Shown here: in pieces, positions 1 through 64,000 of the stretch
Position numbering within the stretch: position 1 is the stretch's first letter
How the letters are laid out: every line of letters starts with the position of its first letter
Source: Gammaproteobacteria bacterium
GTDB lineage: Bacteria > Pseudomonadota > Gammaproteobacteria > CBDBNL01 > JAAOII01
DNA: 64,000 bases
Assembly (NCBI GenBank): GCA_965209035.1
Contig: OZ242372.1
Coordinates: 384,001-448,000 of the forward strand
Direction of reading: 5' to 3'
Notes under the pieces: model-generated
Database searches by the model: none
Seen by the model: the letters and a program-made list of their open reading frames with translations, nothing else
Told to the model about the DNA's origin: nothing
Made by a program: the position numbers and the translations under genes

Positions 1-3000
1 GTTTTGCACTTACTAATAAGAACGGACAATTCCGGGCGTGTGAGGGCATCTCGCTCCGGCAATAGGCTCTCACCGAGACGCCGCATCAGCGCTTGGTGCA
101 CTCGGAAAAATTCCTTGGCGCGGTAGTTTTCCAAACTGAGGCACAGACTCTGGGCGTAGTTTTCCGCAAGCACAGACTGAGATACATCCTCGGTCATAGA
201 TTGAAGAAGTTTAATGCGCGCGGACGCACCCATTTTTTTCAACTGCGATATGAGAATCTTAATATTCACTTCTTTGTCGGAGCAATGCACTCCCCCGCTG
301 TTGTCATGGGCGTCGGTTGCAATTCTGCCACCGCAGGCCGCAAACTCTATGCGTCCGGCCTGGGTGACGCCCAGGTTTGCCCCTTCGCCGATGACACGCA
401 CCCGCAAATCTTTTCCGTCCACGCGCATCGGGGCATTCGCCTTGTCACCCAGATCGCGATTAGACTCCGACGCTGCCTTAACATAGGTGCCGATACCGCC
501 AAACCACAGCAAATCCGCCCGCGCCAACAGTATGTGGCGAATCAACATATCCGGTCTGATTTTCTTGTCTCGGATATTCAATCGCTTGGCAATCTCCTTG
601 CTGACCCGAATGGACTTGGCACTTCTGGCAAAGACCCCGCCGCCCGCGGACATCAGTTTCGGATTGTAATCACTCCAAGACGAGGCGGTCAGCCCAAACA
701 GCCGTTTGCGTTCTCTGTAAGAAACGGCCGGATCCGGATTGGGGTCTATGAAAATATCCCGATGATTAAAAGCGGCTATTAAGCAAATCGCCTTTGAAAG
801 CAGCATCCCGTTGCCAAACACATCGCCGGACATATCGCCTATGCCGACGACATCCGTCCGATCCTTGTCAAGATCCCGACCGAGTTCGGCAAAATGCCGC
901 CGCACCGAAACCCAAGCACCCTCGGCGGTGATGCCCATGGTCTTGTGGTTGTAACCGGAAGAACCGCCGGAAGCAAAAGCATCGCCCAGCCAGTATTGAT
1001 GCCCGACTGCCACTTCGTTGGCAAGATCCGAGAAGGTGGCGGTTCCCTTGTCCGGGGCGACCACAAGGTAAGTATCCTCACTGTCATAAATGCGCATTCC
1101 CGCCGGTCTTTTCACCTTGCCACCCGCATAGTTATCCGTCAACTGCAACAGGGCATCAATGAACTTGCGATAGGCATCTTGGGGTGAGAGTTTCGGATCC
1201 TTGATGTAAAACCCGCCTTTGCCACCGGTCGGGACAATTAACGCATTTTTGAGAACCTGAGCGGCGACCAGATTTAGAACTTCCTTTCGGTATCCGGCTC
1301 GGCGATCCGACCAGCGAATGCCGCCGCGCGCCAGAGGACCGTCACGCATGTGAACTCCTTCAAAACCGATATCATACACAAATATCTCGCGTTCCGGGTT
1401 CCAACCCTCGGCATAAAAAAGACGCCGCGGAGAAAGTTTGAACGACAACACGGAATTGGCGGCCGGGGGGCGCGTATAAAAATTCGTGCGTTGAATGGCG
1501 CCGATGAGTTCGCGCAGATAACGAAAAATTTGATCTTCCTCGGCGGAAGGGATTGCGTCCGCATAATCGGAAAACTTACCTGCCAGGGCGCGATAAACCT
1601 TTTGCTTGGGTTTTTGACGGGGATCAAACTTTTGAACAAACATTTCTTTAATAAGAAACAACCCTTCGGGATGCGCACAGAAGGCGTTTTCCACATGAGC
1701 CAGATCATAATGGTTCTGCACCTGCCCCAGATAGGCACTCAAACCGCGCAGCAAGCGAACATAATCACCGGACAGACCGGATTTAAGCGTCAGGCGATTA
1801 AAACTGTCGTTCTCGGCTTCCCGCTTATATATGCGGGTAAAATGCTCGGCGAACAGATTCTCCAGTTCGTCCGCAGGCGGCAGAAAATCACCTTTAGGCG
1901 GCGGATATTGCAACTGAAATTCTGTCAGGCGCACCGAATATTTCAGCGAATTCTTTCCCGCCCCTTCAAACAAATAAGGACGAGATGCTGTCGGCTCGGT
2001 TCCCAGGTTTTCCAAAATATGCACAAGTTGGGACAGAGAAGGTCCGTCACTTCTGTCAAACAAACGCAACTTCCGACCGGAGATATCGAACTCCGCCTCC
2101 AATAATTCCTTGCCTTCGCCGACACTTAGAACCTTGAGAATATCGGAAGTCGCCCCGACAACAGACTGCCGACTGACATAGCCTTCCGGAAAGATCCCCG
2201 CATGTTCGCGAAACATTTTAATGCCCGTATGCTTGCCAAACTTTTCAATAAATGCGGTGCGCAGTTTGCGATTCCAACCTGTCCCGATGGCTTCCAATTC
2301 GGTTTGCAGATTCTTAAGACGCTCTGCGTCAATGTTGGGATTGACTTTGAGCGGGAGTGTGAAAAAAATACGAACCAGTTGCGTTTCGGAGAACAAGATA
2401 TCAAAATCACAGTCGTCACTGTCAAAAATTTCTTGCACAAGTTCCGCAAATCTTTCGCGCAGGCCGGAATCATAATCGTCGCGCGGCATCAGGATCAGGA
2501 CCTGCGCGAACAACTTGTCGTTGTCATAATAGTGGGCACAACGCAGCGTGCTGTAAGAAAATGCTTCCATAACAGGTTCCACCAAATTCGGCAGCTTGTC
2601 ATCCCCGGCTATTTTGAGCAGCTCGTTGCGCGGGTAAGAGGCAACCGAGTAACGCAAAATGCGCCCCCGGTACGAATTGCGAATTAAATGAAAGTGTTTC
2701 AGAAGTCCGTTGAATGTTTCTCTGAGGTGCGGAATGTTTTCAAGGGCGTAGTTATAAAGGTCATAGGCATAAAGAAGAATAAAACGATGCTCTGTGATGC
2801 GGTCTTTCTCTTGTCGTATGCCCAGAGTGATTGCTTCAATATAAACAGGGCGATGAATGAGAGAGCGAACGGGTAACTTGACAAAACGAATCCCTTCACG
2901 CACAGGCAAGCGGGCGTAGGCTTCCAACAACTCCGGCGTCCGTATCTGCGGCCGCAATAACCCCAGAGATGCGGGCCCCGGAGATATGCCCCCCGAAGAT

Positions 3001-3701
3001 GCGGGCCCCAAAGACGCGGTTAAGGATGCTTTCTCTGTGTCCGCCCGTCCGTAACCCAAAAACAGACACTTGTCCTCCGCCAGCCAACTGAGAAAATCCA
3101 ACCTGCGTTTTTCCTGTTCGGAATCCGGCCGCACTATTGCGTTATATTCGGCAATGGCCGCGGATAACTTTTGCTTAATCGGCTGCCAATCCCGATTGGA
3201 GATTCGGATTCCCGTAAGAATGTTTTTAATGCCCTCCTTACAAACAGCCGCTTCTTCGGCGGAGAGGGCTTGCAGTTCAAAACGCATCACCACAAATGCC
3301 AGTCCGTTATGTTGCCGGTGTACCTTGTCCTCCGGGAAAAGAATGAAATTGTATTGTGTGTGAATAAAAAAGTTCTGTGTGGCAAAAAAATTGAGAATGG
3401 AGGCAACCGCAAACGGGACATTTTGTATGACGATATCCACATAGGTCGTTTCTTCTTTCGGCGGCGAACGCACCTCCGTATTAATTTTTCCCGTTGTTGT
3501 CTTATCAAAATAACGAAACATAGAAAGCGAATCGGCGAGTGCCTTGCCAGTGCCGATGTGACGCAATTGATGCCCGCCCAGGGCCGCGACCCAACGCCAC
3601 AGAAAGCCCGTGTAGCGTTTATGCTGCTCCGCGGTGAGTTTGGAATGGGATGCCGTGCGGACAGATCGGTTAAGATCCCCCCTGAGTTTTTGTATATCCA
3701 T
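1..3701 (-). CDS. gdhB: Large NAD-specific glutamate dehydrogenase (3' end runs off the window)
   Basis: Missing from the ORF track. Manual minus-strand translation from ATG 3701 (MDIQKLRG...YVDIVIQNVPFAVAS) is in the same frame as VGIGDMSGDVFGNGMLLS...AAFNHRDIFIDPNPD (~730-850). Confidence 0.93.
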   Translation of the reverse strand, partial: MDIQKLRGDLNRSVRTASHSKLTAEQHKRYTGFLWRWVAALGGHQLRHIGTGKALADSLSMFRYFDKTTTGKINTEVRSPPKEETTYVDIVIQNVPFAVASILNFFATQNFFIHTQYNFILFPEDKVHRQHNGLAFVVMRFELQALSAEEAAVCKEGIKNILTGIRISNRDWQPIKQKLSAAIAEYNAIVRPDSEQEKRRLDFLSWLAEDKCLFLGYGRADTEKASLTASLGPASSGGISPGPASLGLLRPQIRTPELLEAYARLPVREGIRFVKLPVRSLIHRPVYIEAITLGIRQEKDRITEHRFILLYAYDLYNYALENIPHLRETFNGLLKHFHLIRNSYRGRILRYSVASYPRNELLKIAGDDKLPNLVEPVMEAFSYSTLRCAHYYDNDKLFAQVLILMPRDDYDSGLRERFAELVQEIFDSDDCDFDILFSETQLVRIFFTLPLKVNPNIDAERLKNLQTELEAIGTGWNRKLRTAFIEKFGKHTGIKMFREHAGIFPEGYVSRQSVVGATSDILKVLSVGEGKELLEAEFDISGRKLRLFDRSDGPSLSQLVHILENLGTEPTASRPYLFEGAGKNSLKYSVRLTEFQLQYPPPKGDFLPPADELENLFAEHFTRIYKREAENDSFNRLTLKSGLSGDYVRLLRGLSAYLGQVQNHYDLAHVENAFCAHPEGLFLIKEMFVQKFDPRQKPKQKVYRALAGKFSDYADAIPSAEEDQIFRYLRELIGAIQRTNFYTRPPAANSVLSFKLSPRRLFYAEGWNPEREIFVYDIGFEGVHMRDGPLARGGIRWSDRRAGYRKEVLNLVAAQVLKNALIVPTGGKGGFYIKDPKLSPQDAYRKFIDALLQLTDNYAGGKVKRPAGMRIYDSEDTYLVVAPDKGTATFSDLANEVAVGHQYWLGDAFASGGSSGYNHKTMGITAEGAWVSVRRHFAELGRDLDKDRTDVVGIGDMSGDVFGNGMLLSKAICLIAAFNHRDIFIDPNPDPAVSYRERKRLFGLTASSWSDYNPKLMSAGGGVFARSAKSIRVSKEIAKRLNIRDKKIRPDMLIRHILLARADLLWFGGIGTYVKAASESNRDLGDKANAPMRVDGKDLRVRVIGEGANLGVTQAGRIEFAACGGRIATDAHDNSGGVHCSDKEVNIKILISQLKKMGASARIKLLQSMTEDVSQSVLAENYAQSLCLSLENYRAKEFFRVHQALMRRLGESLLPERDALTRPELSVLISKCK

Positions 3702-3760
3702 TCTTAATAATATAACGATAGGCTTCTATAATCCCGGACTCTTATTGCCGGAAAAGCAAT

Positions 3761-4456
3761 TTAGAACCAACGGTCATTTCCGTTTCGGCGGCGGTTTTTC
3801 TCTTCCTTTAAGGACCGAAGGCCGCCGCCGTTGCGATCTTTCGTGTAAAGTCTTTCCGTAGTGATACCGCAGCCTTTGAGTTGCCGGTGATAAATCAAAG
3901 TGCGTTTGTAAACCTTGGATGCAACCTCAAGGACTTTGCTGTGAATATCCCGACTGCCATCTTCCGGCAAGGCACTCCAGCCGTCATGATAAAAAACATA
4001 CAAACTTGCGATATCATACGGGGACAGTTCTTCGTTCGCCGCGACCGATTTTGCCGAATACCAGCCGATAAAGTATATGGCATCGCCAAACTTGTCTCGG
4101 CGCGCCCTTTGCATATTAGTTTCACTTTGAAACTGACGCCAGGTGGCATCTATGGCCTGCGCGTAGCCGTAAGCCGAACTTAAGAGTTTGCCGTTCTTAT
4201 CGCGGGGGCGGGCATTGGCTCGGAAAGAACTTTCGTGATAAATGATCGCCATCATCAATTCCACGGGAATTCCCCATTTTTGATAACTTGCCTGAGCGGG
4301 TGCCACCCAATGGGGTTTTTCGCGAAAAATCTTGCAGACATTATTCCGTTCTGTGGGTGGCTTTTCGTAAGAAGCATTTTGCGCCGATTGTTGCGGGATT
4401 GTGCTGCAAGAAAATACAGCCAGACAGACAAGTAATACAAGCAATCGCCACATCAT
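3761..4456 (-). CDS. Lytic transglycosylase (SLT-like) lipoprotein
   Basis: Lipobox VFSC; MMAIIYHESSF catalytic Glu motif; SSAYGYAQA motif. Confidence 0.8.
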   Translation of the reverse strand: MMWRLLVLLVCLAVFSCSTIPQQSAQNASYEKPPTERNNVCKIFREKPHWVAPAQASYQKWGIPVELMMAIIYHESSFRANARPRDKNGKLLSSAYGYAQAIDATWRQFQSETNMQRARRDKFGDAIYFIGWYSAKSVAANEELSPYDIASLYVFYHDGWSALPEDGSRDIHSKVLEVASKVYKRTLIYHRQLKGCGITTERLYTKDRNGGGLRSLKEEKNRRRNGNDRWF

Positions 4457-4530
4457 TTGTTAAATATTTGTTAGATGAGTTTGGGGGCGGGGTAGCGAGT
4501 GGCGGGTGGCGGAGGACACTTAAAGTAAAG

Positions 4531-7495
<2,965 letters not shown>

Positions 7496-7497
7496 CT

Positions 7498-7557
7498 TGC
7501 TATGCCCCCCGTTCTGCTCCCCGTTATGTTCCCCGTCATGTTCCCCGTCGTGTTCAT
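7498..7557. repeat. Degenerate 12-nt tandem repeat x5 filling the pth-zipA gap
   Basis: tgctatgccccc cgttctgctccc cgttatgttccc cgtcatgttccc cgtcgtgttcat. Confidence 0.85.
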
Positions 7558-8123
7558 AGACCGGAAAGTTTTCTTATGGAATGCTCCCTGTTTCCGAACA
7601 CAAATTCTTCCAAGATACTTAAAATTTCGTCCGCAAGATCGACATAAACGCTTCTTTCCTCGGGTGGCGGTGCCGCGAGAACATATTTTGTGACATCCGC
7701 CTTGCTTGCCGGACGGCCTATGCCGATGCGCAGCCGCCAGTAATCCCGTGTTTGCAAATGGTTACTCATACTGACCAGCCCGTTATGTCCGCCCTCGCTA
7801 CCGCCGAACTTAAATCGCAGTTTCCCGAGCGGAAAGTCCAACTCATCGTGCATCACCAGAATATTTTCCGGCGACACCGATTTTTTTTTTGCATAGGGTC
7901 CGATCGCTTTTCCGCTATCGTTCATATATGTGAGCGGTCGGATTAGAAATACCGCCTCTTTCCACATGCCCCCCAGAATGTTTTTATGCTTAATAGTCGG
8001 TTTGACTCCCTCTCGCCGAGCGAGTTCTGCTTCAAAAAAAAGTCCCAAATTGTGCCGATGATTTTTATAAGCGGGGCCCGGATTACCCAAACCAACAATC
8101 ATCTTTATCTCTTCATCCGACAC
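7554..8123 (-). CDS. pth: Peptidyl-tRNA hydrolase
   Basis: IVGLGNPG, RHNLG, PLTYMN.SG, HDELD, GGHNG and RLRIGIGRP motifs. Confidence 0.97.
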   Translation of the reverse strand: MSDEEIKMIVGLGNPGPAYKNHRHNLGLFFEAELARREGVKPTIKHKNILGGMWKEAVFLIRPLTYMNDSGKAIGPYAKKKSVSPENILVMHDELDFPLGKLRFKFGGSEGGHNGLVSMSNHLQTRDYWRLRIGIGRPASKADVTKYVLAAPPPEERSVYVDLADEILSILEEFVFGNREHSIRKLSGL

Positions 8124-8192
8124 AGTACAAAAATTGCAAAGAATGCAAAGAAGTTTTTATTCGCCGGCCGCCGATGCTTATTCCGACTCCTC

Positions 8193-8885
8193 TTATTTGT
8201 TTTCTTCTTCCTTGGTTTCCGCGGCCGCCTCGCCCTCTTCGGCCGGCTCTTCGGCTGCTCCCACTACTTCCGCTTCGTCGGCGGTGACCCGTTGTTCTGT
8301 GACGCGCACCACAGGCAAATCATGGCTATGTTCACCTTCCTTATCCTGCATCAAAGCCGTCGCTTCCACACCGGCCGGCAATTTAAGATCCCTGATGTGA
8401 AGAATATCATGGAGTTCAACTTCCTCGAGGTCCACTTCCACAAAAGGAGGCAGATCCCCGGGCAAACAACTCACTTCCAATTCGGTCATCTCATGTGAGA
8501 CAGCACCGCCTTGCTGCTTAACACCGACACAAGTATCCTCATTAAGAAAATGGATCGGCACACGCATAGTAATCTTGACATCTTCTTTGACACGCATAAA
8601 ATCCGCATGCACAAAGCGGCGTTTATATGCGTGCCGCTGCAAGGACTTAAGCACAGTCTTTTCATTTTTACTTTTATCTTTCTCGGGTGTCAGTTGAACG
8701 ACCTGTGAGAAAAAACTTTCGTTCTCGCTGATCTTTGCAAGATGCTTCTGTCTTATTTTGATCAATTGCGGTTTCTTGTCACCGCCATAAATGACCGCGG
8801 GAACCATATCCTCCGCCCGTCTGAGTTTACGAACAGCAACGGTTCCGGTAACCTCCCGCGGCTGATATTCAAGATTTAATTCCAT
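8193..8885 (-). CDS. rplY: 50S ribosomal protein L25/Ctc
   Basis: VPAVIYGG and HADF motifs, Ctc C-terminal domain, acidic tail; prs-rplY-pth synteny. Confidence 0.96.
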   Translation of the reverse strand: MELNLEYQPREVTGTVAVRKLRRAEDMVPAVIYGGDKKPQLIKIRQKHLAKISENESFFSQVVQLTPEKDKSKNEKTVLKSLQRHAYKRRFVHADFMRVKEDVKITMRVPIHFLNEDTCVGVKQQGGAVSHEMTELEVSCLPGDLPPFVEVDLEEVELHDILHIRDLKLPAGVEATALMQDKEGEHSHDLPVVRVTEQRVTADEAEVVGAAEEPAEEGEAAAETKEEENK

Positions 8886-9059
8886 AATTTTATTAAGTTG
8901 TGCTCAAATTTTTAGAGTTTAATTAAAGTTCTATTGAATCTATTTTACTACAAAACAACTTTCAAATTGACCGCTGACAGACATAATCCGTAAATTTTCC
9001 AGTCCCGCTGCCCCGCCTCCGGCAAACGGCAAAATTTCCGTCGCATCCGTTTGAAACCG

Positions 9060-10028
9060 TTAAAAAAGCGCAATGATGGACTCTTCATGGGCAACGCGCC
9101 GAATGGCTTCCGCCAACAGGGGGGCAAGAGTAATCTGTTCTATCTTCGGGCAGTTCCGGACCTTCTCGTCCAACGCAATCGTATCGGAAACGACCAGGTG
9201 GTCCAACTCCGATGCGATGATGTTATCCAACGCCCGACCGGACAACACGGGATGCACCACATAAGCAAAAACGCGCAAGGCGCCGCCCTTCTTCAAGGCG
9301 TTGGCCGCACCGCACAGGGTGCCTGCGGTATCCACCATATCATCCACCAGAATACAAACCTTGTCTTTGATATCGCCGATGATGTTCATCACTTCCGAAT
9401 GATTGGGGCTTGGGCGACGCTTGTCAACAATAGCCAAAGCACTCTGATCCAGAGATTTGGCAAAAGCGCGGGCTCGCAAGACCCCGCCGATATCCGGTGA
9501 AACAACAACCGGTCCGCCGATGTTGGTATTCTTTTTTTTCAGATGCTCTACAAGAATGCGCGTGCTGTAAACATTGTCCACAGGGATGCTAAAAAATCCT
9601 TGAATTTGGTCGGCATGCAGATCCACGGTCAGCATCCGATCCACACCGGCATGCACCATAGCATCCGCCACCACTCTGGCACTAATTGGCACCCGCTGCG
9701 AACGCGGTCGGCGATCCTGACGGGCATAACCGAAATACGGCATAACCGCTGTCACACGGGCCGCCGACGCACGGCGGGCGGCATCCGCCAGTAATAACAA
9801 CTCCATCAGATAATAATTGGGATGCTTGCAATTGGACTGCAATAAAAACACATCCTTGCCGCGAATATTTTCATTAATTTCCACCGAAACCTCGCCGTCG
9901 CTGAAACGACCGACCGCGGCGTCACCCAAAGACATTCCAAGGCACTTGGCAATGCTCTGCGCCAATTCCGGATTGGAATTGCCGGTTAATAAACAGAGTT
10001 TTGGAGCGTTGTTCGGAGTGTTATTCAT
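9060..10028 (-). CDS. prs: Ribose-phosphate pyrophosphokinase
   Basis: [19 protein letters not shown] and [10 protein letters not shown] motifs. Confidence 0.98.
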
Positions 10029-10376
10029 CGCGTGTTTCCCTTATTTTAGCACCGGAGCCCGTCTGTTTATAAGTAAAATCCGCTATCCGCCCAAGAATTG
10101 ATTTTTTATGCATCATTTCACCGTCCAATTCCGCCCGGTTTTGGATGTTTATATTGTTGTGGGTTTTTATAGGTTCTTGCGGTTTTTTGTGTGTTGCTAT
10201 CCGAAGCGAACCGGTGACCTTGCCCGGGCAAGCGGAGGGACAGACAAACGGGCGGGCTGGTTAGTTAGGCAGATTAGTTTGTTAGATTGCACCGAAATGC
10301 CGGGGCGACGAGTTTACCAACCGCCCAGGCTGCTTTGCTCTAACAAAAAGCCTGTGCTTGTTCTTCGTTAATTGCG

Positions 10377-12305
10377 TTATTGTTTGTCTCGGCCTTGTGC
10401 CGCCAGACCGCCGGGCATGCAGTTCAGAGCCGGATATTGTGTGCTGTTACCGAGATCCCAAACACGGATGAAACGATCATCCTCCGGCTTGGTCTCACTT
10501 TCCCTCTCATCGCCCGTATTCGGATCGCACCAGAAGTTGCCCCAGGCGGCATAGATCCCCGTGAAGTCGGGGTCTTCGGGGGTTTGCAAGTCAGTGGGGA
10601 GCAGCCCCATACCGAGAACATCACCGGTACTGTTGGTTGCACTGGTTGGTCGCATGGTGGTCTCATTATTCCAATAGGAATCTTCAACGATTGTGAAATC
10701 ATTAGCAGAGCCTAACAGACCGCCAACATCACTATTCCCGGAAACTCTTCCGCCGGACGCATAAGCAAAGCCAATATTAGTAGGTGACCCATTCCCGACC
10801 AGTCCGCCAACTTGCAAATTCCCGGAAACTCTTCCGCCGGACACATAAGCATGGCGAATATTGGCAGACTGCCCATGCCCGACCAGTCCGCCAACAGGTT
10901 CATTCCCGGAAATATCTACGCCGGACATATAAGCATAGCGAATATCCGCTCGCTCCCCATACCCAACCAGTCCGCCAACACTAAGTTCCCCGGAAATACT
11001 GACACCGGACACATGAACATAGCGAATATTAGCATTCAGACCTTCCCCAACCAGTGCGCCCACTCTGTTGCCGGGCGGACTCATCACACTACCGCCCGTA
11101 ATCGATACATTCCGAATGCGGTTATTCCCGTTAAAACCCACAGAGCCCACTAATATACCGATATAATGCGAGCCGCCACCGACGCGTGCATCCGAAAGAT
11201 GTAAGTTTTGGATACGGCCATTCAACGCAGCAAATAACCCCACACCAACCGAACCACCAGGCGCACTGATAAACAGATTGGCAATACTCCAACCTTGACC
11301 GTCAAGAATCGCCGCATAAGCATCTGCTGAGCAAAGAGCACTAAAAAAGTCACAGGAGCCGATCGGCTGCCAGCCGTGGCCGCTGCGATTTGTCCAGGCA
11401 GCCATCTTATCGCTGCCCTTGGCATAGGAATCCGGATCGCTGAAATTCAACGAGCGAGTCAATTCATAGCCATTACAGCCGGAACCCGGGCAACCCACAG
11501 CACCCACAGCGTCAATCGCATCAATATTGCCATCATCCGTCCCATTGCCATTTAGATCATCGCGCAGCCGCGCCAAGTCATCCAAAGTGTGGATTTCTAT
11601 GAGACCGTTATTATTGTCGTCCACATCTACCGTATTCAGGTGTGTGTCATCGTCTACATCCGGATCACAGGCATCGCCTAGTGCATCGCCGCCACCCGGC
11701 AGCATCTTGTCCGTATTGGTTTGGTCCGCATTCTTTATCAGTTGGCAGTTGTCGACATCGTCATTCACACCGTCATTGTCATCGTCCGGATCCAGACTAT
11801 CCGGCAGAGTGTCACCGTCTGTGTTGTTCCCGGTTCGGCGCAGCGGGCCCGAGACCACCTTGGATACACCGCCGTCTTCATACAGGATGGACAAACTGAC
11901 TGTGTAATTGCTCTCATCTGTCAGGTCATCAAGTACATAGTCCACCATTGCCAGGGCGGCCTTATCCGCATCATCCCCGGTAAGTTCCGAGTCTAATGCG
12001 GGCGGAGTCGTACTCACCCAACTGATCCTGAAGTCGCTGATATCGGTGCGATTCGGGTTGGTCCAACTGAGTTGCAAACTGCTTTCAGCCGGAATAATTT
12101 TTAGGTCGGAAACACCGGGAGGAGGAGTGCCACCGCCACCGGAACCACCACCACCTCCTCCACCACAGGCAGCGAGTAGGGCAATGCAGACAACCGACAG
12201 GGCGATTGTCAATAATAGATTGATACCATTGCGTGCCGTTTGCCCGGTCGCGACGATGCATGCAATGCAGTTGCTACTGAGAGTTTTTATTGCAAATATT
12301 TTCAT
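10377..12305 (-). CDS. Surface lipoprotein paralog 1 (FN3-like + thrombospondin type-3 Ca-binding repeats + GLUG-type beta-helix)
   Basis: LLAAC lipobox then poly-Gly; LSW...Y.VS FN3 pattern; DxDxD..D..DNC repeats; 28-aa GGLVG repeats. Confidence 0.85.
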   Translation of the reverse strand: MKIFAIKTLSSNCIACIVATGQTARNGINLLLTIALSVVCIALLAACGGGGGGGSGGGGTPPPGVSDLKIIPAESSLQLSWTNPNRTDISDFRISWVSTTPPALDSELTGDDADKAALAMVDYVLDDLTDESNYTVSLSILYEDGGVSKVVSGPLRRTGNNTDGDTLPDSLDPDDDNDGVNDDVDNCQLIKNADQTNTDKMLPGGGDALGDACDPDVDDDTHLNTVDVDDNNNGLIEIHTLDDLARLRDDLNGNGTDDGNIDAIDAVGAVGCPGSGCNGYELTRSLNFSDPDSYAKGSDKMAAWTNRSGHGWQPIGSCDFFSALCSADAYAAILDGQGWSIANLFISAPGGSVGVGLFAALNGRIQNLHLSDARVGGGSHYIGILVGSVGFNGNNRIRNVSITGGSVMSPPGNRVGALVGEGLNANIRYVHVSGVSISGELSVGGLVGYGERADIRYAYMSGVDISGNEPVGGLVGHGQSANIRHAYVSGGRVSGNLQVGGLVGNGSPTNIGFAYASGGRVSGNSDVGGLLGSANDFTIVEDSYWNNETTMRPTSATNSTGDVLGMGLLPTDLQTPEDPDFTGIYAAWGNFWCDPNTGDERESETKPEDDRFIRVWDLGNSTQYPALNCMPGGLAAQGRDKQ

Positions 12306-12373
12306 AATTTCTTTTTGTAATAGGTTTGTAATATAGTTCTAAAATAATGAAGGGTAATCCTCGCGTTATTGTG

Positions 12374-14302
12374 TTATTGTCTCTGCCTTGCCAGGCCACC
12401 GGGAACGCATCTAAGTGCGGGGTATTGTGTGCTGTTACCGAGATCCCAAACACGGATGAAACGATCATCCTCCGGCTCGGTCTTACTTTCCAACTCATCG
12501 CCCGTATTCGGATCACACCAGAAGTTGCCCCAGAATTGATAGATCCCCGTGAAGTCGAGATCTTCAGGGTTTTGCAGTTCGGCGGTGATCTTGCCCATGC
12601 CAAGATCAGTGCCGGCACTGGTTGACTGCATGGTGGTCTCCGTATCCCAATAAGAGGCATTAACGATTGATTGACCTTCAGCTCTGCCAATCAAACCGCC
12701 AACCTCACCGGAGCCTGAAATAGGCCCACCGGCGGCATAGGAAAAATGAATTTGCGTATTCGCATTCGTCGTCGCAACCAGTCCACCAACCTGCCCATCC
12801 TCGGAGGAAACGTTTCCGCCGGACACATAAACATGACGAATATCGGCAGACTGCCCCCCCCCAAACAGTCCGCCAATACTAGCACGATTCCCGACAACAT
12901 CTACGTCGGACACATAAGCATAGCGAATAACCGCTTGCTCCCCATACCCTACCAGTCCGCCAGTTTCAATTCCTCCGGAAACACTGACACCGGATACATG
13001 AACATATCTAATGTCAGTAAAAAGTCCATCCCCAATCAGTCCGCCCATTCTGTTGCTACCCGGTCTCATCACACTACCGCCCGTAACCGATACATTCCGT
13101 ATGCGGGCATCCCTACCGTTACCCGAAGTACCCACTAGCGTACCCACATTATGTAAGCCGCCACGGATGTGCACATTCCGGAGATGCAGGTTTTGAATAC
13201 GGCCATTGAACACAGCAAACAACCCGACACCGACCTTTTTCTGACTCGCATTGATAAACAGATCGGCAATGCTGTAACCTTGACCGTCAAGCATCGCCGT
13301 ATAAAAGGAGTTACAAAAATTATTATTATTCTGAGCACAGGAACCAATCGGCTGCCAGCCGCTGCCGCTTGTCCAGGCAGCCATATTCTCGCTGTTACCG
13401 CTCTTATCGTCATAGGAATTCGGATCGCTGAAATTCAACGAGCGAGTCAATTCATAGCCATTACAGCCGGAACCCGGGCAACCCACAGCACCCACGGCAA
13501 TAATCGCGTCAATATTGTCATCATCCGTTCCATTGCCATTTAGATCATCGCGCAGCCGCGCCAAGTCATCCAAAGTGTGAATTTCTATGAGACCGTTATT
13601 ATTGTCGTCCACATCCGCCTGCATCGTCTCGTTTGCTTCGTCCGGAAAACCGTCATTGTCATCGTCCGGGTCACAGGCATCGCCTTTATCATCACCATCG
13701 CCATTCACATTGTCCGTGTTGGTTTGGTCCGCATTCTTTACCAGCCGGCAATTGTCGTCGCCATCATCCACACCGTCATTATCATCGTCCGGATCCAGGC
13801 TATCCGGCAGAGTGTCACCGTCTGTGTTGTCCCCGGTTCGGCGCAGCGGACCCGAGACCACCTTGGATACACCGCCGCCTTCATACAGGATGGACACACT
13901 GACCGTGTAATCGATGCCGTCTGCCAGACCATCAAGTACATAGCCCGTCATCGCCAGGGCGGATTGATCCGCCTCATCCCCGGTAAGTTCCGAGTCTGAT
14001 GCGGGCGGAGTCGTACTCACCCAACTGATCCTGAAATCGCTGATATCGGTGCGATTCGGGTTGGTCCAACTGAGCCGCAAACTGCTTTCGGCCGGAATAA
14101 TTTTCAGGTCGGAAATGCCGGGAAGTGGGTTACCACCGCCGCCACCGGAACCACCGCCGCCACAGGCGGCGAGTAGGGCAATGCAGACAGCCGACAGGGC
14201 GATTGTCAATAATAGATTGATACCGTTGCGTGCCCTTTGGCCGGCCGCAGCAATGCATGCAATGCAGTTGCTACTGATAGTTTTTATTGCAAATATTTTC
14301 AT
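12374..14302 (-). CDS. Surface lipoprotein paralog 2 (FN3/TSP3/GLUG)
   Basis: Same architecture as paralog 1, with long near-identical blocks. Confidence 0.85.
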   Translation of the reverse strand: MKIFAIKTISSNCIACIAAAGQRARNGINLLLTIALSAVCIALLAACGGGGSGGGGGNPLPGISDLKIIPAESSLRLSWTNPNRTDISDFRISWVSTTPPASDSELTGDEADQSALAMTGYVLDGLADGIDYTVSVSILYEGGGVSKVVSGPLRRTGDNTDGDTLPDSLDPDDDNDGVDDGDDNCRLVKNADQTNTDNVNGDGDDKGDACDPDDDNDGFPDEANETMQADVDDNNNGLIEIHTLDDLARLRDDLNGNGTDDDNIDAIIAVGAVGCPGSGCNGYELTRSLNFSDPNSYDDKSGNSENMAAWTSGSGWQPIGSCAQNNNNFCNSFYTAMLDGQGYSIADLFINASQKKVGVGLFAVFNGRIQNLHLRNVHIRGGLHNVGTLVGTSGNGRDARIRNVSVTGGSVMRPGSNRMGGLIGDGLFTDIRYVHVSGVSVSGGIETGGLVGYGEQAVIRYAYVSDVDVVGNRASIGGLFGGGQSADIRHVYVSGGNVSSEDGQVGGLVATTNANTQIHFSYAAGGPISGSGEVGGLIGRAEGQSIVNASYWDTETTMQSTSAGTDLGMGKITAELQNPEDLDFTGIYQFWGNFWCDPNTGDELESKTEPEDDRFIRVWDLGNSTQYPALRCVPGGLARQRQ

Positions 14303-14370
14303 AATTTCTTTTTGTAATAGGTTTGTAATATAGTTCCAAAGTAATGAATGGTAATCCTTGCGTTATTGCG

Positions 14371-16281
14371 TTATTGTCTCTGTCTTGCCAGGCCACCGGG
14401 CATGCAGTTCAGAGCCGGATATTGTGTGCTGTTACCGAGATCCCAGACACGAACAAAAGGAGCATCCAACGCGGCGGCACTTTCCATCTCATCGCCCGTA
14501 TTCGGATCGCACCAGAAGTTGCCCCAGAATTCATAGTCCCCCGTGAAGTCGGTTGGGCCTTGCAGTTCGGCGGTGGTCAGGCCCATACCGAAAACATCAC
14601 CGGTACTGTTGGTTGCACTGGTTGACCGCATGGTGGTCTCCGTATTCCAATAGGAATCTTCAACGATTGTGGAATCACTAGCAGAGCCCAACAGACCACC
14701 GCCACTCCCGGAAACTATTCCGCCGGACGCATAAGCAAAGCCAATATTAGCACGCGTCCCAACCCCGACTAGTCCGCCAACATTACCATTCCCGGAAACA
14801 CTTCCGCCGGACACATAAGCATGGCGAATATTAGCAGACTCTCCATACCCAACCAGCCCGCCAACAGCATCATTCCCGGAAACATCTACGCCGGACGCAT
14901 ACGCATAGCGAATATTGGCAGACTGCCCATACCCAACCAGTCCGCCAGCCTGAATTAGCCCGGAAACACTGACACCGGATATATGAGCATAGCGAATATT
15001 AGCCCTAATACCATACCCAACCAGCCCGCCCACTCCGGCGGCTCCCGGGCTCATCACACTGCCTCCCATAACCGATACATTCCGAATGCGGTTATTCCCA
15101 TTAAAACCCACAGTACCCACTAGCAGACCTACATTACTTTTGGCGCCACCGACGTGTGCATTCCGGAGATGTAAGTTTTGGATACGGCCGCCATACAACG
15201 CCGCAAATAACCCCACACCTTGCACACCACCGAGTGCACTGATAAACAGATCGGCAATGCTGTAACCTTGACCGTCAAGCATCGCCGTATAAGGGAATGA
15301 GCAAACAGTAGCACTCAAACAAGAACCGATCGGATCCCAGCCGCGGCCGCTCGTCCAGGCAGCCATATTCTTGCTGTTACCGCTGTTATCGTCATAGGAA
15401 TCCGCATCGCTAAAATTCAGCGAACGGGTCAACTCGTAGCCATTGCAGCCGGAACTCGGGCAACCCACAGCACCCACGGCGGTAACCGCGTCAATATTGC
15501 CATCATCCGTCCCATTGCCATTCAGATCATCGCGCAGCCGCGCCAAGTCATCCAAAGTGTGGATTTCTATGAGACCGTTATTATTGTCGTCCACATCCGC
15601 CGGCATCGTCTCGTTTGCTTCGTCCGGAAAACCGTCATTGTCATCGTCCGGGTCACAGGCATCGCCTTGATCATCGCCCTCGCCATTCACATTGTCCGTA
15701 TTGGTTTGGCCCGCATTCTTTACCAGTTGGCAGTTGTCGACATCGTCATTCACACCGTCATTGTCATCGTCCGGATCCAGACTATCCGGCAGAGTGTCAC
15801 CGTCCGTGTTTTTCCCGGGCCGACGCATCGGACCCGAGACCACCTTGGATACACCGCCGCCTTCATACAGGATGGACACACTGACTGTGTAATCGGTGCG
15901 GTCTGTCAGGCCATCAAGCACATAGCCCGTCATCGCCAGGGCGGCCTGATCCGCCTCATCCCCGGTAAATTCCGAGTCTGATGCGGGCGGAGTCGTACTC
16001 ACCCAACTGATCCTGAAGTCGCTGATATCGGTGCGATTCGGATTGGTCCAACTGAGCCGCAAACTGCTTTCAGCCGGAATAATTTTTAGATCGGAAACAC
16101 CGGGAAGTGAGTTACCACCGACGCCGGAACCACCTCCGCCGCCACCGCCACAGGCGGCGAGTAGGGCAATGCAGACAGCCGACAGGGTGATTGTCAATAA
16201 TAGATTGATAGCGTTGCGTGCCGGTTGTCCGTCCGCAAGGATGCAGTTGCTACTGATAGTTTGTGTTTGAAATGTACTCAT
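14371..16281 (-). CDS. Surface lipoprotein paralog 3 (FN3/TSP3/GLUG)
   Basis: Same architecture; first gene of the array, with a different extreme N-terminus. Confidence 0.85.
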   Translation of the reverse strand: MSTFQTQTISSNCILADGQPARNAINLLLTITLSAVCIALLAACGGGGGGGSGVGGNSLPGVSDLKIIPAESSLRLSWTNPNRTDISDFRISWVSTTPPASDSEFTGDEADQAALAMTGYVLDGLTDRTDYTVSVSILYEGGGVSKVVSGPMRRPGKNTDGDTLPDSLDPDDDNDGVNDDVDNCQLVKNAGQTNTDNVNGEGDDQGDACDPDDDNDGFPDEANETMPADVDDNNNGLIEIHTLDDLARLRDDLNGNGTDDGNIDAVTAVGAVGCPSSGCNGYELTRSLNFSDADSYDDNSGNSKNMAAWTSGRGWDPIGSCLSATVCSFPYTAMLDGQGYSIADLFISALGGVQGVGLFAALYGGRIQNLHLRNAHVGGAKSNVGLLVGTVGFNGNNRIRNVSVMGGSVMSPGAAGVGGLVGYGIRANIRYAHISGVSVSGLIQAGGLVGYGQSANIRYAYASGVDVSGNDAVGGLVGYGESANIRHAYVSGGSVSGNGNVGGLVGVGTRANIGFAYASGGIVSGSGGGLLGSASDSTIVEDSYWNTETTMRSTSATNSTGDVFGMGLTTAELQGPTDFTGDYEFWGNFWCDPNTGDEMESAAALDAPFVRVWDLGNSTQYPALNCMPGGLARQRQ

Positions 16282-16396
16282 AATAAATAGTCTTTGGGTT
16301 TTAATAACATAGTTTCTCCTAAATAATTAAGGGGTGTGAATTAAATAATTCGTAATCGTAGTTTACCATATTTCGCCGGCTTTTTCTTTAATAACT

Positions 16397-16507
16397 TGTA
16401 TGATCCGTCCCAATTTTGGAATTTGTGTGTTTTTGTAAAAATGGGTTCTTTAATGTGAGAACAGGCCATTCCAACCCCCGATTCCCAAACCTTGCCGGGA
16501 TGATGCA
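16397..16507 (-). mobile_element. Degenerate MITE-like derivative of the IS481 element (both ends, ~110 bp)
   Basis: TGTATGATCCGTCCCAATTTTGGAATTTGTGTGTTTTTGTAAAAA resembles the reverse complement of the IS right end. The other end reads TGCATCATCCCGGCAAGGTTTGGGAATC on the minus strand, resembling the left end. Confidence 0.65.
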
Positions 16508-16596
16508 TGCATTCGCTTCGTATTGTATTAAAGGAATACAGCTATTAAGGCAAACAACTATCAAGGTAAGCCACTGTTAAAGGAAGCAGCGTCATC

Positions 16597-17739
16597 TCAA
16601 CTTCGGCGAAGAATTTCTTTTAGTCGGCGAAGTCTGTGAGAAGCAACAAAAGAAAGATAGGCGAGATCATGATCCGCGTTACGCAACAGCATCCACCCAA
16701 GACGAGCGGTTCTCGTCGCCCAAATGCCCCCGGGCGCCGCATCGCCGGGCGGGCGCCGGCGGCAAATTTCGGCATATAAGACATCCCATTCCGCGAGTAT
16801 CTTCCGCGCGAGAGCATCAAAATGACTGTCGGGAAGGACCGGCGGCGCCTTGATGTACTCGCGGTAAAGAGTCGGGTTATTATCAATTTCTATCACCCGT
16901 TCAACAACCTCGTCAAAACTTGCATAATCGCGGCAATTAATGAAAGACTTTGGATTGTAGTAATCGCCTATGTTGGGACTGCCCCAATAAATTGGAATAC
17001 TCCCCACAGCAAGCGGGTGTTCTATTTTTTCCGTGACATAGCCGGGAGACACCCTGTTCTCAAAAGCGATGGTGAACTTGTAGTTTTTAATACAGAGCAG
17101 TTTCTTTGTCCAGGTTTCGGCAAGTAAGTTTTTTTTGCCCGCCAGGTTGTCGGGCAATTGCATGTTGTTAAGGGACATCCACATCCCCGGCGCATCTATG
17201 TGTTTGTATCGCATCATGATTTTACAAAATGCCCGGCGCACATTTGTCAGCGGCAGCGCATCGTTTGCATACAGGTAGTTACAAAATTTGGATTTGGGTT
17301 GCCCGCGATACTTTAACCAAGGAGAGTTTTTTGCAAATAACAGATCTCCGGCAAAACCACAAGAAATATTGCCGGGGGCGGGCGGCTGGCTGCTGTAGAT
17401 TCTGTCCAGGTTACGCAGTTCCAAAGGAATTGCTTCGTAACAGGAAGAAATGAGAAGAGGTGTTCCGCCCCAAATACGGCGGGCAACAACCGCCAGTTTG
17501 TAAAACATAAACGGCAAAATAGGCATCGGCGGTTTGGCTGCCGTCACCTTCAAGATGACCAGATCCGGTTGCCGGGGGTCATAAACAAAATCATAATGCC
17601 CCTCTAAAAAAGATGTGATGCGCCGATAATCTGTCAAGCCGTCTCCCGGGACCATATGCCACTGCTTGCGTTCCACTCCCGGATAAGAAGATAAGTGCGT
17701 GCAGTTGCCAAGTAAACAACAATAACGAATTTTATGCAT
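16597..17739 (-). CDS. Alpha-1,3/4-fucosyltransferase, GT10 family
   Basis: KFCNYLY and YKFTIAFEN...GYVTEKI...GSIPIYWG...NPKSFIN motifs as in Helicobacter FucT. Start taken at MHKIRY (17739). Confidence 0.88.
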   Translation of the reverse strand: MHKIRYCCLLGNCTHLSSYPGVERKQWHMVPGDGLTDYRRITSFLEGHYDFVYDPRQPDLVILKVTAAKPPMPILPFMFYKLAVVARRIWGGTPLLISSCYEAIPLELRNLDRIYSSQPPAPGNISCGFAGDLLFAKNSPWLKYRGQPKSKFCNYLYANDALPLTNVRRAFCKIMMRYKHIDAPGMWMSLNNMQLPDNLAGKKNLLAETWTKKLLCIKNYKFTIAFENRVSPGYVTEKIEHPLAVGSIPIYWGSPNIGDYYNPKSFINCRDYASFDEVVERVIEIDNNPTLYREYIKAPPVLPDSHFDALARKILAEWDVLYAEICRRRPPGDAAPGGIWATRTARLGWMLLRNADHDLAYLSFVASHRLRRLKEILRRS

Positions 17740-17780
17740 TTTTTTAATGTCTCTGTAAGAATTATATCCGTTCGCGCACA

Positions 17781-17822
17781 GAGGCAGGAGACAAGAGGCA
17801 GGAGGCAGGAAGTAGGAGGCAG
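17781..17822. repeat. Degenerate heptamer repeat (GAGGCAG)x6 in the divergent fucT/fbpA promoter region
   Basis: gaggcag gagacaa gaggcag gaggcag gaagtag gaggcag. Confidence 0.85.
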
Positions 17823-17872
17823 CCCCCGTATGAAAAACACGCATATATCCCCTATGTTATAATCAAAATACT

Positions 17873-18955
17873 ATGAAACTCACATTCAAAAACACGAAAA
17901 TTGTTGTAAAGGCCTTGTTCATACCGAACAATTTTCTGTTATTGTATGCTTCCACACTGGCTCTGTTGATTTCAACAAGTTTGTTTGGAAATGTTGCCTA
18001 CTCCGCCGAGAAGGTCAACATTTATTCGTATCGTCAAGTCCATTTGGTTCGTCCTCTGTTGGATGAGTTCACCAAAAAAACAGAGATTGAAACAAATGTT
18101 CTGTATATCAATGCCGGCATAGCCGAAAGAATGCGGTTGGAAGGGACCGGAAGTCCCGCCGACCTCATACTAACGACGGATGTGTATCGTTTGGCGGAGT
18201 TAAAAAAACTGGAACTAACGCAACCGGTTCGCTCCGACAAGATTCTGCGGAATGTCCCGGCAACCCTGCGCGATCCGGACAACCACTGGTTTGGGTTAAC
18301 CCGGCGTGTGCGTGTCATCTATGCAAGCGATGACCCCAAACGCGCGCCGCTCGGTGAGGTTGCAAGTTATTCGGACCTTGCCAAAAACGGTTTGGGGGAT
18401 CGGATATGCAGTCGCCCGCTCAGTCATATTTATAACCTCGGCTTGACGGCTTCTTTAATCGCCCAAAACGGGTTACCGGCAACCGAAAACTGGCTCAAAG
18501 GAGTGAAGAAAAATCTGGCACGCAAGCCGCAAGGAAATGATCGGGCACAAATCAAGGGGATCACCCTGGGTGTCTGTGACTATGCGGTTGCCAATTCCTA
18601 TTACTTCGCACTCTTGGCGGCGGATGATACAAAATGGACCCGCAATATTCGGGTTATCACGCCGACTCTTAAAAAAGGCGGCACACATGTGAACATCTCC
18701 GGTATGGCATTGGCGCGGTATGCGCCGAATGCGAAGCCGGCAAAAAAACTGATGGAGTTCCTGGCAGACAAATGGGCGCAAGCATACTATGCGTCTGTCA
18801 ACAACGAGTTCCCCGTTGTCCGGGGTATTCCAGCATCGGACTTTTTGAACGCGCAATTCGGCAATTTTGAGCCACAGCAATTATCTTTGGATACCATTGC
18901 CGGATTTACCGCAAACGCGCAAGAAATGGTCAATCGGATCGGTATTGACCATTAA
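17873..18955 (+). CDS. fbpA: Fe(III) ABC transporter substrate-binding protein (FbpA/FutA-like)
   Basis: VNIYSYRQ, SPADL, WFGLTRR.R, NSYY and GTHVNISG motifs. Confidence 0.9.
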   Translation: MKLTFKNTKIVVKALFIPNNFLLLYASTLALLISTSLFGNVAYSAEKVNIYSYRQVHLVRPLLDEFTKKTEIETNVLYINAGIAERMRLEGTGSPADLILTTDVYRLAELKKLELTQPVRSDKILRNVPATLRDPDNHWFGLTRRVRVIYASDDPKRAPLGEVASYSDLAKNGLGDRICSRPLSHIYNLGLTASLIAQNGLPATENWLKGVKKNLARKPQGNDRAQIKGITLGVCDYAVANSYYFALLAADDTKWTRNIRVITPTLKKGGTHVNISGMALARYAPNAKPAKKLMEFLADKWAQAYYASVNNEFPVVRGIPASDFLNAQFGNFEPQQLSLDTIAGFTANAQEMVNRIGIDH

Positions 18956-18979
18956 TCTTACCGAAAAATAACCGGGCAA

Positions 18980-19001
18980 TTCGGCTGCTGCGGCAGCCGA
19001 A
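18980..19001 (+). terminator. Perfect hairpin between fbpA and the permease (attenuator or mRNA stabiliser)
   Basis: ttcggctgc-tgcg-gcagccgaa; no U-tract. Confidence 0.5.
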
Positions 19002-19058
19002 CAGTTATTGAAGTATTCAGTTGAATTCACCCTTTCAATCATTCCTTTCCATCATTTA

Positions 19059-20618
19059 ATGCATCATTATTCTTTTGGATATTCGCAAGTCTTTGCCAAG
19101 TTATCCGTTGTTGTTTTATGGTTGTTGATATTTTTATCACCGGCCGCGTTGCTCCTGCTGGCAATGGCGGAAGAGTTCTCTTACCAAAGCGGGTTTCCCG
19201 TTCGTTCTCTCGCCCACTATCTTGGCAACACTGTCGTTTTGTCTCTGGGCGGAGGCGCCTTGTGTTTGTTGTGGGGGCTGTCCGCCGCCTGGCTGATAAC
19301 ACACTATGTATTTCCCTTGCGCCGCCAACTGCGCTGGCTGCTATTGTTACCTCTCGCATGTCCGGTGTACCTTTCCGGATTCATCTATGCGGATATGCTG
19401 GACGGCTATCCGGTAAGCGTGCGCAATATGTTCACGGGTATTCTGTTGTTTGGTATGAACTTATATCCGTATGTTTACATATTCAGTCGTGTCGCGTTTG
19501 ACCAGCAATCCGCCGACTATCCGCTGGCGGCACGCAGTCTCGGGCTTAATCCAAACCGGGTATTTTGGCGCATCCATTTGCCTATGGCATTGCCCTTTGT
19601 CAGTTTCGGGTTTCTTTTGGCCGTCATTGAAATAGTGAATGATTTTGGCCTGGTCAGTTACTATGCCATTAATACGCTTTCGCTGGGGATCTATCGGACA
19701 TGGCTCGGCTTGGGAAGTTTTAGCACCGCTTTGCGATTAAGTTTGTGGCTGCTGCTCTTATTGGCGGTCATCCTGCTCATTGAAAACCGACTGCTCGGAC
19801 GGCGCAAGCGCTTTGAAAATATGAGCCGCGGCCGCAAGCTATCCGTGAGCCCTCTGCCGCCGCTGCCGGGCACGGTTGCCTGCTGCTTCTGCCTGTTGCC
19901 AATTATCATTGGCTTTGTGATTCCGACCGGCTATCTGGTGTATGGCGCGAGCAAGCAGTTGCCATCCTTCGCCTTGTCTTTGCTGCAACCTCTTGCCAAT
20001 ACTCTCTTTCTTGCCATGACCGTCATTTTGTGTTGCGCCCTGGTCGGGTTAGCCATCAATTATGCAACGCGGCCGCTTAGCTCCGCCTGGCGTTCTTTCG
20101 GACAAAGTATCAATATTTGCTATGCACTGCCGGGAACACTGATGGGGCTGGCGGTGATCTGGATTTTTACGCGGATTAACGATCTGGCGGGAATGTCCCT
20201 TCTCGGCGGCGGTCTGCTCGCCCTTGTGTACGCCTATTCCGTTCGTTTTTCTTCGCCGATGAACCGAATGCTACACAACAGCTTGGAAAAAATTACGCCT
20301 TCCGTGGAAAAGGCGGCACGCGGTTTCGGCATCAGCCGGCTGGCACTTTTTCGTAAAATTCACTTTCCGTTCATTAAAACAAGCATTCTGGGGGCGACTC
20401 TCATCATCTTTGCCGAAACCGCCAAAGAGTTACCCCTTGCCCTGATGTTGCGTCCGTTTAATTTTGAAACTCTTGCCACATACACCTATCAGTATGCTTC
20501 GGATGAACGCTTGACGGCCGCGTCCTTACCCGCACTGACACTGATAGCCGCCGGGATACCCGCCCTTTACTTGCTTAATCTTCTGATTAGCGGGAAGCGC
20601 GGTGAACACATAGTTTGA
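19059..20618 (+). CDS. fbpB: Fe(III) ABC transporter permease
   Basis: Duplicated EAA-like loops (AARSLG, AARGFG), LYPYVY, KELP...LRPFNFETLA. Start uncertain (19008-19059). Confidence 0.9.
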   Translation: MHHYSFGYSQVFAKLSVVVLWLLIFLSPAALLLLAMAEEFSYQSGFPVRSLAHYLGNTVVLSLGGGALCLLWGLSAAWLITHYVFPLRRQLRWLLLLPLACPVYLSGFIYADMLDGYPVSVRNMFTGILLFGMNLYPYVYIFSRVAFDQQSADYPLAARSLGLNPNRVFWRIHLPMALPFVSFGFLLAVIEIVNDFGLVSYYAINTLSLGIYRTWLGLGSFSTALRLSLWLLLLLAVILLIENRLLGRRKRFENMSRGRKLSVSPLPPLPGTVACCFCLLPIIIGFVIPTGYLVYGASKQLPSFALSLLQPLANTLFLAMTVILCCALVGLAINYATRPLSSAWRSFGQSINICYALPGTLMGLAVIWIFTRINDLAGMSLLGGGLLALVYAYSVRFSSPMNRMLHNSLEKITPSVEKAARGFGISRLALFRKIHFPFIKTSILGATLIIFAETAKELPLALMLRPFNFETLATYTYQYASDERLTAASLPALTLIAAGIPALYLLNLLISGKRGEHIV

Positions 20619-20674
20619 AGTACAGCAATACGCGCACCTGCGATAAATACCCCTTCTATGCTTGTCTTTTCTTT

Positions 20675-21376
20675 TTAAGGAGAGAAGTACAGCATATTAC
20701 CCGGTTCGGGGGTTAGTTCTCTCTTGTCGGTCCAGTTTGTCAGGCAACCCCCTTGCATCAGTCCAATCTTGTCGCAAGTATTCAGGGCCTCCACCTTGTT
20801 ATGGCTGACCACAACGGCGGTGATGTTTCTGTCCTTTAAGAAGTGCCTCACTCCAAAAGACAAACTATGTTTTAGATCCGCATCCAAGTTGGCAAACGGT
20901 TCGTCAAACACCATTAACTGCACCTCGGTGATCAGGGTGCGCGCCAAGGCAACTCGCTGTTGCTCTCCGCCGGACAATTCATAGGGATACTTTGTAAGAA
21001 ATCTCTTTGTTTGTGTCAGTTCCAAAACGGTCCGCAGATTGTCTTTGCGTCTCTTGGCGGATTGATTGCCTGTGCCAAACAGGATATTCTCGCGCACATT
21101 CAAATGCGGAAATAAGGCGTAATCTTGAAATACCATGCCGACACCGCGTTCTTCCGGCGGCAGCACCCAGTCCGCGGTGGAAAGAACGCGGTCGCCAAAA
21201 CAAATCGCGCCGGCATCCAACTGTAAAAACCCCGCCAAACTATGCAACAGACTGGTCTTACCCGCCCCGTTTTTCCCCATCACCGCACCGATTTCACCGC
21301 GATTCAAGGTGAAACTTAACTCACGCAAAACAGGACTCTTTTCCTGTGATACGCTAATGCGATCCACATTAAGCAT
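20675..21376 (-). CDS. fbpC: Fe(III)-type ABC ATPase (short, convergent to the permease)
   Basis: GKNGAGKT, LPPEERGVGMVFQDYALFPHL, LSGGEQQRVALAR and DEPF motifs; no C-terminal TOBE region. Confidence 0.8.
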   Translation of the reverse strand: MLNVDRISVSQEKSPVLRELSFTLNRGEIGAVMGKNGAGKTSLLHSLAGFLQLDAGAICFGDRVLSTADWVLPPEERGVGMVFQDYALFPHLNVRENILFGTGNQSAKRRKDNLRTVLELTQTKRFLTKYPYELSGGEQQRVALARTLITEVQLMVFDEPFANLDADLKHSLSFGVRHFLKDRNITAVVVSHNKVEALNTCDKIGLMQGGCLTNWTDKRELTPEPGNMLYFSP

Positions 21377-21465
21377 CTGACAGGCTTGGGAACAGATTCG
21401 GCACAAAAGACGATGACGGCACCGGGGGGCAATTTTTTTGCAAAATAGTTGTCATTTGTTATCTC

Positions 21466-22293
21466 ATGTTTTCTTATCTTATAATTGATATTTTACATAT
21501 GAAAGGCGAACCCACTCACCTACGCATACCTCAAACTTTGGGGGCAAACGAATCTTACCAAACGAAAATCGCCGCAACGCCCGAAGAAATCCGCCAGGTC
21601 CAAAAACTGAGGTTTGAAGTATTTAACTTGGAGTTGGATGAAGGATTGGATCGTTCTTATATGGAAGGTCTGGATCGTGACGAATATGATCCGCAATTCA
21701 AACATCTCATCATCGTTTACAAGCCCAATAACCGGGTGATTGCCACCTACAGAATTCAGAATTATGCAATGGCGAAAGCGGGATTGGGGTTTTACAGTTC
21801 CGGAATCTTTGATCTGGGTATTTTCTCCGAAGTCATCCAAAAGAATATGCTCGAAATCGGCAGGGCCTGTATTGCCAGGGACCATCGTAAAGCCGGTGTG
21901 TTTTTTCTTCTCTGGAAAGGTCTTGCCGAAGTTTTGTATGCGAACAAACTCCGCTATTTCTTCGGCTGCAACTCCGTGGCAAGTCAAAACCCACAGGATG
22001 CCAACGGCATTATCCGGCTGCTTAAGACCATGCAAGTGTATCACCGGGATTTTTACGCCCTTGCAAAACCGGGCTACAAATGCCCTTACAAAAACAAAGA
22101 AACCGATATCACCAAGGTGAGCCTGCCGGTGCTGTTTAACATTTACCTGCGGTTTAGGTGCCGCATATGCAGCGAACCGGCGTTGGACCGAGATTTTAAG
22201 ACAATCATCTTTTTGATGATTTATGACTATCAAAAAGTATCCGATAAATACCATAAAATGTTTTTAGGCAATAAAGTTAGAATAAAAGTATGA
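21466..22293 (+). CDS. GNAT acyltransferase (OlsB/ornithine-lipid or 'hemolysin'-like)
   Basis: QKLRFEVF, DRDEYD, GFYS...FD, LEIGRAC and PALDRDF motifs. Confidence 0.8.
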   Translation: MFSYLIIDILHMKGEPTHLRIPQTLGANESYQTKIAATPEEIRQVQKLRFEVFNLELDEGLDRSYMEGLDRDEYDPQFKHLIIVYKPNNRVIATYRIQNYAMAKAGLGFYSSGIFDLGIFSEVIQKNMLEIGRACIARDHRKAGVFFLLWKGLAEVLYANKLRYFFGCNSVASQNPQDANGIIRLLKTMQVYHRDFYALAKPGYKCPYKNKETDITKVSLPVLFNIYLRFRCRICSEPALDRDFKTIIFLMIYDYQKVSDKYHKMFLGNKVRIKV

Positions 22294-22769
22294 AACACTC
22301 CGTTAAAAAACCTTCCGCTGCCAAGTCGGCATCCAATTCAAAAGTAATAAAAAAAAGCGGACTAACCAAATCCAAACTGCTGCGCCAGTCGCAAAGTAAG
22401 TACATGTCCGAAGAACAACTGGAATTCTTTAATGATCTTTTGTCCCGGCAACACAGAGATTCTAATTTGGTGTCGGGAGAATTTAGGGCCCGCCTCAAAA
22501 GCGAGCAAGAAAAATTGCGGGCGGCGGACATCGCGGATGTCGCCTCCGTGCGCGAGGATGTTTCTCTTTTGGAAAGAATGATTAACCGCGAACAAAACCT
22601 CCTCCGAAAAATTGAACTGGCGATGCTCGCGATTGAAAAAAGAGAATACGGCTACTGTTTGGAAACCGGGAAGCCGATTGGATTAAAAAGACTGCTGCTT
22701 AGCCCTACCGCACTCTATTCCGTGGAAGCCAAAGAGCGTTTGGAAAAAGAAAAATCAAACTACGAATAG
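22290..22769 (+). CDS. dksA: DksA, single-Cys (Zn-free type)
   Basis: YMSEEQLEFF, ADIADVAS coiled-coil tip, YGYCLETGKPIGLKRL...PTALYSVEAKE. Confidence 0.9.
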   Translation: MKHSVKKPSAAKSASNSKVIKKSGLTKSKLLRQSQSKYMSEEQLEFFNDLLSRQHRDSNLVSGEFRARLKSEQEKLRAADIADVASVREDVSLLERMINREQNLLRKIELAMLAIEKREYGYCLETGKPIGLKRLLLSPTALYSVEAKERLEKEKSNYE

Positions 22770-22775
22770 CCCGAG

Positions 22776-24047
22776 ATGCTTGATCCACAATTTTTGCGTC
22801 AGCATCCCGAACTCGTCGCCAATTCTTGTAAAAAACGCGGCCTGACATTTGATACAAAACACTATGCGCTGTTGGAGCAACGGCGGAAAAATGTTCAAAC
22901 GGAGGTGGAAGAACTAAGGCATCGGCGCACAGTCGGCGCCAAAGAAATTGCCGTTCTGATCAAAAATAATCAAGATGCCGAGCATCTGAAAAAACAAATG
23001 CAGGAGGTGCAGCAACGGATTAAACGGGAAACGGAAAAACTAAACGAAGCTCTCGCCGCCCTGCTGGAATTGCAATTACAACTGCCCAATCTGACGGATG
23101 ATTCCGTCCCCGAAGGAAAAGACGCAACCTCTAACCGAACGGAATTGGTGCACGGCGACATACCGAAGTTTTTATTTAAGCCAAAACAACATTATGAGAT
23201 CTTGCCGAATTGGCAAGACATGGCCATGGCCAGCCGCATGGCCGGCAGCCGTTTTACACTTTTTTCAGGCGAACTGGCGCTGCTGCATCGGGCCCTCATC
23301 CAAATGATGTTGGATATACATATTCGCGAACACAACTACACGGAAGTTTATGTGCCGGTGATCGTCAACAAACAAGCACTGGTCAATAGCGGACAGCTAC
23401 CGAAGTTTGCCGCAGACCTGTTTCACCTGCAAGAAACCGACTATTGCCTGATCCCGACCGGCGAAGTGCCTTTGGTCAATGTCGCCGCCGGCCGTATCTT
23501 TCAACCCGAAGAACTGCCTTTGAAACTCACCGCACACTCCCCCTGCTTTCGCAGCGAAGCCGGCAGTTACGGCAAGGATGTCAAGGGGATGCTGCGCCTG
23601 CACCAGTTTGACAAGGTGGAGTTGGTGCAGATTACCCATCCGGAAAAATCCGAAGAGGCTCTGGAAGAGATGTGCGAACAGGCCCAAAATATCTTGCAAA
23701 GACTGGAACTGCCTTATCGGGTGGTTACTCTGTGCGGCGGCGATATCGGGCATGCGGCCGCAAAAACCTATGATCTGGAAGTTTGGTTGCCCGGACAAAA
23801 CAACTATCGGGAGATTTCTTCTTGCAGCAACTGCCGCGAATATCAGGCAAGGCGGATGCTGGCAAGAGTGAATATCCGGGGCAACAATGTCCCGGTGCAC
23901 ACTTTGAATGCTTCCGGCTTGGCGGTTGGTCGCACACTCATTGCCGTCATGGAAAACTATCAAACTGCGGACGGTTCGGTCAGAATTCCGGACGCGTTGC
24001 GTCCTTACACGGGTAATCTCACCGAAATTCGGTCGGCTCCCGCATAG
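22776..24047 (+). CDS. serS: Seryl-tRNA synthetase
   Basis: MLD start, LIPTGEVP, CFRSEAG, RLHQFDKVE, YREISSCSN and HTLNASGLAVGR motifs. Confidence 0.98.
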   Translation: MLDPQFLRQHPELVANSCKKRGLTFDTKHYALLEQRRKNVQTEVEELRHRRTVGAKEIAVLIKNNQDAEHLKKQMQEVQQRIKRETEKLNEALAALLELQLQLPNLTDDSVPEGKDATSNRTELVHGDIPKFLFKPKQHYEILPNWQDMAMASRMAGSRFTLFSGELALLHRALIQMMLDIHIREHNYTEVYVPVIVNKQALVNSGQLPKFAADLFHLQETDYCLIPTGEVPLVNVAAGRIFQPEELPLKLTAHSPCFRSEAGSYGKDVKGMLRLHQFDKVELVQITHPEKSEEALEEMCEQAQNILQRLELPYRVVTLCGGDIGHAAAKTYDLEVWLPGQNNYREISSCSNCREYQARRMLARVNIRGNNVPVHTLNASGLAVGRTLIAVMENYQTADGSVRIPDALRPYTGNLTEIRSAPA

Positions 24048-24171
24048 AGCTTATATAAAAGAACTTATATAAGTTTTCTTATATAAGAAGCGATAAGAAG
24101 TATTGTGAATTCAAGTAGATAGCTTGACTTCGAAAAAATTTTTAGATTTTTCAAAATCATTGTACTGACAG

Positions 24172-24415
24172 TGCATAATCTCAAAAAGGCTTTGAACTCT
24201 GAGTTGGGCATTGTGCGTCCTCAGATCAAAGACCAAGTACCGGAGGTTCTGTCGGGCAGGACGAAGAGAGATCCGGCAAGCGGCTCAAGGTATGTGAAGA
24301 TAGATTAATGAAGCGGGCAAAATGGAATGTGAACTGCTCCAATCTTTACGGTGCGAGCTACGGAGGCATGTTGTTGAAAAACTGTCGCGGTGCTTCCGCT
24401 GGCGAGACAGTGTGG
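24172..24415 (+). mobile_element. Diverged copy of the IS481 left end plus leader (no transposase)
   Basis: Colinear with 25890-26130 (CTGAG...GTGCGTCCTCAGATC, CCGGAGGTTCTGTCGG, TCCGCTGGCGAGAC). Confidence 0.85.
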
Positions 24416-24545
24416 GGGGAATTGTATATCATTCCCTAAAATCATTAAGTTGAAGATCCGATTTTTTGAACGAGTACCTAAAAAATCCGAGGCATCGCCC
24501 GCCCCGTTGACTGTTTGGATATAGGCAGTCTTTTATAAGGTGTGA

Positions 24546-24571
24546 ATTCAAGTAACTAGTGCAACACCTTG
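24546..24571 (+). repeat. 26-bp inverted repeat, left copy, flanking the R-M cassette
   Basis: ATTCAAGTAACTAGTGCAACACCTTG; one mismatch to the reverse complement of 27470-27495. Confidence 0.85.
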
Positions 24572-24679
24572 AAAGGTTTCCTTGAATTTTGTAGAATTCA
24601 AGGGAATGCACTAATCACTTAAATCTTGGGTGCGTTTAAGAAAGTAGCAGTTAGAGATCCCCGCGGAAGCCGAGATCAT

Positions 24680-25126
24680 TCATAAGATTCTTTTAAGCCA
24701 TTTTATTGCGCGTTTAAGAATGGTAATGTCGTCATCCATCATCCCCATGCTTGAATTACATTGCCGGCAGACCCATCCTCTTATCTCACCGGTCTTATGG
24801 TCGTGATCTATCACGACATCATTTGTATATTGACGAGTGATCGTTTTCCGGCACACCGGACAATAAAATTTTTCGCCAATTGCCGGGCGAGGATGCTGCT
24901 GTTCGTATTCTGTCTTTCTCTTTCTTGATATCGGTTTTTTTATTTTTCGACATTCTATACAATCACCTCGGCGAGATATTCTGCCACTGACAGTTCTTTA
25001 ATTTTTTTGAAATGCAAAAAGAGATTTCCTTTTTTGACAAAGTCGACAGATTTTTGTTTTTCCCAAACAGTCCGCACAGTATTTTTCTGCCGCCTTGTTC
25101 GTTCCGCATTCTATGCATTTGTTCAT
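24680..25126 (-). pseudogene. Hpy99I-like His-Me (EndoVII-type) restriction endonuclease with an internal TAA
   Basis: Manual translation: MNKCIECG...KICRLCQKRKSLFAFQKN*RTVSGRISRRGDCIECRK...FYCPVCRK...VVIDHDHKTGEIRGWVCRQCNSSMG...IKWLKRIL. The stop is at 24998-25000 (codon 43). Confidence 0.8.
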
Positions 25127-25889
25127 TTGTTCTCGCGAGTTCCGGTTTTACAATACTTCGCAATGTTTTAAAGTGTTTCAAAATGTTTCACAATACGGCG
25201 GAAATCGGGATGGGTATTCTTTTTTGTTCTTCTTTAAATATTTCTCGTAATCGTTTATTGGCAATTGCAGCATACGGTTCATATATTTCACTTCCGACAA
25301 AATTGCGGCCGGTTAACATTGCCATCTTGGCGGTGGTTCCGCTTCCCATAAAGGGGTCGTACACAATCTCACCCGCATTGCTCCAAGACAAGATATGATC
25401 TTTTGCCAACTCTTCCGGAAATATTGCGGGATGACCGTATGCAATAGAATCACTGGCAGAATGACCCTTACCGATGTTATATTGCCACACATTGGTGCGC
25501 CTCCCTGTCTTGTCATATCCCTTTCTAATCACCTGTTTCAATTCCCCGCCAAATAATCTTTTATTACTAACATCGCCATCTCGGCTGTCTTTATTTTCTC
25601 GGTCTCTTATAAGATTAATTGTTTTGGGTTTCCCTTTAGAAAGGACGAACATATACTCAAAACTTTGCCAGTATGTCCGATTGTCCCCGCAAGCACCGCG
25701 CGGCGGCTTAAGGTAAATCATCGTATCAAAGAGATTAAATCCTACCCGCTTAAAATACAAAGCCTGGCGAAAAGAAGTTCCGCTTTCATCCCCCTCTTTT
25801 GTTTGATCATTGACTATCCAAACCAGGACACCGCCCAATTTCAAGACGCGATGCAATTCCTTTGCAATTGATGTGAATTGTGAAAAAGT

Positions 25890-27188
25890 TGCATGATCTC
25901 ATAAAGGTTCTGGACTCTGAGTTTGGTATTGTGCGTCCTCAGATCAAGCGTCCGGAGGTTCTGTCGGACGGGTCGAAAATAGATCCGGCAACGGGTCTTC
26001 GGTATGTGGAGCTAGATGAATGAAACGGGCAAGAAGGACGGATAGCTGTTTTGCTCTCACCGCCGCAGACAGCGGAGGCTTGTTGTTGATAAAACTGTCT
26101 AGGTGTATCCGCTGGCGAGACGGTATGGTTTGTGAGGGCAGCCGGACTGCACATTGGAAATGAGAGGAACACGTTTACGCTACATTGGTTATCGCGTGCG
26201 CGGTTTCAATAAAATGGTGGTTTTAGCAAATCAATATTTAAACATGTCTAAAACCACCAAAATAAAACTGGACACCTTGGCGTTCGCGCGCAAACATGGT
26301 GTCGCGGCCGCGTTGGATCATACCAGGATCAGTCGTGCTACATTCTACGAGTGGCAGCGGCGTTTCCGTGAAGGCGGGGTCGATGAACTGGCGAACAACT
26401 ATGGGTATCAGCCCAAGCGGTCCAACACCTGGCCACCGGCACTGATTACCAAGATCCGGTCTTGGCGACAACAGCGTCCGAACATCGGTGCCGGTAAACT
26501 GGTCTGCTTGTTACCCGAATGGTGTCAGCAGCGCGGGCTGCCGCTGCCCAGCCAATCAACGCTCTCTCGCATCATTGCCGATGACCCGGATAAGATGCGG
26601 TGCAAACCATCGCGGTCCGTGCCGAAACGCCCGCGGCATGGTGCTCCGCGCGAGCGCAAGGACACCCGCTTTGTTGCGGGCCGGAGAGGTGAATGTGTTG
26701 CCTTTGATACGCTCGTCCGCATCGTCGATGGCCGGCGCTTTTATTGGCATGTCGGCATTGACCTATTTTCCCGCTTCTCACTGGTCAGTGTCGACACCTC
26801 CGCTGCTTCGGCCAGTTCCGCCCGGCTCTTTACCGCCATGCAAAACATACTCGGCACTCGGATCGAAAAAGTCCTCACCGATAATGGCAGTGAGTTCGCC
26901 AAAGACTTTCACCGGGTCGTGACCGCAAACGGCAGCACCCACTGGTATACCTATCCAAGGAAACCGCAAATGAATGCACACTGCGAACGGTTTAATCGCA
27001 CTCTCTGGGAAGAGTTCGGTTGTCATATGCGGCATCTCTTGGTTAAGGATATGCCGGCATTCAACGCCAAACTCATCGAGTGGTTGGCTTGGTATAATCT
27101 GGAACGTCCCCATTATGCTCTCAAACAACTCTCGCCAATCCAGTTTTTGCAAAAACAACAAAAGTCCAGAAATGGGTGGGATCATACA
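25890..27188 (+). mobile_element. Complete IS481-family insertion sequence, 1299 bp, 5-bp TSD AAAGT
   Basis: Ends TGCATGATCTCATAAAGGTTCTGGACT and AGTCCAGAAATGGGTGGGATCATACA form an imperfect IR; AAAGT at 25885-25889 and 27189-27193. Confidence 0.92.
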
Positions 27189-27224
27189 AAAGTGTTCCCA
27201 GAATACTTCCTTATGTTATCATAG
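26160..27224 (+). CDS. IS481-family DDE transposase
   Basis: HTH (ISRATFYEWQRRF), AFDT, TDNGSEF, PQMNAHCERFNRT and YNLERPH motifs; the ORF runs through the right IR. Confidence 0.93.
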   Translation: MRGTRLRYIGYRVRGFNKMVVLANQYLNMSKTTKIKLDTLAFARKHGVAAALDHTRISRATFYEWQRRFREGGVDELANNYGYQPKRSNTWPPALITKIRSWRQQRPNIGAGKLVCLLPEWCQQRGLPLPSQSTLSRIIADDPDKMRCKPSRSVPKRPRHGAPRERKDTRFVAGRRGECVAFDTLVRIVDGRRFYWHVGIDLFSRFSLVSVDTSAASASSARLFTAMQNILGTRIEKVLTDNGSEFAKDFHRVVTANGSTHWYTYPRKPQMNAHCERFNRTLWEEFGCHMRHLLVKDMPAFNAKLIEWLAWYNLERPHYALKQLSPIQFLQKQQKSRNGWDHTKVFPEYFLMLS

Positions 27225-27469
27225 GGCGGTGAGGTGATCATCATATCAATGGAACTTGTTTCAAACCGTTGCATTGTCTTAAGGCAATCTTCGTTATAAA
27301 TGTGATTAATTTTCATTGTTTGATCTTCCAATACTTCTACCATACAAACATATTACCTTAATTTTGTAGTTCTAAAATTTTAACGCCAAACGCATTAATA
27401 GGCAGGGAATTATAATCCGCTGAATTGGACAAAATTCAATGGGGCTATTTATAAGGTTTATAAGGCTTA

Positions 27470-27495
27470 CAAGGCGTTGCACTAGTTACTTGAAT
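27470..27495 (-). repeat. 26-bp inverted repeat, right copy
   Basis: CAAGGCGTTGCACTAGTTACTTGAAT. Confidence 0.85.
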
Positions 27496-27546
27496 CCATA
27501 TATCTAATCAATATATCAATATTTAAATACTGTTAGAATCTAAAAA

Positions 27547-27619
27547 CGTCCCCTAGGGGATTCGAACCCCTGTTGCCGCCGTGAAAGGGCGAAGTCCTGG
27601 GCCTCTAGACGAAGGGGAC
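27547..27619 (-). tRNA. tRNA-Glu(TTC), no encoded CCA
   Basis: GTCCCCTTCGTCTAGAGGCCCAGGAC...CT-TTC-AC...GGTTCGAATCCCCTAGGGGACG. Confidence 0.96.
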
Positions 27620-27723
27620 AACATTTATTATTATAGAAAGTCGGCACAGGCATTTGGAGTAAAAAAGCGAATTTAATCGGCAAGAGAATTATTTATCTCG
27701 CCGGGCGGTCATCTTGCCGCAGG

Positions 27724-28746
27724 TTATTTCTTCAACTTATCCGGTGATGTCGGAAAAAGAATGAGAGAAACGCGTTGCCACATTCCAAGTATGCCATCCG
27801 GCGATAAGAATACAACCAAGAGAAAGAAGATACCGATGACAGTATTAAAGCGTTCTCGGTCTATCAGGTCTATGGCAAAATTATCCAATAATACAAAAAG
27901 TAGCGCGCCAAGAAAAGGGCCTATCGGATGTCTCAATCCGCCGATGATTGCAATGACCAAAATATCAATCACCGCGCCGATATGCACCGAGCCGGGAGAA
28001 ATGCGTCCGTTAAACCATACCAATAGTACGCCGGCGGTCGCTGCAATCACCGCGGCGTAAAAGGTTGCCACAATTTTATGTAAGACAACCGGATACCCGA
28101 GGGAATTCATTCGCCGCGGATTATCGCGAACCGCTTGCAGGGCGATGCCAAAGCCGGAGCGCGACACCCATAGAACGCTAAAGTAGAAAAATGCCGCAAC
28201 AAACAATGCGAGATAATAAAACGGCAGCGGATCGCGCAGATAGATTCCCGCTATCTTTGGCGGGCTTACCCCGGCAAACCCCGTAAATCCGTTAAAGACG
28301 GCATAGTTCTGACGCACAAGATAAAAGAAAACCACCGAAATCGCCAGTGTAATCATAATCATATAGATGCCTTCGGTACGCACGGAGATGAAACCGATTA
28401 ATGTGCCGGCAAGAGCACCGCCCGCGATGGCAAGAGGAATAACCAGCCACCAAGGAAGCCCCATACCAAGGTTACTTGTGCCTAATATGGCAACGAGGTA
28501 GCCGGCAACTCCCGCTACGGTGAGCTGTGCCAGATTGACCATGCCACCGTATCCCGCCAAGAACATCAACGCCAGAGCGATCGTGCCAAGAATTAAAGAG
28601 TAAGCGCCAATTTGAAACGCGAAAAAACTTGGCACGACCAGAGGATAAATCATCAGGATCGCACCCACAATCAAAACGACCAAACGATGCCGCTCGCCGA
28701 GTTTAGCCGACAGGGTTTTGATATTTTTGATATTAAAGCCCTTCAA
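27724..28746 (-). CDS. Branched-chain amino acid-type ABC permease (LivM-like)
   Basis: GYGGMVNLAQ, GIYMIMITLA, AVRDNPRR and IIGG...GPFLGA motifs. Confidence 0.9.
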   Translation of the reverse strand: MKGFNIKNIKTLSAKLGERHRLVVLIVGAILMIYPLVVPSFFAFQIGAYSLILGTIALALMFLAGYGGMVNLAQLTVAGVAGYLVAILGTSNLGMGLPWWLVIPLAIAGGALAGTLIGFISVRTEGIYMIMITLAISVVFFYLVRQNYAVFNGFTGFAGVSPPKIAGIYLRDPLPFYYLALFVAAFFYFSVLWVSRSGFGIALQAVRDNPRRMNSLGYPVVLHKIVATFYAAVIAATAGVLLVWFNGRISPGSVHIGAVIDILVIAIIGGLRHPIGPFLGALLFVLLDNFAIDLIDRERFNTVIGIFFLLVVFLSPDGILGMWQRVSLILFPTSPDKLKK

Positions 28747-29759
28747 TTTTTCCCCAGCAGACCGCGCGGGCGAAGGGCAAGCACCCCGACCATAATTAAG
28801 AATGTAATAATCACTCCGTAGGTTGGGAAATACACCAAACCAACTTGTTCGGCAACCCCGATAATCAATGCCCCCAAGGCCGCGCCGGCAATGGAGCCGA
28901 TTCCGCCGACTATGACAACCACAAGAGACGCAAGCAGATAACGAACATCATCGCCGGGAGCAATGGAAAGGGCTGTGCCGCCTATGACGCCAGCGAAACC
29001 GGCAAGGCCCGCGCCGATTGCAAACACTATGATAAAAATTCTTTGAATATTAACACCGGATGCCTCAAGCATATCGCGATCGTCCACTCCCGCACGCACC
29101 ATCAATCCCGTGCGTGTCTTGTGAAGAAACAACCAAAGCAACAATCCTATTACCACCGCCAGCAGAACCACCGCCAAGCGAAAAGTTGGATACTTAAAAA
29201 AAGCGACACTGCCGTCCTTTGCGGTTCCTATGGCAATCGGCAAGGATACCGTCCCGAACGCCCATTCCGGCGGAGTAAATTGATAAGTAGTACCTCCCCA
29301 AGCCGCCAGCATCAGATCGGCAAAAACTATGGAAATGCCGATTGTCACCAAAGTCTGCCGCAGCTCTTGATTAATCATCGGGCGAAAAATAAAGTATTGA
29401 AATGCGGCGCCCACAAGCGCGATGGCGGCAAAACCCACCAATCCGCCGATATACCAGACCCCTGTAATTCTTGCCGCCTCATAGCCCACATAGGCACCCA
29501 GTAAATACAAAGAGCCGTGCGCCAAATTAATATTGCGCATCAATCCAAAGATGAGGGTAAAACCGCCGGCAACCAAAAAATACAACCCCGCCAAGGTCAC
29601 CCCGTTGAGGAGCGTATTAATGAAAGTTCTTTTATTGCCCAAAATGTTCACCAACCAGTCCGGCCAGCCGGCAAAGAGGAGAATACCCGCAAGAATGAAT
29701 ATGGAAATCACCCTGAGAAGCCATTTATGACGAAGTGTCAAATGTAAAAAATGCATCAT
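28743..29759 (-). CDS. Branched-chain amino acid-type ABC permease (LivH-like)
   Basis: GFTLIFGLMRNINLAHG, VVIVGGIGS and RPRGLLG motifs. Confidence 0.9.
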   Translation of the reverse strand: MMHFLHLTLRHKWLLRVISIFILAGILLFAGWPDWLVNILGNKRTFINTLLNGVTLAGLYFLVAGGFTLIFGLMRNINLAHGSLYLLGAYVGYEAARITGVWYIGGLVGFAAIALVGAAFQYFIFRPMINQELRQTLVTIGISIVFADLMLAAWGGTTYQFTPPEWAFGTVSLPIAIGTAKDGSVAFFKYPTFRLAVVLLAVVIGLLLWLFLHKTRTGLMVRAGVDDRDMLEASGVNIQRIFIIVFAIGAGLAGFAGVIGGTALSIAPGDDVRYLLASLVVVIVGGIGSIAGAALGALIIGVAEQVGLVYFPTYGVIITFLIMVGVLALRPRGLLGKN

Positions 29760-29811
29760 TAGTGTTGTTGGTGCTTATTTTAGCAAAAAAGTATCGCCAA
29801 ATGCATTTGTT

Positions 29812-29910
29812 TGTATCACCTCATCCGGTTTTAGGATCTTCGTGTTTGTGTCTGTTTCTGCCCGAGCCGTCGCGAGTTGTTTGTGAGCATCGTGAATACT
29901 TTTAAGATGA
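29812..29910 (-). mobile_element. Degenerate IS481 right-end remnant
   Basis: TGTATCACCTCATCCGGTTTTAGGATCT...GCGAGTTGTTTGTGAGCAT matches the reverse complement of the transposase 3' end (GAGAGTTGTTTGAGAGCAT). Confidence 0.6.
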
Positions 29911-30106
29911 TCTTTTTGAAATCATCCTTTTGAAATAATATCGCATCGCCCTGCCGGCAATTTCCACCCGCCACTGCCTCCCGCACAACCGCCCGCCGAT
30001 TCTTCCGAAGATCGGAATCCGACACTTGAGATAAATCCGTCTCGCAACTGCGGTGATTTTTCGCGCCGGCATGCCATCGTTCGCGGATCCGCATATAATT
30101 ACGATT

Positions 30107-31012
30107 ATGCCTATCATCTACTGGCTTGCATTGCTGCTCTTTGCCGCCGTATGGGGGGCGAGTTTTCCCTTCATAGAAATTAGCCTCACAGAACTCAGCC
30201 CCTATTCGTCGGTATTTTGGCGATTGGTGCCGGTCGGCATCGTGTTTATGTTCATCGCCCGGCTGCGCGGGCACAAGTTTCCATTAACCCCGCGCTTCTG
30301 GTCCCCCTTTTTATTCTTGGGTTTCTTCTTTAATGTAGCCCCGTTCATCCTCCTCACCGCCGGGCAGCAGTACATCGCATCCGGCATCGCGTCCATCCTT
30401 AATGCCACCATCCCGATCTTCACCGCCCTCTTGGCGCACTTCGCATTCGCGGACGAACGATTAAATCGTCTAAAAGGTCTGGGATTATTCGCCGGCGCAA
30501 GCGGCATCGCCGTCCTGTTTGGCTGGGATGCGCTCAAGCATTTTAGTTTGTCCAATCTCGGACAGATCTATGTCCTGCTCGCTTGTCTCTGCCAGGCATT
30601 TTGCATAGTCTGTAGCAGACGCTTTGTGGTGCAACATCCCCCGCTTGTTTCCGCCGCCGCCACGATGTTGTGCGCGGCATTGTTTGCCCTTCCCATGATC
30701 CTCTTTTTTGAAGGCATGCCGACAATCCATTTTTCACTCAAAGTATGGGGTGCCGTTCTTTATCTCGGCTTCATCGCCACGGGTGTTGCCTATATGTTGT
30801 ATTACTTCCTAATCGGCGGCATAGGCGCGGCACGCACCTCCTTGGTGACCTTCATGGTGGCACCGTTCGCAATCGTCTTTAGTTGGCTGATGTTGGGTGA
30901 AACCTTGCCACCCACAGCCTATCCGGGCATGGCGTTGATCTTTGCCGGACTCGTCTGCATGGACGAGAGAGTGCAACGGCGGCTTGTCAAATCTCGGGAA
31001 ACTCGAAAGTAA
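30107..31012 (+). CDS. EamA/DMT family transporter
   Basis: WGASF, SGIASILNATIP and LGE motifs; about 10 TM segments. Confidence 0.9.
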   Translation: MPIIYWLALLLFAAVWGASFPFIEISLTELSPYSSVFWRLVPVGIVFMFIARLRGHKFPLTPRFWSPFLFLGFFFNVAPFILLTAGQQYIASGIASILNATIPIFTALLAHFAFADERLNRLKGLGLFAGASGIAVLFGWDALKHFSLSNLGQIYVLLACLCQAFCIVCSRRFVVQHPPLVSAAATMLCAALFALPMILFFEGMPTIHFSLKVWGAVLYLGFIATGVAYMLYYFLIGGIGAARTSLVTFMVAPFAIVFSWLMLGETLPPTAYPGMALIFAGLVCMDERVQRRLVKSRETRK

Positions 31013-31169
31013 CCGTCAATGTTCGCTATCTGCCAAATAGCCTCCAAGTAGTCTCCAAATACCATCTAATAAGTAGTTGCCAAATAGTCGTCAAGCATAT
31101 CGGCACAAATAAAAGATTACAAAATGCCTAACTGCAAGTAGCCAGGGAGGGGGAGGGAAAAGACTTGTC

Positions 31170-32228
31170 TTAGAAATCTTTTTCTATTGATTCAATAAAC
31201 GATTTCAGATCTTCCTGCAATTTTGTTAACTCTTCGTTACGAGGATTCTCGGGATATTCTTGGATGAGTTTTTCCAAGTACTTAATAAGACTGTTCGCAT
31301 TATGCGTATGATACGCTTGCCACCATTGCGAACATACATAGAATCCGCCGTATGTTTTTTTCCAATATCTGGAGTATTTGTCAACCAGACGGCCGTCTTT
31401 TTTGCGTCTTAACAAAGGAAGATTGGAAATTAAAAGTCCCATCTCTTTTATCGCATAATCCTTATCGCACATCCATTCTATTGCCTCCTGAGGCAAGGGA
31501 TGCTTCTCCAATAGAATTTTCATAATATTTCTTACGATGTCTTGGAGAGACAAGGAAGGATCTGAATATTCGGGGGGCGGGGGAGGCTTGGGTTTGGAAT
31601 GTTTTATTCCCATGAGAGTGATAAGTCTGTATACACGGGCGAATAATTCTGATCCATCGGAATGTCCCTCGATTGCCTCCAAAGTTTTTTCGTATATTTT
31701 CGTCTTAAATTCTTCATTAATAAGAAGTTGCCATTCCACCGAACTATATCTGTCCCTCAATTCTGCGAACATCTCTTTCAACTCTTCCGCAGGACCCGGA
31801 TTGACTTTAGGAGAAGCAAAATAAATACAAGTTTTCATATCGGGAAAGTAATGCCGAGCAACCAAGTATGCCCTTAGCATTTTCTTAAGAACCCTGTCCT
31901 TTGAACCACCGGTATAATTTAGACCGTTTTCATGGAAAGCCGTATCCATCATGTGGAGCACGGCAGTTTCCTCTGTCCACGGCGAGGGCATTCTGCTCCC
32001 AACCACGTCGTATTCGGCTTGTTTCAAAAATGTACTTGCACTCTGTGTCTTCTTGAAAACAGCGGGATCAAACTTTTCTTTCATCTCATCAAAAAGATCT
32101 TGCAAGCTTCGAGCATCCATCCTACCTTTCCAAGCATTGCCAGCCTTCCAATTCATTTGCACCAGTTGGCATTTTTGAACATGCCGCAAATAAGAATAGG
32201 CAAGAGACTCTACGACTTCAATTTTCAT
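31170..32228 (-). CDS. Hypothetical protein, putative PD-(D/E)xK-like nuclease with an extra C-terminal domain
   Basis: N-terminal E-helix (KIEVVESLAYSYLRH), QAEYDVVG, MDTAFHENGLNY, Pro linker, C-domain RYWKK...YVCSQWW; co-oriented 36 nt downstream of GmrSD. Confidence 0.5.
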   Translation of the reverse strand: MKIEVVESLAYSYLRHVQKCQLVQMNWKAGNAWKGRMDARSLQDLFDEMKEKFDPAVFKKTQSASTFLKQAEYDVVGSRMPSPWTEETAVLHMMDTAFHENGLNYTGGSKDRVLKKMLRAYLVARHYFPDMKTCIYFASPKVNPGPAEELKEMFAELRDRYSSVEWQLLINEEFKTKIYEKTLEAIEGHSDGSELFARVYRLITLMGIKHSKPKPPPPPEYSDPSLSLQDIVRNIMKILLEKHPLPQEAIEWMCDKDYAIKEMGLLISNLPLLRRKKDGRLVDKYSRYWKKTYGGFYVCSQWWQAYHTHNANSLIKYLEKLIQEYPENPRNEELTKLQEDLKSFIESIEKDF

Positions 32229-32264
32229 TGGCTTCTGTCTGTCAGTGAGCGAGAGCGAAAAATA

Positions 32265-33938
32265 TCAATCTATCCGCCAGCAGCGGCAGGCAATCTCTGC
32301 CATGTTCTTTTGTCTTGCTTCAATCGCGTCCTTGTCCCAGCATTCCCATTGCTCCAATTGGCGGTTAAGTGCGTATGAATATTTGCCCAAAGCGTCCTTT
32401 TTTTCCGCATACGGTTCTTGTCCCAAGTTCTTTTTTCGTTCTACCAATGTTATGTTGCCGAGACGATTGACATGATCTTCCCAATCGTTGCCAAAATATT
32501 CTATCCAGTTTTCTCCGGGATTTTGTGGCAGAATATGTTCCAGGGTCAAGACGGACGGATCGCAAGGTGCCCCCGACATCTCTCCTTCCAGTTTAGACAG
32601 GATGTAACGGGGTCTTTTGGGAGTAGAAGCGGAAAAAGAAAACTTGGCAAAATCACCGATGAATACGGCATCTGCCGGATAAAGTGATAGAAGTTTTTCT
32701 TTGATTTGCGGCAGTGAGTTTCCCGTTCGCACCAACTCGCACAAGGAATTGTATAAACGCTCTTGCTCGCTCGGACTACGGCGACCAATGACATTGTAGC
32801 GAATAGAAAAATTAGTGACCCAATCAACCAATTTGTCAAACTTGGATACTTCATTTTTTTCTCTCCATTGTGTCCAAGCCGCCAAGAACAACGCATGAGG
32901 TTGCTTAATGTTGTATAAAGCCAAAGCATTTAGATTCTTGGAAATATTCGTATTATGTAATTCTTGCCAAAATTCGTCTCCTCCGTCTAACAGTGCCGGA
33001 TAGACCGTGCATTGCCGTCGCAGGATGCCCAGATATTCACTTGCACTCTCATGCGTATTAACTTCCTTACGAATTTCGCGAAATAACTTGTTGCGACGCA
33101 CAAGGCGGTGACGACTATTCCATTCGGCAATCAAGAAATCCGCGAAGTTTTTATCACCCAACTGAGCATTGATGAACCCCCACTTTTCTTGTATCTCATC
33201 ATACTCTCCCTTGTTTGGATCCTCTTCGTCTCTGAAATATTTGGCAAACAGAAAGTTTTTCAGCAGATCCGGCACAGATAGTTGAACACCGCGCGCATTA
33301 AGTGTCTCAAACACGCGGAAGGCCGCCTGTTCGTCATTGACATTGATAACGGTAAATTCCAAGTTCTTCCCAATTATGCCAACAAACCCGGGAAGCAATA
33401 CTCTTGGATCCACAGATAATTCTTCGTCTGTCAATTTTTTTACCTTGTCCCGAAAGAATGTAAATGCCTTTTTTAATTTCCGAGTAGAAGCGGTAAGTTT
33501 TCGGACAGGCAGCTCTTCCCCGCGACAGATCATGCGATAAAAACTACCATCATTGAGGTTGAGTTGCAGTTTGTTGTTTTTCTCAAGGGTCACAATATCC
33601 TTGCTAACAATGAAGGTTTCATGCAGAGCATCGGCATGACCATCAAAACCGCGTTCTCTCAGTACCGCAATGATTGCCAGTACCAAGATGGAAAGGCTTG
33701 CCAAACGTTGTTGACCATCAATAATGATAAATTCACTTTCATCTTTTTTTTGCAAGACAATATGGCCCAGATAGTGACTTCCCTTTTCTTGCCGTACTTC
33801 CGTCAGATCTTCCCAAAGATCCTCCAGTGCATCCTCTGTCCAACTATAATCGCGTTGAAACGGGGGAACCCGGTATAACCGGCTGTTTCCCATGATTTCC
33901 AGGAAGTTTTGAGGAGAAGGTGTAATCGTCATCCACAT
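32265..33938 (-). CDS. GmrSD-family DUF262-DUF1524 protein
   Basis: VPPFQRDYSW, IIDGQQRL, FETLNARG and LEHILPQ...LGNITL motifs. Confidence 0.92.
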   Translation of the reverse strand: MWMTITPSPQNFLEIMGNSRLYRVPPFQRDYSWTEDALEDLWEDLTEVRQEKGSHYLGHIVLQKKDESEFIIIDGQQRLASLSILVLAIIAVLRERGFDGHADALHETFIVSKDIVTLEKNNKLQLNLNDGSFYRMICRGEELPVRKLTASTRKLKKAFTFFRDKVKKLTDEELSVDPRVLLPGFVGIIGKNLEFTVINVNDEQAAFRVFETLNARGVQLSVPDLLKNFLFAKYFRDEEDPNKGEYDEIQEKWGFINAQLGDKNFADFLIAEWNSRHRLVRRNKLFREIRKEVNTHESASEYLGILRRQCTVYPALLDGGDEFWQELHNTNISKNLNALALYNIKQPHALFLAAWTQWREKNEVSKFDKLVDWVTNFSIRYNVIGRRSPSEQERLYNSLCELVRTGNSLPQIKEKLLSLYPADAVFIGDFAKFSFSASTPKRPRYILSKLEGEMSGAPCDPSVLTLEHILPQNPGENWIEYFGNDWEDHVNRLGNITLVERKKNLGQEPYAEKKDALGKYSYALNRQLEQWECWDKDAIEARQKNMAEIACRCWRID

Positions 33939-33973
33939 TATTATAAGTCACGAATTGTATAGCCACGCCCATT

Positions 33974-34010
33974 TGCATGATCCCACCCAGTTCCGGACTC
34001 TTGTTGTTTT
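33974..34010 (-). mobile_element. Isolated IS481 right-end remnant
   Basis: TGCATGATCCCACCCAGTTCCGGACTCTTGTTGTTTT closely matches the reverse complement of the IS right end. Confidence 0.8.
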
Positions 34011-34099
34011 AATACAACGGGCCTGTCGCAAGGTTTTTTACAGAATGGTCGTATAATAAAACACAGTATCTGTTCTTTTGAATGAAGGTACTTTATTTA
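34004..34099 (+). promoter_or_regulatory. 96-bp direct repeat copy 1, containing a putative sigma70 -10 box (TATAAT)
   Basis: Identical to 36001-36096. Confidence 0.85.
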
Positions 34100-34120
34100 C
34101 TATCTATTAATCTATCATAT

Positions 34121-35782
34121 ATGAAAGCAATACATGCAAGCCCTAAATCGGTTCACAAAATATTAGACCAAACAGCATACATCATTCCTGAGTTTCAAAG
34201 ATCCTATAGCTGGACGCCAGAGAAATGTGAGAAATTGTGGGAAGATGTCGTTAGTTTTTTTGATTCAGAAGAGAAAGGGAACTATTTTTTAGGCACTATT
34301 ACTATCTACCCTTCTGAAAAAAATGATGGAGATGGAAATAGCATCTATGAGGTAATCGATGGCCAACAAAGATTAATTACTTTGCTTTTACTGATAAGAA
34401 TTTTGTATCAAAAATCTATAGGTTCAAAGGCAAACTTAGGAAAATATCTACGCAGTTCTTATAACCTTATCACAGGCGAAGAGAGTAATGAACCCAAAAT
34501 GCGCTCAAAAGTTTTAGGCGGGAAAGATAATGAATATATAACACGTCTCTGTTGCGAACAAGGCGACCTGCATTTTGAAGATCGGAAAAATCTTTTTACA
34601 AAAAACTATATTACTTTGAGGGAACAGGTGAACGACTGGCTTGCTCAAAACGGTGGTGCTCAGTTTCAGAAACTTATTGGAGCAATTTTGACACAGGTAG
34701 TCATGCTCCCCATATACTGCGAAGACTTGGATGACTCATTAACAACATTCGAGACTTTGAATGATCGTGGTATGCCTCTTAATGATGCCGATATTTTTAA
34801 GGTCAAACTATACAAGTCGGCTAAAGAAAAGGGAGCGGAAAAAGAATTTGATCAGCGTTGGAGCGATTTGGAAAACCATACGGACCTATTCAGAATTTAT
34901 ATGCATATCTTACGCGCGAAGGACGAGAAAATAGAAAAGGAAATCGGGCTAAGAAAATATTTTGATCAGCCTCAACGAAAAAAAGAGGTTTTTGGAGATT
35001 GGTTTAAGATAATGGAGAGTATTACAAAAATCAATAATATTCGAGAAAAAATTTGGGTTATGCCTCCAGACATTGATAAACTTTGGTATGTGCTGGCTTC
35101 CATTCCCAATGGTTACTGGCGATATCCGTTATATGTATTTCTGGATAAACATAATCGGAGTAAAGCCGACGCGAATCAAATGTCCTTATCCGACTCTAAA
35201 AAAAGAGAATATCAAACCTTAATAGAGGAGACTGTCAGGTATTTTTTATATAAAGGAGTTGTCCATAAAAATGTTAATAAAGTAAAAGATACAATTTTTA
35301 AGGTTTGCGAAAATATTGAAGCAGGAAAGGATTACAAGAGTTTATATAGAAAGAATATCGAGACAGAAGCCCAAAATTTTGATTTAGAAAACATTGCTCT
35401 TGGTCGTTATGACCGATTCGTCATCTACTTGGCTTCTTGCTTAAATCCTAAACAAAACAACAATGACCTCTGTAAACTTTTGGCCAGCGGGATGGATATC
35501 GAGCATATTCTGCCTAAAAAGTGGCATCACTATGATGGTTATACAAAAGATAACCATGGAGAATATTGTGGGAAGTTAGGTAACTTAATGCCTTTGGAAA
35601 GCAAAGTTAATATAGCCGCTTCCAATGACTTTTATTTCAGGAAACAAGAGCATTACAAAGAATCTCTTATACAGGATGCATTGGAACTGACACAAACGAA
35701 GTCCGCGCAATGGTTACCTGAAAATATTAATAACCGCACTAAAGTTCTCTGTAAAAGAATTGCTGATTTTTTAAAAGGTTAA
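34121..35782 (+). CDS. Second GmrSD-family DUF262-DUF1524 protein
   Basis: IPEFQRSYSW, VIDGQQRL, FETLNDRG and IEHILPK...LGNLMPL...N...SN motifs; AT-rich. Confidence 0.92.
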   Translation: MKAIHASPKSVHKILDQTAYIIPEFQRSYSWTPEKCEKLWEDVVSFFDSEEKGNYFLGTITIYPSEKNDGDGNSIYEVIDGQQRLITLLLLIRILYQKSIGSKANLGKYLRSSYNLITGEESNEPKMRSKVLGGKDNEYITRLCCEQGDLHFEDRKNLFTKNYITLREQVNDWLAQNGGAQFQKLIGAILTQVVMLPIYCEDLDDSLTTFETLNDRGMPLNDADIFKVKLYKSAKEKGAEKEFDQRWSDLENHTDLFRIYMHILRAKDEKIEKEIGLRKYFDQPQRKKEVFGDWFKIMESITKINNIREKIWVMPPDIDKLWYVLASIPNGYWRYPLYVFLDKHNRSKADANQMSLSDSKKREYQTLIEETVRYFLYKGVVHKNVNKVKDTIFKVCENIEAGKDYKSLYRKNIETEAQNFDLENIALGRYDRFVIYLASCLNPKQNNNDLCKLLASGMDIEHILPKKWHHYDGYTKDNHGEYCGKLGNLMPLESKVNIAASNDFYFRKQEHYKESLIQDALELTQTKSAQWLPENINNRTKVLCKRIADFLKG

Positions 35783-36000
35783 GAAAGAGTTCATAAGTCT
35801 GTATCATCACTGCTCGCTCATATACACGACCAGTTCCCAAGAAACGTACTTTGTAAAAAGTATCTCGTAGCGATACCTTAAAGGTAGTGCTTTGTAAAAC
35901 AGCAATTCTCAATGAATCGCATCATGCGACCAAAACACTCACTCCAACAACACTCGTCCTTTAATAGGAACTAATAGGAACACAAATACACACTTATTTC

Positions 36001-36096
36001 TTGTTTTAATACAACGGGCCTGTCGCAAGGTTTTTTACAGAATGGTCGTATAATAAAACACAGTATCTGTTCTTTTGAATGAAGGTACTTTATTTA
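36001..36096 (+). promoter_or_regulatory. 96-bp direct repeat copy 2; promoter of the ABC substrate-binding gene
   Basis: Identical to 34004-34099. Confidence 0.85.
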
Positions 36097-36128
36097 ACTT
36101 TATTTACTAATCTATATACATATACATT

Positions 36129-37406
36129 ATGAAAAGAAATCAACTATTCCTACTTGTGGGTGCAGTCGTTGTAATTCTCATCGTAGTCTTCTATTTCCAA
36201 AACAAATCCAAATCCACCGCCACAGGCGAAGGACAAGGTGAAATCAAGATGGGTGCCTTGGCAACTCTTGAAGGACCCTTTACGGTTCTCGGGGAAGATG
36301 GCATGCGCGGTGTGCAACTTGCCTTGCAAGAATTTAATAACCAAGCGGGCGGTAAAAACATCCGTTTGATTACCGGTTCGTCCGATGCGACGCCGGACAG
36401 TGCCATTCGCAGTGCGCGCAATCTGGTGGAACAAGACGGCGTTCAAATTTTAATCGGCCCACTTTCCGGTTCGGAAGGATTGGCTCTAAAAGATTATGCC
36501 AAGACACAACCGTCTGTTACTTTCTTAAACGGCGCTTCCGCCGCACAGGATACCACCCTGCGCGATCCGGCTGAAAACTTCTTTCGTTTTTCCACTGACG
36601 GCGTTCAATGGATGGCGGGTTTGGGCGAATATGCCTATGATGAACTCGGTTATGAACGGGTGGCGATTATCGCCGAAGACTATTCGTTTCCGTATTCTCA
36701 GGTGCAAGGCTTCATGCTTCCCTTTTGTGAACGCGGCGGTCGCGTGCCTGCCAAGTTTTGGGTGCCTATCGGCAATACGGACTACTCCTCTATCATCTCC
36801 GCTTTGCCGGATGATATAGACGCCATTTATGTTGCGCTCGGCGGTGCCGATGCGGTAAACTTCTTAACGCAATATGAGCAGTTTGGCGGTGACCTGCCAA
36901 TCATCGGCGGTTCTATCACCATCGATCAAAGCGTTTTGGGATCCAAGGGCAGAACACGCACTTCGGTTATTGGAACGGCAGCCGCCGGACCGATTGCCGA
37001 CACATGGGATGACTCGCGCTGGCAACAGTTTGTTGCGGACTACCGGAACACATTCCCGGATGGCTTCCCTTCCCCTTCCCTGTTCGCGCATGCTTACTAT
37101 ATCAACACCAAAGCGGCACTGCTTGCCTTGGAAGAAGTTGATGGCGATCTTTCCGACGGCGGCGCCGCGTTGCGTCGTGTGCTTGCGGATCTCGAGTTTG
37201 AAACACCTACGGGAGATGTCAGACTGGATGAAAATCGTCAGGCAGTTGCGGATATTTACTTGACAGAAGTTGTTGAAGGCCCGGACGGTAATCTGGTCAA
37301 TGAGGTCATAGACATTTCAAGAGAAGTCGAGCAGACGCTTGGCGTTTCTCGGGAAAAATTTCTTGAGTATGGGCCGGTTGGGCGCAATAATCCCGAATGT
37401 CCCTAA
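36129..37406 (+). CDS. Liv-family ABC substrate-binding protein
   Basis: N-terminal TM/signal; IGPLSGSEG, NFFRF and EDYSF motifs. Confidence 0.9.
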   Translation: MKRNQLFLLVGAVVVILIVVFYFQNKSKSTATGEGQGEIKMGALATLEGPFTVLGEDGMRGVQLALQEFNNQAGGKNIRLITGSSDATPDSAIRSARNLVEQDGVQILIGPLSGSEGLALKDYAKTQPSVTFLNGASAAQDTTLRDPAENFFRFSTDGVQWMAGLGEYAYDELGYERVAIIAEDYSFPYSQVQGFMLPFCERGGRVPAKFWVPIGNTDYSSIISALPDDIDAIYVALGGADAVNFLTQYEQFGGDLPIIGGSITIDQSVLGSKGRTRTSVIGTAAAGPIADTWDDSRWQQFVADYRNTFPDGFPSPSLFAHAYYINTKAALLALEEVDGDLSDGGAALRRVLADLEFETPTGDVRLDENRQAVADIYLTEVVEGPDGNLVNEVIDISREVEQTLGVSREKFLEYGPVGRNNPECP

Positions 37407-37420
37407 TTAGTTAGAGAGCA

Positions 37421-38197
37421 TTGGCTCACAAAAGCGCGCAACCCGCTCTTCTTCTCAAAGAAGTTAGGTTGCAGTTTGGCACATTTTCAGTTCTCACTGA
37501 TATTCAGTTTGAAGCGGGTATCGGTGAGAGATGTGCTTTGCTCGGCATTAATGGTGCCGGGAAGACAACGCTTCTCAGTGTCATTAATGGCGACTTAAAA
37601 CTCTCTTCCGGCGAGATTTATTTTTTCGGTGATAAGATCACCAAACTTCCGCCTTATAAGCGAACCCATCTCGGGCTAAGACGCACATATCAAATTTCTC
37701 TCTTATTTGCCGGTCTCTCGGTTCTTGATCATTTATATCTGGCTTGTCAGGGGGTGGTTGCGGGTCGTCATTCCTTGAACCTGAACCGACCCACCGCCAA
37801 ACATCCGACCATGCGGGAGGCGGAAGCAATTTTAGAAACGGTGCAATTACAAGATATCAAAGATGTGCCGATTTCCGCACTCAGTCATGGCCAGCAGCGG
37901 CAACTTGAAGTGGGCATGGCATTGGCGGGAACCCCCAAGTTCATTCTGTTTGACGAGCCTGCCGCAGGTCTATCGTCGCGCGAGCGGGTCATCCTTACGG
38001 ATATACTCGATAATCTGCCGAAGGACATCGGCTATTTGTTGGTGGAGCATGATCTGGATATTGCTTTAAGCATCGCAGATAGAATCATTGTTCTGCATGA
38101 CGGAAGGATATTCAAAGACGGGGCAAGTGCCGAGGTGCAAAAAGATGCCGAAGTCCAAAGATTGTATTTGGGAAGCAGACATGACCCAAAATCTTAA
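37421..38197 (+). CDS. ABC ATPase (LivG-like)
   Basis: GINGAGKTT, LSHGQQRQLE, DEPAAG and VEHD motifs. Confidence 0.9.
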   Translation: MAHKSAQPALLLKEVRLQFGTFSVLTDIQFEAGIGERCALLGINGAGKTTLLSVINGDLKLSSGEIYFFGDKITKLPPYKRTHLGLRRTYQISLLFAGLSVLDHLYLACQGVVAGRHSLNLNRPTAKHPTMREAEAILETVQLQDIKDVPISALSHGQQRQLEVGMALAGTPKFILFDEPAAGLSSRERVILTDILDNLPKDIGYLLVEHDLDIALSIADRIIVLHDGRIFKDGASAEVQKDAEVQRLYLGSRHDPKS

Positions 38198-38915
38198 AAA
38201 GAACTTGCTGGCGGTTGAAGACCTATATGTCAATTATGGCAGTGCCGCCGCTCTGCAGGGAACGGACTTTACACTCGGCGAAGAAGACATCCTTTCCATT
38301 GTCGGCCGTAACGGAATGGGAAAAACAACCCTATGCAACGCAATTATGGGGTTGGTGCCGGTGTCCAAAGGGTCGGTTGTATTTAATAATCAACAGATTG
38401 AGAATAAACCGCCGCACTTTATAGCCCAAATGGGCATAGGTTATGTTCCGCAGGGAAGACGATTATGGCAAAGTCTCACCGTGGACGAGCATATCAGAAT
38501 GTTTGCCAAAGATAAAAACGCCAAACATCATCCCGACAGTATTTATCAAATATTCCCGCGTCTTGCCGAAAGAAGGCACAATAAGGGAACTAACCTTTCC
38601 GGCGGCGAACAGCAGATGTTGGCAATTGCGCGCGCGCTGCTGACCAATCCGAAATTACTTGTTATGGATGAGCCAACCGAAGGGCTGGCACCGCGCATCG
38701 TGGAACAGATAGAGGACCTGATTATCCGACTGGTTACCGAAAACAAAATATCGGTTCTCATTATTGAACAAAAATTGGATGTTGCGGTCACGGTGTCCAA
38801 GAAAGTGGGGATCATGCTCAACGGAAGAATTGAAAGAATCATCCCTTCCGCGCAACTCATTTCCGACCGGAAACTGCAACAAGAATTACTCGGTGTCGGT
38901 AAAAAAACGGCTTGA
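38181..38915 (+). CDS. ABC ATPase (LivF-like)
   Basis: GRNGMGKTT, YVPQGRR, LSGGEQQMLAIAR and DEPTEGLAP motifs. Confidence 0.92.
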   Translation: MTQNLKKNLLAVEDLYVNYGSAAALQGTDFTLGEEDILSIVGRNGMGKTTLCNAIMGLVPVSKGSVVFNNQQIENKPPHFIAQMGIGYVPQGRRLWQSLTVDEHIRMFAKDKNAKHHPDSIYQIFPRLAERRHNKGTNLSGGEQQMLAIARALLTNPKLLVMDEPTEGLAPRIVEQIEDLIIRLVTENKISVLIIEQKLDVAVTVSKKVGIMLNGRIERIIPSAQLISDRKLQQELLGVGKKTA

Positions 38916-38959
38916 AATACGAGGCGGCAATTGATTGCCCATTGCCCCTGCCCCGCTTG

Positions 38960-39796
38960 TTATTTCTTGTACTTTAAGTCTTTGAACTTACGCGCCTGAT
39001 TCTCTATTCCCACTTCGGTGGGCAACCGCTCAACACTGGAAGCGCCAAAAAACCCGACAACTCCCTCGGTGTTGTCAAAAATATATTGGGCATCCTCCGG
39101 TTCCGCAATCGGTCCGCCGTGACACAAGACCAGTATCTCCGGATTGACCTGAGCCGCCGCATCGCACATCGCTTGCACGCGCTTTGCGGATTCTTCCAGG
39201 GTCAAAGCGGTGGATGCGCCGATAGAACCCTTTGTTGTTAATCCCATGTGCGGCACCAAGACATCGGCTCCCGCTTTCGCCATGTTCACCGCATCCTCGG
39301 GTGTAAACACATAAGGACAGGTCAGCATATCCAACTCGTGCGCCTGACGAATCATATCCACTTCCAGATCATAGCCCATTCCGGTTTCTTCCAAATTTTG
39401 ACGAAAGACACCGTCTATTAATCCCACGGTCGGGAAGTTTTGCACGCCGTCAAACCCCATTTCTTTTAACTCTTTTAAGAAACGCGGGATCAGATAAAAG
39501 GGATCCGTCCCATTAACTCCCGCCAAAACCGGCGTATTCTTGATAACCGGCAGTACCTCGGCCGCCATCTCTACGACTATGTCATTTGCATTGCCGTAAG
39601 CCAGCAGGCCCGAAAGGCTGCCGCGTCCCGCCATACGATAACGGCCGGAGTTGTAAATGATAATCAGGTCCACCCCGCCGCGCTCGCTAAATTTGGCGGT
39701 GATACCTGTCCCCGCACCGGCACCGATAATCGGCTTGCCATTGGCGACCTGGTCTCTCAGTCTATTCAAAGACTCTTTGCGTTCAATAAAAGGCAT
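38960..39796 (-). CDS. TIM-barrel protein, PEP-hydrolase-like / Tm-1 C-terminal family
   Basis: [36 protein letters not shown] and GFFGASS.ERLP motifs. Confidence 0.88.
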
Positions 39797-39826
39797 AATT
39801 GTATACTTCTAATTAATAATAATAAA

Positions 39827-40225
39827 TCAAGCGCGCAGGTTACACCAGGGTTCTTCCGCGGATACATCCGTCAGTTCATAACCTATGTCGCCCACACAGG
39901 GACCCAAGATTGCCAAAAGTTTGGCATCTGTTTGGCCCACATTAAAGGAAGCATGCACCATCCCCGCATCTATATATGCCGCATCGCCGGGCTTAAGAAT
40001 TTTCTTCTCCTTGCCAATCCACTGCTCCACCTCGCCGGACACAACCACAATGGTTTCTTCCTGAGCCGGATGCTTGTGAAAATTATGCCCGTTGCCGGGT
40101 GTCAGCACAACATCTATGATAGTCAACTGCTTATTATTGGTGGTCGGGGGGTTACTTAGCCAAGCCAAGGATCCCCAGTCCAACTCCTCTCTCGGCGTGT
40201 TTTTTTGAATAACAAATTTACTCAT
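39827..40225 (-). CDS. Cupin domain protein
   Basis: GHNFHKHPAQEE...G..H metal-binding cupin motifs. Confidence 0.88.
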   Translation of the reverse strand: MSKFVIQKNTPREELDWGSLAWLSNPPTTNNKQLTIIDVVLTPGNGHNFHKHPAQEETIVVVSGEVEQWIGKEKKILKPGDAAYIDAGMVHASFNVGQTDAKLLAILGPCVGDIGYELTDVSAEEPWCNLRA

Positions 40226-40256
40226 CGTGTTCGTCTTATTTCTTTGTGAATATTAA

Positions 40257-41468
40257 TTATTTTCTTTGCAGTAAACTCAGCAACTTTTGTGCCATAGCAT
40301 CCGCAAATTCGGGGTCGTTGATATTGTGATCCAGTTTTACAATCTCAACCTTCTTCGGATTAATATTGCTCTCCAAGGATTTAAACAAAGCGGCATCCAC
40401 CTTCGGATCATGAAAGACCTGTCCCGGAGCATCAATCATACTGACGCCGCCCAACGGAATAAAAAGTGCCGTAGGGCCTTTGCTTTTGTTAAGTTTGTCC
40501 GCAATAATCTTGCCCAGTTCGGCACATTCCGCCTTGGTTGTCCGCATCAGCGTAATCTGCGGATTATGCACATACAAATTGCGTTTGCGAAATTTTTCCG
40601 GCACGGACTCAATCCCGCCAAAATTAACCATATCCAAAGCCCCCAGCGACACCACTTGCGGCACACCGGCTTTCGCGGCGGCATCCAACCGTTCCCGCCC
40701 CGCCGACAAAACGCCGCCGACAAGTTCATCACACAGCTCGGTGGTGGTGGCATCCGCAACACCGGCAACTTCTCCATCGTTAATGAGAGATTCCATTGAC
40801 CTTCCGCCACTGCCTGTGGCATGAAAAATCAATACCTCATAGCCCGCCTTCTCCAAAGTACCTTGCATGGCCGTCACACAAGGGGTTGTCACGCCAAACA
40901 TAGAAGCGACAATAACGGGTTTATTCTTGCCAATCATGGCCGGCTGTTCCACCATCCCGCATATTGCACCCGCCGCGTTGGAGAATATCCTGCGAGAGAC
41001 ACGATTTAATCCGGCGACATCCACCACGGAATACATCATCGTAATATCCTTGCCCGCAACATAGGGGGCAACATCGCCTCCCGCCATAGTGGACAACATC
41101 ACCTTGGGAACTCCGATAGGCACTGCCTGCATGGCGGTGCTCGCAACAGATGTCCCGCCGGAACCTCCTATGCCGATGATCCCGTCTATTTTCTTTTCGG
41201 CATAGGCCCTTGCCGCGATCTTTGCCGCGCCGTTTCCCATGGCCTCCAATGCCGCTCCCCGATCGCCTTTTTTACGCAGGGCGGATAAGGAACTCCCTCC
41301 CGCCTTGGCAACTTCCGCTGCGGAAATATCCGCAGGGAATTGCGGGTCGGCGGCGACGCTCGCATCCAGAAGTAATGTTTTGTGTTTGCGACCCTTAATA
41401 AGGTCTCTGATGAATTGTAATTCTTGCCCCTTGGTGTCCAAGGTACCGATGATTAAGATTGTCTTCAT
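40257..41468 (-). CDS. Tm-1-like ATP-binding domain protein (UPF0261)
   Basis: GTLDTKG.E, GGSGGT, SVVDVAGLN, MFGVTT, FHATG.GG and GALDMVNFG motifs. Confidence 0.9.
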   Translation of the reverse strand: MKTILIIGTLDTKGQELQFIRDLIKGRKHKTLLLDASVAADPQFPADISAAEVAKAGGSSLSALRKKGDRGAALEAMGNGAAKIAARAYAEKKIDGIIGIGGSGGTSVASTAMQAVPIGVPKVMLSTMAGGDVAPYVAGKDITMMYSVVDVAGLNRVSRRIFSNAAGAICGMVEQPAMIGKNKPVIVASMFGVTTPCVTAMQGTLEKAGYEVLIFHATGSGGRSMESLINDGEVAGVADATTTELCDELVGGVLSAGRERLDAAAKAGVPQVVSLGALDMVNFGGIESVPEKFRKRNLYVHNPQITLMRTTKAECAELGKIIADKLNKSKGPTALFIPLGGVSMIDAPGQVFHDPKVDAALFKSLESNINPKKVEIVKLDHNINDPEFADAMAQKLLSLLQRK

Positions 41469-41554
41469 AATTTGTTTCCTCTCTTATTTATTAATAACAG
41501 AAATAATTATAGCATATTTAATCATAATAATAATAACTTGAATTCAAGCATGCA

Positions 41555-41908
41555 TGCATAGTCTCATAAAGGTTCCGGACTCTGAGTTTGGTATCGTGCG
41601 TCCTCAGATCCAGAAGCCGGAGGTTCTGTCGGACGGGTCGCAAATAGATCCGGCAACGGATCTCCGGTATGTGGAGCCGGATGAATGAAACGGGCAAAAA
41701 AGACGGATAGATGTTTTGCTCTTGCCGACGCAGACAGCGGAGGCTTATTGTTGATAAAACTGTCCGGGTGTATCCGCTGGCGAGACGGTGTGGTTTGTGA
41801 TGGCTGGCTTGGTATCATCTCGCGCGCCCCCATTATGTTCTCAAACAACTCTCGCCGATCCGGTTTTTGCAAAAACAACAAAAGTCCGGAAATGGGTGGG
41901 ATTATACA
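41555..41908 (+). mobile_element. Internally deleted non-autonomous IS481 derivative (full leader plus last ~100 bp)
   Basis: Colinear with 25890-26140, then jumps to 27080-27188 and ends in GGGATTATACA. Confidence 0.9.
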
Positions 41909-42071
41909 AATTACGCTTATTTATTTGTATAAAATTATGATTATTATCAATAATTTGATACATTTCGCTTATAATTGGAAGCAAATTAATTATTATGATG
42001 AAACTTTATAAGCAGGGATCACATGTTTTTTGTGTGCGCCTCATTTTTCTTTTTCAAAACAACAACTCATT

Positions 42072-42413
42072 ATGGTCACAATATTGTTAAGCATCCTATC
42101 ATTGATAGGAGCCTTTATATCGTTAATACTCAGTATTTACTTTTTATTTTTATTTCTATTCTTGCTACGCGATCTCATCGATGATATTTTTTATCGCGAT
42201 GAAGAATCTGTTAGAACGATGCGAAAGATCGTCGCGGATGGAAAATATAAAAGTTTATGGAAGAACATCATTTACGGTCAATGTACCATGAAGCATGACC
42301 GGATTAAGACAGGTGTTTTTGCTCTGATAGACAAGAAAACTAACAAAATTGAAGTCAAAACCTGCTCACGGCCCGATAACGGATTAATCGCAAGCACGAC
42401 TCGCGATGCTTGA
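42072..42413 (+). CDS. Hypothetical membrane-anchored protein
   Basis: Long hydrophobic N-terminus; AT-rich; no motif recognised. Confidence 0.5.
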   Translation: MVTILLSILSLIGAFISLILSIYFLFLFLFLLRDLIDDIFYRDEESVRTMRKIVADGKYKSLWKNIIYGQCTMKHDRIKTGVFALIDKKTNKIEVKTCSRPDNGLIASTTRDA

Positions 42414-42433
42414 TGCTTGTTAATTGACACTTA

Positions 42434-43189
42434 ATGAATAACAATGTAAAGAAACCCTCTCAAACATTCAATCCCCAAGAGAACCGAAATACAAGATGGT
42501 GTTCTTGGGTTCCAAACACCAGCGGATCTATCTCTTTTTATACGGTAGGACGCAGTAAATATCCCGCCCCTGTCCTCACCCACTCGGAAAAAATACCATA
42601 TAAAGAAGGTGACCATTCCGAACCAAATAAAGTCCTCTCACATTACTTCACACCGGGGCAGTGCCCTCATCTATTTAAGTTCATTCATAGCAGACTAACG
42701 CAAGATGATATTGAAACACTAAGTCATCAAAACGGAAAACTTGTTTTTTCATGCGTGCACCAAGCACGGGATAACTATGACGGATATATCCCCATACCAA
42801 TCATCTTGTCCCAAACATGGTATAGAAAACTTCAAAGACTCCTTACTCGCCGTTTATACTTGCGAAAGGGCAAGAAAATTGTCCGAGGCATTCCTTATTT
42901 TTTGTTTTACTATGGAACTTATTTGTCTCCGCCCCAAAAAAAGGGTCACAAACCTTACAAAGGCGTTCAACACATCAAAGGAAAAATCATTGCTTTAATT
43001 TCTCCCAATAATCATGCCAATGAAAAAATAATAGAAAAGAGGTTAGATACCATAGATGGCATAAATTCTCTTTATACCGAATTAGAAGAAGCATTGAAAA
43101 AATCAAAAGAAACAATCATTGACAAAACAAAGCCTGTCGACGCCCATCTATATGCCGCTGATTTTGAACTGGCACGTAACGGCATATGA
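42434..43189 (+). CDS. Hypothetical protein (possibly frameshifted into the next ORF)
   Basis: 251-aa AT-rich ORF; no motif recognised. Confidence 0.55.
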   Translation: MNNNVKKPSQTFNPQENRNTRWCSWVPNTSGSISFYTVGRSKYPAPVLTHSEKIPYKEGDHSEPNKVLSHYFTPGQCPHLFKFIHSRLTQDDIETLSHQNGKLVFSCVHQARDNYDGYIPIPIILSQTWYRKLQRLLTRRLYLRKGKKIVRGIPYFLFYYGTYLSPPQKKGHKPYKGVQHIKGKIIALISPNNHANEKIIEKRLDTIDGINSLYTELEEALKKSKETIIDKTKPVDAHLYAADFELARNGI

Positions 43190-43595
43190 AAGCATGCAAG
43201 AGTCTGCCGAGGCATTAATTCAAAAACAGGATTTTCAAAACGAACACAAATTAAATCGAAGAAAGTGGTTTTATGGGATCATTACGGTATTCCTTTTAGT
43301 AACCTTAGATCAATCTGAAACAACAAGTTTTCTAAAAAATTTGTTCAACAACAATTCTTACTTTCTCATATATTACTTTGCCATAATGTTTCTCTTTTGT
43401 GTGGTATGGACATTGATAGGATGGATGTTCGTTTACCAAACCTCTGCAGGTTGGCTGCAAAATGCAGGATTAGAACTATCCAGTTATCCTCTCAAACTAA
43501 TTCCTTGTACTCGTAAAATAATCTTATTATTAATTTCATTGGGCGTTCTAATCTTTTTCAGCTTCTTAACTCTTTATTTGTTCTCTACTTCTTAG
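43119..43595 (+). CDS. Hypothetical multi-TM protein or C-terminal fragment
   Basis: Three hydrophobic segments; overlaps the preceding ORF in the +1 frame. Confidence 0.45.
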   Translation: MTKQSLSTPIYMPLILNWHVTAYESMQESAEALIQKQDFQNEHKLNRRKWFYGIITVFLLVTLDQSETTSFLKNLFNNNSYFLIYYFAIMFLFCVVWTLIGWMFVYQTSAGWLQNAGLELSSYPLKLIPCTRKIILLLISLGVLIFFSFLTLYLFSTS

Positions 43596-43820
43596 AAACC
43601 ATCAAACCGTAAATTATCACAACCGCTGGTTTATTAATCCGGCACCCTACCACAACCGAACTTCAAGTAAGCTGCCAAAAGACATCTCCGTCCGGAAAGC
43701 AAATGCTATGTTGTGGCAGGCGGAGATGCCGATGCGGCTTAGTTGCGGACGAGTACATGATTTTTGACAACATCCGAGTTTAATCGCCAAACCATAAAGA
43801 ATAAAAAAATGATACTTATT

Positions 43821-43992
43821 TGCATAACATCAGCAAGGTTTTGAACCGGGAGTTTGATGGCATGCGTCCCAAATCCCGGAAAATTAAAGTTCTGCCGGCA
43901 GGCATTCAAAAGTCCCCATTACGCCTTTCAACAACTCTCTATATTGGTTTGGATAAAAATACAAAGAGTTAAAAAGTGAGCGGAACTATACA
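43821..43992 (+). mobile_element. Old degenerate MITE-like IS481 derivative (~170 bp)
   Basis: TGCATAACATCAGCAAGGTTTTGAACCGGGAGTTTG resembles the left end; GTCCCCATTACGCCTTTCAACAACTCTC...GGAACTATACA resembles the right end. Confidence 0.7.
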
Positions 43993-44063
43993 ACTGAGAT
44001 CGCATTCGGCTCTTTGATGGTATGATTCCAAGAGATTTTTTTATACAGACACCCAAAGTCCCG

Positions 44064-44157
44064 TGTATCATCGCGTCCGATTTTGGACTCTTTTCGCGAA
44101 CGCGCAATGAACACACAATGCCAAACTCAGAGTCCGGAACCTTTATGAGATCATGCA
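44064..44157 (-). mobile_element. 94-bp MITE-like IS481 derivative
   Basis: Minus strand reads TGCATGATCTCATAAAGGTTCCGGACTCTGAGTTTGG...GAGTCCAAAATCGGACGCGATGATACA. Confidence 0.8.
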
Positions 44158-44299
44158 TCCGATGCTATCGTGCATTTTGTCTTACCGGCTTCGGCATAAA
44201 ATAGGATTAAGATGATAAACAAGCCGAAACAAAGACTGTTCATATTCAACTATTCAACCGGGATCTTGCCGAAAATAGCGCGTTCTTTTACCGAATCCA

Positions 44300-45481
44300 A
44301 TGAAAAACAAAAAAGAATCGCCGGACTTTGATGTTGTGATCGTCGGCGGCGGCCTGGTGGGTGCCTCGCTTGCGCTTGCTCTCGACACAGCCGGCCGCTA
44401 TCGTATCGGCATCATAGAACCCAATCCGCCGCCAAAGTTTGACCCGTCCAAAACGGACCTACGGGTAACCGCCTTGAATAACTTCAGTGTTAATCTCCTA
44501 AAAAAACTTGCGGTCTGGGAGCGGGTACTCGGCATGCGCGCCGCCCCTTTTTGCAAGGTCGTTGCTTGGGAAGAAAGCGTGACTCCGCTGCGGTTTGACG
44601 CCAAAGAGATCGGCATGGCACAACTTGGTTATATGGTAGAAAATACCGTTTTACTCAACGCGCTAACGGACAGTATTAACCAAAGTTCCAAGATCACTGT
44701 GATTCGTCAGGCCGCAAACAATGTCCTGGTAAATGCCCGGGCAAACGAAGAACCCGCTCGGATCACCCTTGCCGACGGCAAGGTCTTGACCGCCCGTTTG
44801 GTAGTCGGGGCGGACGGCTATCGCTCGCTTGTCCGCGGCAAAATGCAAGTCGGCAGCATTGAGCTCCGCCATCCGCAAAAAGCCCTGGTCTTGCATATCA
44901 AGACGCCCTATCCGCAACGGGATACCACCTGGCAAAGATTTACACCAACGGGAGCTCAGGCGTTTCTGCCGATGACGGGCAACAACGCCTCCCTGGTCTG
45001 GTATAACACCCCGGGCTATGCGGATTACTTGGCAACTCTTGAACCGGAAAAATTATGTGAACATCTGGTGCGTGCCTTCCCGGCGAAACTGGGCAAGGTA
45101 AGCGTTCAAAATAGAGTTTCCATTCCGATTGTCAGCCATCACGCACAAAGATATTTCCGGGACAGAGCGGTTCTGATCGGCGATGCGGCCCATTCGGTGC
45201 ATCCTCTGGCGGGACTGGGAGCAAACCTCGGATTACAAGACGTTAGTGTTCTTGCCAAAAAACTAACCGAAGGAGAAGACTTCGGACCAGCCGAGTTGGC
45301 CTCTTACGAACGGGAGAGAAAGCACGCAAATCTGTTGTTTGTGGCAGGATTGGAAGCGATCTATCATACTTTTGACACCGCGTCTCCGCTATTAGGTGCC
45401 TTACGCAGAACCGCTCTGCTGGGCGGCAGGCTGCCGCTTATTAAAAAATTCTTAATGCAATCCGCTCTCGGCGGAAATTAA
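44300..45481 (+). CDS. UbiH/UbiF/VisC-family FAD-dependent ubiquinone hydroxylase
   Basis: GGGLVG, DLRVTAL, VGADG..S.VR and LIGDAAHSVHPLAGLGANLG motifs. Confidence 0.9.
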   Translation: MKNKKESPDFDVVIVGGGLVGASLALALDTAGRYRIGIIEPNPPPKFDPSKTDLRVTALNNFSVNLLKKLAVWERVLGMRAAPFCKVVAWEESVTPLRFDAKEIGMAQLGYMVENTVLLNALTDSINQSSKITVIRQAANNVLVNARANEEPARITLADGKVLTARLVVGADGYRSLVRGKMQVGSIELRHPQKALVLHIKTPYPQRDTTWQRFTPTGAQAFLPMTGNNASLVWYNTPGYADYLATLEPEKLCEHLVRAFPAKLGKVSVQNRVSIPIVSHHAQRYFRDRAVLIGDAAHSVHPLAGLGANLGLQDVSVLAKKLTEGEDFGPAELASYERERKHANLLFVAGLEAIYHTFDTASPLLGALRRTALLGGRLPLIKKFLMQSALGGN

Positions 45482-45593
45482 GCCGCTCAATCATCCGGTG
45501 AACGACGCTCTTGTCAGGACAGTAGATTACATTGCATGCAATGTCAATACATTGCCAATACAACGCAACAGATTAACGAATTAACGGCACATC

Positions 45594-45631
45594 AATTGAG
45601 AATTGAGAATTGAGAATTGAGAATTGAGAAT
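45594..45631. repeat. Perfect heptamer repeat (AATTGAG)x5 abutting the tRNA-Pro 3' end
   Basis: Directly visible in the sequence. Confidence 0.95.
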
Positions 45632-45705
45632 CGGGGTAGAGAGATTCGAACTCCCGACTTCCTGCTCCCAAAGCAGGCGCGCTAACCAAACTGCGCCATA
45701 CCCCG
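45631..45705 (-). tRNA. tRNA-Pro(TGG), no encoded CCA
   Basis: CGGGGTATGGCGCAGTTTGGTTAGCGCGCCTGCTT-TGG-GAGCAGG...GTTCGAATC...TACCCCGA. Confidence 0.96.
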
Positions 45706-45833
45706 CGCTATTTTTAGAATTCTTTTGATTCCGGTTACCCCAAAGACTCGCGTTCTATTGAAACTCGCACTGTGAACGGCATCCGCCTCAGCAGTCCCTA
45801 AAAAAGAGCATCAAACATCAAAAAATCAAGCCG

Positions 45834-45888
45834 GGCGTTTATCGGTATCGTCCGTCCGCCAACACGGGCGGGATACCGAACAAACGCC
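45834..45888 (-). terminator. Long imperfect hairpin immediately downstream of icd
   Basis: ggcgttt.tcggtatc.gtccgt pairs with acgggc.gataccga.aaacgcc. Confidence 0.5.
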
Positions 45889-45893
45889 GCCGG

Positions 45894-47153
45894 TTATTCC
45901 ATATTTTTGACGATCTCTTCGCCAAACTGCGAGCACTTCAGCAGTTCGGCATTCTCCATCAGTCTGTGAAAATCATAGGTAACCCGTTTGGAAGCGATCG
46001 TCTTCTCAATGGAACGAAGGATCAAATCCGCCGCTTCCGGCCAACCGAGATGCCGCAACATCATTTCGCCGGACAAAATAAGAGAACTCGGGTTCACCAT
46101 ATCCTTACCCGCGTACTTGGGGGCGGTGCCGTGTGTGGCTTCAAACATCGCATAGGGCGCGCCAATATTGGCACCGGGGGCAATGCCGATCCCGCCGACC
46201 TGTGCCGCCAACGCATCGGAAATGTAATCACCGTTTAAGTTCATTGTCGCGACCACGCTGATATCACTCGGCCGCAACAAGATTAATTGTAAGAAGGCAT
46301 CCGCAATCGCATCTTTGATGACGATGTCTTTGCCCGTGTCGGGGTTCTTGATCACATGCCAGGGGCCGCCGTCCCAAGGCACGGCACCATAGGCATCGCG
46401 CGCCAGTTCGTATCCCCACTCCTTAAAAGCGCCTTCGGTGAACTTCATAATGTTTCCTTTATGCACCAGAGTAACAGACGGGCAATCGTTGGCAATAGCA
46501 TAATCAATCGCCATCTTCACCAAACGCTTGGTGCCAAATGCCGAGATCGGCTTGATACCAATGCCGATGTCCTTGTCTTGTTTGATCTTGGTGACACCCA
46601 TTTCGTCCCGTAAAAAAGCCAAGAGTTTCGCAACTTCCGGTGTATTCGCTTGCCATTCAACACCCGCATAGATGTCTTCGGAATTTTCGCGAAAGATGCA
46701 GGCATTCAATTTCTGCGGTTCGCGCACCGGGCTGGGCACTCCTTGAAACCAACGCACCGGTCTCTGACAAGTGAACAGATCCAATTGTTGCCGCAACGCC
46801 ACATTCAACGAGCGGATGCCGCCGCCCACGGGAGTTGTCAGAGGACCCTTGATACCAACCAGGTATTCTCTCATCGCTTTCAAGGTCTCAGCCGGAAGCC
46901 ACACTTCCTCTGCGTAAACCTTGTTCGCTTTTTCGCCGGCAAAAATTTCCATCCAAACGATTTTGCGTTCGCCCCGATAGGCCTTTGCTATGGCCGCATC
47001 CAGGACGGCATGCATCGCCGGTGTAATATCCACGCCGATGCCGTCCCCTTCTATGTAAGCGATAATCGGATTCTGCGGAACTCGCAGACTGCCGTCTTCG
47101 GCAACCGTAATTTTTTCTCCTTCGGTAGGAAGGCTTATTTTTTCAAATGACAT
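45894..47153 (-). CDS. icd: NADP-dependent isocitrate dehydrogenase (dimeric)
   Basis: [40 protein letters not shown] and [10 protein letters not shown] motifs. Confidence 0.98.
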
Positions 47154-47241
47154 AATAGTACCCAATAAATAATTATTAAAACAACTCCGCTCAAAAATGT
47201 GTGCTTGTTTTCACAAGATGCGGATAACATTATTATAAGTA

Positions 47242-48282
47242 TTATTTGGTAAAAATTTTGAACCCTTTGGTCCGTTTTGGACTCTTGAACCGCTCTCGTC
47301 TCCGGGCGGGAGCAATGAACAAACTCCTCACCATCGCGTTGCGTTTCATCACTCGCATCAAAATACTGACAAACAACAGACTAACAAAAAGACGGGCAAA
47401 CAAAATAGCGGAAAGATCCGCACCCAGAACCAACAGCAACAAGGTGTCTTCTATGATGGCATGACAAAGGCTGAGAAAAATGACCGTCCCCGCCAGGTCT
47501 TCCACAGGGTAAGAGTGGCGTTTTGTTTGCGCTATGATGTAGCCGCTGCTATAAGTTAATCCCAGCAGAGTTCCCAGTGCGGTGATGTGTGCCAGTTGAT
47601 TGGAAATCCCCAATAACCGCAAAAACGGCTGCATCAGATACTCAAAAAATGCAATGATCCGCAGCTGCTTCATCACCTCCACCGCAAGAATCAAAATACA
47701 CACCAAGAAACTCAAAATGATCAGCGAGCGCAGATCAAACAACAGCAGCGACCATAAACTCGCCGCGGTCTCGTCCCGATATTGCATCCAAAAGAAAAAA
47801 ACTTCCTTTTGCATCACGGGGAAAAATCTATACGCAAAATGCAAGCACATTCCGAGTGCCATGGCGACCAGCAGCCGGGTCAATACAATGCTAAAAAAAC
47901 GGACACGCATGGCCTGGGTAATGCGCGCTTCCACAGGCAAAGAATGAGCGATAAGAATTACTGTCCCCAAGATACTCATCTGCCCGATCGTCAAGGACCT
48001 GTCCGCCCCAAGTTGTGCCAAGACAGCCAAGGCGGCATACAGGTTGGAAAGAATTGCGGTAACCCACACCAAACTCGTCCATTCCGGCAAGCCCAAGGGT
48101 GCCATCAAAAAAGAAAAGAAGTAATTCAGATACACATCGGCACCCCAAAACTTCAACAACCGCATAATGATGACAGCGGGTAGCATCCATTTCAAGACAC
48201 CATAGCTACCTTGAAAGGCATGCAACAACGCCGCCCGCCAAAACGCCCCGCCAAGCAGCGGCGAAAAAATTGGGTTATTCAA
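47242..48282 (-). CDS. Nucleoside-recognition (Gate) domain membrane protein
   Basis: LIAHSLPVE and LCHAIIEDTLL motifs. The start is uncertain because the ORF-track start overlaps tRNA-Leu. Confidence 0.7.
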   Translation of the reverse strand: MNNPIFSPLLGGAFWRAALLHAFQGSYGVLKWMLPAVIIMRLLKFWGADVYLNYFFSFLMAPLGLPEWTSLVWVTAILSNLYAALAVLAQLGADRSLTIGQMSILGTVILIAHSLPVEARITQAMRVRFFSIVLTRLLVAMALGMCLHFAYRFFPVMQKEVFFFWMQYRDETAASLWSLLLFDLRSLIILSFLVCILILAVEVMKQLRIIAFFEYLMQPFLRLLGISNQLAHITALGTLLGLTYSSGYIIAQTKRHSYPVEDLAGTVIFLSLCHAIIEDTLLLLVLGADLSAILFARLFVSLLFVSILMRVMKRNAMVRSLFIAPARRRERFKSPKRTKGFKIFTK

Positions 48283-48321
48283 AAAGAATGATGTATCCGG
48301 CGGATCATCGGCAAGAAATAA

Positions 48322-48403
48322 TGCCCGGGGCCGGACTTGAACCGGCACACCCGAAGGCGCAAGATTTTAAGTCTTGTGTGTCTACCAATTCCACCACCCG
48401 GGC
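48322..48403 (-). tRNA. tRNA-Leu(TAA), no encoded CCA
   Basis: GCCCGGGTGGTGGAATTGGTAGACAC...CT-TAA-AA...variable arm...GGTTCAAGTCC...CCGGGCA. Confidence 0.96.
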
Positions 48404-48593
48404 ACTGAAAACCATATCAAAATTATATCCTCCGACACGCAAACAAACGGCACACTATCCGATATTCCTCCGGCATTCATCCGATGTTCTTAGCGGACGG
48501 CGGCGTTTTTTTCTTCCGCTTGATCATCACTTGCAATTCTGCTTTAATAAGAACAAAGATACCAACTCCTCGTCACCGCCTCTTTCAATCCAA

Positions 48594-48664
48594 AGGCCAA
48601 GGTCGGAATCGAACCGGCGTCCACGGATTTGCAGTCCGCTGCATAACCACTCTGCCACTTGGCC
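48594..48664 (-). tRNA. tRNA-Cys(GCA), no encoded CCA
   Basis: GGCCAAGTGGCAGAGTGGTTATGC...CT-GCA-AA...GGTTCGATTCC...TTGGCCT. Confidence 0.96.
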
Positions 48665-48734
48665 GTTTATTATTAACTTTTAAACTTTTAAATCACCAAA
48701 TCGCTAATAAACTATTAACAATGTGAGATGCAAA

Positions 48735-48810
48735 TGGAGCGGGAAACGAGATTCGAACTCGCGACCCCAACCTTGGCAAGGTTGTACTCTACCAGCTGAG
48801 CTATTCCCGC
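48735..48810 (-). tRNA. tRNA-Gly(GCC) with CCA
   Basis: GCGGGAATAGCTCAG...TT-GCC-AA...TTCCCGCTCCA; the Gly-Cys-Leu order matches glyW-cysT-leuZ. Confidence 0.97.
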
Positions 48811-48844
48811 ACTTTATTTCTGTTATTATATGTAAAGACATAGT

Positions 48845-49080
48845 CCGCCAAACCAACGCACAGAGTACAATTATCATAAACTGAATTAAGATTAATATGT
48901 CCGAATTAAACACTGTCCTGCCGGGGGATACAATGCGATTGATACACACCATAAAAGATGATTCCGTCGATCTGATCGTTTGTGACGGTCCCTATGGCGT
49001 CACCGACAATGCATGGGATAACACAAAAGAGAGTATCCAATCCTATAACTTGAAGTTAATTAAATTATTTGCCGCCAAAC
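48845..49080 (+). pseudogene. 227-bp tandem duplication of the MTase promoter and 5' end (truncated 66-aa copy at 48897-49097)
   Basis: CCGCCAAAC at 48845, 49072 and 49299; the copies differ by several SNPs. Confidence 0.9.
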
Positions 49081-49123
49081 CAACGCATAGAGTATAATTA
49101 TCATAAACTGAATTAAGATTGAT

Positions 49124-49960
49124 ATGTCCGAATTAAACACTGTCCTGCCGGGGGATGCAATGCGGTTGATACACACCATAAAAGATGATTCCGTCGATCT
49201 GATTGTTTGTGACGGCCCCTATGGCGTCACCGACAATGCATGGGATAACCTCCAAGAGAGCATCCAATCCTATAACCTGAAGTTAATTAAATTATTTGCC
49301 GCCAAACTCAAAAGCGGTGGCTCCTTATATCTTTTTGGCAAAAGCGATTGCATTGATTTCATAGACTATCGTCCGTTTCTTTTTTTAAAAAGAAAAATAG
49401 TATGGTTTCAGCCAAGCAGATTGGCACAAGGAAGGATTAATTACACCAACAACTATGATTTAATCTGCTTTTTTGTTAAAGGCACAAAACCCAAAACCTT
49501 TAACCTGGATGCCATAAGAATTCCGCAAATAACGGAGCTGACGCATCGCAAAAGATGTGAAAATGTGCCATCCGTAACCAACGGGAAATGGGGTAAAACG
49601 AAGTTTAATGACAAGGGAAAGAACCCGGGCGATGTGTGGGGAGATATCAAGCAACTCACTTATAAATCCAAGGAACTTGTAAGCAGACACGCGTTGAATA
49701 CCATTCAAAAACCGGAAGAGTTAATAAAACGATTAATCTTGGCAAGCAGTAACGAGGGGGATCTGGTGCTGGACCCTTTTGCGGGAACCGGCACATGCCC
49801 GGCGATCTGTGTCAGGCACAATCGGAATTTCATTGCTTTTGAATGCGAACCCACTTACTTGGAAGAATGCCATAAACGGATTAAAAAAGAATTTATGATA
49901 AAGCAAAGGAACAAACTAAAAAAAGAAGAAAACTTATTTGATGAAGCATATCTACAATAA
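49124..49960 (+). CDS. Beta-class amino-DNA methyltransferase (N6A/N4C) with a DGPY motif IV
   Basis: VDLIVCDGPY, GKNPGDVW, QKPEEL and DPFAGTGT motifs. Confidence 0.92.
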   Translation: MSELNTVLPGDAMRLIHTIKDDSVDLIVCDGPYGVTDNAWDNLQESIQSYNLKLIKLFAAKLKSGGSLYLFGKSDCIDFIDYRPFLFLKRKIVWFQPSRLAQGRINYTNNYDLICFFVKGTKPKTFNLDAIRIPQITELTHRKRCENVPSVTNGKWGKTKFNDKGKNPGDVWGDIKQLTYKSKELVSRHALNTIQKPEELIKRLILASSNEGDLVLDPFAGTGTCPAICVRHNRNFIAFECEPTYLEECHKRIKKEFMIKQRNKLKKEENLFDEAYLQ

Positions 49961-50432
49961 AATAATAACACTAGTCATAGAGGCACAACAATTAGCCCTT
50001 TCGGCAGGAATTCCAAACATATTACAACCAGGATTAATTAAAGAAATGGTTATCGCAAACATGCTAGGGCATACGTTAATACATTCCAAAAGAGATGCTG
50101 ACGCACATCATCCGGAAAATAACACAATAAAATATGAATACTTGTCATGCTTAGAGGGAGGTACAGGACAATTAGATAGAATGTTTAAATCGCCTTTGGA
50201 TAAGCGGGAATCCTCTTTAAAACGTATAAGGCGGAACGATAAAATTTATTTCGCTATATTTTATAAAAGTAATCCCATAAAAATAAAAATCATTTATGAA
50301 ATAGAACCTCTCAAATTGGAAGAAGAGACCGAGGTGCAATTAGATAAAAGCCGAAATGAGATATCGCATGTAGGGTTTAGCGAAAAATGGGTAAAAAATA
50401 ATGGAATAATTGTGTATGAATCTTCCAAATAA
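49941..50432 (+). CDS. Putative PvuII-like type II restriction endonuclease
   Basis: Size and pattern recall PvuII: EAQQLALSAGIPNILQ, IYFAIF...IIYEIEP, KWVKNNGIIVY. Overlaps the MTase 3' end. Confidence 0.65.
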   Translation: MKHIYNKIITLVIEAQQLALSAGIPNILQPGLIKEMVIANMLGHTLIHSKRDADAHHPENNTIKYEYLSCLEGGTGQLDRMFKSPLDKRESSLKRIRRNDKIYFAIFYKSNPIKIKIIYEIEPLKLEEETEVQLDKSRNEISHVGFSEKWVKNNGIIVYESSK

Positions 50433-50652
50433 CTTTTAGACACCCGAAAAGCAAACAGTAAAATAGGACTTACTTCACATTATTATGCAATTTTGAATAA
50501 ACATTTACTCTATTCTTACATTCAAATAATGCTGCAAAAAGAAAAACTTGTTGCCTGATCGACAACAATATTGTCGTTTCAAATCCTGATCAAGATAGTT
50601 ATACTGAGTATAATTAATAACACTTATTTTATTAAAGGAGAGAAAAGAAGAA

Positions 50653-52551
50653 ATGAACTATCAAGATATTTATCGCCGTTCTTTACAAGATCCGCTGTCT
50701 TTTTGGAAAGAGGCGGCCAAGGAATTGCATTGGCAAAAATTCCCTGAAAAAATACTGGACGCAAGTTCACCGCCTTTTTACAAATGGTATCCGGATGGCA
50801 AGATCAATATCTGTCAGAATGCCTTGGACCGCCATGCGGACGCAGGGCGCGGGAATGTCCCCGCCTTGATTTACGACAGCCCTGTGACAGATACCCAAGG
50901 CTCTTGGACATTTGCCGAACTGCGCGACGAGGTTGCTCTGTTGGCGGGTGTGCTTGCGGCAAACGGCGTCGGCAAGGGCGACCGGGTTGTCATCTACATG
51001 CCGATGATCCCCCAAGCGGTGATGGCGATGTTGGCATGTGCTCGGATCGGCGCCATTCATTCGGTTGTCTTTGGCGGCTTTGCCGCCGAGCAGTTGGCGC
51101 TTCGGCTGGATGACGCCAAAGCCAAACTGGTGCTTTCCGCCAGTTGCGGTATTGAGCCCGGTCGGATCGTCCGTTACAAACCTCTGCTGAACGAGGCGAT
51201 TTCTCTCTGCAAACACAAGCCCGAAAAGTGCCTTATATTTCAAAGACCGCAAGAACCGGCGGAACTGCATCCCGAGAGGGACCTGGATTGGTTGGCGGCT
51301 CTGAAAACAGCCACTCCCGCCGACTGCGCCGTCACCTCGGCGACAGACAATTTGTTTATTTTGTACACTTCCGGCACCACCGGGTTTCCCAAAGGTGTGG
51401 TGCATGACATAGGCGGCTATGCGGTTGCGCTTAAATGGACCATGTCCAACATCTATGGCGCCAAGCCGGGCGATGTTTACTGGACGGCTTCGGATGTCGG
51501 TTGGATTGTAGGCCATTCCTATATTGTTTATGCCCCGTTGCTGCAAGGCTGCACGACGGTCGTATACGAAGGCAAGCCGGTTGGCACACCCGATGCGGGC
51601 GCTTTTTGGCGAGTGCTTTCGCAGCACAAGGTTAAAACATTGTTCACCGCCCCAACCGCCCTGCGTGCAATCAAAAAAGAAGATCCCGAAGGCAACCTGG
51701 TTAAGAATTACGACCTGGGCAACTTTAAGTCCTTGTTTCTTGCCGGCGAGAGATGCGATCCGGATACCATCCGTTGGGCAAAAAATGCTCTCGGCGTGCC
51801 GGCGATTGATCACTGGTGGCAAACCGAAACCGGTTGGGCCATTACCGCCCTGCCGGCCGGATTGGATCCGGAACTGAAACAGTGGAAAGTTAAAGAAGGG
51901 TCCGCCGGCGTGCCTATGGTCGGTTATGATGTCCGGATTCTAAACAAGGAGGGGGACAGCCTGCCCGCCGATGCGCTCGGCGCGATTGCCGTGAAGTTAC
52001 CGCTGCCGCCCGGAACCTTTCCGGGTCTTTGGCAAAACGAGGAACGCTATTTGCAGCCTCTGCAAGTATTTGAAAACTATTACATGACCGGAGACGCCGG
52101 CTATACGGACAAAGGCGGATATGTGTATGTGATGAGTCGCACGGATGATATCATTAATGTTGCCGGACACCGTCTCTCCACGGGTCAAATGGAAGAGATT
52201 CTGACTTCGCACAGGGATGTCGCCGAGGCGGCTGTTTTTGGAGTGGCGGACGATATCAAGGGGCAGATCCCGCTCGGCCTTGTCATTAAGAACGCGGGTT
52301 CTCAGATCCGGGAAGACGAACTGACGACGGAACTTGTGCAGTTGGTGCGGGACAGGCTCGGACCTGTGGCCGCCTTCAAAGTCATTGGCGTTGTGCCTAG
52401 GTTACCCAAAACACGCTCCGGCAAAATTTTACGCGGGATTATGCGTAAACTGGCGAACGGAGAAGACTGGCAAGTACCCGCCACCATTGACGACCCCGCC
52501 ATACCGGAAGAAGTCCGGGGCGTGCTAAAAACACTCGGTTATCCGAAGTGA
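50653..52551 (+). CDS. prpE: Propionyl-CoA synthetase
   Basis: YTSGTTGFPKG, FLAGERCD, DHWWQTETG, VAGHRLST and PKTRSGKILR motifs. Confidence 0.88.
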   Translation: MNYQDIYRRSLQDPLSFWKEAAKELHWQKFPEKILDASSPPFYKWYPDGKINICQNALDRHADAGRGNVPALIYDSPVTDTQGSWTFAELRDEVALLAGVLAANGVGKGDRVVIYMPMIPQAVMAMLACARIGAIHSVVFGGFAAEQLALRLDDAKAKLVLSASCGIEPGRIVRYKPLLNEAISLCKHKPEKCLIFQRPQEPAELHPERDLDWLAALKTATPADCAVTSATDNLFILYTSGTTGFPKGVVHDIGGYAVALKWTMSNIYGAKPGDVYWTASDVGWIVGHSYIVYAPLLQGCTTVVYEGKPVGTPDAGAFWRVLSQHKVKTLFTAPTALRAIKKEDPEGNLVKNYDLGNFKSLFLAGERCDPDTIRWAKNALGVPAIDHWWQTETGWAITALPAGLDPELKQWKVKEGSAGVPMVGYDVRILNKEGDSLPADALGAIAVKLPLPPGTFPGLWQNEERYLQPLQVFENYYMTGDAGYTDKGGYVYVMSRTDDIINVAGHRLSTGQMEEILTSHRDVAEAAVFGVADDIKGQIPLGLVIKNAGSQIREDELTTELVQLVRDRLGPVAAFKVIGVVPRLPKTRSGKILRGIMRKLANGEDWQVPATIDDPAIPEEVRGVLKTLGYPK

Positions 52552-52638
52552 GCCGCGCACTCGCCGCGCACTCAATGAGTGCGGGAATGTTGTTTGCTGT
52601 TTGTTATTGTTCTTTTATTAAGCATTAAGAATTAAGCA

Positions 52639-53565
52639 TTAAGAAGCATCCCTTTTTATTTCGTCTTTCAATCCAACGGCTGCCAACAACTTTTTACGCT
52701 CGGCAACATTTAAAAGACGGGTAGTTCCGAATTTTAGATCCGCCGGTAAGAATACATTCGCATAACGGACACGAATCAGACGGCTCACCTTCACTCCCTG
52801 CGACTCCCATAAACGGCGAACCATTCGCTTGCGACCGGAACGCACGGTCACATAAAACCAACGATTGACCCCGCCCGATTGGCGTTTGGAAGGAACCAGG
52901 TCATCAAACTTTGCCATACCGTCTTCCAGCATGACACCTTGTCGGAGTTTCGCCTCCAAGCGTGCCAACACGGAGGGGCTTTGATTACCGGTCAGAACCC
53001 GCACCATATACTCTCTGTCTAACCGATACTTGGGATGCATCAATCGGTACGCCAATTCGCCGTTGTTCGTCCAAAGTAGCAAGCCTTCGCTATTGATATC
53101 CAGTCGTCCAACTTGAAGCCAGTGTTGGTCTTCCGGCAAGTCACGAAAAACACTGCGGCTGCCCGCCGAAGCGACAGAGGCACATATTTTGCCGGGCGGT
53201 TTATGATACATCAACACCCGAATATCCGAACCGACTTTTGGGGCCCGCCCGAACCCCGGGATGACGGGAGATTCGGCGGTCGGGGATTTCCATTCAAGTT
53301 TTGCGGTTTCCGGGATCCCGTGTCCCGCATAAGGGACTTCCCGGCCGTCGGCCAGAATACCGGTTTTTTCTATCATGGCCTCCGCCCAGCGACGCGACCG
53401 GCGCGTCCGCAAAGCAAGAAGTTTTGCAGCCGGGATAGTCGCCGTCTCTGTCTCATCCGAGCCGTGCCGGCGCTCCTTGCGCTCCTTGCCTTTCCCGGTT
53501 TCGGGGCTGCGGGCGGACGGGCGCGGGCTAATCTTTCTTTTTTTGTGTATCCGCTCTGTTGGCAT
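52639..53565 (-). CDS. rluB: 23S rRNA pseudouridine synthase (RluB-like)
   Basis: YHKPPG, VGRLDINSEGLLL and LMHP...REY.VRV motifs; scpA-scpB-rluB synteny. Confidence 0.88.
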   Translation of the reverse strand: MPTERIHKKRKISPRPSARSPETGKGKERKERRHGSDETETATIPAAKLLALRTRRSRRWAEAMIEKTGILADGREVPYAGHGIPETAKLEWKSPTAESPVIPGFGRAPKVGSDIRVLMYHKPPGKICASVASAGSRSVFRDLPEDQHWLQVGRLDINSEGLLLWTNNGELAYRLMHPKYRLDREYMVRVLTGNQSPSVLARLEAKLRQGVMLEDGMAKFDDLVPSKRQSGGVNRWFYVTVRSGRKRMVRRLWESQGVKVSRLIRVRYANVFLPADLKFGTTRLLNVAERKKLLAAVGLKDEIKRDAS

Positions 53566-54226
53566 CGGGTAAAGGAGGCAACTGACTTAGGTTTTTCAAA
53601 TTGAAACTGTCCAGAAATGTTTTTGTTGTCCCCCAAACAGCGGGACGGCCGGGGACCTGTTTGTGGCCGATGATTTTAATCCATTCGTGTTCTTGCAGAC
53701 TTCGCATGATATTAGCACTCAGGGTCAGGCCGCGCAGTTCTTCTATTTCCGCTTTGGTGACGGGTTGCTTATAAGCGATAATCGCCAGGGTCTCCATCAT
53801 GGCGGCACTGTATCTTGGCGGTGTGTCTTCCGCCATTCTGCGGACACGCGCCGCATAGGCGCCTTCTGTGTGAAACCGATAGCCGCTCGCCGTCTTCTTC
53901 AACACCAGGGCGCCGTGCGCGTATTTCTTTTCCAGTTCCCGCAACGCGACCTTAATGCCATCTGTTTGATATTTGTCCGCAAAGAGTTCGTTAATGCGAC
54001 TCACACTCATCGGTGCGCCAGCCGCCAGCAATGCGGAAAACAGGTCTTCGGCCAGTCCAAATAAAGGGGCGTCTCCCGGTGATGCTGTCTTCGCCATCTT
54101 GACTGACTTGACTTTCTTGCGTGCCTTGGTTGTGGCGGGGGCGGAGGATGGGGGCTTGGCCGGGGCTGCCTCTTTTTCTTCCTTAACTGTAACTGTCACT
54201 GTTTCTTTAATAACTTCTTTGTTCAT
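53528..54226 (-). CDS. scpB: SMC-Scp complex subunit ScpB
   Basis: ETLAIIAYKQPVT..EIE..RG and PGRP..WGTT..FL..F.L..L..LP motifs. Confidence 0.93.
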   Translation of the reverse strand: MNKEVIKETVTVTVKEEKEAAPAKPPSSAPATTKARKKVKSVKMAKTASPGDAPLFGLAEDLFSALLAAGAPMSVSRINELFADKYQTDGIKVALRELEKKYAHGALVLKKTASGYRFHTEGAYAARVRRMAEDTPPRYSAAMMETLAIIAYKQPVTKAEIEELRGLTLSANIMRSLQEHEWIKIIGHKQVPGRPAVWGTTKTFLDSFNLKNLSQLPPLPDANRADTQKKKD

Positions 54227-54233
54227 CTGTCAA

Positions 54234-55145
54234 TCATCGCGATCCGGTTTGGTTGGCAACAGATGCCGTCTCCGAAGATGGGTCGGCAGCCGAACACGCC
54301 CGAACATAAATGGGCGCATACAAGGCTTCCTGCCGAATGTCCGCCAGTCCTTCTTTAATCAGTTGCATAAGAGCGGTGAACGAAACCACCGCACCGGCTT
54401 TTTTTTCTTTCAGCGTCCAAAATGCGGCAAAAGGTACATACCCATCATTCGTATTCAGTTGGCCGGCAAGACTGAGTTTATCCAAAATCAGTGCCATCCT
54501 TTCGCGTGTGGAAAGTTCTTCCAAACGCACCTCATAGGGTCGTTTGACGCTCTTGCGTTTCAACACATTCGCCAAAGATTTTGCCAATTTGCGCGGATCC
54601 AAAACAGTTTTCGGCGCTTTCACCGGGGAAGGAGATTTTGAAAGTGCGACCGGCAGATACGGAACAAACAGATCCCGGTCCAGGCGCGGCATTTGGCTCA
54701 AACTCAAAGACGCCTGTTGAATTACCTCATATGCCCTAATTTTCTCCGCCAATAACTCGGCGGACATCGCACCCTCTTCGTCATCCGCAATATCCGCTAC
54801 CAACAAAGCGCGCGACTTAATCTCCACCAGAACCGAAGCCATCACCAGATACTCGGCGGCAAGATCCATCTTGAATTGTTTCATTAGGCGGATGTATTCC
54901 AGATATTGGTTTGCCACCTCGGCAATGTTCACCGCTTCAATGTCCATATTGCGTTTGCGAATTAAAAAAAGGAGAATATCCAGCGGCCCGCTAAACTCTT
55001 GCAGAAATATTTCAAGGGCATCCGGCGGGATAAACAGATTTTCCGGCAACGGAAACTTGCCTGTGCCCATCACATAGGTTGCATCCGCCGCCGCGGGCGG
55101 AGATTCCGGTTGTGCGGATTTCTTATCTTTATTGTTATTGTTCAC
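54234..55145 (-). CDS. scpA: Segregation/condensation protein ScpA
   Basis: LFIPPDALEIFL..FSGPLDILLFLI and AAEYLVMA..L.EIKSR motifs. Confidence 0.93.
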   Translation of the reverse strand: MNNNNKDKKSAQPESPPAAADATYVMGTGKFPLPENLFIPPDALEIFLQEFSGPLDILLFLIRKRNMDIEAVNIAEVANQYLEYIRLMKQFKMDLAAEYLVMASVLVEIKSRALLVADIADDEEGAMSAELLAEKIRAYEVIQQASLSLSQMPRLDRDLFVPYLPVALSKSPSPVKAPKTVLDPRKLAKSLANVLKRKSVKRPYEVRLEELSTRERMALILDKLSLAGQLNTNDGYVPFAAFWTLKEKKAGAVVSFTALMQLIKEGLADIRQEALYAPIYVRACSAADPSSETASVANQTGSR

Positions 55146-55183
55146 AAATAAAAGCCCTCGAATTGCGGGTTCTCTTCTCGTTT

Positions 55184-55228
55184 ATTTAAGGGATTTAAGG
55201 GATTTAAGGGATTTAAGGACTTCAAGGG
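55184..55228. repeat. 9-nt tandem repeat (ATTTAAGGG)x~5 in the divergent scpA/dsbD promoter region
   Basis: Three perfect and two degenerate units. Confidence 0.9.
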
Positions 55229-55276
55229 TTTTGCCGAGGCGGACGGGAATCGCAAATGTTCATATAATAACATCTT

Positions 55277-56995
55277 ATGCGGGTGTTACTTTCTTTTTTT
55301 CTCTTTTTCTCGCTCTCACTCGCCGCCGCGGAAAATGATTACGGCACCGACCCGGAAACATCTCTCGGCAAACCTTTCAAAGCGGACAAGGCATTTGTCC
55401 TCACCGGCGAGCAAATTGACGAGAACACCTATTTTCTGCGTTGGCAAATTGCGGACAACTATTATTTATACCAAAAAAAGTTTGCGGTGCGGGACAGTGA
55501 CATGCCCGTGTCTTTGGAGTTGAGTGACAATCATGTCCCCCACGCGGACATCTTTCTGGGCGAAGGAAATGTTTACTATCAGTTCACCGATGCCTATTTG
55601 AAGTTAACCCGGCCGCCGCAAAATCTCATCATCACTTACCAGGGGTGTTGGGAAGGCGGTATCTGTTATCCTGTGCAACACAAACGCCTCGTTGTCGGCA
55701 CGACGCTGTCTTTCGTGTCCGTGGAAGCCGAAGACCCGGACACACAGCCGGCTGACCGGGCATCGCCGGCGACACAAGGCTACAACTATTATGCCCAACA
55801 GATCCGGCGGGCGGCACCCGTCTGGGTCCTCCTACTCTTTTTTCTGGCGGGCATCGGTCTCACTTTCACGCCCTGTGTTCTGCCGATGCTCCCCATCGTC
55901 AGCGGCATCATCACCAATGACCCGGGGAATCGCCCTTCCCACAGAACCCGTTTGGCATTGGTTTATATGCTGAGTATGGCAAGCGTGTTTAGCGTCTTCG
56001 GGCTGCTCAGCGGCTGGATCGGTTACGGTCTGCGGCAGGCCATGGCATCTCCGCCCGTTCTCATCTTTTTGGCATTATTGATCTCTTTGCTCGGGGTTTC
56101 ACTCATTAAACCAACCGGTTTCATGCGCCTGCCCGGCTCCTTGGCTCTCACCCAAAAAGCGAACTCCGTTCTCAATATGACCGCCGGCACCTATACGGGA
56201 GCGGCCCTGTGGGGTGCCTTGTCGCCCTTGGTGGTCGGCACTTGTCTGTCGGCGCCCCTTGCCGCCGCGCTGATCTACTTGGCGGAACAAGGTAATCCGC
56301 TCTTCGGCGCCGCATCCTTGTTTTTTCTTGCGTTGGGTATGGGCATTCCTCTGCTTCTGTTCGCACTCGGTTTCGGTTATGTGATGCCCAAAAGCGGTCC
56401 CTGGCTGACAAAAATCAAAAGCCTGTTTGCCTTGCTTCTTTTCGCTTTGGCTGTCTTCATTCTTTCCCCGCTTCTCCCGACTGCGGTTGAAATTGCCCTG
56501 TATAGTTTCTTTGCCCTGACCGCGATCTGTATGTTTCTCTTGCCACTCAGACCAACCCTTGTCGCCGCCTGTTTTCTTGCTGCCTTAATGACGGGCTTTG
56601 GATATCACTTTTTCCCGAAGGGGGATCCTCTGTCAAAGTTTACCGAAGTCAGCGACTATGCAGTCTTCAAAGACAAACTGCAAGAATTCGGCAAAAGCGG
56701 CAAGCCGACTCTCGTTTACTACTCTGCCGAATGGTGCATCACTTGCAAAGAATTGGAATGGAATGTATTTGGCGGCAACGAGCAACTGGCGGAAGACCTC
56801 AATGCGATAAACTTACTCAAAGCGGATGTGACGAAAAACAATGCCGACAGCCGACAACTTCTGGCACACTTTGATGTCCTGGGGCCGCCGAGCATTTACT
56901 TCATAGACAAACAAGGTATGTACAGACCGGAAATGACTCTGGTCGGCAATTTCTCGCCCAAAACCCTCAAAACCCTTTTACAAGACTTGCAATAG
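55277..56995 (+). CDS. dsbD: Thiol:disulfide interchange protein DsbD
   Basis: YQGC...ICYP, FTPCVLPMLP, C.SAPL and AEWCITCK motifs. Confidence 0.95.
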   Translation: MRVLLSFFLFFSLSLAAAENDYGTDPETSLGKPFKADKAFVLTGEQIDENTYFLRWQIADNYYLYQKKFAVRDSDMPVSLELSDNHVPHADIFLGEGNVYYQFTDAYLKLTRPPQNLIITYQGCWEGGICYPVQHKRLVVGTTLSFVSVEAEDPDTQPADRASPATQGYNYYAQQIRRAAPVWVLLLFFLAGIGLTFTPCVLPMLPIVSGIITNDPGNRPSHRTRLALVYMLSMASVFSVFGLLSGWIGYGLRQAMASPPVLIFLALLISLLGVSLIKPTGFMRLPGSLALTQKANSVLNMTAGTYTGAALWGALSPLVVGTCLSAPLAAALIYLAEQGNPLFGAASLFFLALGMGIPLLLFALGFGYVMPKSGPWLTKIKSLFALLLFALAVFILSPLLPTAVEIALYSFFALTAICMFLLPLRPTLVAACFLAALMTGFGYHFFPKGDPLSKFTEVSDYAVFKDKLQEFGKSGKPTLVYYSAEWCITCKELEWNVFGGNEQLAEDLNAINLLKADVTKNNADSRQLLAHFDVLGPPSIYFIDKQGMYRPEMTLVGNFSPKTLKTLLQDLQ

Positions 56996-57147
56996 GTTGC
57001 TGTTTTTCTTTTAAGTTAAGTAAGATTAACATCATCCGCATCGGCGACCCGAACCGCTAAAACACCTAAAACACCCGAAACATCCAAAATACCGGAACTC
57101 TACTTTACCCCGCCTCAGCCCAGCCCCATCACCCACTCGCCACCAAA

Positions 57148-60100
57148 ATGACATCTGATTCGTTAACCATTTATCGGGCAAGATGCCTGCTAAAAAAAGA
57201 GCCGACAGCAAAAATTCTTTTGGTCGCGGATAACGCCCGCCAACTGCACGCATACGAACGGCTGCTGCGATTCTTTCTGCCACAGGACCCACAGGTCCCA
57301 CACCTCCCCGGAGAAAACTCCAAAAAAGTGATTGTCTTTCCGGATCACGAAACACTGCCATACGATGTTCTTTCACCGCCGCCCGGCATCATCTCGGCGC
57401 GTATCGGCGGCTTTTATCGCCTTCTCAACGATGACTATGACCTTTTGGCAGTCACCATAGACACCCTCATCCGGCGAACCGCACCCGTCTCCCATTTTAT
57501 TTCGTTGGGACTATCCGTCCGCAAGGGGATGGAAATTGCGCGTGAAACTTTTATTCGCCGCCTGGCGGAAAGCGGTTACGAACTCTGCGATCGGGTGCGA
57601 GTGGCGGGGCAATATGCGGTGCGCGGTTCTTTGTTGGATCTGTTTCCAAGCAGTGCCCTCTTTCCCTACCGCCTGGATTGGTTTGATAACAAAATAGAAT
57701 CTATTCGCAGTTTCTCGCCGCAGGACCAACGCAGTCTGGAAGACATTGACACGGTCAACCTGGGACCGCCGAACGAGTTCCCGCTAACCCCGGCAGCCAG
57801 ACAAACATTTGTGCATAACTGGCAGCAGCGCTTCAGCGGCGAAGCCAGGCGAACTCCTTTTTACAAGAAGTTCAAACTCGGCGGTCTGCCCGGCGGCGCC
57901 GAGTCTTATTTGCCTCTGTTTTTTGCCCCGCAAAAATGCCAAAGTTTGTTTGACTATATGGAAGGTTCGCCGAAAAAGAAGATCTTCTTATTAAACACCC
58001 CGGATACAAACAAACTGGCGCGGCAGTCCCGCGCTTACGCAACCGAAAGATATCGCGAACAACGCAAGTGCAACCCGGAGAGTATCTTGCCGGTGCAAGA
58101 ACTCTATCTAACCGATGCCGAATACCAAAACGCCATTGCAAACTACGCGCCGTTTCCATCGGCACGGAACGACCAGCCAAAATTGGCATCACCCGATTTG
58201 AAAGAAACAAACGACCGCGACACGACTGCTATGCGGGCGGAACAGCTCAAACACAGCATACGGGCGGGCGAGCGGATGCTCCTCACCCTGAACTCGCCCG
58301 AGAAGTTCGAACTCCTCAAAGAGGAATTAAAAACTCTCAACTATCGGCAGTTGGACGATTGGGATGCGTTTGAGGCGGGAAGCCATCCGCTCTGTTTGAT
58401 GCGCGCCGACATCATCGGCGGTCTTCGCAACCTCTCGGACAAATGGACCCTTCTCACGGAAAGCGACCTGTTTGCCGACGCGCCGGTCAATTACTCCGAC
58501 GAAGCAACGGAAAATGTGCATCATAAAAACTTGAATGCCCTAATTGATGATCTGACACAAATTCGCCCCGGCGACCTTCTCGTGCATCTGGACCATGGGG
58601 TGGGTGTGTTTCGGGAACTCAAGCCGCTGAACTCGGGCGGAGTGATGCAAGAGTTTTTATCTTTGGAATATGCGGACAATACCACCTTGTACATTCCCGC
58701 CAACAACCTTCATCTCATCCTGCGCTATACGGGCATAGACGGCAAGGACCGAGAACCGGACAAACTGGGCGGGGTCAAATGGCGGCGACAATCGGCCGCC
58801 GCTATGAAGCGGATAGCGGATACGGCCGCCGAGTTGTTGTCTCTTTATGCCGCAAGATCGGCGCGCCCGGGAATGCGGACCGCCAAACCGGACAAGGACT
58901 ATTTCAAGTTTGCCGCCGCCTTTCCTTACACGGAAACGCCGGATCAGAAGGCGGCCATAGAAAGTGTGATTAAAGATATGGAAAATGAAAAGAGTATGGA
59001 CCGGCTGGTTTGCGGCGATGTGGGATTTGGCAAAACCGAAGTTGCCATGCGGGCATCTTACCTGGCGGCCGCACTCGGATATCAAGTTGCCCTGCTCGTA
59101 CCGACCACTTTGTTGGCAAACCAGCATCTGGAAAGTTTCAAAAACAGGTTTGCGGAAACCGCGGTTAAAATAGCATCTCTGACAAGGTTCAGCGGCGGCC
59201 AAGCAAATACCCTGCGAGAAGATTTTGCCAACGGAAAATACGATATCGTCATAGGCACGCATGCCCTGCTCGGCGACCGTATCAAGTTTAAGAATTTGGG
59301 GTTATTAATCATTGACGAAGAACATCGCTTCGGTGTTCGGCAAAAAGAGAAAATCAAACAACTGCGTGTCAACCTGGATGTGCTGTCCTTAACCGCAACC
59401 CCCATACCGCGCACCCTGAACATGGCAATTTCCGGTCTGCGCGATATCTCGCTCATCGCCTCGCCGCCCAAAGACCGTCTGGCGGTAAAGACCTTTGTGG
59501 TGCCCTATAACGAAGAACTGCGTCGGGATGCCATTAAAAGAGAACTGAGACGCGGCGGTCAGGTTTACTATGTTTACAACCGCATTCCGCGCGTCAAAGA
59601 AACGGTTGCCGAATTGCAAAAAATCTTTCCGGATACGGTCTGTGCCGCCATTTACGGCGGCATGCCCAAAAAAGATATGGAAAGCATTATGAATCATTTC
59701 TACAACAACCGGATCGGCATACTGGTATGCACCACCATCATTGAAAACGGCATAGATGTCCCCAATGCCAACACGATGATCCTGGAACGGGCGGACAGGT
59801 TCGGACTGGCACAATTGCATCAGTTGCGCGGGCGAATTGGCAGAAGAGAGCATCAGGCATACGCTTACCTGATGACCGAAGGAATGCCAACGGCATCCGG
59901 CCGCGACCGATTAAATGCCCTGGCATCGGCACAGGAACTGGGGGTGGGTTTCACTCTTGCCGCCTATGATATGCGCATACGCGGTGTCGGCGACATTCTG
60001 AGCGCGGAGCAAAGCGGCGATGTTCAAAAGATTGGAATGGACCTTTACAGCAAACTCTTGGAAAGTGCCATCCGCAATATGCGACTCGGGAAAAATGTAG

Positions 60101-60615
60101 AACACGAAAATCTTTTACAAAGCACGGAAACGGGTGTCGATGTCGCTATCAGTGCCCTGCTGCCGGAAGACTATGTCCGCAGCCCTTACGAAAGGCTTAA
60201 TTTTTACCGCAGACTGGCGGATGCCACGGGCAGGGAAATGCAACAACTGCCGGAAGAATTGACCGACAGGTTTGGACCCTTGCCGGCCGAGACGGAAAAC
60301 CTCTTCGCTCTGCAAAAAATTAAAATGCGGGCAAAAAAACTGGAAGTCCGACACATCAAAATGAATCGCGGCGGCGGCTATCTGGAATTATCCCCCGGTT
60401 CGGCGGCGGCCGCAAGATGCGAAGAGACTCTGCGATCGCGGGCGGATATCGCGGATACCCCCTACGCATACGAAAATCACAGACTAAGAATACGCAAAGG
60501 ATTTACAACAGATGTCGAGTGTATTCGTCTTATTAAGGATGCACTGAGTGTTTTGGCGGATGCCCGGGAATCCGGAACATCCGCTTCGCCCAACCGGCGA
60601 CAGCTGCGCGCTTAG
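57148..60615 (+). CDS. mfd: Transcription-repair coupling factor
   Basis: ETLPYD, VHLDHGVG, CGDVGFGKTE, IDEEHRFG, TATPIPRT and QLHQLRGRIGR motifs. Confidence 0.97.
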   Translation: MTSDSLTIYRARCLLKKEPTAKILLVADNARQLHAYERLLRFFLPQDPQVPHLPGENSKKVIVFPDHETLPYDVLSPPPGIISARIGGFYRLLNDDYDLLAVTIDTLIRRTAPVSHFISLGLSVRKGMEIARETFIRRLAESGYELCDRVRVAGQYAVRGSLLDLFPSSALFPYRLDWFDNKIESIRSFSPQDQRSLEDIDTVNLGPPNEFPLTPAARQTFVHNWQQRFSGEARRTPFYKKFKLGGLPGGAESYLPLFFAPQKCQSLFDYMEGSPKKKIFLLNTPDTNKLARQSRAYATERYREQRKCNPESILPVQELYLTDAEYQNAIANYAPFPSARNDQPKLASPDLKETNDRDTTAMRAEQLKHSIRAGERMLLTLNSPEKFELLKEELKTLNYRQLDDWDAFEAGSHPLCLMRADIIGGLRNLSDKWTLLTESDLFADAPVNYSDEATENVHHKNLNALIDDLTQIRPGDLLVHLDHGVGVFRELKPLNSGGVMQEFLSLEYADNTTLYIPANNLHLILRYTGIDGKDREPDKLGGVKWRRQSAAAMKRIADTAAELLSLYAARSARPGMRTAKPDKDYFKFAAAFPYTETPDQKAAIESVIKDMENEKSMDRLVCGDVGFGKTEVAMRASYLAAALGYQVALLVPTTLLANQHLESFKNRFAETAVKIASLTRFSGGQANTLREDFANGKYDIVIGTHALLGDRIKFKNLGLLIIDEEHRFGVRQKEKIKQLRVNLDVLSLTATPIPRTLNMAISGLRDISLIASPPKDRLAVKTFVVPYNEELRRDAIKRELRRGGQVYYVYNRIPRVKETVAELQKIFPDTVCAAIYGGMPKKDMESIMNHFYNNRIGILVCTTIIENGIDVPNANTMILERADRFGLAQLHQLRGRIGRREHQAYAYLMTEGMPTASGRDRLNALASAQELGVGFTLAAYDMRIRGVGDILSAEQSGDVQKIGMDLYSKLLESAIRNMRLGKNVEHENLLQSTETGVDVAISALLPEDYVRSPYERLNFYRRLADATGREMQQLPEELTDRFGPLPAETENLFALQKIKMRAKKLEVRHIKMNRGGGYLELSPGSAAAARCEETLRSRADIADTPYAYENHRLRIRKGFTTDVECIRLIKDALSVLADARESGTSASPNRRQLRA

Positions 60616-62678
60616 GGCAGTTGCAACTCCGGGATCTCGCGAAAAAATTCAAGAGCCGCCGGATTGGCAAGAGCGGTGCGGTTGGTTACCTCCCGTCCGT
60701 GAATCATCTCGCGCACCGCCAGTTCGCAAAGTTTCCCGTTGAGGGTGCGCGGGACTTCCGGCACCGCAATGATTTTTGCCGGCACATGACGCGGTGAGGC
60801 ATTTTGGCGAATATGCATTCGGATTTTTTGGCAAAGAGTTGTGTCTAAAGAGCCTAAAAAGCCTGAAGAGCCTAATTTGCCCGGTGCGCCTAACGCGCCT
60901 GATGCATCTTTGCCGGACAAGACCACAAACAAAATAATCCGACTGTCCCCTTTCCACTCCTGTGCTACCGCCAGGCAATCGGCAATCTCCGCCATCTGTT
61001 CCAAGGGTCTGTAAATTTCCGCGCTGCCGATACGCACCCCGCCCGGATTTAAGGTCGCATCCGAACGGCCGTAAATAACAAACCCGCCGGTTTCTGTTTG
61101 CTCCGCATAGTCGCCGTGCGTCCAAATACCGGAGAAGCGTTCAAAGTAAGATTGTTTGTATTTTTCGTACTTGGGGTCTTCAAATCCGAGTGAAACAGGC
61201 ACGCTCGGGAATATCTTGCGACATACCAACTCGCCCTTATCGCCGATCACCTCTTTTCCGTTCCCGTCATAAATTGCCACATCCATCCCCAGAGCCGCCG
61301 CTTGTATCTCGCCGCGCCGCACCGGCAGAGTCGGAACACCAAGCACAAAGCAACCGAGAATATCCGTTCCCCCCGAGATAGAAGCCAAGTGCAGATCGCG
61401 CTTGAACGCGGTGTGAACATAATCAAACCCGACACCGCTCAGGGGTGAGCCGGTGGAACAGAGCATCCGCAAATCGGGTAGCCCTCCGTCACCTGCGACA
61501 ACACCCCTATTTTGCATCTGCTCCAAAAGTCCGGCACTTAAGCCGGCGACGGTTAACTTCTCTTGTCGCCAAAGGTTGAGCAGCCTGTCCGCACCGGGAT
61601 GAAAAGGATGTCCGTCATACAGAACAAGACGCGTCCCCAACAGAAGCCCGCTCGCCATCCAATTCCACATCATCCAACCGCAAGTCGTGAAATAAGAAAG
61701 ACTGTCCTTGGCATCCAGGTCCGTATGCAGCCCCAATTCGCAAAGATGCTTGAGCAGGACTCCGCCGTGGCTGTGAACGATGCATTTCGGCAAGCCGGTT
61801 GTACCGGAAGAAAACATCACAAACAAAGGATGATCAAACGGCAGATGTTCCGTCGGCGGCGGCGGCTGGGACGCGCCCGTTCGGATAAAATCCTCCCAAT
61901 CTTCTTCGGCAGCCGCGGGCTCGCCTCCGTCTCCGTCCCCCGCCTCCCCGACCCACAGGATCTTCGGGGGCTCGGGCAAGTGCGCGCCCAATTGTCTGAC
62001 TTTCTTGCCCATCCGGTGTTGTTTTCCTTTGTATGAGTAACTTTTGGTTACAAACAATAACTTGGGACGCGTTTGGCCGAGCCTGTCCGCCAAACCGCCG
62101 ACACCAAAATCCGGCGAACAAGAAGACCAAACCGCGCCAATTCTTGCCGTTGCCAGCATACAGATAATCGCCTCCGGACAATTCGTCAGAATACCGGCGA
62201 CCCGATCTCCCTTCCCGATTCCGTTTGCCCGCAAAGCGGCGGCACACGCCAACACAGAACGGTAAAGTGCGTCGCGCCCGATTTCTCGGCGATTTCCCGC
62301 CTCATCAACATTCACTATCGCAACCGACTTGTCCCGCCTTTGCAAAGCCATTTCCGAATAGTTAAGGCGCGCCTCGCCAAACCAGCGACCCCGATAAAAA
62401 GGGGCGCCCGGCTTCCAACTGAGCACATGTCCGCCCTTCTTGCCGGGGATCCGGTAAAAATCCCAGAGTTTGGACCAAAATTGTGCCGGTTCCCTGACAG
62501 TGTATGCGTGCAGGTCGCGATAGGAATGATCTTTCATGCCGACATATTCGGCAAAGCGTTGGATAGCGTATTGCCCCTTTTTGCCTGAAAGCGGCGGCCG
62601 GAAAAGGACCGAACTTGCCGACCGATTCATTTTATTTGCAAGCGGGGAAGTTTTGGAATTCGTCATTACACAGCACAC
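60612..62678 (-). CDS. Acetoacetate-CoA ligase
   Basis: WSSCSPDFG, FSSGTTGLPKCIVH, TTCGWMMWNW, SISGGTD and GRSDATLNPGGVRIG motifs. Start uncertain (62630-62678). Confidence 0.92.
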   Translation of the reverse strand: MCCVMTNSKTSPLANKMNRSASSVLFRPPLSGKKGQYAIQRFAEYVGMKDHSYRDLHAYTVREPAQFWSKLWDFYRIPGKKGGHVLSWKPGAPFYRGRWFGEARLNYSEMALQRRDKSVAIVNVDEAGNRREIGRDALYRSVLACAAALRANGIGKGDRVAGILTNCPEAIICMLATARIGAVWSSCSPDFGVGGLADRLGQTRPKLLFVTKSYSYKGKQHRMGKKVRQLGAHLPEPPKILWVGEAGDGDGGEPAAAEEDWEDFIRTGASQPPPPTEHLPFDHPLFVMFSSGTTGLPKCIVHSHGGVLLKHLCELGLHTDLDAKDSLSYFTTCGWMMWNWMASGLLLGTRLVLYDGHPFHPGADRLLNLWRQEKLTVAGLSAGLLEQMQNRGVVAGDGGLPDLRMLCSTGSPLSGVGFDYVHTAFKRDLHLASISGGTDILGCFVLGVPTLPVRRGEIQAAALGMDVAIYDGNGKEVIGDKGELVCRKIFPSVPVSLGFEDPKYEKYKQSYFERFSGIWTHGDYAEQTETGGFVIYGRSDATLNPGGVRIGSAEIYRPLEQMAEIADCLAVAQEWKGDSRIILFVVLSGKDASGALGAPGKLGSSGFLGSLDTTLCQKIRMHIRQNASPRHVPAKIIAVPEVPRTLNGKLCELAVREMIHGREVTNRTALANPAALEFFREIPELQLP

Positions 62679-62788
62679 CGTTGCGCCGTTGCATTGCCCC
62701 GGCGTTTTACCCTCTTTTGTTATGACTTGTTATGATTTGCGGACGGAAGGCACGGCCTTGTGAATCAAATGCGTGCGGCCGCGGTCGT

Positions 62789-64000
62789 TTATCCCGGATA
62801 ACTTCTCTTACGATGACCCGTGTAAACCTGTTGCGGTCTGCCAATCCGATAGGAATTACTGATCATCTCGTTCCAGTGGGCGATCCAGCCGACGGTGCGC
62901 CCCAATGCAAAGATGACCGTAAACATATTGACCGGAATCCCGAGCGCGCGCAAAATGATCCCCGAGTAAAAATCCACATTCGGGTAGAGTTTCCTTTCAA
63001 CAAAATATTCGTCTTCCAAGGCGATCTTTTCCAACTGCTGCGCCAGCTGCAGCGTTTTGTCATTTTCCACTCCTTTGGCGGCAAGAACATCCGCGCAGAT
63101 CTGCTTAAGAACCTTCGCTCTCGGATCATAATTCTTGTAAACCCTGTGACCGAATCCCATCAAACGAAAGGGATCATCCGGGTTCTTTGCTTTTTTTATA
63201 AAAGCGGGGATGTTTTTTGTCTCTCCTATTTCCGCCAGCATATTAAGAACCGCTTCGTTGGCGCCGCCGTGAGCGGGGCCCCAAAGGGCGGCAACGCCGG
63301 CGGCAATACAGGCAAACGGGTTGGCACCCGTGGAACCCGCCAAACGCACGGTGGAAGTGGAAGCATTCTGTTCGTGATCCGCATGCAAAATAAAGATGAC
63401 ATCCAACGCCTTCACAAAAATCGGATCCGCCGCGTAATCCTCGCAAGGATTTGCAAACATCATTCGCATGAAATTGGCGGTATAGGAAAGGTCGTTGCGC
63501 GGATAAATAATCGGTTCGCCGCGCAGGTACTTAAATGCCATCGCGGCAATTGTCGGCATCTTGGCAATCAGACGGTGGGCGCAGATCTCGCGATCGCGCG
63601 CATTTGTGATATCCAACGCATCGTGATAAAAAGCCGAAAGTGCGCCGATGATCCCGCAAACCACCGCCATAGGATGAGCATCCACACGAAAGCCGCTCAC
63701 AAATTCTTGCATTTTTTCGTGAACCATCGTGTGATAGGTAATGCTGTGCGTAAAAGATTTTAATGCGCTCGGGCTTGGCAGCTCGCCGTGCAGCAGCAAA
63801 TAGCAGGTTTCCAAATAAGAAGACTTCTCGCTGAGCTCCTCAATCGGATAACCGCGATAAAGAAGAACTCCCTTTTCGCCGTCTATGAAAGTAATTGCCG
63901 ATTCCGTGGAAGCTGTCACCGCATAACCGGGATCATATGTGAAATATCCCGCCGGTCCAAGATTGCCGATATCCAAAACCGGCTTGCCGTAGGTCCCCTG
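62789..64000 (-). CDS. gltA: Type II citrate synthase (5' end beyond the window)
   Basis: [37 protein letters not shown] and YPNVDFYSG motifs; frame stays open to the window edge. Confidence 0.97.

Follow-up and report, generated by a model that had tools for sequence, protein, structure and literature searches.

Insertion sequences (IS) of the IS481 family have the tip signature TGT...ACA. In the IS3 family (IS911, IS3, IS150), genes are arranged as OrfA/OrfB, with a short upstream ORF in another frame and overlapping stop and start codons; the upstream ORF carries the DNA-binding domain, and an A-rich slippery heptamer in the overlap serves a -1 frameshift. Start sites near IS ends can be sequestered, as in the 'fold-back inhibition' of IS10 and IS50 and by the 5' hairpin of IS200. 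The bridge or seek RNAs of IS110/IS1111 elements come with a long non-coding stretch between IS end and recombinase gene, and the recombinases of such RNA-guided IS are of the DEDD/serine type and not DDE transposases; a conserved target with which an RNA of the element could pair is a further mark of them. For IS481 itself, target duplications of 2–15 bp, mostly 6 bp, and, for its eukaryotic relatives, tips of the form TNT..AYA are given in PMC10045372. Of two IS481 elements tabulated in PMC3196728, one has 1031 bp and a transposase of 314 aa and the other 1210 bp and a transposase of 364 aa, which corresponds to roughly 90–120 nt of non-coding DNA in total in those two. Among the papers listed by full-text searches, none dealt with an IS481 leader, upstream ORFs (uORFs) or an IS481 RNA.

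A 64,000-nt window of a gammaproteobacterial genome (contig OZ242372.1, positions 384,001 to 448,000; coordinates below are those of the window) was analysed. The sequence of about 250–270 nt that a first-pass annotation had reported at 24172, 25890 and 41555 was recovered at all three places by sequence comparison; it is real and makes up 270 nt at the left end of an IS481-like IS of 1299 bp (25890..27188, + strand), the ends of which were set by 20 aligned full copies and by an empty-site paralogue. The IS is flanked by a 5-bp target duplication, AAAGT (left copy 25885..25889, right copy 27189–27193, no strand assigned). Its left terminal inverted repeat, read from the sequence, is TGCATGATCTCA (25890..25901, + strand), and the right one, TGGGATCATACA (27177–27188), matches it at 10/12 positions. 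The tips read TGCATG on the left and, as reverse complement, TGTATG on the right, so that TGT stands at one end and TGC at the other. An N6/N4 DNA-methylase gene (25188..27343, − strand) is split by the insertion, its C-terminal part ending at 25889 and its N-terminal part occupying 27189–27343. The IS ends are confirmed by an intact, uninterrupted methylase paralogue (G000:C1:1053148, record L100), in which a single AAAGT lies at the same place. A contig crossing the 'empty site' was considered as an insertion polymorphism and rejected; it is this intact paralogue of the same genome. Perfect 5-bp target duplications were found at 14/20 full copies (ATGAT twice, AAATC, AAAGT, AATTA, ATTTG, AATAG, TATGC, CCCAC, CCGCA, CCCTT, AACGC, GGATT and CTACA); no common motif was detected among these 14 duplicated sites, and the base preceding the IS tip (A, C, G or T) varies among copies.

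The transposase ORF (26160..27188, + strand, 343 codons) is open from 26160 to the IS end in 20/20 full copies, without a stop codon of its own within the element; the copy at 25890 is closed by a TAG in the flank (27222–27224). Its product has the Pfam domains rve, rve_3 and HTH and is thus a DDE (rve) enzyme with the helix-turn-helix within the transposase itself. The best family match was the NCBIfam IS481 model NF033577 (E 1.4e-50; 172.4 bits, under the curated NCBI cut-off of 224), while the NCBIfam IS3 model gave 100 bits. The start at 26160 is supported by an N-terminal extension that is conserved as protein in relatives, with a GY..RGF block; ATG 26244, in an A/T-rich context, could be an alternative start that is truly used. 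Read-through of the TAG, TAG and TGA stops in the transposase frame between 26016 and 26160 was considered and rejected (41 tRNAs, no suppressor; serS ends in TAG).

With the IS481 family (IS481, IS1002, and ISCaa11 and ISCaa12 of Amoebophilus) the element shares a single DDE (rve) ORF, short inverted repeats with TG..CA tips and a short target duplication, its 5-bp duplications falling within the 2–15 bp range of the family. It differs in having its entire 270 nt of non-coding DNA at the left end and in a transposase ORF that lacks a stop codon inside the element. With the IS3 family it shares an upstream ORF that overlaps the DDE ORF, and the transposases are related; however, the HTH is not in an upstream ORF here, and the two upstream ORFs are without recognisable domain. 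The transposase is encoded by a single ORF without programmed frameshift, and neither a run of six A nor A-AAA-AAG, as in a slippery heptamer of IS3 type, was found at 26010–26030 or 26150–26170. The likeness to IS110/IS1111 is confined to the position of a long stretch between IS end and enzyme gene.

In its own genome the IS gave 133 blastn HSPs, comprising 20 full-length and 113 partial matches, that is, 20 intact copies and more than 100 remnants; a 371-nt query gave 45 matches. As had been reported, only the copy at 25890 of the three in the window is accompanied by a transposase. The 24172 copy is an old left-end fragment (24172..24440, + strand) of IS positions 1–~245, with 76% identity over 246 nt (72–88% by segment) and neither transposase nor right end. 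The 41555 copy, described earlier as leader only, turned out to be an internal-deletion derivative (41555..41910, + strand) in which IS positions 1–250, with 90% identity over 250 nt, are fused to 1192–1301, the last 110 nt of the IS. It is without target duplication and hence shows no sign of movement after the deletion. Like MITE-like derivatives, it and several other copies keep both ends and lose the middle (elsewhere positions 1–264 joined to 1207–1299, and 2–51 to 1255–1301). The window also holds an inverted left-tip fragment of 47 nt (44111..44157, − strand) and an inverted right-tip fragment of 39 nt (33972..34010, − strand). By eye, 43821–~43960 resembles a degenerate mini-derivative of a related IS, with no blastn match.

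Among the partial HSPs, the right tip was present in 68 and the left tip in 33; of the 33 left-tip fragments, 20 are cut off short of position 90 and 5 extend at least as far as position 240. Counted per 100 nt, coverage by partial HSPs was 25.2, 11.4, 5.8, 2.3 ... 17.5 and 59.2, so that retention drops smoothly, genome-wide, with distance from either tip. Since only 5/33 left-tip fragments keep most of the leader, retention falls smoothly and right ends outnumber left ends, the leader is not preferentially kept. Within the same dead copies, identity of leader versus rest was 77.3 vs 86.0%, 77.9 vs 86.7%, 76.2 vs 85.7%, 85.8 vs 82.4% and 90.4 vs 90.0%; the leader has diverged equally to, or more than, the rest of the IS. 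Special retention of the leader after loss of the transposase is therefore not supported: what had been taken for leaders without transposase are remnants anchored at an IS end and internal-deletion derivatives. Among full copies, 24 substitution sites were counted in the 270 nt of leader versus 73 in 944 nt of transposase gene. In a second sample, labelled as the same species, 45 reads covered the IS ends and the transposase body and none of at least 95% likeness lay between 25985 and 26269, which indicates that the leader evolves fast or is replaced in that sample.

Relatives of the IS were present, outside its own genome, in 5/60 related genomes (best full-length identity ~39%, partial 44–46%) and in 6/399 of a set of 400 class genomes (best 41%; one genome unscored); the best match was 39% in genome contigs (5 loci) and 43% in metagenome contigs (9 loci). 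At this distance the leader interior cannot be aligned, and covariation and dN/dS below therefore rest on copies from one genome only and have low power. In six relatives (L066, L067, L068, L093, L031 and L092) the leader is 45–46 nt long and forms a hairpin (−11 to −17.5 kcal/mol) that holds the ribosome-binding motif or the start codon, the transposase starting inside or just after it, 45–46 nt from the tip. This arrangement, with the hairpin arising from the inner left repeat, is the likeness to IS10, IS50 and IS200. The leader interior differs between IS lineages, with 45–46 nt, 181 nt, ~215 nt (of unrelated sequence) and 270 nt. From the short leaders of the six relatives it follows that the long leader is a lineage-specific expansion, the leader space having grown from 45–46 nt to 181 nt in a sister lineage (five copies in two genomes of the same bacterial family) and to 270 nt in the present IS. 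A hairpin also adjoins the left repeat in the present IS (25916..25943, + strand; TCTGAG, 16-nt loop, CTCAGA), but at −8.1 kcal/mol it is weaker than in the six relatives, the transposase start lies ~220 nt downstream of it, and its loop holds only a possible uORF1 start (ATT-GTG, 25928–25933, in the uORF1 frame).

The 270 nt are the 5' leader of a high-copy IS481-like IS, and the best reading of the leader, put forward with even confidence, is a predicted translational relay. The uORF1 frame (25889..26023, + strand) is open from the IS tip over 44 codons to a TGA at 26021–26023, and uORF2 (26020..26163, + strand, 47 codons) begins with an ATG that overlaps this stop (ATGA) and ends with a stop that overlaps the transposase ATG (ATGA). 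In the chain with two ATGA overlaps that had been described, the uORF1 stop, uORF2 and ATG 26160 stand; the supposed uORF1 start, 'TTG' at 25889, does not, as it uses a base of the flanking target duplication while the IS begins at 25890, so that uORF1 is simply open from the tip. In active subfamilies uORF1 has no canonical start inside the IS and none of its own at the tip; a candidate internal start lies at 25928/25931, where ATT/GTG is replaced by ATG-GTG in an older subfamily. The uORF1-uORF2-transposase chain was intact in 20/20 full copies. ATGA at 26020–26023 was present in all 20, and the junction at 26160–26163 was ATGA in 13 and TGAAATG, with the stop 1 nt before the ATG, in 7. The overlap or 1-nt gap is retained in both subfamilies despite 10 substitutions and a 5-nt indel between them in the hypervariable patch just upstream (26130–26159). 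A two-link chain arose in 39/5000 dinucleotide shuffles and one coupled uORF in 456/5000, a statistic that is post hoc. The sister lineage has 58 open codons, the last of them 2 nt ahead of the transposase ATG (at least 45 in 234/5000 shuffles); the two lineages share ancestry and are not independent. Also weighing against a relay are the lack of a canonical uORF1 start, the frame-breaking insertions of older copies and the weakness of codon-position tests, together with the open antisense frames, the possible start at ATG 26244 and the fast-evolving or replaced leader of the second sample.

In such a relay, the expanded leader would be bridged by translation and not by a folded RNA. Ribosomes would start in or near the hairpin adjoining the left repeat, at the in-frame ATT-GTG or, in the older subfamily, ATG-GTG, or might alternatively arrive from outside in the one frame left open by the tip. 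After translating uORF1 they would stop at the ATGA with which uORF2 begins; uORF2, whose peptide could vary freely, would be translated next, with termination on the transposase ATG or 1 nt ahead of it. Re-initiation by a fraction of the ribosomes would hold transposase output at a low level and link it to upstream signals. The coupling cascade proposed in the first-pass annotation is thus a putative mechanism that is compatible with the data, the chain being intact in 20/20 full copies and rare in shuffles. A Shine-Dalgarno argument for coupling was dropped: such motifs precede 103/939 long ORFs of the host vs 7% background, and since the host rarely uses them, a GGAG before uORF2 and none before the transposase say little. 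More tentatively, the relay of two coupled uORFs may replace the usual 45–46-nt hairpin-start leader and gate transposase synthesis, and its first module (left repeat, hairpin and uORF1; positions 2–132) may be a portable expression leader. A 78%-identical copy of positions 2–132 lies upstream of an unrelated gene family, a 287-residue gene in three near-identical copies at G000:C1:260201, 2067361 and 2068494; it ends exactly at the uORF1 stop, 10 nt before the gene start. Should the relay exist, it would document transposase control by serial termination and re-initiation in an IS481-type element, and would show how an IS copes with leader expansion in a host that seldom uses Shine-Dalgarno motifs. 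Its relevance would be to transposase control and to genome erosion in IS-rich bacteria; no new class of system would be involved.

A functionless spacer, grown by slippage and duplication, in which uORFs and overlaps result incidentally from history and from a composition rich in G and poor in stops, is a possible though somewhat doubtful alternative to the relay. The leader interior shows no conservation from one IS lineage to the next, full copies are as variable in the leader as in the transposase gene, and in dead copies the leader disappears as fast as other parts. Growth by slippage is in line with older copies, in which insertions of 7, 17 and 27 nt arise from 10-nt tandem repeats; deletions of 21 nt and 2 nt also occur there, and the uORF1 frame is not always kept. 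The statement that the only indel in uORF1 is an in-frame 6 nt therefore holds among the three window copies and not genome-wide. Minimum changes by codon position were flat over all copies (25, 23 and 30), and two antisense frames are likewise open, over 76–81 codons in all copies, so that openness is cheap in this composition. Against a spacer stand the rarity of a two-link chain in shuffles, its maintenance by 20/20 intact copies across the hypervariable patch, and the sister-lineage leader, which is covered by one open frame ending just before the ATG.

It is very improbable that uORF1 encodes a small functional protein of about 30–44 residues, for example a regulator of transposition. In favour of a protein, 7/10 variable sites of uORF1 among full copies are third positions (p = 0.02, uncorrected), three consecutive synonymous changes (CAG ATC AAG to CAA ATT AAA) separate the older from the active subfamily, the older subfamily has an in-frame ATG, and the 78%-identical copy keeps the frame ungapped over 135 nt. 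However, the third-position share falls to 30/78 (p = 0.20) over all 20 aligned sequences and is 13/30 in the 78% copy, 7/25 in the 24172 copy (differences from the reference by codon position 11, 7 and 7) and 4/13 in the 41555 copy (4, 5 and 4); the wobble positions of uORF1 are, moreover, shared with an open antisense frame. The N-terminal half of uORF1 is conserved terminal repeat DNA, identical at DNA level in relatives, and the active subfamilies have no canonical start. Replacements among the five sister-lineage copies were mostly non-synonymous (about 9 vs 2, by our own reading of peptides and DNA). Neither uORF1 nor uORF2 matched a family in Pfam or NCBIfam, and the uORF2 peptide is not conserved: all 5 changes in 26020–26129 among full copies fall at its second codon position. 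Look-alike peptides occur in uORF1 (TGLRYVE), the sister lineage (SGLHYIE) and the transposase N-terminus (TRLRYIG), and are too short to test; DNA alignment pairs the SGLHYIE stretch with 26142–26160 and not with uORF1.

A structured non-coding RNA, acting in cis on the transposase or bound by it in a guide-like manner, is likewise a very improbable reading of the leader. The arms that had been listed (CTGAG/CTCAG, CCGGA/TCCGG and CGGA/TCCG) were found in all three copies and the 9-bp stem of the 24172 copy exists; conservation of such 4–6-nt arms reflects conservation of the sequence itself, with no covarying pair, and in the stem (helix 4) pairs 217-248 and 220-245 are each paired in one sequence only. 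The covariation score of the listed hairpins was equal to the mean of shuffles (0.038 in both cases; 252/500 shuffles attained it), and the RNAalifold covariation term was +0.72, with 2/48 pairs changed on both sides. Folding z-scores against shuffles were −0.41 (sense) and +0.35 (antisense) for the whole leader and between −1.15 and +0.89 for five sub-windows. For structure speaks the sub-window 25985–26092, in which a 16-bp helix around the uORF2 start is possible (z = −1.73; 11/200 shuffles fold as well) and third-position changes at 25993, 25996 and 25999 all preserve pairing; this helix has no change on both sides, and 467/500 shuffles score as high. The hairpin at 25916..25943 showed no compensatory change within the genome, its pair 28-53 being broken in 5/15 sequences. 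The sole pair in the hairpin test to have changed at both positions is A-U in 8 sequences but G-C in 2 and G-U in 2; it lies in a small hairpin (helix 6), GCAG-CCGGA-CTGC (26138..26150, + strand), inside the hypervariable patch. Rfam gave no match within the leader. Guide-like targeting by leader RNA is already largely refuted, as the enzyme is a DDE transposase, the targets are unrelated and without common motif, and structure and covariation are unsupported. Of the four observations that the first-pass annotation had itself named as counting against its reading, three were made, or nearly so: no covariation, decay at an equal rate and, in the window copies, a codon-position pattern that is flat. 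The main practical result is negative: the leader is neither an RNA guide nor a conserved RNA family, and where it stands without a transposase this reflects the ordinary decay of an IS. On the antisense strand, a 77-residue ORF (26172–25939) gave no family match, and the second antisense frame is equally open; the 5-nt indel of subfamily B falls in the N-terminal part of the 77-residue ORF.

The stretch 25890–26163 forms the left end of a 1299-bp insertion sequence (IS; 25890–27188), which has imperfect 12-nt inverted repeats at its tips (left TGCATGATCTCA, right TGGGATCATACA) and is flanked by the 5-bp duplication AAAGT (25885–25889 and 27189–27193). An N6/N4 DNA-methylase gene of the minus strand is interrupted by the IS, whose boundaries are fixed by an intact paralogue of that gene at another genomic location, where AAAGT occurs only once at the insertion point. 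The transposase contains rve, rve_3 and helix-turn-helix domains; IS481 was its top curated family (172 bits versus a cut-off of 224), followed by IS3 (100 bits). The transposase ORF (26160–27224) runs off the end of the IS without meeting a stop codon and terminates at one in the flank; at head-to-tail IS junctions the left repeat provides TAA or TGA in two frames. Junction spacers of 1 or 4 nt would let the transposase ORF continue into the uORF1 frame; spacers of 0, 1 and 5 nt are present in the genome. The split methylase gene and an endonuclease-VII-like gene (24680–24856, minus strand) lie in a 2.9-kb module bracketed by 33-nt inverted repeats (24543–24575 and 27466–27498, 91% complementary) and adjoined by a tRNA gene (27547–27619, minus strand). 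About 10 matches to the 33-nt repeat occur across the genome; the intact methylase paralogue is at position 1053148 of the contig (C1).

The leader, defined as the left 270 nt before the transposase ATG at 26160, had been described in the first-pass annotation as retained in copies that lost the transposase. The underlying observation is real but mostly ordinary: the repeats come from an IS481-like element present in many copies, together with its remnants. A 371-nt leader query gave 45 matches in the 2.24-Mb genome, and a blastn search with the whole IS gave 133 HSPs (20 full-length, 113 partial); the transposase frame is open in all 20 full copies, from an ATG at IS position 271 or 276 through the IS end. 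The transposase-less copy at 41555 is an internal-deletion derivative, since IS positions 1–250 are joined to 1192–1301, and the copy at 24172 is an old left-end fragment with 76% identity. The left tip is included in 33 and the right tip in 68 of the 113 partial HSPs. Twenty of the 33 left-tip fragments stop before IS position 90 and only 5 get to position 240; partial-HSP coverage drops smoothly inward from both tips (25.2, 11.4, 5.8, 2.3 ... 17.5, 59.2 per 100-nt bin). Within dead copies that retain part of the leader along with another part of the IS, the leader has diverged as much as the other part, or more, with identities of 77.3 versus 86.0, 77.9 versus 86.7 and 76.2 versus 85.7%, and of 85.8 versus 82.4 and 90.4 versus 90.0% in two further copies. 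Tip-anchored coverage and equal or greater divergence thus give no sign of preferential leader retention. Substitutions among the full copies affect 24 of 270 positions in the leader and 73 of 944 in the transposase body. A 99-nt direct repeat (34001–34099 and 35998–36096, 99% identical, copies 1997 nt apart) starts inside or beside a right-tip IS fragment (33972–34010).

The only leader feature that still stands out from chance, post hoc, is the chain of stop/start overlaps joining uORF1 (25889–26023), uORF2 (26020–26163) and the transposase. The ATGA overlap between uORF1 stop and uORF2 start was confirmed in 20/20 full copies; the second ATGA overlap, between uORF2 (47 codons) and the transposase, held in 13/20, and in 7/20 the stop lies 1 nt before the ATG (TGAAATG). 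This second junction persists although the preceding 30 nt differ between copies by 10 substitutions and one 5-nt indel. Dinucleotide shuffling of the leader (5000 replicates) produced one coupled uORF of at least 30 codons in 456 cases and a two-link chain in 39. In a sister lineage with a 181-nt leader, an open frame of 58 codons starts at the tip and stops 2 nt short of the transposase ATG (at least 45 open codons in 234 of 5000 shuffles); these statistics are post hoc and the two lineages are related. Translational coupling is the best functional hypothesis for this lineage-specific, unusually long leader, which would be crossed by coupled translation from uORF1 through uORF2 to the transposase. 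Shine-Dalgarno-like tetramers precede the first ATG in 103 of 939 long ORFs of the genome versus a background of 7%; since the host rarely uses such motifs, those upstream of uORF2 or the transposase are uninformative. The tmRNA tag of the genome is GEENSYALAA.

uORF1 itself lacks a start codon at the tip, and the TTG proposed as its start takes one base from the flank. The uORF1 frame is open from IS base 1, the two other frames being shut by TGA and TAA within the left repeat, and reads ATT-GTG in the hairpin loop (IS positions 39–44; ATG-GTG in an older subfamily). Of the 10 sites in 25890–26019 that vary between full copies (n = 20), 7 fall on the third codon position of uORF1 (p = 0.02 without correction for frame choice); in the transposase body, 32 of 73 fall on the third position of its own frame. 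Minimum changes in 20 aligned sequences were 25, 23 and 30 at uORF1 codon positions 1, 2 and 3 (p = 0.20), and the pattern is flat in the two degenerate copies of the window (11, 7, 7 and 4, 5, 4). The uORF1 third positions are also those of an open antisense frame, and two antisense frames are open over 76–81 codons in every copy. The uORF2 peptide is not conserved, since all five changes in 26020–26129 (20 full copies) hit its second codon position. These five variable sites (26036, 26039, 26063, 26117 and 26126) all occupy the third codon position in the transposase reading frame, a frame that is shut across them by TAG, TAG and TGA in a genome without suppressor tRNA; with n = 5, this pattern may be chance.

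A structured non-coding RNA, also put forward in the first-pass annotation, is unsupported by folding, covariation or Rfam, at the low power of copies from one genome. Rfam gave no leader match. The 286-nt leader did not fold better than dinucleotide shuffles (z = −0.41 sense, +0.35 antisense), and six sub-windows gave z from −1.73 to +0.89. Covariation was analysed in 17 distinct copies (76–100% identity), all from one genome and hence of low power; the RNAalifold covariation term was +0.72, with both-side changes in 2 of 48 pairs. The three proposed hairpins and 9-bp stem, tested with two added helices, had a covariation of 0.038, equal to the shuffled mean of 0.038 and reached by 252 of 500 shuffles, and within the CTGAG/CTCAG stem a base pair is lost without compensation in 5 of 15 sequences. 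The top thermodynamic candidate, a 16-bp helix (25986–26001 with 26073–26088), has no both-side changes among the aligned copies, and the sole compensated pair is in a 4-bp hairpin (26138–26150). Guide-like targeting conflicts with the choice of insertion sites, as the duplicated target sequences share no motif (14 perfect 5-bp duplications among the 20 full copies, the remaining 6 adjoining another IS copy or having unequal flanks).

The in-frame ATG at 26160 gives a 28-residue extension with a GY..RGF block, and the leader length is set at 270 nt because this block is conserved as protein in four lineages. Close IS relatives were not found in the collections searched, the nearest having 39–46% identity. 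In six distant relatives (loci L066, L067, L068, L093, L031 and L092) the transposase starts 45–46 nt from the tip, within or just past a hairpin (−11 to −17.5 kcal/mol) that starts in the inner left repeat and contains a ribosome-binding motif or start codon. The 181-nt leader is represented by five dead copies in two genomes of the same bacterial family, and another relative, L088 (genome G155), has a leader of about 215 nt, of unrelated sequence, with a perfect 23-bp inverted repeat (palindrome). The long leader is therefore a lineage-specific expansion, and the independent leader of L088 suggests that expansion in this group happened more than once. The leader interior could not be confidently aligned even with the sister lineage. 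The IS relatives L091, L095 and L097 (genome G339) have ATG-GTC/GCC-TGC-TGA straight after the left repeat and in the same frame as the transposase, a three-codon ORF with its stop in the transposase frame, followed by a perfect 9-bp hairpin (GAAGCCGAC/GTCGGCTTC); in L090 an ATG is within the loop of the corresponding hairpin.

The leader appears to be among the fastest-changing parts of the element, since reads of a low-depth DNA run from another sample with the same species label (X4; 45 reads placed at ≥95% likeness) match the IS ends and transposase body at 95–99% and none matches 25985–26269 at ≥95%. Between IS subfamilies, a patch at 26130–26159 is hypervariable (30 nt with 10 substitutions plus one 5-nt indel; about 3% divergence elsewhere), and it is an ancient polymorphism or recombination product because the alternative allele also occurs in one old degenerate copy. 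Older IS copies (e.g. C1:1140600, 1371660 and 1494181) carry a 10-nt unit (GGCGGTTCGC-like) in varying number around IS position 65, the resulting insertions being 7, 17 and 27 nt long, and a 21-nt segment (IS positions 94–114) is absent from five copies (C1:1140600, 1250487, 1484673, 1494181 and truncated C1:1240642).

A 78%-identical, ungapped copy of IS positions 2–132, comprising left repeat, hairpin and whole uORF1 frame and ending exactly at the uORF1 stop, occurs three times in the genome (C1:260201–260331, plus strand; 2067231–2067361 and 2068364–2068494, minus strand). Next come AAGGAGG and the start codon (ATG) of a gene for a 287-residue membrane or repeat protein without a Pfam match; the three copies of this gene are nearly identical, and two stand in tandem at a spacing of 1133 nt. 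This arrangement goes back to a single event, later duplicated, because the upstream flank is likewise identical.

Follow-up and report, generated by a model that had tools for sequence, protein, structure and literature searches.

The 270-nt segment upstream of the transposase gene (25890..26159, + strand) probably belongs to an active insertion sequence of the IS481 type, of which it forms the left end. This end would comprise a left terminal inverted repeat (IRL) of ~32 nt followed by an unusually long mRNA leader of ~235 nt, and the copies of the segment that have no transposase are then decay products of the same element. An earlier note on this DNA, covering the whole stretch of 64,000 nucleotides analysed (the window), had seen in the segment a structured leader with two coupled mini-ORFs that is kept even when the transposase is lost. 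It had raised the possibilities of a regulatory or guide-like non-coding RNA encoded by the insertion sequence, and of a cascade of translational coupling. A repeated stretch next to a transposase that is rich in hairpins and dense in reading frames does look by eye like a regulatory or guide RNA; here it appears to be the end of an insertion sequence.

The element and its ends

A BLAST search against the organism's own genome together with comparison of flanks places a full-length element of 1299 bp at 25890..27188 on the + strand, and in the flank comparison of 20 full copies its ends are TGCATGATC...GATCATACA. It lies between two copies of a 5-bp target-site duplication, AAAGT, the left read from the sequence at 25885..25889 and the right, from the sequence and the flank comparison, at 27189..27193. 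By the same comparison 12 of the 20 full copies have a clear 5-bp duplication, and the remaining eight are tandem or nested or have unmatched flanks. The IRL (25890..25921, + strand) was delimited by eye against the reverse-complemented right end; its core, TTCTGGACTC, is also found in relatives such as L110. The right terminal inverted repeat (IRR; 27157..27188, + strand) is placed by the sequence, the homologue alignment and the family of right-end repeats in the window; the W..T that is conserved at the C-terminus of the transposase is encoded within it. Elements of the IS481 family have terminal inverted repeats and short target-site duplications, and in this element the repeats are ~32 nt and the duplication 5 bp in length.

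The transposase ORF (26160..27224, + strand) encodes 354 aa with an HTH and an rve DDE core, recognized by Pfam, NCBIfam and homologue alignment. Pfam returns PF13683 (E = 9.5e-14) and PF00665 (E = 4.5e-08), the domains named being HTH_32/28/29/23, rve and rve_3. The stop codon lies in the flank, outside the element, and the length of the ORF therefore varies among copies; it is intact in all 20 full copies, as a single ORF of 344-410 aa with no frameshift. At the N-terminus the sequence MRGTRLRYIGYRVRGF is conserved across the clade, with G17, F18 and M31 invariant in an alignment with 16 homologues. The start of the transposase is therefore placed at the ATG at 26160, which sets the leader at 25890-26159, made up of the IRL and ~235 nt of lineage-specific 5' untranslated region.

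The best NCBIfam model for the transposase is NF033577 (transpos_IS481), with E = 1.6e-50 and a score of 172.2 bits that falls below the curated cut-off of 224 bits; the runner-up is IS3 at 99.8 bits. Among named relatives the IS481-like ISKpn28 comes nearest, with 34% identity over residues 6-354, and the nearest annotated relatives carry the name 'IS481-like element ISKpn28 family'. Because of the score below the cut-off and the naming of these relatives, we file the element by its sequence as IS481-type and ISKpn28-like, and not as a core IS481 equivalog. Its earlier assignment to IS481 holds for the type. With ISKpn28 and its uncultured relatives the element shares a single-ORF transposase having the N-terminal extension M-R/Q-I-x-x-I-G-Y-x-V-x-G-F, an HTH and an rve core. 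It also shares with them a transposase ORF that reaches the very end of the element, and the inverted-repeat core (T/A)TTG(C/G)ACTC.

Within the window the element splits a gene for an N6/N4 DNA methyltransferase on the - strand, of which the C-terminal part lies at 25188..25856 (Pfam PF01555, E = 2.4e-33) and the N-terminal part at 27182-27343 (ORF list). The closest transposases from outside are P0005 (79% identity) and P0002 (71%), followed by P0003, P0004 and P0006 (44-45%). Together with P0122, a homologue of uORF1, P0005 and P0002 span 71-91%, and the contig of P0004, 1324 nt for a protein of 347 aa, would have space for a long leader. A scan of genome contigs for closer transposases gave only five loci, all short pieces of no more than 50% identity, and a class-wide protein search found matches in 6 of 399 other genomes, none above 41%. 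With 20 intact copies in a genome of 2.24 Mb, the element is a marker of a massive recent expansion of an insertion sequence.

Copies without a transposase

A repeat search bears out the presence of three leader copies in the window, with a family of 58-nt left termini beginning at 24172, 25890 and 41555. In that search 25890-26139 is 90% identical to 41555-41804, and 24240-24381 matches the copies at 25890 and 41555 with 72% and 68% identity. Genome-wide the window copies match each other with E-values from 1e-41 to 1e-95, and they are therefore related by common descent and not by chance.

The copies at 24172 and 41555 both lack a transposase, as had been noted, but the one at 41555 is no bare leader. 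It extends over 41555..41908 (+ strand) and, by repeat search and BLAST, joins the left 250 nt of the element to the right ~108 nt; the repeated right end covers 110 nt, with 27081-27190 matching 41801-41910. Judged from the sequence, this copy is a MITE-like internal deletion. It resembles MITEs and internal-deletion derivatives in keeping both termini in the absence of a transposase, and differs from them in its flanks, ATGCA and AATTA, which form no matching 5-bp pair. The copy at 24172..24415 (+ strand) is, by BLAST and alignment, 76% identical over leader positions 1-239 and has no right end nearby, and we read it as an old left-end stub. The repeat search also finds two solo termini on the - strand, a left one of 47-48 nt at 44111..44158 and a right one of 39 nt at 33972..34010, and there is a weak further match (62%) at 43821-43878.

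We have extended this to the whole genome by a BLAST census with 25870-27210 as the query. The 2.24 Mb contain 133 HSPs, comprising the 20 full-length copies and 113 fragments, and among the fragments the right terminus is present in 67 and the left in 32. Nineteen of the 32 left-end fragments stop before position 90, and only seven pass position 200. Coverage by fragments is U-shaped, with a mean of 31.9 over the first 50 nt that falls to 7.9 by positions 201-250 and to 2-3 in the middle of the element, and stands at 67.5 over the last 50 nt. Derivatives with both ends keep between 107 and 327 nt of the left end. Leader copies without a transposase are thus ordinary decay products of an element whose middle goes first. 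Since the fragments keep both termini, and the right one twice as often, the apparent retention of the leader reflects decay and not selection, as is invariably the case with terminal fragments and deletion derivatives. The earlier note had named decay of the leader at the same rate as other dead IS DNA as an outcome that would speak against its idea. In the decayed copy C1, with a transposase dN/dS of 0.88, the leader has diverged by 0.145 and the synonymous sites by 0.144, which is that outcome.

A long leader in a clade of short leaders

The clade was sampled with 80 metagenomic relatives, whose transposases are 29-43% identical to that of the window element. In 35 of 37 relatives a distance of 44-48 nt separates the ATG from the end of the element, a TGCATAAGG-like terminus; the 37 are the loci with a start found by the N-terminus pattern and with at least 60 nt upstream. 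Of 37 further loci that could be assessed by eye, ISKpn28 included, 36 have the end within ~65 nt of the ATG, so that in all ~71 of 74 relatives have the element end 44-65 nt from the start codon. Only one other relative has a long leader; this is L106, with 184 nt of unrelated sequence.

The short leaders of the relatives form a stable hairpin in which the inner arm of the IRL pairs with the start region. On folding each sequence separately the mean z is -3.56, and 32 of 39 lie below -2. Pairing is preserved from one subgroup of the relatives to another although the arms themselves vary in sequence. RNAalifold gives no consensus for the 60-nt leaders of the relatives because MAFFT misaligns the variable arms. 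A very uniform leader of 44-65 nt with an inner repeat arm pairing with the start codon thus characterizes the ISKpn28-like clade. The window element differs on both counts, having a leader of 270 nt and no hairpin at its start codon (z = +0.09 at the true ATG).

Leader DNA of this kind was not found in the genomes of 60 other relatives, nor by blastn in plasmids. Two possible sources within the element were considered and rejected. The best local alignments of the leader with the element's own DNA are equalled by 37-168 of 200 nucleotide shuffles, and those with the transposase N-terminus by 128-185 of 300 protein shuffles. As for a relic inner inverted repeat just upstream of the ATG, an nhmmer profile of 35 relatives' leaders matched nothing in the element and missed even the true IRL, so that it speaks neither for nor against such a relic. 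On the opposite strand of the leader there is a 78-aa ORF. Subfamilies A, B and C2 have it open; in the copies at 41555 and 24172 it lies in another frame or is broken.

Conservation within the leader is uneven. Outside the IRL the best-conserved part is the GATGAATGAA block (26015..26024, + strand), which is nearly invariant even in copies that are only 76-78% identical. From the alignment and the frames read off the sequence, it has two ATGs and, next to them, a TGA stop in each of two frames. In all 20 full copies uORF2 begins within a nearly invariant GGAG...GATGAATGAA stretch. The blocks kept in the alignment of the oldest copies are GGTATGTGGAGC..GATGAATGAA and CTTGTTGTTGATAAAACTGT. When the two active subfamilies are compared, coding DNA is better conserved than the leader, and the divergence of the leader relative to that of synonymous sites in the transposase is a mosaic, with 0.081 against 0.035 for A/B, 0.013 against 0.11-0.13 for A/A2, and 0.045 against 0.158 for H. 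This pattern may reflect some constraint, or else gene conversion acting on the leader.

The mini-ORFs as coding sequences

The ORF list contains the chain of uORF1, uORF2 and transposase connected by ATGA overlaps, just as had been described. uORF1 (25889..26023, + strand) has 44 codons and starts with a TTG of which the first base, T, belongs to the flank. uORF2 (26020..26163, + strand) has 47 codons and an ATGA overlap with the start of the transposase. The alignment also agrees that uORF1 is open in the three window copies, the copy at 24172 having an in-frame insertion of 6 nt.

The evidence for coding constraint is negative. For uORF1 pN/pS comes to 0.59 and for uORF2 to 0.75, against 0.61-1.59 for other frames of the same DNA, and neither mini-ORF has a match in Pfam or NCBIfam. 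The uORF1 frame is broken in four of six C-group copies. An insertion of 17 nt is common to three loci and therefore predates their spread; a broken uORF1 thus did not keep elements from spreading. One entire sub-lineage is marked by a 21-nt deletion in which 'DPATGLR' is lost, and P0122, a 37-aa homologue of uORF1 from another assembly, has the same deletion. The first base of the uORF1 start codon is supplied by the flank, giving ATG in 7, GTG in 3, TTG in 5 and CTG in 5 of 20 copies, which is the 75% expected by chance. By these sequence measures the mini-ORFs do not encode conserved peptides.

Two similarities of the uORF1 peptide to other proteins were considered. A phmmer search matched it to a repeat motif, SDPNEIDPTTGISYVE, of two secreted-looking proteins with E ~2e-5. 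The resemblance to the proteins with 'IDPxTGxSYVE' repeats, P0124 and P0125 (E ~2e-5), and to the 2809-aa repeat protein P0121 is probably due to chance, because the scores are summed over internal repeats and the single repeats reach E = 2e-4 or weaker. That is the level for the single repeats of P0121, and P0124 and P0125 match four stretches each. In the element's own genome the motif occurs only in copies of the element (23 of 23). The similarity to the upstream peptide of L106 is not convincing, as its score is reached by 44 of 5000 shuffles when the IRL-encoded part is included and by 266 of 5000 beyond the IRL.

Possible translational control of the transposase

The most likely role of the leader is one in cis, as the leader of the transposase mRNA that would keep translation of the transposase low. 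The arrangement of the sequence suggests how this could be achieved. The IRL of ~32 nt would be the repeat that is bound by transposase, and the ~235 nt that follow it would form a 5' untranslated leader. Translation entering from host genes would be blocked by stops in all frames of the leader. A conserved SD-like GGAG together with the ATGAATGA block would then start the 47-codon uORF2, the translation of which would end on the weakly signalled ATG of the transposase. Such a layout could set a low, and possibly coupled, level of transposase synthesis. The long leader of this lineage would in this way stand in for the start-codon hairpin of its relatives.

In IS10 and IS50 a fold-back over the transposase start hides the start site in read-through transcripts. 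The hairpin of the relatives, in which the inner arm of the IRL pairs with the start region, is similar to this, and has a layout that would be expected to silence read-through. The window element differs in having lost the hairpin, and by analogy its long leader, with stops in all frames and upstream ORFs, may be doing the job of the fold-back.

A rival reading is a translational relay. Ribosomes coming from a start codon at the element boundary (a flank base plus TG) or from a host gene would translate uORF1, terminate at ATGAATGA, reinitiate on uORF2 and terminate again on the ATG of the transposase, so that transposase would be made mainly by termination-reinitiation and its output would report the context of each insertion. 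We consider this unlikely. The chain is intact in all 20 full copies, but it is broken in C1 and C4, which share a +1 insertion, in C3, and in H, where the ATG is lost. In 13 copies uORF2 terminates in an overlap with the transposase ATG and in seven it does so 1 nt short of it, despite a 5-nt indel between the subfamilies. On the other hand, there is a hot spot of indels immediately before the ATG, with +5 in subfamily B and +30 in C1. Only a weak GGA precedes the transposase ATG, which speaks for a relay; that the boundary codon is CTG in 5 of the 20 copies speaks against one. The near invariance of the GATGAATGAA block in copies of 76-78% identity speaks for the relay, as does copy C2, where a +7 frameshift leaves the chain unbroken thanks to the stops of the block in two frames. 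The uORF2 pN/pS of 0.75 speaks against it.

L106 provides a second case. Its independent leader of 184 nt contains one ORF of 61 codons that runs from the element end to an ATGA at the transposase start. This is equalled by 133-151 of 20000 shuffles, and the layout fits a designed relay better than it fits junk sequence. For the element in the window, however, the 47 open codons are not significant, since 1618-1970 of 20000 shuffles equal them, and there are just two long-leader elements, which were examined post hoc. The coupling cascade of the earlier note is thus a possibility: it has in its favour that uORF2 ends at the ATG or 1 nt short of it in every one of the 20 full copies and that L106 has the same layout, and against it that the peptides are not conserved and that the chain is broken in older lineages.

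The fullest version would be that the long leader is a relay that replaced the start-codon hairpin of the family, that transposase synthesis depends on the translational context of each insertion, and that L106 evolved the same layout; this we find a little less likely again than the relay in itself. Two lineages have independently exchanged the hairpin for a long leader with an upstream ORF ending on the transposase ATG, which might be an alternative way of throttling a transposase.

The leader as RNA

The preferred reading, that of an mRNA leader acting in cis at the left end of the element, differs from one in which translation of the transposase is limited by a regulatory RNA within the leader, cis-acting or antisense and of the type of IS10 RNA-OUT or IS481 Pout. 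We regard the latter as distinctly improbable. There is a precedent in the family. A passage of PMC6161684 describes, for IS481 of Bordetella pertussis, a promoter Pin and an opposing promoter Pout, with a small antisense Pout transcript that blocks translation of the transposase. The earlier note knew of no control of IS481 by RNA at the 5' end, and on the strength of that passage its statement is out of date. The element in the window belongs to the same family by name, and the control described in that passage of PMC6161684 likewise sits at the 5' end of the transposase mRNA. The leader differs, however, in that a consensus scan found no promoter-like site on either strand of 25800-26400, and in that it has no stable antisense fold (z = +0.17).

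A regulatory RNA would be consistent with the conservation of GGTATGTGGAGC..GATGAATGAA and CTTGTTGTTGATAAAACTGT in the oldest copies, and with a leader that diverges less than synonymous sites in some pairs of copies. Against this must be set the lower conservation of the leader than of coding DNA between the two active subfamilies. The fold of the sense strand is no more stable than that of shuffled sequences (z = -0.64). A search of 24000-27700 with Rfam 15 gave only a tRNA that passes, the three other matches being far under their gathering scores.

The arms CTGAG/CTCAG, CCGGA/TCCGG and CGGA/TCCG are readable in the alignment in all three window copies, as had been reported, and so is the 9-bp stem CGGAGGCAT/GTGCTTCCG, with G-U pairs, at 24362-24398 in the copy at 24172. 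Preservation of the arms follows from that of the entire sequence, and there is no compensatory change in support of them. In the alignment of 20 leader copies, from five or more lineages, most are more than 75% identical and the power to detect covariation is consequently low; for these similar copies RNAalifold gives a consensus of -3.53 kcal/mol with a covariation term of -0.07. The three named hairpins show one double change in 220 cells, a result equalled by 33 of 500 shuffles, and 6 of 18 copies have lost the hairpin pair C28-G53. For the MFE structure of the reference leader the observed covariation score is equalled by 347 of 500 shuffles. The proposal of a conserved structured RNA encoded by the insertion sequence is thus not supported by the sequences, with no excess of covariation over shuffles and no Rfam family. 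A regulatory RNA would have to have a fold that is too weak, or copies that are too alike, for covariation to show.

That the leader might be a guide-like RNA analogous to the bridge RNA of IS110, pairing with target or donor DNA, is extremely improbable: its sole recommendation is a long non-coding stretch beside the element end, but the enzyme is a DDE rve-type transposase with an HTH and not an IS110-type recombinase, the 5-bp duplications of this element, which has inverted repeats, reveal no target sequence in common, in ~71 of 74 relatives such an RNA would not fit, and no paper listed by a literature search pairs 'IS481 family' with 'bridge RNA'. The comparison with IS110/IS1111 is otherwise confined to the presence of a non-coding stretch between the element end and the recombinase gene. 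Those elements use another class of enzyme, and the marks of the IS110 type (an IS110 recombinase, no inverted repeats, and non-coding RNA loops complementary to target and donor) are not those of the window element, which has inverted repeats and target duplications and a leader unrelated to its targets. Differing targets beside near-identical leaders, together with an enzyme of the DDE type, exclude a guide role to the extent that sequence can. The 12 duplicated targets are ATGAT (twice), AAATC, AAAGT, AATTA, ATTTG, AATAG, TATGC, CCGCA, CCCTT, AACGC and CTACA; thus 11 different target sequences at 12 sites adjoin leaders that are 98-100% alike.

Leader sequences within the host genome

In the host genome (G000) copies at C1:679332, 886084, 936404 and 141644, the leader, comprising the first 270 nt of the IS481-type element, has had a different history from that of the transposase gene. 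Between copies of subfamily B and subfamily A the leader has diverged by 0.081 and the synonymous sites by 0.035, while for the A2 copies the corresponding values are 0.013 and 0.11-0.13. This unequal divergence in B and A2 points to recombination or gene conversion among the copies of the element. Older leader copies gain tandem 10-nt repeats at two spots, corresponding to columns 72-98 and 309-348 in the alignment of 20 leader copies (A3). The units near leader position 65 are GGCGGTTCGC-like, and those immediately 5' of the transposase ATG are CATTACTGCA.

Elements are also found joined head to tail, at G000:C1:1176729-1179332, 679332-681935 and 886084-886128. The partners are either two copies or one copy and a right-end fragment, with a gap of 0-5 nt from right to left end. 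Such junctions fit an element that goes through tandem or circular junction forms, or one that favors insertion beside its own ends.

Sequence matching leader positions 1-132 at 78% identity lies directly 5' of three paralogous genes in the host genome, at G000:C1:260200-261200, 2067362-2066230 (-) and 2068495-2067363 (-), two of the three genes being arranged in tandem. Each encodes a product of ~290 aa that contains 'GVRTELKGDIA' repeats and is predicted to have membrane segments. The reading frame opens at the first ATG of the leader's ATGAAT block, after which come AAGGAGG and another ATG. The leader fragment may have been co-opted here as a promoter or 5' UTR.

Leaders of transposase relatives

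In the metagenome loci carrying relatives of the transposase (L048-L127) the leader has a uniform length of 44-48 nt (e.g. L102:230-290 and L057:852-912), and the left inverted repeat pairs through its inner arm with the region of the start codon. On folding these leaders, the start-region hairpin has a mean z of -3.56, with z < -2 in 32 of 39. The sequences of the hairpin arms vary between subgroups with retention of pairing, and this looks like real covariation. L106 has a 184-nt leader (L106:391-578), unrelated in sequence to that of the window element. It contains a perfect TATAAT, and a 61-codon ORF extends from the element terminus as far as the transposase start, which it overlaps by ATGA.

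Other repeats in the window

A 33-nt inverted pair (91%; 24543-24575 and 27466-27498), with a further site at 24105-24125, encloses the genes for endonuclease VII and the methyltransferase together with the inserted element, and is adjoined by tRNA-Glu (27546-27620, -). A genome-wide count at ≤3 mismatches gives 12 occurrences of its core GAATTCAAGTAACTAGTGCAA and none of the reversed control. The pair may belong to a small repeat family or mark the ends of an island.

Three paralogous units of ~2 kb, 76-91% identical and each with 84-nt internal repeats, lie in tandem at 10400-16245, and are likely to represent a family of large repeat proteins. There is a 227-nt tandem duplication (94%) at 48845-49298, and a 99-nt direct repeat (99%) at 34001-34099 and 35998-36096, with a spacing of 1997 nt.
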